Of a stretch of DNA of 64,000 bases, positions 1 through 64,000 are shown one piece after another. A model generated the notes under the pieces. It worked only from the letters and a program-made list of their open reading frames with translations. It did no database searches and was not told the origin of the DNA. Position 1 is the stretch's first letter. Each line of letters begins with the position of its first letter. The translations under genes were made by a program, and so were the position numbers. Location: assembly GCA_030248215.1 (NCBI GenBank), contig JASANG010000443.1, forward strand, positions 310,001-374,000, read 5' to 3'. This DNA comes from Enoplolaimus lenunculus. Lineage: Eukaryota.

Positions 1-994
1 GTAGACGGTGACTAAAAACGTACATACTTAAAATAGTCCAATTCACAGGAATGGAATTGGTTTTGTTTCTAGTTTTTGTCTACAAATTTGAGTTTGCCTG
101 CAGCTACCGGAAAGCCATAGACGGTAAAAATGGTGAGGCAAATTGACACACAATGAGTCAAATTCGACTCATTCAGTCGCATGTTTGTCTCTGGCGGAGT
201 CGACTTTGACTGACACGTTTCTGCCGTCCCGTAGAGCCTATTTCGGAGAGAGTCAATTTGACTCATCATTTTTTGCAGTGTAGAACAGTCAACGCTTCGA
301 GAAAAAATTTTGATTTCTTTATCTTATTGTCAATTATAGTTTTCGATTATCGGAAAGCGGGTGTTAATGTCCGCAGAATGGGCGGTACCCCCCTCATTTG
401 AATGCTGTGAGTTGCCAGGGTTTCAAATTTATGATAAACCTTTACGCCTGAGCCCAAATCTTGACACCGGATTACAAGACGACATCAACTTTTCACTATT
501 AAGTAGACCTCAGTTCAGTTCAACTTGCCTTCAAATCCTGAATATTGAGCAAAACCCAATTTGTCGCTTGATTATAACAGAGTCAGCTAAAAGCTTGAGG
601 CTAATATTTTTGCTTAGGCTTAGCCTTTAGGCTCAGTTAGGCATAGCCTTACACTGCAAAAAAATGGTGAGTCAAATTGACTCACTCCGAAATAGGTTCT
701 ACGGGACTACACAAATTGAGTCAAAATTTGACTCCGCCAGCGTCAAATGTGCGACTCAGTGAGTTGAATGTGACTCTGTTGGAGTCAAATTTTGACTCAA
801 TTTGTGTAGTCCCGTAGAGCCTATTTCGGAAGGAGTCCATTTGTCTCACCGTCTTTTTCCGAAGTATATCCTTACACTGAAACTTAGGCTTAGGTTTAGG
901 GATATGCTTTGCACTGTTAGGTCCCTCAACGTAGCACTGGCACAACTCACTATCAGATCAGGTTTAATATTTAAACCCGACTAAATATAAAGCG

Positions 995-2044
995 CCGGTG
1001 TCATGAAAAAATTTGCCCCCCCCCCCATAAAAAGTAGCCGTTTTCCGGACAAATTTTCATATGAAAAGTTGCCCCTCCCCGGACAAATCTTCATATGAAA
1101 AGTTGCCCCTCCCCGGACAAATTTTCATATGAAAAGTTGCCCCTCCCCGGACAAATTTTCATATGAAAAGTTGCCCCTCCCCAGACAAATATTCATATGA
1201 AAAGTTGCCCCTCCCCGGACAAATTTTTATATGAAAAGTTGCCCCTCCCCGGACCAATTTTCATATTAAAATTTGCCAGCCCTGACGCTTTTTCATAGAA
1301 ATTGTCTATAAAAAGGGTCCCTCTTCATGAAAATTTGCCACCCCCCCTTCGACTGTAAAACTTTGGGCCAACCACACGAGTGATTTTTATTACACGTCAA
1401 TTTTGCCCGTAGAATGTGTTTTATTATGTGGTGTGTTTAAATTTTGCCAATCTAGATTTAAACGGATTTTTGACACTTTTATACACACAAAATGTGCTTA
1501 TAGATATAAATATGTCAATATTTTTAGGAATTCTTTTAAGAATGACGAATTTTGAGTATATAATCTTTTGGCTTCAAAATAATATATATCCTACTGAAAA
1601 ATGAGACAATGTTTACTTTCAAGGGCGTAACAGTAGATTAAGCGTATTGCTAAGCCTAAGCCTAAGCGTTGCAAAAATGTGTTCCCAAGCCTAAGCTAAA
1701 GCAAAAAAATGTAATCTACAATATAAACCTTATTCTTTTATGGACCCACCAGACACCTGAACGCCCCTTAAAGTAACATGGGCCGAAAAATGGATCGAAG
1801 AAGGTATTGAACACAGTCCGTGGAAAGTTTCAAAACCGGAAATCAGACGTTCTGCTTCCGCGATGCCGAAATTTTTGCTTCTACGGAAACATTGGGATTG
1901 AATATTGACGTTTTGCGTCCGAGGTGGGCGGGGCAAATTTTCACATGAAAATTTGTCCGGGGGTGGTGGCAAATTTTCATATGAACATTTGTCCGATGGG
2001 GCAAATTTTTATCGGGGGTTGGGTAAATTTTTTCATGACACCAG
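995..2044. mobile_element. Putative non-autonomous TIR element with a subterminal 34-bp tandem array
   Basis: Left end CCGGTGTCATGAAAAAATTTGCCC vs right end (revcomp) CTGGTGTCATGAAAAAATTTACCC. About 7 copies of a 34-bp unit containing the palindrome TTTTCATATGAAAA at ~1045-1275; degenerate inverted copies at ~1925-2015. Superfamily not determined. Confidence 0.6.
1604..1784. mobile_element. TTAGGC-bearing MITE (Merlin-like), nested in the 995-2044 element
   Basis: Ends related to GGCCCATGTTACTTTAAGGGGCG; exact 8-bp TSD GAAAAATG on both sides; internal GCCTAA repeats. Confidence 0.75.
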
Positions 2045-2746
2045 CCACCAGCTGACCAGAAGTATCAAAACAGACAATAGCGTATGTTTTGCACCTTTAA
2101 CACTACAAAGTTTGCCCCCGGGTATCAGACCTGTGAATTTTTGTACCCGCGTGATACAAATGTTCACCCCGCAAGTAAACGTCCCACTCTGACTACAAAT
2201 GATGCGAAATGTGCCCACTGAAACGCGAACAATCGAAACCAAAAATAACAACCATTGTCAAAGAGTTAAAAAGTTTAACGGAAACAGTGAACTTAGCAAC
2301 ATCACCAGCAAGTTTTCTTGTATTATTCGTTTCAAAAATGCAAATAGCTTCAATGTTGCTTTAAATAGGTTTCTTTTAATATTTTAAGGGCATTAACCAG
2401 GGTTGAAACCAGAATGTTAAAATCAGTCGAAATCCGCATTGGAGTCAACATTCAAATTTTTTTGTAGGCACCGGAACCGGAACCGGAATTATGATATTAG
2501 CTTTGATAGTTATTAAATTGTTGAGAAATAATTTCGAAAACATTAAACGCTTTGTTTGTAAGTTCTGTCCATGTATAAGAACAGGGCCGGAACGTTTTCC
2601 TGCAGGGCTGTCATAGTGTCAGGTTAAGCTTTAGACTAATTTTTTGGTTAGGCTTAAGCTTAGAAATAGGTTCATCCTTACGCTTAGGCTTAGGCTTAGG
2701 TTTAGGATTATGCTTATACCGCTGTTCTGGCCCTGTTCTATACATG

Positions 2747-2955
2747 CACTGCAAAAAATGGTGAGTCAAATTGACTCTCTCCGAAATAGGCTCTACGGCA
2801 CTACACAAACTGAGTCAAATTCGACTCCGCCAGAGTCAAACGTGCGGCTAAATGAGTCGAATTTGACTCTGGCGGAGTCTAATTTGACTCAATTTGTGTA
2901 GTCCCGTAGAGCCTATTTCGGAGGGAGTCAATTTGACTCACCATTTTTTGCAGTG
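2747..2955. mobile_element. Palindromic CACTG-terminus MITE, family A (CACTA/CMC-like)
   Basis: TIR CACTGCAAAAAATGGTGAGTCAAATTGACTC; 2-bp TSD TG. Other copies: 9019-9232 (TG), 9405-9626 (TG), 36588-36771 (TA), 48919-49128 (CA), ~35101-35293, ~39879-40060, and partials at ~117-280 and ~652-860. Confidence 0.8.
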
Positions 2956-3923
2956 TGGTCTGTAAGTTCAAGGGTAAACAAACGACCTCCGATGACGTAT
3001 AAAAGATAACGTTTCATTTCATTCAAGTAAGAAATACAAAAAAGTTTTTGTTTAACTATTGTTCACAAGCTCTTCAACTACTTTAACTCGAAATGTTAAT
3101 ACTATACTTGACACAGTACCGAAAAAGACAGAATTCTGGCGTAGGAATTCCATTTATGGCCGGACTCGGAACATAAATTTTGCCGGACTTTCAGTCGAAA
3201 ACACAATTCCGTTGGAACACTGCTATTCCGGATGCAAAACAAACAGTAAAACTGTCGAAAACAGATATTAACGTTGAACGAACAATTTCAGCATATCTGT
3301 GAACAAATCATTGCGAGATATATACGTGATTTATAGCTAATTTTGAACGTAAAATTAACATCGTTTCTGTTTCCGTTATTAAGTTCTTTATTTTTAATAT
3401 ACCTTTAAAACTTGAGTATATATTCTGCTATGAATATAGGCAACATTATACTTTGAGTAATAAATCGAATTTTGTGCTAAACTTAATTTCGGCCAGGAAG
3501 CATTTACGCAATCTACGCTCATTATGGACTGATTAGAAATTGTGGACTCTGTCCATGTACGGACTCTCATTACGAAAATAGACTCCTACTGACTCATATT
3601 CAAAACAGGGGTCCCAGATTCTATACGACCGCCCCCCCGTTATTCGGGTAACTGTCTGAACCAATTTTGGATGGTTTTAACGTTAATAGGCTAGCGGTAT
3701 AAACGTATTCAATGTTAACAATAAATAATTTTGTAATTTAGCACTCAGTTACCCATTCCCACAACCCGAAATTGTTTATCGGAGAAGGCAAGAAGATTTT
3801 CAGATGCAAGCAAAAAAATTTTCTAAACTTAAAATTTATAGTTCAATAAATCTCTGCCATGGGTAGGCGAAGCCTTACGCAGCGAAAGCAGCATCCCCAT
3901 ACCCCCTTATAGTTAGAACAAAC

Positions 3924-4115
3924 GGCCCATGTTACTTTAAGCGGCGTCCAGGTTTCTGGTGAGCTATAAAAGAGTAGGTTTAGATTCTGGATTACATTTT
4001 TTCGCTTAGGCTTAGGCTTAGGCTTAGAAACTCATTTTTGGAGCGCTTAGGTTTATAGGCATAGGCTTAGGAATACGCTTAATCTGCTGTTACGCCCCTT
4101 AAAGCAACATTGGCC
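3924..4115. mobile_element. TTAGGC-bearing MITE (Merlin-like)
   Basis: GGCCCATGTTACTTTAAG...CTTAAAGCAACATTGGCC ends with a central TTAGGC tract. Sister copies: ~14958-15138, 37131-37308, 42313-42491 (exact TSD GCCAGCTC), 49370-49550; partials at ~14216 and ~46253. Confidence 0.75.
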
Positions 4116-5641
4116 GAAAAAGCTAAACGACCGCAGTATGAAATTTGATCGCAGCAAAGCGATACGATACGTTTAATATTGACTGGTTGGAAGCCAGCAA
4201 TTTCTAACCAGATGACTCTAAAACCAGTTACTTTTGCTATCATCCAATTATTTTTTTCACAGTAACCTAATCCGAATAGCATGGACGTGGTTATTTGTCC
4301 ATGAATATAGCACGATGCGACTATGATTTCATTTCGAAAGCGTGTAAAACTGCACCAACCACAGAATTTTTAGGTACAGCGATGGCAGAAAGCGAGAAAA
4401 CATTTTAGATTTTAGTAAAAATTGAGTCAAAAACGCTATTTTAAACACTTTTCACGCTTAAAATAGCATCTTTCAAAATGTTTTTTGTAAGTGTAACCAA
4501 ACTCTGAAATGTTCAGCAATCATAGCTTAACGCCAGGGTGCAACGGAAGGTGAAAAATCAACAAAATTTGCCGGATCCGGATGTGAAGTCGGAAGTGAGG
4601 AAAATTAGGCAGTTAAACTGTTAAAATGGGGTCGAATTTGTTTAATTTTAGCAAATGGCTGTAATGAGTAGGTATTTTTACGAAATCTCGGCAATTTTTT
4701 GCTCAAAATTGTACCACAGGTTAAAACGAAACACCGTCAAACAGATAAATTCTGTAAAACTATGAAAAATGTCATTACTGAAATTGCCGAAACCTCCGCC
4801 AAAAAATTCTACAGGAACCGGAGCCGGAGGTCGAGTTTACTGTTGCCTGAGTCGGAGTCGGATGTAGACCTCCGGTTGTACCCTGTTATAAGCATAACTT
4901 TCCTCAAGTGTATCCTACCCATCCAAGTTGTCAGTCTCTTCCATTGTCCAAAAGCACCCTGTATTCAACTCATTTATCGAGTTAGTTGTTTCTGAGTTAA
5001 TAACAATAAGCATTAACTCACCCTGAGTTGAGATGATTTTCACTCTCAGATGATTTACTTCTGGATACGTTGATGAGTTAACTCAGAATCAATTGAATCA
5101 ACTCACAATTCTGAGTTCTGATAGTCCTAACTCAGAGTGATTGATTTAACTCATTCTGAGTTAAAATCAACTCGCTGGAATTCACAGTGTAACGAATCGT
5201 ATTCATGGCAATTGCTACACTGTAAATTTCAGTCAGTTGATTTTAGTTCAAAATGAGTTAAACCAATCACTCTGAGTCAGGACTATCAGAACTCAGAGTT
5301 TTTAGTTGATTCACTTCGTTCTGAGTTAACTAATCAACTCAACCACAGTCAACTCAACTGAGAGTGAGAATCAACTCAACCCAGAGTGAGTTAATGTTTA
5401 CTCATATTAATTCAGAAATAACCAACTCGTTAGGTGAATTGATTAATCAACTCTTTGGAATTTACCGCGACTTACGATTCGAAGAACCAATAATTGTTGG
5501 TGATAGTTCAACTCTTCGAGAACTCGGTAGTTAAGTTTTATATACTTTTCGGATATAAAACTAAACCTTAGATTTAATTTTACAACTATCCAGCTGCGAA
5601 GCAGCCACAAACTAGTAATGACAGGAGTGAAACTTCTTGAA

Positions 5642-6313
5642 CACTGCAAATTCCAGTGAGTCGATTTTAACTAAGAATTCTGATTTAATTAATCAACGCA
5701 CAGGGAGTCGACTCAACTTACAGTGAGAATCAAGTCAACTCACAGTGAGAATCAAGTCAACTCACAGTGAGTATCAAGTCAACTCACAGTGAGAATCAAT
5801 TCAACTCACAGTGAGTATCAAGTCAACTCACAGTGAGAATCAAGTCAACTCACAGTGAGAATCAAGTCAACTCACAGTGAGAATCAAGTCAACTCACAGT
5901 GAGAATCAAGTCAACTCATAGTGAGAATCAAGTCAACGCACAGTGAGAATCAAGTCAACTCACAGTGAGAATCAAGTCAACTCACAGTGAGAATCAAGTC
6001 AACTCACAGTGAGAATCAAGTCAACTCACAGTGAGAATCAAGTCAACGCACAGTGAGAATCAAGTCAACTCACAGTGAGAATCAAGCCAACTCATAGTGA
6101 GAATCAAGTCAACGCACAGTGAGAATCAAGTCAACTCACAGTGAGAATCAAGTCAACTCACAGTGAGAATCAAGTCAACTCACAGTGAGAATCAAGTCAA
6201 CTCACAGTGAGAATCAAGTCAACTCAAAGTGAGTTAAAGTTTACTGTTAATAACTCCGAAAATAACTAACTTTCTGTCTGAGTTGATTAATTAACTCATT
6301 GCAATTTACAGTG
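5642..6313. mobile_element. CACTG-terminus MITE, family B, expanded by an internal 22-bp tandem array
   Basis: CACTGCAAATT...AATTTACAGTG ends with AA TSD. Unexpanded ~250-bp copies at 29775-30030 (AA TSD), 41560-41811 (TA TSD), 40644-40898, ~36091-36346, 45458-45708 and 45711-45967. Confidence 0.8.
5719..6232. repeat. 22-bp minisatellite (CACAGTGAGAATCAAGTCAACT), ~23 copies
   Basis: Near-identical head-to-tail units with period 22 and no spacers. Confidence 0.95.
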
Positions 6314-7108
6314 AAAAGGTTGTTCAATGTTATTTTCACTCCTAATTCTTTTCGTCCAAGCTCGCTACAGGTGGGGCTATACTGGCCGCGCGCTGGCACG
6401 CGACACGAAAAACCTTTTATTAAAAAGTCTGCCAAATAAATTTTGCCAAAATTGTCTTAGCAACGCATAACAGCGTTCGGTGTCGCCCGGCGACGTGCGG
6501 CACAGTAAAGTATACCACAACCCTAACAGTCAAAAAGGAAAACTCAAACAAAAATCCTTGATTACAAACCGTAAATGCAAATTTTTTAATCAAAATAAAC
6601 CCCAATTGTGATTCGAAATACAGACCCTCTATTTTAATTTTGAGCGTCTTAAAATATTTGACAGTCTAAAATTTTTGATTTATTCAACCTAGCGAACTAA
6701 TGATACCTAATTAACTTTTCATCATAGCAACGGATTAGGCTTTTGCCAGGGGTTTTTATTTTCAACCTAGTAATTTTTAGGTCAAATCTACTTAGACCAA
6801 ACGTGGAACACCACGAAAACCCTATGTAATTGCTGTGTGGACAAAAACCTACAAAACATAAATATAGCATTTTTGGTTTATCTGGTTTATATTTAGCGTT
6901 GAAACCTGTTTGGTTCTGGCAACATTTACGTTTTTAGGTATATATACCCGAGAGGCGGCTGAAGAGAATGCTTAGGTTCTCGCTTAGCCTTTAAACTCGC
7001 CTTTTAGGCGTAGGTTCTAAAACAGGCTTACACCTGGCAGTGGGTTCCAGCTTTAGGAGTAGGATAGGGCTTATTTTTGAGATCAAACATTAAGTAAGGG
7101 TAAAGGTA

Positions 7109-7548
7109 CTGTAGTGACCCGAATAAGAGGGGGAAATAAAGGGGGTCCCCATATTGAGTGCCAAACAATAGGAGTCCGTATCCTTAATAAGAGTCCGTAA
7201 GCCAATAGAGTTCTTAAACCCTTATTAGAGTCCATAAATGTCAATTATTCCTAATTTTGGCGCATAAGTGATTCGAGGACCAAATAAAGTTGAGTTCGAA
7301 ACTTTAAAGCACACTTAACTTTTGAAAGTACATTCCTAAGTATATCCTTGTATTATGGCTCAATAGCTTTGGATACAAGACAAATACACAATTCGACGGA
7401 TAGTGTCAATACCCGGTATATATTAGTAACAAATGGCGGCGCGCCGGGCGGGTTAAAAATAAATAACAGTCCGTAACCGAATAACAAAGGGGGAACCCTC
7501 TGGAGGGGCCAAATATATATCAGTCCCCTCTTATTCGGGTCACTACAG
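7109..7548. mobile_element. TA-flanked MITE (Tc1/mariner-like)
   Basis: Perfect 24-bp TIR CTGTAGTGACCCGAATAAGAGGGG with TA on both sides. Partial copies at ~3530-3650, ~32490-32728 and ~63100-63141. Confidence 0.75.
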
Positions 7549-7733
7549 TACGACCTGGTATTACAGATCGGCTTTTGACATAGGTTTGAACTCAGACTTT
7601 AGGTATCGTGTTAAAAATAGAACGCTAATTTAAACGCGTTTCAAAGCGGAGAAACTCTAAAATGAATCGCGTTTGCATCAAAACGGTAGTAAAATGCTTT
7701 TTAGTGTTTGTCAAAACGATATTTTAGTATTAA

Positions 7734-7995
7734 CCCTTTCTCACATGAATATTTTCTATTTCTCCTGAGACCTACTTTTATGCTAGGATTTAAACTCCAG
7801 TGACTGGAGTGGGAGGCGTATACCATCACCACTCAGCTATCGGAGCTTGACGCTCGAGCCCGAGGGGCTCTCACGTCTTGTGGTGATTTAGTACTATGTA
7901 TATGTGCTGCAATTGTTAAACACGGTGCGATATATACTATTTAACGTATATACACTGCGCTGAGTTGCCTATAGGCAACTCAATGTGAGAAGGGG
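7734..7995. mobile_element. Non-autonomous piggyBac-like MITE
   Basis: TTAA|CCCTTTCTCACAT ... ATGTGAGAAGGGG|TTAA (13-bp TIR, 1 mismatch); 22-bp perfect palindrome TGAGTTGCCTATAGGCAACTCA at 7961-7982. Confidence 0.65.
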
Positions 7996-9737
7996 TTAAT
8001 ATAATACGCTTTTTTACAACGCGAAAAGCGTTTTTCCCACGATTCCTATTAGGGTACGGCATTTAGGATAAGGTTTGGTTCCAGGTTAATGCTTACGCTT
8101 AAATTAAGGACCGGACTAAAGCGGTTATTCGAGACTAAGGTCCGAAGTACGGTTACCCTTAGGTTTTAGCTTGTGTTGAAGCTTGACCTTAGGCTTCCTT
8201 TCTAAGCTCGTACGCGCAAATGTGTGTAACATCTATCGCCAGTTGGTGAAAGGTCTTGTAGCTTTCGTATCTACCAGTAATGAACGTTGAGATTCCAAGT
8301 TCAACACATTTTTATTGCATTTGATTTGCTCTACTTCTGTGCCATCGTAAGATCCACACTTGCAGGAGTATGTCCTTTTGATCCCGTATCGCTTAATGAT
8401 GGATGCAACTGTTGCGACACGAATAAGAGGGGAGACTGATATTAATTATTTTGCCTCTATAGAAGCCTATACTTCTGTGTTATTTGGTTACTATACGGAT
8501 GTGGTTGCGTCCGCCGTCCTGTGGGTAAACGAAGCTTAGATTCTGATTCCCGGGGAGTCAACGAGTTGAGTGCGGGGGGATGTTTTCGCACGCAATTAGA
8601 AAAACAGAATACCGGAGGGGACACTGGAGGCGTCGTCACTGATCTGTGCAATCGTCGTCCGGTGAGCCCCGAGCCTGTAAAGTGCAAAACTTGAAGGTCT
8701 TCGGTCGAGAGACCCCGGTTGCAGCCTCACCTGGCTCGGCCGAAGCTCTATTTTCCATCTAATAAGTTTAAAAGTAGCTGAGAGCGGGCAGCAAACTTTC
8801 CGTCTATTCCTTTTAAACTTATAGTTACTGACTGTTATTTCTTCTACTTTACCGCAGTTGGATCTAATACTTTTCAATTTTGCTCCGAACAATTCTCGTT
8901 GGCTGCCATGCCTGTTAATTTTTCACGGTATTTAATAACGTTTATTCGGGTTGTCTGAGTATCTGTTACATATCTGAGCTGAACAACAAAGGTCATTCTT
9001 TCGCTTTCATCTCTTATGCACTGCCAAAAATGGTGAGTCAAGTTGAGTCTCTCGGAAGTAGGCTTTTCGGGACTACGCAAACTGAGTCAAATTCGACTCC
9101 GCCAGAGTCAAACGTGCTACTCTAGGTGAGTCGAATTTGTCTCTGGCGGAGTCGAAATTGACTCAGTTTGCGTAGTCTCGAAAAGCCTATTTCGGACAGA
9201 TTGAGTCAATTTGACTCACCATTTTTGCAGTGTGGACTATAATTAAAACTTATGGATTCTATCTACTAACGAACATTTATTACAGATACAGACTCCTATT
9301 GATAAGGACTTAACATAGGAATGAAATGTTTCAGTTTTATTCGAATCACTGCTATACATTCATTTGAGAATATGTACCAAAGTTTGAGGGATCAAATACA
9401 TGTGCACTGCAAAAAATGGTGAGTCAAATTGACGCTTTCCGAGATAGGCTTTTCCGGACTACACAAACTGAGTTTAAAATTCGACTCTGCCAGAGTCAAA
9501 TTCGACTAACTGAGTCTCTCGATAAGTCGAATTTGACGCTGGTGGAGTCAAATTTAACTCAGTTTGTGTAGTCCGGAAAAACTTATTTCGGAGAGAGTCA
9601 ATTTGACTCACCACTTTTTTGCTGTGTGCCAAATTAAAGTCCAACCCTATGGCGGTTGATTTCTAAAATTATCTATGAAAAACCGCTTACTTTTCAGCAC
9701 TAAAATTTGAAAATTTAAACTTTCAACTAAAGTTAAT

Positions 9738-10880
9738 ATGAACAACCATGCCACAGACGAGAATGTTGGCATCAAAACAAAGAAACGATTTCCGATCAAA
9801 TTCAGTCCAGCAAAACGCATTGAACCTAAACGAAAATCAGGCTCAATCACACTTTACCTGGCATCATCACCAGATCCAAACCACACAACCGGTACTATAA
9901 CCGACAAAAAGCCTAAACCTAAGCCTAAGCCTAAATGCTTTCAACTTTGGCTGCAAAACGCGTCAAATAATGACTGTGAAATACAGCGGCGTTCAAACCC
10001 GCGGCGATCTTACATCCCATGCAACTACACCAATCTTCGTCAAAGCCTGCTTGCCGGAACTCTCCTTATTTCGGCCATGTGTGGCCTCATAGGCCTCAGC
10101 CTTTGCCTAATCGACGGCGGGCAGTATGTCGGCATTGCGGTTTACCTCATTTTAACGGCTGCAGTTGGCTTCATTCTTTCAATTTCATTCTGCCTAGTCG
10201 AACCCGATAACCCGGTCCTCAAAAATCTACTCTTCCGGCGACAACCAAGCAGTGGCAACGAATCGTCCGGAACGGAACATCCCGGAGGCCCAAAACACAA
10301 TTGTGGCTCGGCTCAAGATTGCCACCTATCAAATAGCGATACGTTTCCTGATTTAAGCCCTAAATTGAGCCATAAAGCCTCATGGTACCCTGACCAACCG
10401 TTATCAGCATACGTCAACGATACTTTATTAACTGCAACTCGAATGAAAGGACGCCTGTGTAGCATTCGTCGACAACCGAGCGTCAAACTCGGCTTAAATC
10501 CAGCTCAATCTACTCAGTCGAAAGTCGCTGCCTCTGCAGGAACAACTCTACGCCGATCGCTAGACCAAGCTAAAAAACTGATCGAAGAGCAGCAACCTGA
10601 CTCGGAGCAATTTTCAACTCGAATTAACTCAGTGACGCCAACGACGTTCGAAAACGCTTCGGCCAGCCATCAGGACCCATCGTACCTAAATCAAAGTTTA
10701 AAACTCACTACGAAATATTCTCTGCCAATATCGACCAATTTTATTCGACCACCGAACGAAGCCTACAGAACGAGAACGCTATGTCTAAATTTGGGATCGA
10801 CAAACGCGTCTAAATTAGAAGCAATTCGAGAACGATGGTCAGAGCTTTCGACGACCCCAACAGCGGAAGTTGGAGAATAG
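9738..10880 (+). CDS. Hypothetical 380-aa protein with two predicted TM helices and a Ser/Thr-rich tail
   Basis: 1143-bp uninterrupted ORF, more GC-rich than its flanks; hydrophobic segments LLAGTLLISAMCGLIGLSLCLI and YVGIAVYLILTAAVGFILSISFCLV. No family recognised and the true start is uncertain. Confidence 0.55.
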   Translation: MNNHATDENVGIKTKKRFPIKFSPAKRIEPKRKSGSITLYLASSPDPNHTTGTITDKKPKPKPKPKCFQLWLQNASNNDCEIQRRSNPRRSYIPCNYTNLRQSLLAGTLLISAMCGLIGLSLCLIDGGQYVGIAVYLILTAAVGFILSISFCLVEPDNPVLKNLLFRRQPSSGNESSGTEHPGGPKHNCGSAQDCHLSNSDTFPDLSPKLSHKASWYPDQPLSAYVNDTLLTATRMKGRLCSIRRQPSVKLGLNPAQSTQSKVAASAGTTLRRSLDQAKKLIEEQQPDSEQFSTRINSVTPTTFENASASHQDPSYLNQSLKLTTKYSLPISTNFIRPPNEAYRTRTLCLNLGSTNASKLEAIRERWSELSTTPTAEVGE

Positions 10881-11445
10881 ACCAAGGAAAACTATGAGGA
10901 TATCTCAGGGTGTAAACGGATAGTGAAAACAACGGAAACGGCTGCTGATTTAAATAACGAAAACGGATATTGAAGTGTGAAAGTTTCAAAAATGCTATAT
11001 TTTTCTCCAATTTGGAGAATAGACCAAGGAAAACTATGAGGATATCAGGAGTAACAAATAAAAATAATGGAAACGAATACTGATTAAAATAACGGAAACG
11101 GAAAACGGACACTGAAGCATAAAAGTTTCAAAAATGTTATATTTTTCTCCAATTTAGAGAATAGACCAAGGAAAACTATGATGATATCAGGGTGTAAACG
11201 GATAGTAAATACAACGGAAACGGATATTGATCAAAATAATGGAAACGGAAATCGGATATTGAAGCATAAAAGTTTCAAAAATGTTATATTTTTCTCCAAT
11301 TTAGAGAATAGACCAAGGAAAACTATGATGATATTAAGGTGTAAACGGATAGTAAAAACAACGGAAACGGATATTGATCAAAATAATGGAAACGGAAATC
11401 GGATATTGATGTATTAAAGTTTCAAAAAATGATTTATTTTTCTGC
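10871..11445. repeat. ~142-147-bp tandem repeat, 4 copies
   Basis: Unit begins T(G/A)GAGAATAGACCAAGGAAAACTATG at 10871, 11013, 11155 and 11302. Confidence 0.85.
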
Positions 11446-12019
11446 AAACATAAGCGAGGCGTGCATAATATCTGTAACAAAAAATTGCGATGTATTTTTT
11501 TAAATTGGACGAATTTCGTAATTTTTATTTCATTTCAAACAATTGAAAAACGAACAAAAACCAAAACTAATTTTGAACGTAAAAATAAGACAATCTCCGT
11601 TATTTCTATAACAGAAACGGACTTCGATTTTTACCGGAAACGGATATCCGCTTACATTTTGGAGTATATAAATGATGATTAGCAAATTTCATTTCCGTCC
11701 ACAACTCTGCAGGCTAACGTGAGCTGCATATATTATATATTCTTTCCAACTATTTTCGTTCATTGAACTTTGGGCCGATGTAAAGAAATGGGGCAGAACA
11801 GTATTATAAGCATATTCCTAAGACTATAAGCCTAAGCGACTGAATAAATATATTCCCAAGCCTAATAAGCGACTGAATAAATATATTCCCAAGCCTAAGC
11901 TAAACAAAAAAATAAGTTTAAAGCTTAACCCTCAACGGCCCGGCAAAATTTTCACCTTAATCAGCCCAACGGTCTACATATGTAGACAACACAACTAGCG
12001 TTAGTTTTGGCTTATCTCA

Positions 12020-12083
12020 GGGTGCTCTCCTCCTTTAACTGGCTTGAGACAGTCAGAACTAGTGTTCTGGCGGAGTTCCACCC
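12020..12083 (-). ncRNA. Predicted twister self-cleaving ribozyme (type P1, with P3 stem)
   Basis: Minus strand reads GGGUG GAA CUCC GCC AGAAC ACUA GUUCU G ACUG UCUCAAGC CAGU UAAA GGAG GA GAG CACCC. P1 GGGUG/CACCC, P2 CUCC/GGAG, P3 AGAAC/GUUCU, P4 ACUG/CAGU, pseudoknot T1 CUC/GAG, T2 GC/GC; catalytic A and G positions present. Hand alignment only. Confidence 0.85.
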
Positions 12084-12122
12084 GCTCCCCGTCCAGCCTC
12101 CCACTGCGGGCGCGTTGTCCAG

Positions 12123-13829
12123 TTAAGCACAGTCGTTGCACGTTATGGTGCGATTCATGTGGTCCTTGCACACTCGTTTTCCACATGACGAACAGCTCAA
12201 TCTCGTAGATTTGCGACAACTTGTGACCTGACATTTGGTCGGTTTACCAGATGTAGAAGGTTCGTTTCGCTTTTGAGGCAGCCCGTAAGCCATAAATGAA
12301 TCCTTTGATTTTGCGTAAATTTTTTCACTGCTGTAACGTTTGGTCATATTGTCTTGCGCTAGTTGTTCGGCTACTTTTTTCATGAAAACATTGCGTGACT
12401 TTTGATATCCGTTCAGTTTCATGACAATGAATGCGTTGTGCAACGCAATATCAATCATATTGAAAAAGCAGACTAGAGGATAACGATTCGTTTTGCGTTT
12501 GCAGGTAAAATCATCAATGCAAGAGTCCATTACATCAACCCCGCCTTTTCCCAAATTATAATCCAAGATAACTGCTGGTTTTTTGTCCTCTCTGCTGGTG
12601 CAAACTTCGTTTTTCACATGAACTGAACTTAGTAATAGCACATTTTTATTTTTCTTTGGACAATAAGACGCCAACATTATGCGGTTATTGTGGTCCCATA
12701 AAAATCGGGTGCTATAGACCTCTTGTTCTTTTGTTGACTTTAGCACCGGAGGTACGCTGCGGCGATTTGCCATTATTGTGCCTGTGCACGTTAGCCCACT
12801 TTGTAATAGGTCCACAGCCAATTCATGGGATGTGAAATAGCGGTCCATGAAAATGTTTCGCTGAGTGTTACAGTATGGTTGAATAAGATCCATTACGATG
12901 CGTTTAGCAAGCCCTACGGCCCGTTCGCCTTCACGCCCTGTATAAATATTTCCTTTTAGGGCATATCCATTCCGAGCATCGCAAAGCCAGAATATTTTTA
13001 CGCCGTACTTAGCAGGTTTCGCCGGCAGGTACGCTCGCCCCGGTGCATATCCTCTATACCCGTAGAGCTGTTCATCTACTGTAAGTGATTCGGACGGTAT
13101 ATAATGAAGACGTAAGTTGGACTGAAATAGGTCCCAAACATCTCGTATAGCAGCCATTTTGTCACTTTTTTGACGCTCCCGGCGAGTCAGTTTGTTGTCG
13201 AATGTTACATTTTCCAGCAACTGTTTCATTCTGTTTTTTGACAGCGCGCAGCGGTAAAAGGGCCTGCTGTCGTTTTTGGTGAATAGTGAAGCCACTGGAG
13301 ACATGTTATCGCGATCTGCACCAGCTCTGATTACCACCCCAAGCCAAGCTTTCAGCTCGCACATTGGTAGCGTTGAAAAATTGCGCGCCCGCAGTCGCCT
13401 ACTAGTGAGACGCTGAATTGTATGTAAAATGGGCTCGTTTATATAAAGATAAAATGGTTGTGACTCTGTTGTAGGGTTTACTGCAGTGCCTTCGCGAAAG
13501 CGAATTATATTTCTAGCTAACACACGGACAGGCGGTGTTGTAGAATGCCACTCAACACCCGTCGCTGACAAAAACACATTACTTCCACTAGAAGTCTCGT
13601 CCATATCGCTCAACTCACTACTAGATGCGTCCGATTGTTTTTGTAATTCACCATCACTATCTTGCTCATAAATAGCAGCCTCTTCACTACTGCATTGACC
13701 TAACTCAACTGATTCTGAGTCGTCATTTGAACTATTGTCGTACGGTTTGTCATCTTCTGTCTCTGAATCACTTGGTTCTAATACACGTCGTACGACTTCA
13801 GTCAAAGATAATTTATGCAAACCTGACAT
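12123..13829 (-). CDS. piggyBac transposase (PGBD family), 568 aa
   Basis: Acidic Ser-rich N-terminus; catalytic Asp motifs TVDEQL, MDRYF and GGVDVMD; KPAKYGVK motif; C-terminal Cys-rich domain CQVTSC...CSSCGKRVCKDH...CNDC; no stops or frameshifts. Confidence 0.95.
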   Translation of the reverse strand: MSGLHKLSLTEVVRRVLEPSDSETEDDKPYDNSSNDDSESVELGQCSSEEAAIYEQDSDGELQKQSDASSSELSDMDETSSGSNVFLSATGVEWHSTTPPVRVLARNIIRFREGTAVNPTTESQPFYLYINEPILHTIQRLTSRRLRARNFSTLPMCELKAWLGVVIRAGADRDNMSPVASLFTKNDSRPFYRCALSKNRMKQLLENVTFDNKLTRRERQKSDKMAAIRDVWDLFQSNLRLHYIPSESLTVDEQLYGYRGYAPGRAYLPAKPAKYGVKIFWLCDARNGYALKGNIYTGREGERAVGLAKRIVMDLIQPYCNTQRNIFMDRYFTSHELAVDLLQSGLTCTGTIMANRRSVPPVLKSTKEQEVYSTRFLWDHNNRIMLASYCPKKNKNVLLLSSVHVKNEVCTSREDKKPAVILDYNLGKGGVDVMDSCIDDFTCKRKTNRYPLVCFFNMIDIALHNAFIVMKLNGYQKSRNVFMKKVAEQLAQDNMTKRYSSEKIYAKSKDSFMAYGLPQKRNEPSTSGKPTKCQVTSCRKSTRLSCSSCGKRVCKDHMNRTITCNDCA

Positions 13830-15948
13830 TTCCCTGACTTTACCTCACCATACAAAACCGTGTGTAAGAACAAAACGTTCCAATTCTTGTCAAAACTCAA
13901 ACTATGATCAAATCAACATCTGTCTACATATGTAGACGGTCGGGTTATATAGGTATATGACTCACTGTACAGCAAACTTTTGTTCCCACAATGCTATAAG
14001 TTTTTTATACTACTATAACAGAATAATTATCGATGGAAATTAAACAATAGATTCTAAACTATAGCACCTGCCGAACAATCAATTGTCGAACTGGTTATGT
14101 CTACATATGTAGACTGTCGGGCCATTGAGGGTTAAGCTTACTCTATTCTGGGCCCACAGAAAAACGTTCCGCCCCTGATTTTTATGGGCCGAACTTTGTG
14201 ATGAATTGATAAAATGGCCCATGCTACTTTAAGGGGCGTCCAGGTTTCGGATGGGTCCATAAAAGAGTAGGTTTTGATTCTAGACTACATTTTTGCTTAG
14301 GGTTAGGATTAGGCTGCACTCATTTTTGCAACGCCATGTCTAACCATCATTTTTACTACATAAATTTCACCTCACCTCCGTCTCCGGCAAGTTTCGTTGA
14401 CCTCCGGCTCCGGTATTTTTCACCTCCGGTTGCACCCTGGCAACTAGCGACTTCTACAAATGACAGTAACATCACATATTGCTCAACAATTTGATATGCT
14501 TCGATCCCTTGAGTCACTAAAAGTTATTTTATCAATAAGAATCAGCGCAAGCAGCTCAGAAAACCACACACAAACTCAAAAAGTTTATATAAAAAATTTA
14601 CAAACTTCCTTACAAATTTTAACCAACTTGATAATTAATGCATATTATTCATAAACCGTGGCATTAACCCATTAGTACACAGTGTGTGAACACCAATGTT
14701 ACTTTAGCATAAACCTAAGCGTTAATAGGACTATAACCCATACACAAGTCTAAACCAGACGCGTAAAGATTTGCCTGAATGTAACGTTCACTATACAGCA
14801 TCCACACGAAAAACAAACGCATCCAAAGGTTTGCGAGCTCCTAACTTTCGAAAAATCATTTGTAAGTACAGCATAAACCCTATTAGCTATTTTGACATAA
14901 CACAAAAGTACTTCGAATCCTATTTAATAAAAGCTGACATGTCCACGACTCGTAAGTGACCCATGTTACTTTTAGGGCCGCCCCAGTTTCTGTTGAGTCT
15001 GTAAAAGAATATCTTACATTATAAACTACATTTTTTGCTTAGGCTTTGGCTTAGGCAGGCTTAGGAATACGTTTCTGCAACGCTTAGGCTTAGACATACG
15101 CTTAATCTGCTGTTACTGCCCTAAAAGTAACATTTGCCATCTTAGTTACTCCACATTGAACCAAGTATTCAATGATGCTACGATTTCATTACAAAAACCA
15201 CAACAATAAGAGCAGGTTCACAACCATTCATTCATAAATACAAAAATCACACCATTTTAACGATACTTGGATATTAAAAAATAATATACACCAAGATCTT
15301 ATACGAAGAATCACAAAAAATAGAAAGACTAATAAAAATAAAAACACATACAAAACAAACAGCAAAATAATGCAAAAATGTCAATATATTTTCAAAATAA
15401 ACACAACAAAATAAAATCCCTTCTTTTAGTTCTGAGGAGCGACCGGATATCAATTTGCCGGACTTAATTTTTACCGAAACCGGATCTTAGCCGGATATAA
15501 CATTGGAATTTGTGCACTGTTGGAAGCAGCTGAGTTCACAAAAGAATAAGTTTTCTCAATTAAAAATTCATTGTTAGCTTGGACATTTTATTTTTGACTT
15601 CAGTTTGAAAAACCCTGAACTTCTTAACTTGCCCGGAAATGCAATCGCAGCAAGGTGATAAAATGTACACATGCAGAAAGCGTTTAATGATCTTAAGACC
15701 GCAACCGTAATCATCCGGTATTCTGTAGGTTTATGCCGGATACCAGAACCGAATATGGATATTGTATTTTTGCCGGATACTAAAACCAGATATCCGGTAA
15801 ATACCTGCTGAACAGTCTTGTAACTACAATAATCTGAGTTCCTCAAATAAAAAATTATCAAATTAAAGTATATAAATTAGAGAAACTGTGACTGGAATCA
15901 TTGCACCAAAAATCAAACTACCAGAATGTCTCGTCCAATTGCGCTACA

Positions 15949-18900
15949 TCAAAGTCCCACGCTACTCCTGTGAATTTTCATATTTTTTCTTCGTTTTCGT
16001 CCAGGCGGCTTCCAGTCTAGTGGCACCAAGTGTCCGGCTCCATGACCACACACGGATGGGTTATAGGGTTCGTGTTTTGTTCGAATCAGTGTAAAACTGT
16101 CGATTATTGTACCATTCTGAAATGAAAAATACGCACAACGTTACACAAAACATTCTGTAATTAAACGCAATAAAAAGATTAATTTTTAAACTGAAACGGA
16201 ACAAAATTTATCTTTACTTCTTAATAATTTCAAATAAAATAGCTCCATCAACGCTACTCTCTGGCATCATACCTGACCAAAAAATTACAAAAAGGCCAGC
16301 TGTACGTACCGAATTCGAGCTAGTCGCATAACTAAATATGGGAAGTTGCAAAGTTTGAACAAATTTTGTTAAAAAAATCTAACCAAATATCTCCGCCAAG
16401 AAGTTGACAAACCAGCAGTACCGTTATGCTGGGTTAACGACGTATATTATTTGATCAGAATCCAGGGTTATAGGTTGAGAAAAACAGTAACCGTTAGAAA
16501 ATTTCGTTTTAAATAACAGACCAAAATACAACTAAACTTTCCGCCAAATCAGCATAACAAACTTCAAATTGGTTTCAGAGCTCTCAACAAGAAACATAAA
16601 TTTCACTACGCTTTTATCACATAGTCACACTTTCTCAAATTAAATTAATACTGTCAATCGCAAAATGTACCTTATCATCGGAGACTTCTTCATAATAAAG
16701 ATGGGTCGTATTCAAAATTCTCATTCGTCCAAAACCATAATCAGAAGAGCGAAATGCGCTCCACGGCCCCGGGTGTGGCACAAACGGGTCGGTTTTCTCT
16801 TGGCATCCCTTAAAAAGTTTCAAAAAACAATAAATAGTGCACCATGACCGGTAGGAACAAAAATGCAATATTATAAAAGCAGTTACAGCAAGTGTGCAAT
16901 TACCGAAATTTGTGTGGTACAAAATATACCACCGGTCGTTGCATTTTTGGCCGTTCCCCCTTATTCAAATTGAGGGGGGTCGTTATCACATGAATACCCC
17001 TAAATCATAGTATAAGGAGAGCATGTTTGACGCCGCATACATAAAGTACCATGGTTCGCACCGGTTGTACCCGCCTCTGAATATAGGGGGGTTGGTCAAA
17101 AACGCAACGCATGCCGGGTACATTCTTTTCAACTAGAGTGTACTCAGTTGCACACTCTTGTAAAAAGTCATTATCGAATCTTGGTTATAGCAGTCTAAAT
17201 TCTAAAATAACTTACCGCTGCACCGGCTACAATATGAACAGGGGCACATGGGTCAACATATGGATTCGAAGAACCATTAAAAACCTGAAACTAATATAGT
17301 TGTAGACTCTGATTCACGGATATGCGCAATTGAAAAGACAGATAGCAGAAATTGATCGGATATCAATTTTGAGCAATTTTTCCGGAACCGGACGTCATCC
17401 GGATATTAGAACTAAATATGTGCACTGTTGCTGGGTATTTGAGTGGTACAAAAATACATGTTTACGAATTGTTGGCTGCGATTTTTCATTCCAGGACAGT
17501 GTCATTTCTTAAGTTTCCTGAAAATGCACAAATAGATACGTATTTGTATTTGATGGCTATATCGCCAAGGCAATAACAAAGATTAAACAGATTTGTCAAT
17601 TAAGACATCCATTAAATCGGTATCAGTTCTCATATAAAGTTACTTGTATGTCGCTATGTTTGCACTTACCACGCGCAACCTAATGTTACGCCTTTGCTTC
17701 AACTACTCTGTCGCTGTTTAACACTACCGTATTTTGGCCAAAAACCCGAAAAAATGTTCTGAAAATCTCTTATAACAGAGTTTTAAAATTAAATAAAGCA
17801 TATCGAAACTCGCCGCCGGACATTAGACAAAATCTTTAAAAGCTAAATTTCAAACATATATGTACCATAACAAACAAACAATAAATAAATAAATAAATGA
17901 AAACTAAATAAAGGCACAAACAACCAATTCTGCGTACCGTTCGATTGTAAAGGGGCCACATGCGCTCATACGAATGCTCATGAGCCCAAAGTTCCAAATC
18001 GACCCCATACTTGTAAAACAATTCTTCAAGACCATACGCATGAATATAAGGCAGACCTCCGCGGATCTAAAACCCGATAGAAATATTTGAATTGACGTAA
18101 GTTATGTACTACATTGCAAATAATTAGAGAGCGTCATAACACACATTTTGCATCAAAATTTGACCAATTATTTACCCTCCTGCCAAATAGTACATACCCC
18201 AGGCTTCAGCTCAAAATTCAGTGCAAATACCTAGTTTATGCACCCTCCTTGGCACAGAAATAAGCCACGAGACCCTGACTGTTGCACAAACTGTTAGCAC
18301 TAGCAATATTTTTCCATTTTAAAAAGTTCAAAGTACTGTTAACATTGACTTATGAACGAGAGTGCAAAACAAACGTTTGCAACTCCTGTAATTATAATGC
18401 ATTGGTATACCACCACATTAAATCAACCTGCAATTATTTTTCCATTTACTTTCCTACCAAACAATGCTTAAAATCATTAAAAATGCGCACCGTATAGAAG
18501 TGACAACATTCTAGCAAAAACTTAAATTCATTTACCACACTTTCAAACTTGGTACAGTCGTCTTGGTCTGCGTCAGAACAATACATTGGTCGATGAGCCA
18601 TTGTTACAATCCATGGAACTTTGGCACGATTCGCGTTTGCTTTCTAAACAAAATGACGTAACAACAAAATGAAGTAATATTTTATAATAGACAGGCAATG
18701 ACGACACCATTAAAATACAATGCCACAACCGTCGACAGAATTTTGGTAATGAGATTAATGAGTATCTGTACCACCATTAAAATTATTGCAATCAATGCAT
18801 TAACTGCATACCTTCAAATCGTCGATAAGCCACTGATACTGTGTCGCAATTTGAGCCCATCCGTAATTGACATAGAAATAAAATTCTGTGCTAAAAGCGA

Positions 18901-21900
18901 TAAAATGCACAGGACCGAGATCAAAGCTGAAATCAAAATAAACCACGGTGAAGAAAGCTATATATCCGAGTTCGTTTCCTGCAGAAACAGTAGGGCTCAA
19001 ATCCCACCGCCACTGAAATATCCAGCCACGCTAAAGTTGCTCTACAACGGCTCTATATAGAGTATGTTTGATGCCACAATTAGATACTTAGCGTAAAGTG
19101 TTCAGAATTTTCTAGGCGTTACTGTTCAGCGATTCAAAAACTGTCCAAGCAAGATAACCAAATACTCACGTGTTGAAAAAATACACATTTTCCTTTATAT
19201 GCCATACATTTCGAAACACTAACATGCCTCTATATAATATACATACTGTATCTACCTATGTATATTAAAATTTCATAACGTGTGGGTTTCCCTAAGCTGA
19301 TTGCGTAACAGATGTATTATTAGTACATCGCATTTTAAGCTATTTTAACATCAAATAATGCTGTCCTAACGTAGACAATATTTACAACCTGGTGTAATGT
19401 CTTTGACAACATAAAGCGACTTGGCAAAGATACGAAGATGATAGAAAAGCCGCATATGTATTTAACAAGCTAGGTTATCATTTTTTCAAACAGAGTAAAC
19501 AAAGCTAAGGTCTTAAGCACCTGCTGCGATCTAAAATTTTGTATTTTATTTACGTATATTTCCGCTCTGCAGTCACTAAATAATATACATTACACACCAA
19601 CAGTTCCATCCTTAATTGACTTACCTATAAAACAAGTTTGCAACACCACCAGGCATTGTGAATCGGTTAACGTAGTTGGAAAAATTACTAAAACAATACA
19701 AAAAACAACTAAAATAACTTGCTAATACCAAAAAGACAATATAGAAACAATAAACACAAAAACATACAAAACAATAAACCCCGCAACAATGTTGCAGTAA
19801 GCGCCTAATCAAATTCTTTCACCAGCCGTATTTCTAGTTCAATAAACGCTCTTACCGGCTTTAACGGAGACTAAGTAAGACTACAGACAGCCCTGCTCTA
19901 CTGAATAACACATAGCCAAACATTATGCATTTACCGTCTTAGATTAACAATCTGATTAATGTAACTAAATTAGAAACTTAGTATCAACGCCCTTGCACCA
20001 AACTACAAACATTCTTAACAGCATATAGCAACTATCATCAGTTCGCAACAGATATTATGACTTTTGAACCATTTACCCATAATTCAAATTTAACAGACTT
20101 AACTATTATAAGCTACGTATCATACTATCATACCGCAATGGCAACAATCTTACCCGGTTAGCGCAGTACATTTGCCTAATTCTACTAAACCTATTGCGAA
20201 CTGATGAAGCTGCTATATCAATTTGCGAATACCAATCAAGAAATATGATACGTATATATGCTAGACGTACTAGGCATTTTCGTGATTACCAACAACAGTC
20301 ATATACGGCACATATGCAGCGATTGGTTCGATTTGCCTCAAAAACTGATCCCCATATTTTGCGTCATTCTGAAAAGTACTACTCATTAACCAGGGGGCAA
20401 TCTCAAACATCCCTTCGGTTTTCAAGCTCACCAAGTATTAGCTACAAACCACCGTAATAGTGATTTTGAAACACATTTTTATTTTGAAGATTTCTGCATC
20501 ATACATACAAGTTACCGACTACAAGTTGTGTTAATAACATGAATAAACAAATAGTTATATCATATAATCTAGAAATCGATTATTGACTCATCCACACTCA
20601 AGCTTAAAATCATAACGTCACCTAAAACAAAGCAATGATTGGCAAAAACTTTTTAAAATTGGGAGTAAATAACCTTTACACTAAAATCCTAGAACTTACC
20701 TCGTCCAAAAATTTCATATAAATCCAATCCTAATACTAAGGCAGACCATCAAGTGATAAGGCAGATTGAATCTTGTCCGCACGTTAGTATTATTTATCTT
20801 GATCTTCACCTTAAATTCCTATAACTTACCGTATCTAAATTATACGCCATATCTCCAACATGCAACACCATATCAAAATGTCCCAGTTGAGCTTCGGTTT
20901 GCAGTCGCCCTAGTGATTGAGCATTAACATTACCCATATCGCCGTACAGTGCGAACCTTGGCTGCCACGACTGGGTAGACGGATACGCCGTGAAATAAAA
21001 TATCACACTCCAGCCATAATCGCTACCAACACGATAAACTGAAACATATAGCGTAGCTTTTAAATACACCAAAATTCATACTGAGGGGTTTATATTGCTT
21101 ATCAGATCAAAATCCGAAACATTGACCACTAATTACGTTTTGACTCAAAGCCTCAAAATATGATTATACTGAAGTTACTTTACAAATACGTAGCTAACGC
21201 AGAAGGATTCGTTACTTTTGCGGTAAGACGCTGCCTGTTATCTAAAATTCAATTGCTAGTCTCAACAGAATGTTTAACGAATAATACACTGAAATAATTG
21301 TTGGTAGTATTTTGGAAAAGCTTAGCTACGCTAGACCACTTTCAAAACAATTCACGTACAGAATGGTGTCGTCATAGCTTCAACGCAAAATACGTTTTTG
21401 AAATTTGCATACAAAAAAGCTTTCTTAACAATCTTGGCGAAGTAAATTCAAAATACCGTAAAATTATGGATAACTTACTATACGTCTGGCTAGCAGTCAG
21501 ATTTGTCAACAAGACACGATGAATATACAGTGTTCGCTTCGCTGAACCTCCGTCAACAAACTTTGTCATTGTGCCATTTGTTCGATTTCTACGGAAACAC
21601 AAACAAATACAAATAGGTTAGAGCAAGCTAAGCAATAAACCATGTGTAACCTAAACTGAAATAACACTACGTTCACATTTTAAAATTTATAAGTGTCAAT
21701 GATTCCAACCATCTTGATTAAATATACTTATATACTCCAGCAATTTCAATTGATAAACAAACTTACTTACATATAAGCTGAGCAGTATAAAGGTGGGGCC
21801 TGGGGCCCAGTATCAGTCCAAGGTCCAAGCTTATTCGAATTGAAACTTGTTTGTATATACGTATATGCGACAATCAAATTTAAGGTTTGCTATTATAAGT

Positions 21901-22605
21901 CGCTTAAACTTAATGCCTTTAATATTTTATGGAGTGATTTTGAATTAATATTGCTGAACTTGGGGTGTTGAAAAATATTTAAACGTAAGTAAACCGGCTC
22001 CGGTATCCGACTAAAGCGCCAGATGGATCCGGTCGAATTCATACACAAATCGTGCATACTTTCATTCGAATAACTGGCAGACACTTACGTTAACTTTTTA
22101 ATGCCATAGTCAACAAAACTGTTCGTTGTATTATCAAATGTCACCCATGTCACGTACATTAGAGAAGGATCACCTGAACAAAACAAATTTGCTAGTACGT
22201 AACATGACCAATTTAAATATAGTGACTTCCAAAACAAAAGCTCTAGTGGTTGAAAAAATCGCCGTAAAATGTCTAGAATTTGCCTTTAACAAAACTGTTA
22301 TTCGAAATGTCGCAATAAAATTGTTTTAGAATCACAAAGAATCCTAGACAAAATAAGCTTCATACATAACGATAAGATATATATATAGTGCTGTAACAGC
22401 CGCACTGAAATCCAGTGCGCCTATACACTATTGTCCATAGCAAATTATCTAATACAGTGCAGTTAATCTTTTCAGTCTCATATAGAAATGAACCCACTCA
22501 ACCTGCATATGAGAGATGAACTTGCTCCGGTTGTAAATACGATTGTCCCGTTACCAAACACACTGCAACAGTTGTAGCGATCGTAAAAAGAAAAAATAAA
22601 CGCAT
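15949..22605 (-). CDS. ACP7: Purple acid phosphatase (ACP7/PAPL-like), 12 coding exons, 464 aa, secreted
   Basis: Exons with GT-AG boundaries and matching phases: 22503-22605, 22089-22173, 21479-21588, 20830-21038, 20271-20368, 19625-19687, 18812-18926, 18536-18643, 17938-18066, 17216-17284, 16671-16808, 15949-16116 (1395 nt). Signal peptide MRLFFLFTIATTVAVCLVTG; QPEQVHLS; all five metal-ligand blocks present (GDMG, GDMAY, GNHE, TMAHRPMY, AHEH). Confidence 0.93.
16925..17130. repeat. Dispersed repeat (probable MITE) in an ACP7 intron; inverted relative at ~54630-54850
   Basis: Shared blocks GCATGCCGGGTACATTCTTTTC and GGTTCGCAC(C/A)GGTT(G/A)TAC in both copies; boundaries approximate. Confidence 0.5.
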
Positions 22606-23540
22606 TTTAATTCTAGATATTTTTTAAATAAGTATACGTATACTTTACGACGGGAATATATGCCGAAATACCTAAAACCAGAAACGTGCGTTGTGCTGTA
22701 TAGGTCCATAACTATGTACGTATATATACATATAATATTAAATTAGGACTTGTTATGCATAATACATTACTTTTTCCGAGAAAAGTATAAAACCATACAC
22801 AATAAAACATAACGTTTTTCACTTAGCAGGGAGTTGGAATGCAATTAGTTTCACACGTCGGCGTATATTAGTGCGTCTGATCAGAAAACTGTTGTCTGTT
22901 GCGTTTGCATTTGAAAAAATTTCTTGAAATGAACACTTCTCGCAAATTTATCCGTTTATGGTTTCCTGCGTTTGAACCTTCGGGTTTATATTGTTGTTTA
23001 CGTAGTAATTCTATAAGTTTTTTAAGCAACGTGTATTAAAACTGCCATCGGGGTCGGCTCGGTATTAGCAAAAGTAAAAATAAAAATCGGTTTAGGCAAT
23101 AATTTTGGTATATACGTATCAGCACATCACTATGGCACACTCAAGTATATATACTGTTTGTAAGCCCAGAGTATATATATGACGACCTTCTCAAACTATT
23201 CAAGAATTCGTAATACATTACCTTATTGCGCAATAAACCAAAAAGAAATGAACTTTGAAAATAATGATGGGTTTAATTCCATACCAAAATTTTTGCTCAG
23301 CCGCTTATTATGCAATGCAATATATTGCATCTGTTTTTCATTGAAAAGTGCGTAAAATAAGAATATGCGAGAAGAATGCCAAATTTATCGGTACTGGCCA
23401 CGCGTTAGCATGCGAAGCAAAATGTTTATATACATGTAGCACATAACTGTGGTCAATGTTTTTCTGCTAACTGTAAGGTTGTGCGGCCTTATGTGCAATG
23501 TATGTAAGTGTTATGTTAGTGCGAAGTAGTTGAAACACTG

Positions 23541-23612
23541 GACCACGACTGAATTCGAACCAGTGACCTTTCACTAACCGAACCAACGCTCTCACCATAT
23601 GAGCAATCGCGG
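23541..23612 (-). pseudogene. Degenerate tRNA-like sequence (pseudo-tRNA or SINE head)
   Basis: GCCGCGA-TT-GCTC ATATGGTGA GAGC (D arm/A box) ... ACTGG TTCGAAT TCAGT (T arm/B box)-CGTGGT. The anticodon arm does not pair and the acceptor stem is 1 nt short. Confidence 0.55.
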
Positions 23613-26197
23613 CAGTACTTCAACTACTTGAGCTAGTTATTATATGATTGTTTACTACGTTGTGTACTACGCTGTGTACCGCGTAGCTACAATACAGTGT
23701 GTATTAAATGTTGACTTTTTGTGTGATTTTATATTAGGATATTCAATATCTTAATACGAGACAGCTCCGACCAATATGGTTTTAAACGTGTGTTCAACGC
23801 AAATACCACAGCAACATATAGCGCAGTCTCAAATTTAAACCAAATATTGAGGTTCACTAGCTAAGTGTTTATATTCCAACATCAAACATAGTTAACAAAA
23901 ATAAGCTGTCATAAAAATTTATGGATTGGGAGTGGAGACACGAGCAAACAAAACAGTGGAAGAGAAAATAGAAAATATTCGTTTCAAGCATACGACGTCC
24001 TATTATGCCGTGCTATAAAATTTTTGCACGAGAAGTAATTTTGGCTATTAAACAAAAAATGTAATCATTTTTAAAGGGTCAGTTTACAGCTATCCAAAAT
24101 TTTGACCCGTATTCCCAAACTTGTGTAACAGCTGTCCCAAGGTACGGTAAATTTTCACGCTAACGGACCTTTGCAATTGCGGACCTCAAAATTTGTTACC
24201 TGCTTTTCAAAACAAATTCTAAGAATGTGCTATAAACAAGCGTAACCATTCTCACTGGTTCGAAAGTGTTATCACTAACTTGTGATAAGTGCCACACTTA
24301 TAACAAATATAAACAATGGCGTAGCCAGGATATTGGTTTGGTGGCTAACATCGTTTTATCTGTTAAAGATACTGCTTTAAACTTCTGAATTTTTTGCGTT
24401 ATTCAAATGATATATTTTCACGACTGAAACTATTACATATTTGAACGTCATAATTTAATACAGGAGCGTGCCTAAGGTTGCCTGTCCCCAAAAATACAAC
24501 TTCAGGCCCTTTTGTAATGGCAAATATAAAAAATTTTGCGGTCGGTATTCGAGGTTGGTACAGTCCACTTCCTCGTGCTAGTGCCGATGTCAATATTAAT
24601 GGTTTCGAGATATATTAAAATTTTATTTCTCAGTACGAAACGCTTAAAGTATTAGCCATTTTCTCTCAGATAAGTGGGCTATGTTTAGTATACAGTGTGC
24701 AAAATTCAACTAGAAAATATTAATGATTTGCCGACTCCAAAGTTTTTACCAATGCCGATACCGATTGTTATTTTCAAATTTTGCTGATCCCAAACCTACA
24801 TATGCCGATACAGATTTCTTTACTAATTTTAATACAATCATGCATCAAAGATCGTTAATAGTATCACTAAATTACATGATCATAAACGCAGACTTAAAAC
24901 CTAACAAGCATTAACAACAATGAAAACTGTTAATTTCGCTCAATTTCATAAATGCACCTTTACGCATCTGCAAGTGTATTGAAAGTCAACATCTCAATGA
25001 CGTATCGACCAATGTGAAAAGCGAACGCGTTTATATATTTGCATGTGGAACAGGACCTGAACGATGGGTATAAATTTTAATTTTGTGCGCCCTGCGTCTA
25101 GTTGTACTGCCGATATTTTTTACAGAATCAGCAATCTTAGTGAATTTTTTTGAAGGCTGTTCCCCGGTTGGTTATGTTTTGGGTTTCTGGGGTCAGACAG
25201 TTGGTATGTTCGGAAATTTTGGCGGTTGTACTTGTGTATACAATAGTGCGCACACACAAGAGTTTAACTTCCGTAAGGAAGCCGTAATTTATTCATTCAC
25301 TTATTTTGTTTTTGGCGACAAGTAGAGAGTCCTAATTGGTTCGGCACTCTACAGGATGGTTTTTGGTGTGATTTTAGTGAGTCTAACCTGCAAATGTTCC
25401 ATAATTTTACATTTTATTTTTGTAAGAAGTACGGATTGATTTTGAGTTAGCACGATCCGTGCTACACCGAGTTTTCTGAATTGTGTACGTACTCCGTGTT
25501 GGGCGTAGGAATTTTGGCTTGATTCGATTTCTTAGGCGATCGTGCAATTTTTATTATAAGATAATTATACAGCGGTTTGTGCTTGTTTTGCTAACCACGA
25601 ACTTAGGAAGTCGTTCCCCGCAGTGCCGACCGAATTGAATTTCTGGGTTCGCTAAATTCCAATATATTCAGCACTAGTTTGCAGCTCCTAGTCATTCCTG
25701 CTGCAACCTTTAGCTGAATTGAAACGGATGTCATTTTGTAGGGGGGGTCAATATTTCATTCCTATATTCGTCGTGTAAATTGACCTATGGGTCTCTTTTT
25801 AATGAGGGTCACTTTTTTACACGACGGTACCATAAAAATCAGACCCCCATGAAAATGTGCCGGGGGGGGGGTCGTTTTTTCACGCGACACCGGGTAATAT
25901 ATGGTGGGGAAGTATTAACGTTCACCGAGTATGAATCATGTCGGTCCCAAAACCAAAGCTTGACATTAAAAGTGTAGGAGTGTTTATTTCCTAAGCGAAA
26001 ATATAAACGCTTTCAAAAACGTGTTCTTCCATTAATATCCAGTAAACCAAGAAGCGTGAAACTGTAACAGTTTACCAAAGGTCTGGCACGTAACGGCAAC
26101 GTGTTGACAGGCCAGGAAGTGTTTATTGCAACTTCAGATCGAGACGGAAGTTTAGACCAATGTTACTTTTAGGGGTATCCAGTTTTTCCGTGGGACC

Positions 26198-26325
26198 GCG
26201 TTACACCAGAGTATAATAGGGCAAATACAAATACTCCTGGCGTTACACCAGAGTATAATAAGGACAAATTCAAATACTCCTGGCGTTACACCAGAGTATA
26301 ATAAGGACAAATTCAAATACTCCTG
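26198..26325. repeat. 42-43-bp tandem repeat, 3 copies
   Basis: GCGTTACACCAGAGTATAATA...AAATACTCCTG at 26198, 26240 and 26283. Confidence 0.9.
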
Positions 26326-26339
26326 ACTACAGCATTACT

Positions 26340-26860
26340 GGCAGATGGAAAAATGGAACAGGCCTGTTTCGGTTAAATGGGAAAACGGGACAGATGCAAT
26401 TTTTCGCTGGGAAAACGGGAAAACGAGACAAGTTTGTTTCGGGCAAATCAGAAATGGGACAGCTGCAAATTTTGGCTGGAAAAAGGAAAAATGGGGCAGA
26501 CCTGTTTCGGACAAATAGGAAAACAAGACAGCTGCTTTTTCTGCAGTTTATCGCTAGACAAACGGGAAAACGGGACAGGTTCGCCTCAGACAAATGTGAC
26601 AACGGGACAGCTCCAAATTTTCGCTGGGAAAGCTAAAAACGGGATAATAATGTGACAGGCCTGTTTTGGGCACATAAGAAACGGGGACAGCTACAATTTT
26701 TCGCTAGGAAAACGCCAAAACTTGACAGGCATGTTTCGGGCAGATGGGAAAACGGGACAGCAGCAATATTTCGCTGAAAAACGGGACATTATTGTTTCTA
26801 ACAAGTGGGAAAACGGAACAACTGCAAATTTTCGGTGGGAAAACAGGACAATGGGACGCA
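26340..26860. repeat. Degenerate ~70-bp tandem repeat (GGGAAAACGGGACAG motif)
   Basis: Recurring GGGAAAACGGGACAG, CAAATTTTCGCTGGG and CCTGTTTCGG blocks; the overlapping ORFs here are repeat artefacts. Confidence 0.7.
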
Positions 26861-27494
26861 AATCAATTCTTTTCATATTGTACAAAATTTGTTTGATCGG
26901 AGGGAGGGGAACGAAGATTTTCGTTGTTGGGGATGCCCCACCTGTCGCTCCTCTCTGTATACCTACGGCCTTGGCAGCCATAGCTGACGTGCATATCACT
27001 GCATTTTAGCACCTGTTATAAAACTGTTCGAATCTTTTCTTTCAAAACACGGGTAGAGTGGAATGTTTCTAAACTAGGGGATGTGGAATGGACCGAAAAA
27101 TCAATTTTTAGGTACAATGTCTGGCCCCAGTCTATTCGGGAGTGGCACACCAGCCAAGTTCGGGGGAACGGCCACCCAATCGTGTGAATGCCATTGTATA
27201 ACGATACGTTTTCTTTGGGAAACGGGAAAATGGGGAGGTATATTACGAAAAACGCGACTGCAAAATTTTTGTTGACTTTGATTTTATCAGGGGTGCCGCC
27301 CCCATGCACCCCCCCACATATAGAAGAATCCTTAGCACAGGATGCAGGACTGCCACCCATCAAACCCCCTGCACTAACGACCTTGCTAACCAACCCACAA
27401 ATAACGACAGTTTAATATGGACAAACAGGAATAGCAAATGCTGCTCTCCAGCAGTACTGCTGTTCCGCGCGAAAACGGGACGCCCCTGAAAGTA

Positions 27495-28121
27495 CACTGT
27501 AAATTTCAGTGAAATGATTTTAACTCAGAATGAGTTGAATCACTCAGCCTGTGTTAGGACTATCAGAACTCAGAATTTCGAGTTGATTCAATTTATTCTG
27601 AGTTAATTAATCAACTCACCCGGAGTCAATTCAACTCAGTGTGAGAATCAACTCAACTCACAGTGAGTTAATGTTTACTAACCAACTCGATTGCTGCATT
27701 GACTAATCAACTCATACTTTGTATAAATATTTTTGTTCTTGCTACTGGGTTTGCTTGTACAAAATTTTACGAAATTCGAAAAAAATTATATTAAAAGGAA
27801 TAACCGTTGTCATATACCCGCAAAATCACTATTTCAGACGGGTAATAAAGCTTAAAATTATTTTTGAATTTTAATTCTTAAAATTGCGTTCTGTTAGTTT
27901 TAATTAATCAACTTACACAAATAGTTAGTTATCTTTGAGTAAATAAAAGTTAACTTTAACTCACTCTGAGATGAGCTGATTATCACTGTTATAGTTGAGT
28001 TGATTAATTAAATCAGAATGAGTTGAATTAACTCAGAATTTTGAATTGTGATAGTTCTAACTACAGACTGAGTGATTCAGATCATTCTGAGTTGAAATCA
28101 ACTCATTGGAATTTTACAGTG
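27495..28121. mobile_element. Long family-B CACTG element with two inverted arms
   Basis: CACTGTAAA...TTTACAGTG ends with TA on both sides; ~220-bp arms in inverted orientation around an AT-rich spacer. Confidence 0.6.
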
Positions 28122-28631
28122 TATGCTTACATTATATATAGTTAACGTCTTCATGGGCCGTAACCGTACATTAAGCATATTCCTAAACCTATAATAGTCC
28201 GAAATTTAAGCCTACTCTTTTACCGTCCCACCAGAAATTGTGACGTACCTAGAAGTAACATGGGCCGATATATTTATGTCATGCAGAGCAGTGCCACGTT
28301 TTGGCGACCAAGTTTAAAGTCGAATAGATGTTCAGGGCGGTACATGACTTATATTTACAAGCAAAAAATATATTTATATATAAATATATAAATATATATA
28401 TTTATTATATATAAATATATATGTATGTGTATATTAATTTCATGGCATTGACTCTAAGAGATTTTTAAATTTTAATTTCGCTTTTTCAAACATACTCAAA
28501 AAATCACTATATATACCGTTTTTCACCATATTTACTTTATTCTTATATTGGCCGGACACAGGGACTCATCAACTAAAAAGACAGTGTGGCTCCAGAATCC
28601 CTTTAATTCATTTCTGTCTGAAACGATATTT

Positions 28632-28860
28632 GGCCCACGTATAGAACAGGACCGGATCGTTTTCCGGAGGGCCCAATTTTTTTGCTTAAGATTAGGTTTA
28701 GGCCTAGGCTTAGAAATAGGCTCATCCATACGCTTAGGCTTATGCTTAGGTTTAGGCTGAGGAATAAGCTCATCCATACGCTTAGGCTTAAGCTTAGGAT
28801 TAGGCTTAGGCTTCGGAATATGCTTATACTACGGTTCCGGCCCTGTTCAATACATGAGCC
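28632..28860. mobile_element. TTAGGC-bearing Merlin-like MITE (GGCCCATGTATAGAAC subfamily)
   Basis: Inverted ends GGCCCACGTATAGAACAGG / CCTGTTCAATACATGAGCC; flanks ACGATATTT and CCGATATTT. Relatives at ~2567-2746, ~33109-33268, ~38658-38861 and ~47296-47453. Confidence 0.7.
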
Positions 28861-31800
28861 CCGATATTTTCTGGTTGAACAGTCGTTAACGATATTCCAA
28901 TTCTTAAAACGCAGTGTAATTTTTAAGTCGTTTTTGAGCGCTGGCCCCCAGTATATCCAAATTCTTTGATACACTACCGGTTATGTCCGATGTAAACAAC
29001 AGGGTCGTAACAGGAGGTATAAGCATATTCCTAAGCCCAGGCCTAAGCCTAAGCGTAAGAATAATCTTATAATTAGCCTAATGTCTAAGCCAAAAAATCA
29101 TTCTAAAAAGCCTAAGTCTGAGCCTAAGCCAAGCAAGAAAATTAGTCTAAAGCTTTTAGCTTTCTCTATTATTGCAGTCTCGCAGAAAAACGTTGCATCG
29201 ACAGGCGTGAAAACTCAGCTTTTCTGCGTTGATTAACCAGATTTGCAACGAGCTCGTATATACAGAGATCATAACAAGGTATTTGGGACCGGAATAATTG
29301 ACAAGGGACCTCAAAAGCGACAACAAACTCTGACATTTAATATTTGTTTTACGAACCTTCTCGACAAATTTGCAAATTTTGCGTCAAACATATGTCAAAA
29401 TATTCGTTCGGTTAAATTTCAATTCTAAAGAGATTTTAGATGTTTTGTAAGACAAACCACAGCGTTAGAAATTTCAACGAATTGTCTAGCAGTACACACA
29501 AAAAAGTATTTTTGAATTTATTCAGAAAAGTGTTTTCTGTGGCAAATCTGAAAAGTTTTGCTGATATTTAAGACAATTTTTCTTAAAATAACTGAAAAAC
29601 GTTTATTTTCAGACTTTATTTCAAAACCTTTTTTGGAAACATTTCTGTTATAACAGAAATACTTTTCAAGTGCACCCTGCTAATCATATTTCTCAAATGT
29701 AAGAAAAATATCAGAAATATTATTTTGAGTGTAGGAGCGTAAACGGTCAACATCACCCAGCAGCGTTATAACAACACTGCAAATTCCAGTGAGTTGATTT
29801 TAACTCAGAATGAGTTGAATCCCTCAGTATGAGTTTAGCACTATTAGAGCTAACAATTCTATTAAGGTGATTCAACTCGTTCAGATTTAATTAATCAATT
29901 CTCCCGGAGTCTACTCAACTCACAGCGAGCATTAATCCAACTAAGAGTGAGCTAAAGTGAACTGTTATTAACTCATATATAACTAACTTTCCGTCTGAGT
30001 TGATTAATTCAATCATTGGAATTTACAGTGAATGTATTACCCAGTCTGCTAACATAGGGGTTTTACCCTTTCAGGAGTTTCACTGCCACTGTAAATTCCA
30101 GTGAGTTGACTTCAACTCAGAATGAGTTGAATATACTCAGACGCCTGAGCTCTGAATAAGGTCTTTCAGAGCTCAGAATTCTAAAATCCAAACAGAGTGA
30201 GTTAATATTTACTGTTATTAACTCAGAAATCAGCAGAAATAACTAATTCTCTCTGTGATTTCATTAATCAACTCACTGGAATTTTACAGTGTACTTGGAT
30301 ATGATTCCACATATATTTCAGATATACTAAAAAATTTCGAACAATAAACAACGAATAACTTTTATAGGTATATCGAGCTGAGACCTAGTGAATGATATGA
30401 ACAGCTCCACTCGAATGTCCTTGGGGACCACGCCAGAGTGTGATGTGGGTAAGGATTTTTTACCCGACCCACGCTTTTCCCAGGCAAATACAAATTTTTT
30501 ACCCGCGGGTTTACCCACGCTAAAAAGATCTACCCACGACACATCTTTAACCCGCGACTGAAGTTAAACCAGTATTTTAAAGATCGCTGGCGATTTGCAC
30601 TAAAATGAAGTTTTGCGTTATAGCTCCAATGAATCTTACACCTGAAAGCTTTGACTAGAAACAACAAAATTTCAAATCAAGTAAACGAACCGCAGAACTT
30701 TTGGTTGAAAGGTTGCGTGCGGGTAAAAACTATCAATTTTTTACCCGAGTGATACAAATTATTACCCGCGTGTATACACACGGCTAAAATTCATTTACCC
30801 GACCCGCATTTACCCGCGGGTACGCGTAGGTACTCGCTGGTAACGTCCTACTCCTGATCACACGTGTACGTCTGCACGTCATTGGACGTCTCTGTGCGTC
30901 ACTGCGCGATTTCGTTTCAATAGAATATGACGTCATACAAAAATATTGTTTTGGTCGCTAGAATCTGTACAAACTTAAACCCGGCCCCGTGTGTACACCG
31001 CTGATTGGTTGACTCGGTGAATATTACTCGAGTGTCTCCGAGGCAATAGACACCCGATGTCCATACCACAGGATATTGTCGGGGTTTTAATTTCAACTCT
31101 GGTTTACGGTCATGTAAAATTGCTCTTCCCAACGACATTTTATTTCAAAGTTTAATTGAAACAAAATGTTGAATTAAACTTAATCTATTATTTTGGTCTT
31201 TAAGCTGATTTACAGAACAACATATGTTTTTTGCTTCTAAAATTGTCTAGTCTGAGCGCAAGGTTCGCATTAACGTGGCCCATGTATAAATCTGTAGCAG
31301 ATCGTTTTCCGACGGGTCTGCTATGGACTAATCTTAAGTTTTATGCTAGTTTTTGCTTAGGCTTAGGTTTAAGTTCGTCTAACGTATAGGCTTGTTGTTA
31401 GCTAGGTGTAGGCTTAATAGGCTTAGGCTTGTGCAATATCAGTTATGTCCAGTTACTGACCCAGGGTTTTCTGATGGAAGACAACAGTTTACTGCAGATG
31501 GGCACAGGATATCCGGATATGAATCCGAAATGAAACGTGTATCCGGATATCCGAATATCCGGATATACGAAATGCTTTTGTCTAAAATTTTTTTCGAATA
31601 ATTTGCATGGTTTCACCACCAAAGTAGCTGGAGCTGACGAAGAAATTCTGTATCCAAACCTCAGTCAGAATATTAAACCACATTCTTGCTCAATTGTTCC
31701 ATGATCATTCAAAATCTTTATTTCTTAAGCAAAAATTGTAATAATAGAAACCTCTAAGGCCCTAAAAGTAACATGGGCCTGAGTTTCTGTAAAATTCGAT

Positions 31801-34059
31801 ATACGGCTGGGTTTCACACAGGTCTAGCTTTATCCGTAAATTCAATGCAACGCTAATTTACCTCTGGGACGTTTTAGCGGTTTTATTTAACACAAAGTTT
31901 TTCTGAGTTAACACTTCATGTATCCGAGAATGATGACAGCAAGTTTACTGAGAACAGTATGACATAGACTACAGATGAACGCTGGATATCCGGTCCGGAT
32001 AAGAAAAATGTCTAACGACCCCTACCTTACAATTTGTTCCCACACCCCACATAAATTTTTTGTGATAAAATGATAAGGTCATTTATTACCATACAGTGTG
32101 TCCTCTCATCATACTTTCATTATAACATAGGGTCCTACCTTATAATTTTCCCGCTAAGAAAATTTTTTGGAGAAAAATTGCGTTTCAAAATATTTACCAT
32201 CCCGCCCATTTATAAATTTCTAGATCCGCTGCTGAAAGCGCGACACCAGTATAAGTAACATGGACCGATGTTTGTACGACTTAGCGTAAGGGTATTTCAA
32301 TCTGGTTCTTTGTTCTTGTACCTAAAACGATTCAAGTGTATATAGTTCGAGGGAAGGGATATATTCGATTGAATCTCTATTGCAGTGGTTTAAATAAGGC
32401 AAAGTACAAGCCAAATCAACTCAATTTTAAGTTGTCAACGCAAGTATTTATTTAGTATTCTGTAGCAATCTTCTAAACTGAATACCCAGAACTAAAAGGT
32501 GGGACTGATATTTATTTGACCTCTCCAGAGGTACCACCTTTATTCGGTTACGAACTGTTATTTATTTTTAACCCACGATCCGCCACCCTTCGTTACTGAT
32601 ATATTTTTGGTCCTGGATTCATTTATGCGCTACAATTAGGAATAATTGACATTTATGGACTCTAACTTACGGACTCCTATTGATTGGGACTCAAAATGGG
32701 TACCCCCTCTTATTCGGGTCACTGCAGTACAGCATAATAAATACCGATTTTTAGGATTGCATCTTTTATGCTCATATCAATTTGCTTGAGTGTGAGGGTC
32801 CTTCCTTTAGAGCAACAAGTTAAAACGAGTGCTTAACAAACGAAAATTGAGGTTCAGAAACTCAAAAACCACAAAATCGAGTCTCGGATATCCGAAATAG
32901 AAAATTTCATTTCGGATATCCGGATATATACGGATATCCGTATATCCGGATAGATATCCGGCAAGAATTGCCGGATATCCAGATATGAAAAAATATCCGA
33001 TGCCCATCACTACAGTTTTCACGTTTTGTGTTAAAATTTTTTTAACTGTTTTTATATTTTCCATTTGCATATCTCCACCGGCCGCGCTGTATTGCCGTTT
33101 GGCACACTGGCCCATGTAAAAAGATCAGGGGCGGAACGTTTTTCATTGGGACTTGAAAAGAAAGCTTAAGCTTTAGACTAATTTTTTGCATGGCTTAAGC
33201 TTAGCCTTAGGCTTAAATTTAGGAACATGCTTAATACATTCCCGCCCCGGTTCTTTAATATATCGGCCGGCACCCTTAAGGCACAGTTAAGGCACGCTGC
33301 GGTATGCAATAGCTGTGCATCAAACGGCTACGGAACGCTGGGACGCGCACAGCCGGGCCTGAAGTGTGCAGAACATTTATACACCGGAGGCACGGCGGTT
33401 GTAGCACGGCTCTTAACTATGAAAACTGTGGTGTATTAAATCTAGAACGCCCCACATACGTATTTGGGCAGCGTTCCAGCAGATTTGTATATCCATATGC
33501 AATTTTGCTTCAATACTTCTAGTTGAAAATTCTGAAGATAGAAAGTTGTTGTTTACTTTTCCTTTGTGCTGTTATTTTGTAAGACTATGCCTGTTTGCTT
33601 AATGTGTATATTTTAACATGTATGTAATTTGTACATTGTCTTATAAGCAAGCATCAATTTGGGACAAGTATTTTCCTCTGCGAATGGTTGATCCCGCTAT
33701 CCATCATTGCTGCCGGAGCCACACAGACTAAAACCTTGTATTGGAATTGAATATACAATTGTCAATCAAGTTTCAAGGCTTAAGTACAGACTTACTTGAA
33801 CAAAATGCTTCCAGGCATATCCCCAAATACTGTGTATTTTAAGAGAGGTGAACATGTGTGCAACTACAAATTACTAGTATTATTTATTGACCGTGTTAAA
33901 TATGTTCATTCCGACATCATTGTATTCCCAATGAATTTATTATTACTTGACGTACAATTTGTCTCACCAAAATTTTTAGCACCCCACCTGTAAAGCGATG
34001 CACTTTTTTCAACACCAGTCTCCCCATTTAGATTTATTCTTGATTTTGACCAAAGCAAG

Positions 34060-34741
34060 GGCCCATGTATAGAACAAGGCCGGAGCAGTAGTATAAGCAT
34101 ATTTCTAAGTCTAAGCCGGCCCATGTATAGAACAAGGCCGGAGCAGTAGTATAAGCATATTCCTAAGCCTAAGTCGGCCCATGTATAGAACAAGGCCGGA
34201 GCAGTAGTATAAGCATATTCCTAAGCCTAAGTCGGCCCATGTATAGAACAAGGCCGGAACAGTAGTATAAGAATATTCCTAAGCCTAAGCCGGCCCATGT
34301 ATAGAACAAGGCCGGAGCAGTAGTATAAGCATATTCCTAAGCCTACGCCGGCCCATGTATAGAACAAGGCCGGAGCCGTAGTATAAGCATATTCCTAAGC
34401 CTACGCCGGCCCATGTATAGAACAAGGCCGGAGCAGTAGTATAAGCATATTCCTAAGCCTAAGCCTATGCCTAAACGTAAGGATGAGACTATTCCTAAGC
34501 CTAAGCCTAAGCCGAAGCAAACAAGTTAGTCCGAAGCTTAAGCTAACTCTTTTACAGCCTCACCGGAAAACGATCCGGCCCTGTTCTATACATGGGCCGC
34601 CTAAGCCTAAGACTAAGCGTATGGATGAGCCTATTCCTAAGCCTAAGCCTAAGCCTAAGTAAAAACATTAGTCTAAAAGCTTAAACTGACTCTATTATAG
34701 CCCATCCGGAAAATGATCCGGCCCTGTTCTATACATGATCC
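34060..34741. mobile_element. Self-nested Merlin-like MITE with seven tandem 58-bp 5' ends
   Basis: Outer TSD AAAGCAAG; heads GGCCCATGTATAGAACAAGGCCGG at 34060, 34118, 34176, 34234, 34292, 34350 and 34408; two 3' ends at 34598 and 34741. Confidence 0.85.
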
Positions 34742-35529
34742 AAAGCAAGTTAATTTGAGCGTAGCTAAGTAATTTTAAAGCATAATTATATGTATATATA
34801 TGTATATATATATACTAGACTTACATATTAAACTAAAAATAAACTTAAGAACAGATTAATTTGTGATAATCTGCTATAAGAACAGTCTTTGACAACTTGT
34901 TTGAAAATTTCATTCAGTTAGTTGTCATATTTCAAATAGTGGAATGAGATAAACTTAATATAATTTGAAGAAATATGCTAAATTTAGAAAAAAAACTGAT
35001 GCTTTTAGTTCGACGGTAGCTCGATTTATATAACCTGCGGTCGATCGGTGCTACACAGATTTGAGAATACAAGCATGAAGACTAAGCAAAAAACCGTTTA
35101 GACTGTAAAAAATGGTTAGTCAAATTGACTCTCTCACCAAACAATCTGTGTCAAATTCGATTCCGCCAGAGTCAAATTCGACACTCACTGAGTCGCACGT
35201 TTGACTGCGGCGGAGTGGAATTTAACTCAGATTGAGTAGTCCGATAGAGCTTATTTCGGACAGAGTCAAATTGACTCACCATTTTTTGCAATGTATGCTT
35301 GCGTTTCTAAGTCTTATGTTCTCGCATTCAAGCAGGGTGCATTCACGTAAAACACAGACTTGCGGACAACGTTGCAAACCTGTACGCCATAACCTTGTTC
35401 TTTAAAATAGTGGATATTAAAGCCAGCTAAAATGTGGCATTGTCAGGAACACATTGTCGTACCTAGGCACACAAATTTTTGATGGATTATAAACCTAACC
35501 ATCATCTTTTCAATTTTCACCAAATATGC

Positions 35530-35680
35530 TAATATTATTAAAAATAATAATAGTAAAAATACTAATAATAATAATAATAATAATAAAAATAATATTAAAT
35601 GATAAATAATAATAATCATAATAATAATAATAATAATTAATAATAATAATAATGAAAATAATAATAATAATAATAATAAC

Positions 35681-35722
<42 letters not shown>
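35530..35722. repeat. (AAT)n microsatellite
   Basis: Direct reading of the sequence. Confidence 0.95.
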
Positions 35723-35723
<1 letters not shown>

Positions 35724-38700
35724 TGATTCTTGACGTGTTTTGCGGCTTAAAAGCGTCTTAATAATGTTTCATTCAAATTTAATTAGCTATCTCATCGCTA
35801 AGACGAACAACGAATTTGTAATTCTGATAAGAACGGGCGAAGATTGAAATCCAAGGCAAAAAATATGCCAAGATAACGTTGTATTTTGACACCCAATGAT
35901 AAAAGACCGGCCGATTGCTAATGCGTTCATGTAAATATAAAATATTTAAAATGAAATTGTTACAAAACAACGAGATAAAGTGTTAAGTCTTGAAGATCAT
36001 ATAAGTATTTAGCAGGGTGCAACTGGAGTTGACAAAAACTTGAGTTGAAACCGGATATTTAACAAATTTTGTCGGAGCCGTATCAGGGAACACTGTAAAT
36101 TATAGGGAGTTGATTTTAACTCAGAATGAGTTGAATCACTCAGTCTACGTTAGGACTATCAGAACTCAAAATTGTGAGTCGTTTCAATTTCATTCTGAGT
36201 TCATTAATCAACTCACCCTGAATCAACTCAACTCAGAGTGAGAATCAGCTTAACTGAGAATGAGCTATTAATGCTTATTGATTTTAATTCAGAAATAACT
36301 AACTCGCTCGTTGAATTGATTAATCAACTGATTGGAATTTACAGTGTACGAAGTATGTACGCATTGAGCGTAAACCGTTTGTATTTAAGTTGCTCATATC
36401 TTCTATGCTCGTCACATATGCCATTCTTCTATGAAATTAGGCTGTTCAAAGTTGACGTTTCTGACTTACTAAAAGAGTTTCTTTTAATTTGAAATCGCGA
36501 TTCTAAAATTGAATTCAATCCGCGAAACTTTACTTACCGGGTGGCGTACATAAGGAGGGTATTGAAGATATATCTTACCTTGATCTACACTGCAAAAAAA
36601 AAAATGGTAAGTCAAATTGACTCTCTCCGAAATAGGCCCTACAGGACTACATAAACTGAGTCATCACTGAGTCGCACGTTTGACTCTGGCGTTTTCGTGT
36701 TTGACACAGTTTGCGTAGTCTCGTAGAACCTATTTCGAAGAGAATCAATTTGACTCACCATTTTAGTAGTGTAACATTACTGCAATCATTGAGCAAACGC
36801 AGAGTTTTTTTAGGCTATAGAATATCCAAATAATATAAATTATTGCTCAGAACTTTTAGGTTTCAGGCTGCGCTATTGTAAGCTTTTAGGCAACTACAGG
36901 TGAATTTTGGACTGATTTTCTAGAAAACTTCTGTCTTTTAGTAAGAATCAACCTACGATCATAATAAAACGGCTTACTTTAGGCATAAATAGACGTTTTG
37001 AGCTAAGGTAAAACTCGTTTACGTCTTTATACTTCATTAGCAAACCGAAGTGAGTTTTACAGCGAACATCGCTGCAAAGGTGACAATTTTCAATAAAACT
37101 GACAACGATGAATTTTATTATATACAAATTGGCCAATGTTACTTTAAGGGACGAAACAGTAGATTAAGCGTATTCCTAAGCCTAAGCCTAATCGTTGCAA
37201 AAATGAGTTCCTAAGCGTTAGCCTAAGCAAAAAATGTAATCTAGAATCTAAACCTACTGTTTTATACACCCACCAGAAACCTGGACGCCCCTTAAAGTAA
37301 CATGGGCCAACAGATTGATCGAAGCTAATAACATAGCTATATACATTGCTTTTAGGGCTTATGCTTCTAGGGACGTTTGGTATATTTTGCGGGACATCGA
37401 CAGAATAGGTTTATAAGCTTTAGACTAATTTTGTTTGCTTAGAATCAATTTTCGACGTTTATTATTAGTCCGAGGTTTATGCTTGTAAGTAGGGCTTAAT
37501 GGTACGCCCTTCGATGTCGCATCAGGCCGTTTTATTGTTGTTTTTAGCTTGCAGAAGTTTCATTTTGCATGCAAGCTATGAACAACCTTTTATTGAAATA
37601 AGCTTCAAAACAGGTTACTTAACATTTTAATAGGCAAACAGAATCGGGTAAAATCCGTTCAGAATCGAACATTTTGCTCGTGGGTACTGCAGAATATCGG
37701 CGCTGTCCGGGTTAACGTACGGCACCGGAGGGTGCCGGACGTTTAGTATAGCGCAACCCTTAACGAACCTGACAGATGTTACGCATTGTTAGCCAGGTGG
37801 AAAAATTGGAACCACACAACGTTTGGGACATTCCGCTAAAACAAGACCATGAATTAAATTTGTTAGCCTTACACTCATAGAATTTAACTTCTGAGGGCAA
37901 AGTAGACAGGATTAGAGTTGCACGCGACCCGCGGGTAAACACGGTCGTGATGAAATTTTTTGACGTGGGCGTACCCGAGGGTAAAGAATTACAAAGCGCG
38001 ACTAATAAACGGGGGCCTGAGATTCAAAATGTTAAAAAATTCAATGCATCCTTCATTTTACTTTAAAAGTTTTGAAAGACCGGTAAACATTTGCAAGCCT
38101 CGATTGGGTTGGCGCAAAAATAAAACATTTTTGAACCATTCAAAACGTCAATATCCGTTTTTAGTTTTCGTTTCTATTATTTTTACCATACGCTTGTCGT
38201 TCACTCGTTGGTAACCAAAAAAATCAACTTCGTATGTACTCCAACAGAAAATCGACCTCTGTCTCCAGTAGAATTTTTGCTCAAAACACCAGCAATTTTC
38301 ATAAAAATCGCCTGCATGGTTGGGTTATATTTTTTTACTTAAATATAGCATTTTAACAACTTGACGTCGTTAAAATGTTTTAATCGGATTTAAAAATCTG
38401 AAACTTAATTTTGTCAAAATTTTGATTTTTAAAACCTAAAATAATGACAAAAACACGCGTTGTTTACGTGATAATCATATTTATTTTGCGAAATTTTTTG
38501 ATAGAAAAAATAGCCAAGCGTAAGGTAATTCAAATGTAGCAATTCTTTTTTCAAGAGTACCTCAAACAAGAATACGAGACACAAAAGTTATTTGGCTAAT
38601 AATTCGTTTATGTAACAAGTTTCGCTAATTTAGGCTAACAATAAGATTTAGATTTTGATAATGTAAAGATCAGGGACGGAACGTTTTTTAGTGGGATTGG

Positions 38701-41700
38701 AAAAGTGTAAGGTTAAACTTTTGGACTAATTTTTTGCTTGGCTTACGTTTACGCATAGCTTGCGCTTAGGAATATGCTCATTCTTACGCTTAGGCTTAGG
38801 CTTAGGTTAAGGCTTAGGAATATGTGTATAATACTGTTCCGGCCGTGTTCTTTACATTGGCAATACTATCAATATTTTCTTTAGCGAAACTATTCGATGT
38901 TAGCAATAGATCATGCTAGTGCAAAAATCAAAATCGTCTGATTTAAAACCATTTCTTGTACGCGCCCGTAGCAAAGAGGGGACCAGGGGGGTCAGACCCC
39001 CCGGAAAATTTAGGGCACCCCTAGAAAATTTTAAACCTTGCTTGTAACTCATTGAAAACCCTTGAATGCCCCTCCTGAAAAACTTTTTGTCCCACCCTAG
39101 CAAGATGAGCTGGCTACGTGATTTTAACTCAGAATGAATTGAATGCAATCTGAAGTCTGAGCACTGAATTTGGTCTTTCAGAACTCAGAATTCTGAATTG
39201 AATGAACTCATTCTGAGTTAATTATTTAACTCACCCGTATTTAAATCAACTCAGAGTAAATTAACGTTTAGTGTTTTTAACTCAGGTTCAACGACAAACG
39301 ACTAATTCGCTCTCTGAGCTTATTAATCAACTCATCGGAATTTGCAGTGTAATCAAACAAGCTATTGGCACTAAATTATTAATCTTTTAAGTATAAAGCA
39401 AATTTGTCTCAAAACACCAGTTTACACTGTTTTAAATTCTAGAAATTAATTTTGAATGAAATTTTAACTAAAATCTAATTGTGTATGTGAGAGTATTTGA
39501 AGTTTTTGTTTTCTATATGTCAAATGCAGATCAATTTAGGTAAAGTATAATTTGTACATTAATTAGGCAATCATTGTTCTCAGATCCCACTGAGGTGCTT
39601 TATATAACAAGGAAGGCTGATTTGAATTATCCGAATGGGTACAGGAGACGACATTACACAGACGAAAGCAAGGTGCACTATGCCGTTTGGCCGGCCAATG
39701 TTAATACTTTGAAGGGCGTAACAGTAGTAAAAGCATATTCCTAAGCCTGCCGTCTACACCGAAGTCTAGGCATCAGCGTAAATCCTTTAACTAAGCACAA
39801 GCAACAAATTAGTCTAAAGCTTAAGCTTACACAATTGCAGTGCAGTATCGGAGAAAAAATGGTTCGAACTTCATAGTGCACCCGCAAAAAATAGTGAGTG
39901 AAATGGACTTTTTCCGGGCACAACCTGAGTCAAAATTCGTCTCCGCCAGAGTCAAACTGGGTCGAGTTTGACTCTGGCGGAGTGTAATTTTGACTCAGTT
40001 TGCGTAGTTCGGAAGAGCCTATTGCGGACAAAGTCAATTTGACTCACTATTTTTTGCTGTGTATCATGGGCCATTTTGTCTCTGAATACTTGTATATTTT
40101 CAATCCCGCAAAGGATTTGAAGTTTGAGTTCAAAACCTTTGAGCTGTTTTAATACCGAATTTGGGGTCATGATTTTTACATTTTTACACTGATTCACACA
40201 TCAAAACGAGGGAGTTCAATTGTGTTTCAATTCACCCTAATACCAGAGCCTGTATTCTCAAATGTGTGTAGCACCTATCACCAGTTAGCGATAAGTCCTG
40301 GCATTCTGAGGTTCGAAATTCAGCATATCGTTCGCGTTTGATTTGCCGCAATTCTTACACCACATTTGAGATCTGCAATTGTAGATGTTCGCTAGTTTGA
40401 AAACCTATCGTTGACTGATAATAGGTGCTATACGCATTTCAGAATATGGACCTTAATATTTAGAAGCTTATAAAGTTCTCCCCTGTGGTCTGATATAAAT
40501 CTGTACCCGGCGCTTGACCCTCAAGAGTTAAACGGTGATTAAAACGAAATAGAAATGAAATGTGTAAAATCTTAATATTTTTTCAGAATTTCAAAAATTG
40601 TGAAAAATCCTAAATTGCCGTACCCGTATTCTCATGTATGGTACACTGTAAATTTCAGTGAGTTGATTTAAACTCAGAATGAGTTGAATCACTCAGTCTG
40701 AGTTAGGACTATCAGAACTCAGAATTTTGAGTTTATTCAATTCAATCTGAGTTAAGTTATCAACTCACCCATAGTCAACTCAACTGAGAGTGAGAATCAA
40801 ATCAACTCAGAGTGGGTTAATTTATACTGATTTTAATTCAGAAATAACTATTAACTCGCTAGCTGAATTGATTAATCAACTCATTGGAATTTACAGTGAT
40901 AGCACTAATCGTCAGTTAGCGATATGTTGTCAAACTGTCGAATGAGCAGACTATAAGCTTTCAAATTTAGCACATTTTTGTTGCGTTCAATTCACCCTAC
41001 GCTGTGTCAATTTTTAGATTTGCAATTGCAGGAGTTGTGTCTGGTTAAAAACCTATCATTGTAAATTATCTGTGAGTTGATTTGAACTGGACTATCAGTA
41101 CTCACAATTTTGTGTTGATGAAATTCAGTCTGAGTTAATTAATCAACTCACCCAGAATCAACTCAACTCAGAGTAAGTTAATGTTTACTAATATTAATAT
41201 AGAAATAACCAACTCGCTACCTGAATTAATTAATCAACTCACTGGAGTACAGTGAATCGCTGACGGGTGATAATTGCTATTTGAGAATACGGGCTGAGAT
41301 TAAAGGATGTTAATAACTGACAGACATCTCGGGTTTCTGTTGGGATAACGGGTTTTCGATCATTTCTTGCGAAATTTTGCAATCCTTAAAACGAACCTAA
41401 CCGATATTGAAACGTTTTGATGTTTAATTTTGCCGAAGGTGAAAAATTGCTGTTTTTGATATTGTTTGAGTGTCATTTCGCAAACGAAATACATTAAGTT
41501 TCTTGTTAAAAATTTCGACCAACAACAAAACCGTCACAGTAGTACTTAGCATATTCGTACACTGTAAATTTCAGTGAGTTGACTTTAACTCAGAATGAGT
41601 TGAATCCACTCGCAAGTCTGAGCTCTGAATTAGGTCTTTCAGAACTCACAATGCTGAATGGATCGAACTCGTTTTGAATTAATAAATACACTAGCGCAGA

Positions 41701-43689
41701 ACTAAACCAGCTCAGTGTGAGTTAATGTTGGCTGATTTTTAATTCAGAAACAGACAAAACTATCCAATTGTACCTCTGAATTCATTAATCAACTCATCGG
41801 AATTTACAGTGTAAGCCTAAGCCTAAAGCCTAAGCCTAAGCCTAAGCCTAAGCCTAATCCTAAGCCTAAGCCTAATCCTAAGCCTAAATTAGTCTAAAAA
41901 TTAGTCTAAAACTCAAGCGTACTCTATTGCAGACAGCAAAAGAACGTTCCGTTCCTGATTTTTGCATAAGCCAAAATTGGTATATGTTGAAAAAATTTCA
42001 GCTAAGCACAACCTTCATTTGAAATTATTTAAACTCACCCTTATCAGACAACCAACAGCCGTTCAGCCACAGGTGGTTACTTAAGTTGAGATTCGGTGTC
42101 AGATTTAGCAAAAATTGAGGCCGGAATCGATTTCAAAATCGACCAAATCGCAATGGGTTCGGATTTGAAATCGGTGATGTTTTTAGTTTGGTGCCATCCT
42201 CGACTGTAGCCAAGGCTTTGTGTCGACGGAGTTATACTTAAAACGAAATATTTTGCCAGAAAGAGCTTTGCCTAAAATTTTGTATGCCAGTAAGCTGATC
42301 AATAGCCAGCTCGGCTAATGTTACTTTAGAGGGCCGTAACAGTAGATTAAGCGTATTCCTAAGCCTAAGCCTAAGCGTTGCAAAAGCGTATTTCTAAGCC
42401 TAAGCCTTAGCCAAAGCAAAAATGGAGTCTAGTATGTAACGCATACTGTTTTACGGACCCTGCAGAAACAGCCATAAAAGTTACAAGGGGCGCCAGCTCG
42501 ACATCCTATTATGCGGGGTTCACGGTATAACCGGGACAGACGTTTCTACGGCTTTCGAACCGTAAAACAACCGAGGTTTGTGCTGTTATAATATTCATAA
42601 GATTTATGACTCGTACAGACGATGACTAGGGTATATTTTTTCAGGTAGACCATACTGAAATTTCCTTTCAAAGCGACGCTGAAACTTTTGCAGGACGGGG
42701 GAGCGAACAGTTTCGTTGACGAACGAATGTTCCCCCTCGTCGTGTTACCTTGAAAGCTAAATTTTCATAAAAAATTAATTTCGCCCCAACGCTAAAGGTG
42801 GCTAAAAATTGAATTTCAAAAATACCAATATCATTTGTGATAACTCAGTGTAATTATACATGCTAACAACAGAAATAACCTGCCGATTAAGACTAAAAAC
42901 TGAAAAGGTTTAAAAATAAAATTCAGTCAAAACAAACTTTATAACAGGAGACATGCTTAAAGCATCTTCTTAGCTGATTTCGCCGTATATGCGACTAAAG
43001 TTCGAATCCTGATCCGATTTAAAAGATCAATGGTGGAACGTGTTTTCTGCAGGACTGCAATAGAGTAAACTTAAACTTTATACTATTTTATGCATAAGCT
43101 TACGTTTAAACTTGTTCTTACGCTTTTACGAATATGTTTTACACTACTATTACGGCCCTGGTGTCTATATATTGGCCGAGACGTTGTAAAATAGAAAATC
43201 TTTCGGCCAAAAACGCAACACCCAGCGGTGCATTTTGTACCATGCTGAACCCCAAGAGTTGAATACTCTTGTATCATGCACACTTACTGATAGCCGTAAC
43301 GGGACAATACGGTTGTGCCTTGAACATTCATTTGTCCCAGCGGTCAACTTAGTCACCTCACAGCTCGATAGCAAAAAAGACCCCGTAATTTCTGGAGAGC
43401 GAAACTAAATCGAAACCCAGACAATTATGAATATAACAGAAACGGAAATCTAATTTTGAAGGTGAAAATGTCGCTATTATTTTACAAGTCACTCCCCATA
43501 CATCTTATTTCTTTGTTTTACAACAGAAAGCAATTTTTTTCTGACGTATAATTAAAATTCGGGCATGAAATGGTTAATATTTATAAATGTACAAAACATA
43601 TTTTTGATTATTCTGTCCGTACAATTGAGACATACAAGCGTCCATACTGGGTGGTTTTAAATTTTATAAAAACGCGGATGCACCAAAAA

Positions 43690-45240
43690 GTTTAAGATTA
43701 TGGATGAATTTTGTTATTTTAAAATTTAAGATTTTGGATGAATTTTGTTATTTTAAAGTTAAAGATTTTGGATGAATTTTGTTATTTTAAAATTTAAGAT
43801 TTTGGATGAATTGAGTTATTTTAAAGTTAAAGATTTTGGATGAATTTTGTTATTTTAAAATTTAAGATTTTGGATGAATCTTGTCAATTAATAAAAAAGT
43901 TTAAGATTTTGGATGAATTTTGTTATTTTAAAGTTAAAGATTTTGGATGAATTTTGTTATTTTAAAATTTAAGATTTTGGATGAATTGAGTTATTTTAAA
44001 ATTTAAGATTTTGGATGAATTGAGTTATTTTAAAATTTAAGGTTTTGGATGAATTTTGTTATTAAAAAATTAAGATTTTGGATAAATGTGGTTGTTTTGA
44101 AGTTAAAGATTTTGGAGAAATTTTGTCAATTAATAATAAGATTTTAATGGGCCAGATTTTGGATGAGTTTTGCTATTTTAAGGTAAAAGATTTTTGATGA
44201 ATTTTGTCAATTAATAATAAAGTTTAAGATTTTGGATGAATTTTGTTTATTTTAAATTTAAAGACTTTGGGTGAATCTTGTCAATTAATAAAAAAGTTTA
44301 AGATTTTGGATGAATTTTGTTCTTTTAAATTTAAAGATTTTGGATGAATCTTGTCAATTAATAAAAAAGTTTAAGATTTTGGATGAATTTTGTTATTTTA
44401 AATATTTTAAATTTAAAGACTTTGAATGAATTTTATCAATTAATAATAAAGTTTAAGATTTTGGATGAATTTTGTTATTTTAAATTTAAAGACTTTGGAT
44501 GAATCTTGTCAATTAATAAAAAAGTTTAAGATTTTGGATGAATTTTGTTATTTTAAATTTAAAGATTTTGGATGAATCTTGTCAATTAATAATAAAGTTT
44601 AAGATATTGGATGAATTTTGTTATTTTAAATATTTTAAATTTAAAGCCTTTGAATGAATTTTATCAATTAATAATAAAGTTTAAGATTTTGGATGAATTT
44701 TGTTTATTTTAAATTTAAAGACTTTGGATGAATCTTGTCAATTAATAAAAAAGTTTAAGATTTTGGATGAATTTTGTTATTTTAAATTTAAAGATTTTGG
44801 ATGAATCTTGTCAATTAATAATAAAGTTTAAGATTTTGGATGAATTTTGTTATTTTAAATATTTTAAATTTAAAGCCTTTGAATGAATTTTATCAATTAA
44901 TAATAAAGTTTAAGATTTTGGATGAATTTTGTTTATTTTAAATTTAAAGACTTTGGATGAATCTTGTCAATTAATAAAAAAGTTTAAGATTTTGGATGAA
45001 TTTTGTTATTTTAAATTTAAAGATTTTGGATGAATTTTGTTATTTTAAATATTTTAAATTTAAAGACTTTGAATGAATTTTATCAATTAATAATAAAGTT
45101 TAAGATTTTGGATGAATTTTGTTATTTTAAATTTAAAGACTTTGAATGAATTTTGTCAATTAATAATAAAGTTTAAGATTTTGGATGAATTTTGTCAATT
45201 CATCCAAAAAGTTTTAGAATTTGGATGAATTTTGTCATTT
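43690..45240. repeat. AT-rich ~34-36-bp satellite (AAGATTTTGGATGAATTTTGT core)
   Basis: About 1.5 kb of tandem units; alternating variants form higher-order blocks in the distal half. Confidence 0.95.
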
Positions 45241-45384
45241 TTATTGAAAATCAAACAATTTCAGAATATTTGCATTGAAGAACCGGGTAACGGTCAAACG
45301 ATTTATAACAATAAACTAAACGATCTTGAAAGTAACTTTTTAAATCTTTAAATTCTTAAATTAATTACTTTATTTTACGAAACA

Positions 45385-46577
45385 ATGGGTCTCGTCAAGT
45401 GCGCGGTATTCTGCTGTCTTCTCATTATGGCGTCTTATTGTAAGTTTATCTGCTTATCACTGTAAATTTCAGTGAGTTGGTTTTAACTCAGAATGAGTTA
45501 AATCACTCAGTCTGAGTTAGGACTATCAGAACTCAGAATTTTGAGTTGATTCAGCTCATTCTGAATTAATTAATCAACTCACCCAGAGTCAACTCAACTG
45601 ACAGTGACAATCAACTCACTCAGAGTGAATTAATGTTTATTGATATTTATTCAGAAATAACGAACTCGCTAGCTGAATTGATTAATCAACTCATTGCAAT
45701 TTACAGTGTACACTGTAAATTTTAATGAGTTGATTAATCAATTCATATACAGAGTTAGTTATCTCTGAATTAATATCAGTAAAAATTCACTCTGAAGTCT
45801 GAATTAAGTTGATTTTCATTCTGAGTTAAGTTGACTATTAGGGTGAGTTGATTAATTAACTCAGAATGAATTGAATCAAGTCAAAATTCTGAGTTATGAT
45901 AGACTTAGCTCAGACTGAGTGATTCAACTCATTCTGAGTTAAAATCAACTCATTGAAATTTACAGTGTAAACACAAACTTAATGTGAGAATGAGTTGAAT
46001 TAAATTCAGGATTATGAGTTCTGAAAGACCAAATAAACATCTCAGGCGTTAGAGTGGATCAACTCAGTCTTATTGAAAATCCACTGTAAGGAATTTACAG
46101 TGTATTAAACTCACTCGAACGGATTTAAATCCGGATTAGTTGATTAATTAATTAACTGAGAATGAGTTCAATCAATTCAGAATTCTAACTTTTCAAAGAA
46201 CTAATTTAAAGCTCAGACTTCTGAGTGGGTTCCAGTCATTCGGAGTTAAAATGACCCATGTTACTTTAAGGGGCGTTTAGGTTTCTGGTGGGTTTATAAA
46301 ACAAAAGGTTTAGATTCTAGATTATACTTTTTTGCTTAGGCTTCGGCGTAGGAACACATACTTTCAATTTTCAGGCCTTGAAACCACCGAAGGCAGTCTG
46401 CGTTTGCCAATGATGCGTCGACGCTCGGCGCCGGCCAGTCCGCTCGGCTTAGCAGTTCCGCCGGAATTTTTGTTCTCAAGAATGGGTCGAATGCGGTTAC
46501 CGGAACACAAATTGTTTTTAAACAACAACAACCGCGACAACGATGCCGATACAATGCTTGTTGAATATCTTGGTTAA
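45385..46577 (+). CDS. Putative neuropeptide precursor, 85 aa, 2 exons
   Basis: Exon 1 45385-45439 (donor GTAAGT) and exon 2 46375-46577 (acceptor TTTTCAG), matching phase 1. Protein: MGLVKCAVFCCLLIMASYCLETTEG-SLRLPMM-RRR-SAPASPLGLAVPPEFLFSRM-GR-MRLPEHKLFLNNNNRDNDADTMLVEYLG, i.e. signal peptide, tribasic site and Gly-Arg amidation/cleavage signal. Confidence 0.72.
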
Positions 46578-46659
46578 ACTGAATACGAGAAACAAAGTGA
46601 AAAGTTTTTTTAGGAAAATTTGCGAACAAATTTCAATTTTTATGGGTTACAGTTTTGGG

Positions 46660-47070
46660 CCGTAGGCTTATGCTTAGGTTTAGGATTAAGCTTTAGGTTT
46701 ATGCTAAGGCTTAGGCTTATGCTTTAGGCTTATGCTTAGGCTTAGACTTCCGCTTATGTTTAGACTTATGATTAGGCTTATGCTTTAGGTTTATGCTAAG
46801 GCTTAGGCTTATGCTTTAGGCTTATGCTTAGGCTTAGACTTACGCTTATGTTTAGACTTATGATTAGGCTTATGCTTTAGGTTTATGCTAAGGCTTAGGC
46901 TTATCTTTAGGCTTATGCTTAGGCTTAGACTTACGCTTATGTTTAGACTTATGATTAGGCTTATGCTTTAGGTTTATGCTAAGGCTTAGGCTTATCTTTA
47001 GGCTTATGCTTAGGCTTAGACTTACGCTTATGTTTAGACTTATGATTAGGCTTAGGCTTAGGCTTCGGCT
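46660..47070. repeat. Degenerate interstitial TTAGGC array with a ~91-92-bp higher-order unit (4 copies)
   Basis: Unit starts CTTTAGGTTTATGCTAAGG at 46691, 46783, 46875 and 46966; the array runs into a Merlin-like MITE end (...TTACATTGGCC, ~47114). Confidence 0.85.
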
Positions 47071-47888
47071 AAGGAATTAACTTTTAATACTGTTCCGCTC
47101 ATGTTACATTGGCCAAGTTTTGTAAAATTATTTTCTATTTGCATTCTGTTGGTTCGTTTGGTGTTTGTTCATTGAATTGTGGTCAACTGGTATACTTATA
47201 TTCAGGAATGCTTTGTTATTAACAGCCTGTCGCTAAAAACATGCCGGACTATCATGTCCTTGCAGGACATTTTCCATGCGCATATACGAAATAACGGCCA
47301 ATGTAAAGAACATTGACGCAACAGTAGTAAAAGCATTCTCCGAAGCCTATGAATTAATTTAACACCTATGCCTCAGCAAAAAATAGTCTAAAGCTTAAGA
47401 TTACTCTATTACAGTCCATCAGGAAAACGTTCCCCCTGATGTTTAGATGAGCCACAAATACGTATACATACACAGGAACCACAATGGAATTTGCTGAACC
47501 TTAAGCGATGCAAATTGTACACCAGAATGACCCAATGTGTGTTCTGAGACAAAAATCTATTATTGACCTACGCAAAAGAACAGGGGCGGAACAGTATTAT
47601 AACCATATTCCTAAACCTAAACCAAAGCCAAGCAAAAAATGAGTTTAAAGCTTAAGCTTACTCTATTGCAGTCCCACAGAAAAACGTTTCGCTCCAGAAC
47701 AGCTCAAGCGATTGTTTTATCTCCAGTTGTAATTTATATCCATGTAATTCGCCCCATAATTTGACTAATTTTGTAATGGAATGGTTTACGTTTATTGTCG
47801 CACAAAAAACGTATAATTTGAAGGTTAAACAGTCATATATTATAAATCGGGTCAAGACAGCAATCAATCCAGTGGGCGGCGGTGCTGT

Positions 47889-48249
47889 CAGGGTACAACC
47901 GGCGGTCTGCCTCCGGCTCCGGTTTCGGCAGAAAATTGGTCTCCGGCTCCGGTAGAATTTTTGCCGGAGGTTTCGACAATTTCGGTTGTCAAATTTGGCA
48001 TAATTTTGCACAATTTATCTGTTTAGCGATTTCGTTTTTACTTTTGTCACAATTTTCTGGACGAAATTTCCTAAATTTCGCAAGAAAATTAGCGTAAAAC
48101 CAAACAACTTACACAACATATTGGCAGATATTGGCTAAAGTTAACTAATTAACATCCATTTTTATTGCCTAACTTCGCCTCAGCTCCGGTTTCGGCAAGT
48201 TTCTCGTTGACCACCAGCTCCGGTATTTTTCACCTCCGGTTGCGCCCTG
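47889..48249. mobile_element. hAT-like MITE (CAGGG termini)
   Basis: CAGGGTACAACCGG...CCGGTTGCGCCCTG with flanks GGTGCTGT and GGTGCTAT (7/8 TSD). Relatives at 4534-4885 and ~14350-14439. Confidence 0.65.
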
Positions 48250-49936
48250 GGTGCTATATTTGTCGCGTAGCGTCGCCTGGAGTCGCTATAGTCGGAGTTA
48301 TATTTTTAAATTGGTTTAGGGTAGCGTCCTGCAGTCTAAGCAATTAATAAGTTCAACCATTAAAATAGTCGTCACTATTAGTTTACAGGCCGCCTTCGGT
48401 TGAATGCTCTACAGTAAATTCCAAAGAGTTGATAAATCAACTCAGAGACAGAATTATTTATTTCTGCTTTATTTCTGAGTTAATAACAGTAAACATTAAA
48501 CTCTCTCTGAGCTGAATTCTGGGTGAGTTGATTAATTTACTTAGAACGAGTACAATCAATTCAGAATTCTGAAAGACCTAATTCAGAGCTCAGACATTTG
48601 AGTGGATTCAACTCATTCTGAGTTAAAATTAACTCACTGGTACCTACAGTGTGAAAAGAAATCCATAAACGGTATCGCGTCATTTGGACCCCTGGACAAC
48701 TTATCGAGCAACATTTTGTAACCCGATCGCTCATAAGCCCAATAATTTGATGGTTACTTATGTTTAGGATTATGCTTAGGTTTTAGGCTTCAACACTGTA
48801 AATTCCAGTCAGGTGATTAATCAAGTCACCGGAAGGTTTAGTCACCGGTTATTACTGAATAACAATAAACATTAACTCACTCTGAGCTGAATAAACTCCG
48901 GCTGAGTTGATAAACTCACACTGCACAAAAAATGGTGAGTCAAATTGACTCTCTCCGAAATAGGCATTTCCGAACTACACACACTGAGTCAAATTCGACT
49001 CCGCCATAGTCAAACGTGCCGCTCAATGAGTCGAATTTGACTCTGGCGAAGTCGAAGTTAACTCAGTTTGCGTAGTCGAGTAGAACCTGTTTCGGAGAGA
49101 GTCAAGTTGTCTCACCATTTTTGCAGTGCAGAACCCATGCCGGAGCAGACAGGGGTGAAGGCTCCCTCCAAAATTGATGGTGGGAGCACTCAAAGTCGCG
49201 AGCGAGGCGAAAAAAAGCTTTGCAAACAAAATTGTTAATAAAATAGAATTCATATATGGAACAAACAAAATATTTATAAAATTACTTTAATGGTAATGAA
49301 ATCTTCTTAGCAAGGAAATGGAATTATGTCCGTAGCAGGGGAAATTGACGTTTTGCCATTAATTGCTTCGGCCAATGTTACTTTAAGGGGCGTAACAGTA
49401 GATTAAGCGTATTTCTAAGCATAAGCCTAAGCGATGCAAATATGTGTTCCTAAGCCTAAGCCTAAGCAAGAAAAAATGTAATCTGGAATCTAAACCTACT
49501 CTTTTATTGACCCACCCGAAACCTGGACAGCCCTTAAAATAACATGGACCATAGCTTCGATGAAGATTTGATTTCGTTGACACTGACGTCATCCAATGGC
49601 GGTCAAAGTTTTTGGGGCTTGTCGTCAGGAAATTTAGAAGGCGGGCGGAGTGTCATACCGAGCAATCTCTGGACACAAATACGCAACCAACTCATCATCG
49701 TATAGTGATTCATAATTCAGCTGCTACTCGGATTGGTCAAAATAATTTTAACACAGATGACGTCATCCGTCTCGAGACATGTCATCAACTCGATATCGTC
49801 ATATTTTTGTTAAAACTGCCGATCGCAGAGAACAAAACATTTTAGAAGTGTTGGTACAAACCGGCCACCTGTCGCTGTGGGACAGGGCACTGAAATCATC
49901 CAACCTGACTGTAATACTAACAATGACGTCATTCGC

Positions 49937-52560
49937 CTACAAATACGTCACCAATTCTCCGTCATCGTCTGTTTCATTGTTGAACTGCTCGCCTTCGACC
50001 ATTGTTGTTTCCAGCGAATATTTCGTTGACGATTTTTCATGTGGCGATCCAATTCCGTCCGACGACACTGCTTCTGACGATTCTTCAAGCGAGCTTTTAT
50101 CGTCATGATAGCCAGATTCGTCCGAAATCGCGTCTACGTTATCAACTGTGCCGTCACCAGCAGCAGCATTAGATGGTGCAACATGCGGCGATCGTTGGCG
50201 TATAACACTTGTAAAGGTTATATTTCGATCGAGTGATTTATCAACGTAGTCGCCTTTTGTCGTCGGTCGTTGGCGAATAACACTTGTTAGGGTTACATTT
50301 CGACCGAACGGTTTAACGTCGCGGGCGTCGTCAGGCGGTTGTTGGCGAATAACACTTGTTAATGTAATATTTCGATCGATCGATTTATTACCACTAGCAT
50401 CGTCACTGCTGTTTCGCCTATTGACTGGAGTCAGTGTTGGCGAAACGTCAAGATCGACTGCGTCTGGCGAACAATTGCCAATGCAGTTACATGAAGCGCT
50501 GGTTGTAATTGCATTATGCATGCAGTTGCAATCAGTACCATATTGCAACTGCAGTTTGCGCTCCAATTCTGGCGAAGTTGACGATTTCCAGGTACTATGT
50601 GGTTCAGGATACTGCTGGGCGGTAGTAGTGATCGCTAGCTTAGAAAACGCTTCTTGGAGCCGTGTTTTAGCACAATCTGGCGAATCGCGTTCGGTCAAAC
50701 CAGGACTTATACTGTCTGGGATGGAATTTGATGGATGGATTGGTAAATAATCGTAGAAATACGAGTAGTCTGAGCTTTGAGAGCTGGGAAATTTTTGAGA
50801 CAGTACAACTTGATGCGATGATGCGTAGTCCGAGTCATTCGTTTGATGACGGTGTGTTGCGATCCAGTCGGAACTATGTGATCTAGAGCAAGCGGGCATA
50901 TCAGATGAATGGAACCATACGGAGTCATTGGGATCAGTAGGGATCGTACCGCGTAATTCACAACTCGTCTGACGGTTGTATGGCACTTTTTGTTTTGGAA
51001 ACACTTTGGCGTATACTGGCGGCTCTCGGAGATGAGCGATCGCGTTTGGCTGCTTGGGGATCGAGTCGAAAGCACCAATGCTTAGCTCGTTAGCCAAGAA
51101 TGATGTCTTTGCTCGATATTCCACACTTTCATTCAGTTGTATTTCAGTTGAAGTTTGGTTCGGCGTTTGGTTCCCGTAGCTACAGCCAGTTGGGTTATTT
51201 TTTAACTGGAGCGATTCAGCACTTACTCGAGCCCGCTCCGCTGAAAACTGCTCGGTAGCACCCGGGGTACTTTCAAAACGAGCCTGGCTAAGACTATCCG
51301 GTTTCTGCATCAGGTTTGCGGTATTTGCGTCAACATTCGGGTAGCCAATATCGTAACCTGATGGACGATACCCAGCTGGCTCGGCTACGGGTACAACAAT
51401 GTCGCGAGGGTCAACGTTTTCGTTCACGCTCGCGGCATCACTGTCGCCGTCTTCCTCTTCGATCGAACAGAGACGCGGTGCGCTCTTTGATCGTGTCATT
51501 GGAGGACGAAAGTTCGCTGCGCCAGTTGATAGCATCGCTTTGCGCGCTGGCAGCCGACCACCGGTCATACCAGCACCGCTAAGCGTTGCTGCAACTGTCG
51601 ACCGAACGTTCTGACGGGCAATTTTCTCTCGTCGGTACTCGAGCAGCGCTGCGCTGACTTGCTCGCTAAGCTGACGAGCCATCAGCGCTGGCTGCTCGAG
51701 ACGTTTGGTGAGCGCCGCATGGCAACGAAGCTCGGGTTTCATGCGTTTGCCTAAAATTTTAAAACAAATTTAAAATTTAATATTTTTTGAGAATTTTTTA
51801 CGCAAATTTATAGGATATTTTTCAAATTTTCATTTCGCAAATTGATGGAGTTTAGTTGCTAGTTTACAGCTTGAAATTTTTCTATTAATACTTCATATAC
51901 ATATTCAGAATATGGAGTAATGTAGAGAAATTTCCAGCTTTACACATAAAAAATATAAAAACAGCTTAGGAAACCCAGGGGGACGACGACGCTGGACCCC
52001 CCTCGTACATAAATCAAATGCACAAACGAATTTACGCATTCGTCTGTTGGCAAATCCAATACAACCAGTCATTTTTACTTATCGCACATTGCATTTATTA
52101 GTTCACATCTAAATTTGAATTTTTGAAAAATTCGATTTTTTTGCAGAATGAATTTTACGTTGAACTAACCTTCATGTTTATAAATCCAAACGAACACCCG
52201 TTGATAACCCGGCGGTGCGCAACAAAACGTAATCCGATGCGCCCAATATTCGGTCAGTCCTTGCGCTTTTGTATAAGCCTTGAGGCCTGATCGGGTAACA
52301 ATTAGTCGCATAGCGATTTCTGGTTGAGGGGGTGGCATCGTTGATTGTTTTCGACCCCCCTGGCTAGCAGCAGCTGCAGCCGCGGCAGCTGCTTTTACAT
52401 TATTACAGTAAGTTCGCCAAATAAGCGCGAGCGGCTTATCGTAGCACCCATCACCTTTAGCCAACGGGGTTACCACGTTGCCAAGGTAGACAACATTATA
52501 AACTGGATCCGGTTCATTCAGAACAAACTTCCGTTTCCGGCGTCGCCAGAATAGAGTCAT
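49937..52560 (-). CDS. FAM43A: FAM43-like PTB/PID-domain protein, 2 exons, 734 aa
   Basis: Exon 52170-52560 (donor GTTAGT) plus exon 49937-51750 (acceptor TTTTAG), phase 1. Motifs DPVYNVVYLGN, AKGDGC, HRITFC, VFVWIYKHEG-KRMKPELRCHA match my recollection of the FAM43 PID domain; long disordered C-terminus. An upstream exon cannot be excluded. Confidence 0.85.
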
Positions 52561-53061
52561 TTTGATGCTTGGTTCCGGAACTGCGATAGATTTTACTGCA
52601 ATCTTCCCAAGTGTATTATTAAGGTTTAGTATTTAAACGTAGATTAATTAATGATATACACAGATACAATACTGTTACATCAATATTTTGTTTCTAAATT
52701 AGCTGAAATTTTATTGCCAAAATTTTTTTCACCAATTGTACCTTTATTGTTGGTACAAAATGGAAGCCGACACTTATACAAGTCAAGTTCCGTAAACTTA
52801 GGGTTGCGCTATACTTTCTTTGTGCCGCACAGCGCCGCACGTCAACGCGCCGTTTGGGGCCGCCTTTAAAATTTGCTTTTTGACATCAGACGCGGCGAAG
52901 CGTATGGCATCCGGATTGCAGTTAAAACTTCAAAAACTATATTAATTTGACGATTTGAATGTTTACCAGCACCTTGCATTTATTAATGAAACGCTTTGAA
53001 ATTACAAAACAGCAGCAGAAATGTGTTTGTTGGTGTAACTTGACAAGCCAAAATTTGAGCC

Positions 53062-54497
53062 ATTGATTTGATGATGACAAGACCTGTTACCATTTGATGA
53101 TTACAAGACCTATTACCATTTGATGATTACAAGACCTATTACCATTTGATGATTACAAGACCTATTACCATTTGATGATTACAAGACCTATTACCATTTG
53201 ATGATGACAAGACCTGTTACCATTGGATGATTACAAGACCTATTACCATTTGATGATGACAAGACCTGTTACCATTGGATGATTACAAGACCTATTACCA
53301 TTTGATGATTACAAGACCTATTACCATTTGATGATGACAAGACCTATTACCATTGGATGATTACAAGACCTATTACCATTTGATGATGACAAGACCTGTT
53401 ACCATTGGATGATTACAAGACCTATTACCATTTGATGATGACAAGACCTATTACCATTGGATGATTACAAGACCTATTACCATTTGATGATTACAAGACC
53501 TGTTACCATTGGATGATTACAAGACCTATTACCATTTGATGATTACAAGACCTATTACCATTTGATGATGACAAGACCTGTTACCATTGGATGATTACAA
53601 GACCTATTACCATTTGATGATTACAAGACCTATTACCATTTGATGATGACAAGACCTGTTACCATTGGATGATTACAAGACCTATTACCATTTGATGATG
53701 ACAAGACCTATTACCATTTGATGATTACAAGACCTATTACCATTTGATGATTACAAGACCTATTACCATTTGATGATTACAAGACCTATTACCATTTGAT
53801 GATTACAAGACCTATTACCATTTGATGATTACAAGACCTATTACCATTTGATGATTACAAGACCTATTACCATTTGATGATTACAAGACCTATTACCATT
53901 TGATGATTACAAGACCTATTACCATTTGATGATTACAAGACCTATTACCATTTGATGATTACAAGACCTATTACCATTTGATGATTACAAGACCTATTAC
54001 CATTTGATGATGACAAGACCTGTTACCATTGGATGATTACAAGACCTATTACCATTTGATGATGACAAGACCTATTACCATTTGATGATTACAAGACCTA
54101 TTACCATTTGATGATGACAAGACCTGTTACCATTGGATGATTACAAGACCTATTACCATTTGATGATTACAAGACCTATTACCATTTGATGATGACAAGA
54201 CCTATTACCATTGGATGATTACAAGACCTATTACCATTTGATGATGACAAGACCTGTTACCATTGGATGATTACAAGACCTATTACCATTTGATGATTAC
54301 AAGACCTATTACCATTTGATGATGACAAGACCTGTTACCATTGGATGATTACAAGACCTATTACCATTTGATGATGACAAGACCTATTACCATTTGATGA
54401 TTACAAGACCTATTACCATTTGATGATTACAAGACCTATTACCATTTGATGATTACAAGACCTATTACCATTTGATGATTACAAGACCTATTACCAA
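53062..54497. repeat. 26-bp minisatellite (CCATTTGATGATTACAAGACCTATTA), ~55 copies
   Basis: Highly homogeneous period-26 array with a recurring variant (GATGAC...CTGTTACCATTGG). Confidence 0.97.
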
Positions 54498-55382
54498 CTG
54501 ATGATAAGTACAAGCTGCAATAAATACATACGTTATGGAACTAGCAGCACCCTTCTTAAGTGTAACCGAAAAATTCGGATTAGTGTAAGCAGATGAGGCA
54601 TACTTGAACAAGAGTATCAATTCTGCGTAGAAAAGAATGTACCCGGCATGCGATGCGTTTTTCGATAACCCCCCTTATTTAGAGGGTGTATAACCTGTGC
54701 GAACCATGACACTTTATGTATCCGGCATCAAAAATTGATCCGCTTATAGTTTAATTTAAGATTATTGCATGTGACAGCGACCCCCCGCCCCCTTAAACCA
54801 ACGGGGGGGGCAAAGAAGCAACGATTCATGGTACATTTTGTATCACGCAGATTCCCAAAAGTTGCACACTCTTGTATTATGCACTCTTGGCGTAGGCCAG
54901 CACCGAGAAACGCTAAATTATTGCTAATAGAGCTTGCGGATTATTAATGATTACACAATTTTACTGAAACACTGATTCTAAGATAAGGTAGGCATCCCCG
55001 TATGGTCCCTGTAGTTATGACCATTGGAGGTTCTATGATTTTTTTCTTCGGGGTTGGAGTGGCTTGTAAATGTAATTTTTTATATCTCAGACCATGTAAT
55101 AATCGTATTCGTTTCAAAAATTGAACAGTTAGTGAAACATTTCCAAGGGATGGCGTGACCATTCCTGGTTGCAGCCGTGTGCGTTTTGAACAAAATCTTA
55201 ACCTTCGAACAGTCAAGAACACTCTTAACAACAAGACATAGACTGTCTTAAATTTAAGACAAATGAAGAATTTTTGAAATAATTTCAAGTACAATTGTAT
55301 ACGAGAATTGTGTTCATCGCAACTATTGTTATTTTGGCTTTGTTGTATTTTCAAGTGTTTGACATTAAAAAATTCCAATACA

Positions 55383-55383
<1 letters not shown>

Positions 55384-55451
<68 letters not shown>
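55384..55451. repeat. (TA)n microsatellite
   Basis: Direct reading of the sequence. Confidence 0.95.
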
Positions 55452-55456
<5 letters not shown>

Positions 55457-56279
55457 GTGACTTGTGAGCAAGTTTACAGCCACTACAGAGGCGCTGTCGT
55501 CGTCAAGACGATCCGGCGAACGTCTTAAAATTTTGGGAAACCAATAGAACCGGTAAAAAATACCGGGTTGTGGGCCAAACTTTACTGCGGTTTCTAACGA
55601 TGTGTACTTAATCAATTGGCAAGTTTTAGAATCTTTTTTCAAAGGAACCCGATAAAATGTCGGCAATTAATTTAAAACTGTAACGCAAGCTGTAAAATTA
55701 TTTTTTCTAAATACACGTGTCTTAATATCAAAGTTTTCCCGTCTGTATCAATTAAAGACTCATTTTATTTGGAATAAAATTTTATCCCAAAATTTAAAAA
55801 TGACCATGAATGAGAAAGTTTCACAATACCGAAACTATAAGGACTCGTCCGTGCGTCAAAAGCAAAACCATTATCCTGCTTCCGCTCTTGGCTTAGGCTT
55901 AAGAATATGCTTATACTACTCTTACGACCCTGATCTATAAATTGGCCCAAATATGATCGACAGTGGTAGATGCAGATGGACGACACAGCTCGGATCATAT
56001 ATATTGAAAACCGCTCGCGAGCAAGAAGCCAAACGCAATTTTAGTGCTAAATCTTAATACAAACTTTAATTTCGATCCCTGTTGGGTGCCTCAAACATGG
56101 GTGTGTTCGCCCCATATGCAAAAGTGTATACAAGTTCTCATTGTTCCCCCAGTTGTACTGTATTTACAATTTAGGTTTGTAACACTCTAGAAAACGATTT
56201 TGATAACATTCAAAGCTCTAAGACGCTCTGGTTATTGAGTTATGCTCCAAAAATTATAAGAAAACATGTACCCTATTTT

Positions 56280-56453
56280 CAATGGCGGATCCATATGGGG
56301 GGCCCACCCCGGCCATGCCACCCCAACAGCATCTCGACAAAAATTATATAGCAATTTTATGGCAATAGTTCGTAGTTTGTGTGTGGGTCAAAAATAAGTT
56401 AATTACCGTGAAATTTTGCCCCCCCCCATTTTGAGATTCTGGATCCGCCACTG
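56280..56453. mobile_element. hAT-like MITE (CA(A/G)TGGCGGATCC termini)
   Basis: Inverted ends with flanks CCTATTTT and CCTGTTTT; sister copy at 63030-63216. Confidence 0.7.
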
Positions 56454-56580
56454 CCTGTTTTCACCCGGTTTCATGCTTAAAAGCAGTATCTGAACGGTTC
56501 AGTTTAAATTTTAGGCTTAAAACGCCACATTTGGCTGCTTATGCGCCGTAAACTGCTAATGACAAGTTGTCTTCAATTAT

Positions 56581-56780
56581 ATTCTGATTGGTTAATACTG
56601 TTACTCTCAAAAATTGTAAACCTTGTATTAACCAATTCTGATTGGTTAATACTGTTACTCTCAAAAATTGTAAACCTTGTATTAACCAATTCTGATTGGT
56701 TAATACTGTTACTCTCAAACATTTTAAACCTTATATTAACCAATTCTGATTGGTTCTTGGTTCTGTTACTCTCAAAAAAA
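56581..56780. repeat. 54-bp tandem repeat, ~3.7 copies
   Basis: ATTCTGATTGGTT at 56581, 56635, 56689 and 56743. Confidence 0.9.
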
Positions 56781-59700
56781 TGTAAATCTTCTATTTACCA
56801 TCAGTCGTATAAAACAGCGACGACAGGAAAACAGAAATTTTTAACAAATTTGACCTCAATTTTTTGTCATTGGAAATTCAAATTGTACTATTTCCACTTC
56901 TTATTTTGTGAATCACAACTAATATATTCTGAAAATTTTTCATTAAAAACAATAATAATATACGTTTAAAAAGAATAATATATATAATTTACATTCATAT
57001 ATACATATATATGTATTGTATACTACATATAAATAAATCGCAGAAACAAAATTTTTCGCACATAAGATACGCAGAAAATGGACCGAGGATCGTGGCAGAA
57101 GATGAATAAAATTCTAATTTAAGTGGAAATTATGGTGAAGAAACGAACTACGGTGCTGAGTGTGGGCCCGTAACTAAAGGGGGGGGGGGGTAGGGGACTC
57201 ACCGCTCCCCCCCGGAAAAATTTTGGCCCACCTTAGAAACTTTTCAACCTTGCTTGTAAATCTAGCCATTCAACGATCCCAGTGTTTTACCACAGTTTAG
57301 TTTTAAATACGTATTTTTGGAGTCAGATTCTCAGCTGTCTGTCCACGTATTTGAGTTAAGAGTTTTAGGTTCGTAAACATGAGAGCACAGTAATACAACA
57401 GATGTTATTTTATCCTTAGGAAATAGATAATTTGAGTACAACACATATGTTCAATACTGTAGCTCACAACCAGTAGCCGATCCAGAGGGAAGGGCCGGAG
57501 ACCTACGCCCTACCGTAAGAATTTATTACGATAAAATGGTAAGGTTCCATATCTTACAATTTTCCCAACAGAATTCTTTGTCAAAAATACAATTTTTTCT
57601 CCTCAAAATTATTTTGTGATAAAATGATAAGCGTAGCTTACAATTTTTCACTGCCAATTGCACGTATATATTGCATGCAGTAAATTGTGTTTCATAACAT
57701 TTGCCAACCCATTCCCCCCGGCAGAAATTTCTGGATTCACCTTTACTCACAACTAAATGGTTCAAAAGTTTACACGACCTGTGACCAACTGAAGATTCGA
57801 TGCTACACGTATTTGAGAGTATATGAGCAATGGCCACAGTACAAAATTAAGATTTAGGACCCATATTGTCAAATGTGTATTGCAACTATCATCAGTCAGT
57901 AATAGATTTGCAAACTCACCAAATATTGCAGTTGTTGAACTACAAAATTGGCACAGAAGTAGCGCAAATCATACGTCAAACGTTTACTGAATTTTAAGCG
58001 TCAACATTCACTAGTTCAACAATTACAACACCAATCAGCAACTGGTGATAGGTGCTACACGCATTTGAGAATACAGATTTAGAAGATTTTTTTTTGGTTT
58101 ATTTGAGAAACGATAGAACTGTGTTTTCTGTTTAAGTTGCTTAAGTTTGCTTTTTTGCTGTCCCTCAGAAACACTTTCCGCCAGTGATCTTGACATGGGT
58201 CAAAGGATTTAAAATACAAATCTTGGTAATATCCAGTGCGATAAGCTTTAAAAGTCAACCATGCTTAACAACTCGCTAACAAATTTTACTTAAAATCCTA
58301 AAAAACCGCCCGTTTTTAACACAAACAATATTGATTTTAACGAAACTTATATCTCATTCGTAGCTGAAAACTGTCTACAGGGCGGATTTTTAAATTTCGG
58401 CCAACGTTAAAATTTTAAAATCATATTTGAGTGCGATTTATTGAGAATTTTTCAAATTTAAAATTTAAACCTTAAACCTAAAACTTGACATTAGCAAAAG
58501 CAATAATTAATGATCCCAAGAATAGTTTCCGCAACCAACTACGTCGCAGTGCTGTATTGAAGAATTTGAATTGTCAGGAGCGGACGCTGGAAAAACCAAA
58601 TATAGGACGCTAATGGCTGTTGGACAATTCCGCGCAAAATAAAGCCTACACATAAAATAAATTGTCTTGTGTTCATGAAATATTGTCTGAAAATTAAGCC
58701 AATTATGTCTAAATGCAGACTCCAGACGTATATATGTCTTGAATTCAAGACTTTTATTTCTTAAAATTTTCAGAAATAATTGATCTAAAAATTTCCACAC
58801 TTAAATGTCTTACAGTTAAGACTTTGTTTATGAACGTTTAAGAAAAATATTTGTGCAATATAAGACAAATATGTCTGAAATAACAGAGAGAGTTGCCATG
58901 GAAACTGACTTTAAAATTGGGGGCTAAAGCTCACCCAATACCTGAATTTTACACCGTAAAATACGTCCAAAACGTAAACTTTGGTTAGCGAAAGCCTGAG
59001 CTCAACCCTAAATATCTTTGAAACTCGATTATTTATATACTCTCTTAAGAATATAAACGCAGTATCTGTTTTCTAAACATAAAAATCAGAAAATCAATTC
59101 TTGAATATAAAACAATTTCTTCAAAGAAAGAAACTTGATAAGACATTTATGTTTTAACCATTTAAGAAACGAATTTCTGAGCTGCTTAAAGCTATTAATG
59201 TCTGAAGTACAAAATACTTATATCTTGAAAATTTAAGAAAGTAGTAGTCTTGAAATTATAAGACAATTTAATTTGTGAGTACGCTCACGCCTTAGCAAAA
59301 GCCTAAAACCTTTAAGTGTGAGGGAAGTGTACAAGATCGTTCCGTAAGAGTCAAGGGTCGAACAGTTAACAATGGTTCAATAAGTAGTTACTCAGGGGCG
59401 TCCGCAGAAAATTATATTTGGCGGTGGGGCCACCGAATAATTTTAGGAACCTTCAATAATTGCAATTCAAAACTGTTTACTTTAAAATCGAGTCTATTTG
59501 GGGGGATACCAGCCAAATTTAAAGAAGATGCACTACCCCCCAATGGCTCTCGTGGGCCACACCCTTGTAGTCACTGTCTTTAGCTGGAAGTGATGGTGGG
59601 TTGCGAGGTGCTGTCGTTGTGTTTCGGACACTCGTTGCCCCCTCGCTGCTGGCACTGTGTCCGGTACCAAAATAACAAAAAATCTTTTTCATCTCAATCG

Positions 59701-62700
59701 CAGAGTTCACAAAATATTTTTCTAAAAACATTACAAAAACATTTTAAAATTAAACCAAAAAAACACAACCAATGTTCAAACTATTAAATGCTTGTAGCAG
59801 TTTGTTCTACAAAAATTACACTCAACGCGATATATGCTTGCAAGCTAACAATTCGTGCTTGCATAATTGCACTTTAGCAATTAGTCAAAACTTAAAATTA
59901 TCTGCACGCAGCGTGCATAATTATAATGCAATAATTGCAATTGCAAACTGCGTGGAGAATAGTTTGCTGTTTGGGGAGGTTATGAATGTACATGAGCAGG
60001 GTGACCGCTGTATTCCACAGCATCTCTGTCAGGTAAATGACGCTTGAACGATCATTAATGATTGGTCCGTTCTATCTTAAGACCCAATATTTTAGCCGTT
60101 TTTAAGTACCCGCTACCCGACCCCCGCTATCGAAATCCTCGATTGACGCCACTGTCGAAGAAATACTTCAGTGTTTTGTTGCTGGACGCCGTCAAAAAGT
60201 TACATACTTAGAGTCATAAATCAGACCAAAAAATGTTTACAAATAAACTTAAGTATATAATGATTAATTAATTTGGACTAAAAGTGTAAGTACAGTTTTA
60301 CTAAACTGATTACTCGGCATTTTTCAAAGAGTCAATTAGATACAAGTGGCCGATAATGTACGATTTATACGCGGTGAAATCGTACGCCGGCTACATACAG
60401 GGTTAGAGCGAGCAATCAAAGTGTTTGAATACAATCAGGCGATAATACGTCACTCGACAACGTGTCGCCCAACAGTTTCCTAATGAAAGAATCTTCGCAG
60501 AATCCCAAGTCTAAAGCCTAGCATAATGATGAGTGACGAATTGTCGAGTCGATGAAATTTCAGATTACAAGTTGTCGGTTGACGAATTGTCGTGATACCA
60601 CTTGGACAATATGTATCTTTAATCCATTTACCTTTAAAAATATTGCTTAGGATAGCTAAGGATTGTTTGCCCATCTGCATTCTCACATGTATTCAGGATG
60701 TCCTGGCGGTGGACGCAGTGGTCACGGCTGTAGCGGAAATGGCTTTTGGATTGACGCATTTGCTCCACGCGGTACCCTAACCGGACGGGCAAGGCATGTG
60801 AATTTGAATGCTGGACCCCCTACACCTCGAAATTTTCTAACAGTCAGAATTCGCAAATGGTATCCAAATATTGCCTGGACAAGCATAGAAATGCTCAGAT
60901 GACCGTAACAGATATTTGAGTTGCTAGGCAACTGTCAAACCCTTGAAGCTGAATCGGTGATAATTTTCATAAGAATTCAATTACAAACTATTTCACAATG
61001 GATAAGTAACCATGATTATTTCATTTCCAGGGTAGGAGATTTTACCCCAGGTCTTAAAACGTTTTTCTGTGAGCGACCGTAGCGAGCGATAAAAATATGA
61101 CAGGTGCAAAGTATTCGGCAGCCTGTTAAAGCGGTGTTTTTATGACCATTTCCGAAAATTTCGGAGGAGACCTATCCCCTATTTCACTAGTATACGCCGC
61201 TGTTTTCATGGTTGTTACAGTTATGCATACGGCGGAAATTAAATGGAACGCTTGCATGACTAAAAATCGTAGTGAACCCTTTAACTGTACGAAACATCGA
61301 GTGGGACGTTACCCGCGGGTACACGCGGGTCGGGTAAAAAATTTCAGGGCGTGGGTATACCCGCGGGTAAAGATTTTTATCACGCGGGTAAAAAATTCAC
61401 AATTTCTACCCGCAGCAAACTTTTAAGTTTTAAGGCGGAAAATTTACGCTATTGTCTGTTTCATTTCTGGTCAGATGCGGTCTGCCGAACGACGAGTGGT
61501 CGCGCGACAGTGGCGTATCCAGGATCTTACAATGGGGGGCCAAAATTTCGTAGGTAATAAACTTATTTTTGACCCACACACAAACCACGAACCATTGCCA
61601 TAAAATTGACTTCTTTACGTTCGTTCAATTGAGATGAATCACAAATAAAACTAACGCATCAACGCAATTTATATCTAAACAAGAGTGTGACAACATAAAA
61701 TCACATTTGGTTTCAAACAGGCACAAATTTAAAGGCTCGGATTTGGAAGCCAATGCTACATCTTTTTCTGTTTTTGAATGAGTTAGTACTGCCTGCTGTT
61801 TTCAGTACAGCGTAGAACAGCAATTGACACTCTATATGATTTTTGTTGAGATGCTGTTGGGTGGGCCACGGCCGGGGTGGCCGCCCATGGATTCGCCATT
61901 GTCGGGCGACAAATTTTTGTGATACCGCGAAATATTGGCAAATACTTCGAATGGTACTTCATATCCCTGGCAAGAATTTCTCCACACAACCGTCTCTGGA
62001 ACCATTAGCGCAGCGCACAAAACCCGCATAGCACAAATACAACGCAAATTGCACTTACAATTGAAATAATTGCAAATTTGCAATAGTCAACGAACGAACA
62101 AAAAACGGTACGACTTGTGCAAAAAAGTTACACCATACTAAGGGGATACCACCGTTGACGGATCATTACAAACTGAGCGACACCATACCAACAGGGGGGG
62201 TCCAGTGGTGCCTTCATAACATTTGCCTACTACAGACACCGCGTTATTGAATTTATTGCTTACAAATGTGTCCGTTGAAATTGGAAAAAAAGTTCAAAAG
62301 TACTCAGATTCGTTTCTAACCTGTCCCAGCCTTTACGGTCCGAGGGGGTACATGACTCCAAAGATGCTTCGACGCGCCTCGTAAGAGTCATTGAAATTGT
62401 TTTATTTTGACTATTTACAAGATGTTACTTAAGCTATAATCTATTGCTACACAAATCTTGCTTCCAACGAACGCTAATTGAGTTACGTTGTTGTTTCGAC
62501 TGTTTGAATTTATAAATTGTACAAAGTTTTCGTTTTCTCAAGAGACAGAGACGGGGTAAAGATATGTGAGGGGTGGGAAATAGCCAGCTCAATATCCAGG
62601 GGTCACAAAAATTTAAATAAATATGCGGGAATTTCATATTTCTATAAAAGTTGAAAGCGAATCTGGAAGACTTGTTTTACATCCTCTGTCTACCGGCCGT

Positions 62701-63029
62701 ATTAGCGGATATTCGTGTGCTTGATGTCGCCCAACAGTGCCATTGAACCATGTAAATTAATCTAAGCATAATCCCTAAGCGTAATCCTAAACTTAAAAGC
62801 ATAATGATTGGCGAAAAGGGGCGGATCCAGAAATTTCTGACAGAGGCCGGGCTTGAAACTGTTATGAAACGCAATTTTCGCTGTGTGCTATCCATTGGCA
62901 ACGAAAAATTGTCACGTAGCAACTGTATCATTTTATTACAAAAAAGTTCTGAGGGAAAAAATTGTTTTTACAAACGAAATTTTTGGGGCGGATCGTACGC
63001 CCCCAATGAACCCTTGTGGATCCGCTAAT

Positions 63030-63216
63030 TAATGGCGGATCCACGGGGGGCCCACCCCGGCCGTGGCCCCCCAACAACATCTCGACAAAAATTACATTGG
63101 GACTCAAAATGGGGACCCCCCTTTTATTTCGGTCACTACAGTATGGGTCAAAAATAAGTTTATTACCTGTGAAATTTTGCCCGCACCCCCATTTTGAGAT
63201 CCTGGATCCGCCACTG
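63030..63216. mobile_element. hAT-like MITE inserted into the end of another GGCGGATCC MITE
   Basis: Exact 8-bp TSD CCGCTAAT; carries an internal fragment of the Tc1/mariner-like MITE end. Confidence 0.75.
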
Positions 63217-64000
63217 CCGCTAATGGCCTCCGGAACTATCCACACAGCTGGCAAATTTCCACAAAACAATCTGCTCAAAAAGAAAATCCGTATACTAATT
63301 CAACTAAACCCAATACAACCCATTCAGGTCCGTAGCCAGCTCACCTAGCTAGGGTGGCTAAGTCATTTTCACAATGGGCATTTAAGGGTTTTTAATGACT
63401 TCCAAGCCAAGTTGAAAATTTTCTAGGTTAGCCAAAATTTTTCCAGGCGGGGGCTGCGCCCTTCTCCCCTGGCCCCCTTGGCTACGGGCACGCAATGATT
63501 GTATTAAAAATACCATAGAATTTTTACATTTTTCAACCTATACAACAAATGCATTTGATTGTGAAAATATTTGCCCTTAGAGTCAAAATTTACAATAAGC
63601 TTTTCAATATAAATTTCCACTGTTGGACTGGGGGTGGCGTTTGCAAAGAAATGGGGCAAAGCGGTCATGGGTGTGGCTCATAATAGGTTTTCAGACATCT
63701 TTTATAGTTATCGGGGCCATACAGAATCATGGACGGTACCTAAAAAACAATGCCCCTGCGGCACAACATAGCCAGGATCCGAACACAGCAAAGTAACTTT
63801 GTTACATTATCGTAGGCAAAATGTCGCGTGGCTCGATATGATAAAAACGGTATCGTACGCCCAGGTAATTGCTTAAGGTACTTAAATTTTGAAGTTTGGT
63901 GTATTTTGCTGGCCTCGGCTCCGGTACTCGGGTCCCGGCCTCGGATAAAATCCTGGCCTCTGATGTTGTGATTCGGATTTAAATATATATTCCTCTCATT

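Follow-up and report, generated by a model that had tools for sequence, protein, structure and literature searches.

A type-P1 twister ribozyme motif in the 3' UTR of a piggyBac DNA transposon

The element and the motif

The window (the whole stretch of DNA analysed here, 64,000 nucleotides of contig JASANG010000443.1 from Enoplolaimus lenunculus) contains a full-length piggyBac element on its minus strand (Table 1). The transposase matched PF13843 (E = 4.7e-57) and the T. ni piggyBac transposase (6x67; E = 2.2e-67). The three aspartates D252, D329 and D435 were invariant in 50 of 50 aligned proteins, and the last 43 residues, with seven Cys and one His, form a Cys-rich C-terminus that aligned with those of relatives. 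The DDD triad, the TTAA duplication, the inverted repeats beginning CC and the Cys-rich C-terminus place the element within piggyBac and bear out an earlier note on this DNA, which had described it as intact. Because the transposase ends level with its relatives, the motif described below sits in a 3' UTR proper, which is 194 nt long. The element is inserted in another abundant repeat; in three public DNA runs, 425, 387 and 224 contigs ran from 14132 into sequence resembling the other flank, and a joint skips 11822-14132, as would be expected of empty sites. An origin in a synthetic vector was rejected, the transposase being distant from T. ni piggyBac and the natural repeats being covered by public runs.

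Within the 3' UTR, the minus strand from 12083 to 12020 aligned with the Rfam twister-P1 model (RF03160) over model positions 1-68 of 68 and scored 52.6 bits, with an E value of 3.1e-11 when a 301-nt stretch was searched and of 6.7e-9 when the whole window was searched. All 24 named pairs were Watson-Crick, 19 of 19 in the helices and five of five in the pseudoknots T1 and T2. The helices were P1 (12083-79/12020-24, 5 bp), P2 (12075-72/12030-33, 4 bp, CUCC/GGAG), P3 (12069-64/12054-59, 6 bp) and P4 (12053-50/12038-41, 4 bp). T2 comprised two pairs (12071-70/12042-43) and T1 three (12048-46/12025-27, CUC/GAG), with A12045 and A12028 (A-A) in place. The catalytic and conserved bases A12077 (A+1), A12076 (A+2) and G12029 and the L4 adenines A12045 and A12044 were all present. 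The earlier note had called a twister of this type from the letters alone and had proposed a covariance-model search; the full-length alignment and complete pairing uphold that call, although the match lies under the gathering score. The pairing scheme it had written down also holds for every helix and pseudoknot, except that P3 has one base pair more than was written.

The stop codon TAA occupies 12125-12123, and the first base of the motif, G12083, is the 40th base after it. The motif is in the sense orientation, and the cut that had been proposed between 12078 and 12077 agrees with the consensus alignment, its coordinates being confirmed at 45 nt downstream of the transposase stop. In twisters the bond on the 5' side of the conserved A is cut, which gives the upstream piece a 2',3'-cyclic phosphate and the downstream piece a 5'-OH.

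Table 1. Positions of the element, its parts and the ribozyme motif within the window
Feature	Position	Strand	Basis
piggyBac element, full length, 2,203 bp	11929..14131	-	inverted repeats, TTAA on both sides, element-free contigs of the flanking repeat in three runs
TTAA target-site duplication, 5' side	14132..14135	.	sequence
TTAA target-site duplication, 3' side	11925..11928	.	sequence
5' terminal inverted repeat of 17 bp starting with CCC, 2 mismatches against 3' copy	14115..14131	-	
3' terminal inverted repeat	11929..11945	+	sequence
Subterminal 16-bp palindrome, copy 1; likely transposase-binding site	14099..14114	.	same palindrome at both ends of L001
Subterminal 16-bp palindrome, copy 2	13922..13937	.	
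Subterminal 16-bp palindrome, copy 3	11972..11987	.	
Transposase ORF (568 aa) with an acidic N-terminus, D252/D329/D435 and a Cys/His-rich domain at the C-terminus	12123..13829	-	
Type-P1 twister ribozyme motif, including P3	12020..12083	-	Rfam alignment, pair check, descriptor
Predicted scissile bond between G12078 and A12077, with A12077 as general acid	12077..12078	-	Rfam consensus alignment; roles as in the available text of PMC11662667
Predicted general-base G, first base past the P2 3' strand	12029	-	Rfam alignment, pair check; available text of PMC11662667
GC-rich hairpin adjoining P1, P0-like, predicted	12084..12113	-	minimum-energy folds

The score of 52.6 bits is below the RF03160 gathering score of 67.2, which is the curated Rfam cut-off, and a default Rfam scan at that threshold misses the motif. 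We regard this as a limitation of the model, because matches of the same subtype in phage all fell short of it as well: when 20 of 40 phage loci with a CUC/GAG T1 were submitted, 15 of the 20 matched twister-P1, at 42.8-54.9 bits. The motif is accordingly filed here as a putative twister by anatomy and not as a curated Rfam member. A strict twister descriptor found this one site in the window and none on either strand of 30 dinucleotide-shuffled versions of it. The plain folding energy of the motif was unremarkable (z = -0.50), as expected because pseudoknots are not scored. The predicted hairpin adjoining P1 ends 6 nt short of the 3' end that the cut would give the mRNA; in the available text of PMC6154101, such P0 hairpins are an optional part present in 21% of twisters. 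A match to the ar14 model on the plus strand (E = 0.63) was attributed to chance. Judged from its sequence, the motif is a real, well-formed twister in a previously unreported setting.

Subtype, relatives and copies of the motif

The earlier note had taken the CUC/GAG form of T1, in place of CCC/GGG, as a compensatory change arguing for a maintained structure. That argument fell: a scan of viral contigs gave 40 loci with CUC/GAG against 52 with CCC/GGG, the upstream P2/T2 strand being present as well in 37 of the 40. As a common natural subtype, CUC/GAG gives no sign of selection in the window element, and T1 compensation was rejected as proof of it; the form may be simply inherited from a donor. 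That the subtype is widespread supports a working fold. RAGATH-24 RNA lay directly 5' of the CUC/GAG twister pattern in phage loci L003, L004, L006, L009, L016, L023 and L041.

The base at position -1 was U in 71 of the 74 phage twisters that could be scored (18 of 92 loci could not), C in two, A in one and G in none. The earlier suggestion that G is tolerated there stood, since G at -1 gave an average fraction cleaved of 0.68, compared with 0.76 for controls, in the available text of PMC11662667. None of 93 phage matches carried the GGAG strand of P2, and CUCC/GGAG is found in S. mansoni twisters tabulated in the accessible part of PMC8501958; together these hint at an animal retroelement ancestry. 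A pair count in the phage alignment showed covariation in four of four P2 pairs, but the T1 covariation was built in by the search patterns and two P4 columns were mis-registered, and we count the covariation in this alignment as minor support only.

The transposase matched 563 proteins among 7,990 candidates, the best being 57-64% identical. In a quick tree it grouped with P0001 and P0002 (57-59% identical; support 98), within a clade of 24 proteins (support 99) that also includes L001, is known from assemblies only and is separate from T. ni piggyBac. Relatives with readable DNA were L001 (47% identical), L096 (35%) and L097 and L098 (30%), the last two being near-duplicates that were counted as one, which gives three independent relatives. 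L001, the one locus from 176 candidate stretches in the metagenome scan, is a near-complete element with the same 16-bp palindromes at both ends; the prokaryote genome scans returned 0 of 59 and 3 of 54 (L096-L098). Two loci from viral contigs (L002 and L095; 1 of 74 and 1 of 95) proved to be the same phage contig, with a chance-level match of 28%, and were discarded.

No Rfam ribozyme was found in L001, L096 or L097 at E values up to 1, and a custom twister model (R1), run unfiltered at E up to 10, had no match in L001, L096, L097 or L098; R1 includes the window sequence, and its 47-bit match to the window is by construction. With the ribozyme in 0 of 3 relatives, the twister is not needed for piggyBac function in general. 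It is apparently lineage-specific and not a general feature of the 24-protein clade. The earlier note had staked its case partly on recurrence of the motif, which is indeed present in the family copies among the run contigs but absent from all three independent relatives (30-47% identical). L096, L097 and L098 are piggyBac-type genes in bacterial metagenome-assembled genomes, possibly through host contamination of the bins, and the 3' region of L097 and L098 is GC-rich and repetitive.

The element was found in three DNA runs (X1, X2 and X3) from at most two samples. These do not represent independent support, because they belong to one study and one of them may be the source of the window. No RNA run containing the element was among the matching public runs. 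Long contigs within the element had depths of 6,133-10,761 in X2 and 1,408-2,622 in X3, with 0-2 differences, and the flank at 14565-14990 had depths of 39.9 and 10.8, respectively. This suggests a young family of roughly 10^2 near-identical, motif-bearing copies, a figure derived from contig depth, which is no copy number in itself. A loose end at 12893 in X3 resembles a library amplification adapter; this suggests amplified DNA, and depth ratios are to be read with extra caution.

High-depth contigs over the twister showed no differences in X2 or X3, and no substitution in 11935-12260 was listed among the run contigs; a 3-nt loss at 12027 occurred in three contigs, from X1 only (depth 590 of 52,616). 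Across the 2,203 bp, at least six differences were listed between the window copy and the bulk of the reads, and at that family divergence about 0.2 changes are expected in 64 nt. Invariance of the copies is therefore expected without selection, because the family is so young. The intact ORF and the near-identical, high-depth copies are indirect signs that the element may still be mobile.

A joint between 12445 and 13005 (depth 4,155 in X2 and 605 in X3) points to an internally deleted form, lacking 12446-13004, that appears common in X2 and seems to retain both element ends. Depth over the twister (about 11,000 in X2 and 3,000-3,500 in X3) was at least equal to that over the ORF, and full and deleted forms thus both appear to keep the twister. 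Among the contigs listed (498, 33 and 36), there was no second genomic setting of the motif at 80% likeness, except for a junction at 12038. At this point, in one contig each from X1 and X2, the element's 3' end gives way to unrelated sequence, possibly through a second insertion or a truncation; a TTAA lies within the twister at 12035-12038. Each of the three runs also has contigs whose likeness to the element is limited to roughly its last 54 bp (11935-11988) and ends before the twister is reached; two X3 records of this segment show 8-10 differences. These contigs appear to represent either piggyBac families related to this one or short derivatives, within the same genome.

Neither AATAAA nor any of 11 variant hexamers was found in the 194 nt between the stop codon and the end of the element, the nearest poly(A) hexamers being one within the ORF (12650) and two in the flank (11529 and 11438). 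AATAAA occurs at or after the stop in L001, L096 and L097/L098. Taken alone, a missing AATAAA over 194 nt is weak evidence; a search for literature on native piggyBac poly(A) signals found none. GC content was 62% from the stop to the end of the ribozyme, whereas the ORF had 43%, the 5' UTR 36% and the L001 3' UTR 34%; the other parts of the element and the L001 UTR span 34-45%. A GC-rich block so unlike the rest of the element suggests capture.

Simple retro-insertion, or descent from a twister-headed RTE of the T-variant kind, was not supported. P1 has its full 5 bp, the block is not bracketed by any direct repeat of at least 6 nt (12140-12070 compared with 12025-11960), and no endonuclease/reverse transcriptase body was found downstream: only 91 nt separate the motif from the end of the element, and the 64 ORFs covered, among 71 of at least 85 aa in the window, included no reverse transcriptase family. 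The complete P1 counts against a retro-copy because reverse transcription of a cleaved RNA would give a copy that starts at the cut, without the 5' strand. A GC-rich module of about 95 nt probably entered this lineage once it had separated from that of L001, and spread along with the element thereafter; its donor was plausibly an animal retroelement-type twister.

Predicted activity and possible roles

About 94% of tested natural twisters cleaved, and activity was sensitive mainly to pseudoknot mismatches and catalytic changes, in the available text of PMC11662667. The window twister carries none of the damaging pseudoknot or catalytic changes described in that text, and it probably has intrinsic self-cleavage activity. 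However, when upstream sequence was included, alternative folds beat the twister helices by 2.5-3.5 kcal/mol (pseudoknots uncounted), so that cleavage in context may be partial. In the minimum-energy fold, the P4 strands are paired with sequence around the stop codon, as might be expected if translation were coupled to cleavage, with sequence near the stop blocking the ribozyme until a ribosome melts the fold. Shuffled upstream sequence, however, reached the observed penalty in 111, 102 and 62 of 200 cases at three upstream lengths. The competing folds are thus no stronger than with shuffled leaders, and there is no sign of a designed switch; such a switch was rejected on these shuffles, and we consider translation-coupled control highly improbable.

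When a ribozyme lies in a 3' UTR, its cut takes away the poly(A) tail, and the mRNA becomes open to decay. On the geometry of the motif and on reporter results (the env9 twister caused a three-fold drop in human cells, according to the available text of PMC10761166), we tentatively favor a reading in which the twister is lineage-specific and likely active, cleaves the mRNA 45 nt downstream of the stop codon and so dampens transposase expression. As the element has no poly(A) signal, transcripts of each copy would run past its 3' end and rely on signals in the host, and the cut would sever the ORF from any downstream tail. Only the uncleaved fraction would be well translated, wherever the copy had landed, so that output would be lowered regardless of insertion site. 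The complete core features, the sense orientation, the missing poly(A) hexamer and the 62% GC block would all support dampening. Against it, a working ribozyme would be expected to lower the element's expression, but the family seems to have amplified strongly; the ribozyme's absence from the three relatives, the competing folds and G at -1, seen in 0 of 74 phage twisters, also weigh on that side.

Close behind dampening is an explanation that we hold possible though rather unlikely, namely that the twister is a tolerated passenger, captured by one founder, slow or often misfolded, and amplified by an active element. Its absence from 3 of 3 independent relatives, the GC-rich block that differs from the rest of the element, the rare G at -1 and the preference of 2.5-3.5 kcal/mol for competing folds all fit a passenger, and the family is too young for selection to show. 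Yet an insertion footprint is absent, with no direct repeat of at least 6 nt around the block, P1 is a perfect 5 bp, unlike a retro-copy of a cleaved RNA, none of the 24 pairs has decayed, and among the listed contigs no second genomic context turned up at 80% likeness, bar the junction at 12038. We think it unlikely that the ribozyme instead replaces the poly(A) signal, the cut forming the mature 3' end of a translated, non-polyadenylated mRNA freed from host read-through. This would account for the lack of a hexamer after the stop here when all three relatives have AATAAA, the family has amplified while carrying the motif, and the hairpin at 12113-12084, predicted to end 6 nt before the cut, would together with the cyclic phosphate protect the cut end. 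But 3' UTR ribozymes lower reporter expression in the available text of PMC10761166, and the hairpin is a prediction of a kind (P0) that is optional and found in 21% of twisters in the accessible part of PMC6154101.

More improbable still is that the cut serves silencing evasion or host insulation, separating the element's ends, preventing dsRNA snap-back and stopping sense read-through into the flank. In nematodes, read-through fold-back of Tc1 reportedly triggers transposon silencing, and a duplex of -57.4 kcal/mol is possible between the 72 nt at the start of the element and the 72 nt at its end, with the cut lying between them. That duplex, however, is short and interrupted (about 16 bp and about 21 bp), the cut would affect one strand only, and L001 has the same palindromic ends without a ribozyme. 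A bolder proposal, which we regard as doubtful, is that a clade of eukaryotic cut-and-paste transposons has adopted the twister as an mRNA 3'-end device that replaces the poly(A) signal and sets transposase dose independently of insertion site.

Known systems and surroundings

To our knowledge, the eukaryotic twisters described so far are linked to the RNA intermediates through which retroelements move. That purpose is closed to a twister placed in a DNA transposon's 3' UTR, which thus offers a clean test of a gene-regulatory role. The test system is simple: the element is 2.2 kb, one point mutation should kill the ribozyme, and reporter and excision assays are standard. If dampening is true, it would be a new kind of RNA-level self-restraint in transposons; if the ribozyme forms the mRNA end, the transcript would be a rare poly(A)-independent mRNA; and if it is a passenger, it would reveal a route for ribozyme spread without reverse transcription.

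The motif shares P1-P4, T1, T2, the conserved bases of L1 and L4 and the catalytic A and G with type-P1 twisters (RF03160), from which it differs in G at -1, a linker of 4 nt and not 5 nt after P4, its sub-cut-off score and its residence in a eukaryotic DNA transposon. In the available texts, T-variant twisters sit at the 5' end of Perere-3 and RTE non-LTR retrotransposons (PMC8501958, PMC7761336), truncated twisters occur at RTE 5' ends (PMC7761336), and twister-P1 is enriched in plant class I elements (PMC11933835). The Perere-3/RTE T-variants are, like the window motif, twisters on animal transposable elements with the same CUCC/GGAG P2. As described in those texts, however, they lie in the 5' UTR, set the RNA intermediate's 5' end and are often truncated at P1, whereas the window twister is complete, 3' of the ORF, without a flanking duplication and in a host element without an RNA intermediate.

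The element has the DDD triad, Cys-rich domain, TTAA target and short CCC ends of T. ni piggyBac (PDB 6x67/6x68) and piggyBat (9c0f), but differs from both in its 16-bp palindromic subterminal repeats, its 3' UTR ribozyme and its separate clade. IStrons (a group I intron with IS605/IS607) likewise make a catalytic RNA integral to a DNA transposon; as described in the available text of PMC13565253, they differ in being bacterial, self-splicing and spanning the whole element, and the window element is without a TnpB-like or guide-RNA part. The 3' UTR ribozyme OFF switches engineered in PMC10761166 have the same geometry in the part available, with the ribozyme between stop and poly(A) tail; the window twister is natural, on a mobile element, and its effect is predicted only. 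The component classes are both known, and it is their combination that is new. Full-text searches, largely of papers open without subscription, turned up no naturally occurring ribozyme either in piggyBac or in other cut-and-paste elements of eukaryotes, in agreement with the earlier note, whose author knew of no piggyBac case. The available text of PMC6765202 has no mention of DNA transposon or transposase, and literature joining twister, ribozyme and piggyBac appears, in the parts available, to be mostly engineering studies and reviews.

The repeat flanking the element (11500-11928 and 14136-14439) is very abundant, has a sharp end at 14439 and contains TTAGGC-like units; it carries a 33-bp duplication at 11833-11898, and pieces of it recur at many places in the window. 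TTAGGC, the nematode telomere repeat unit, forms 18 tandem pairs in the window. Long near-perfect palindromes at 2762-2938 and 5083-5324, with sub-threshold matches to plant miRNA models, are probably MITE-like repeats. Within 9738-11447, a 380-aa ORF with no Pfam match runs into a tandem repeat of four 147-bp copies and ends in its first unit. On the minus strand, an exon at 16638-16964 matches PF14008, the C-terminal domain of purple acid phosphatase (E = 8e-12), and 49937-52632 contains two exons of a PID_2 (phosphotyrosine interaction domain) gene.
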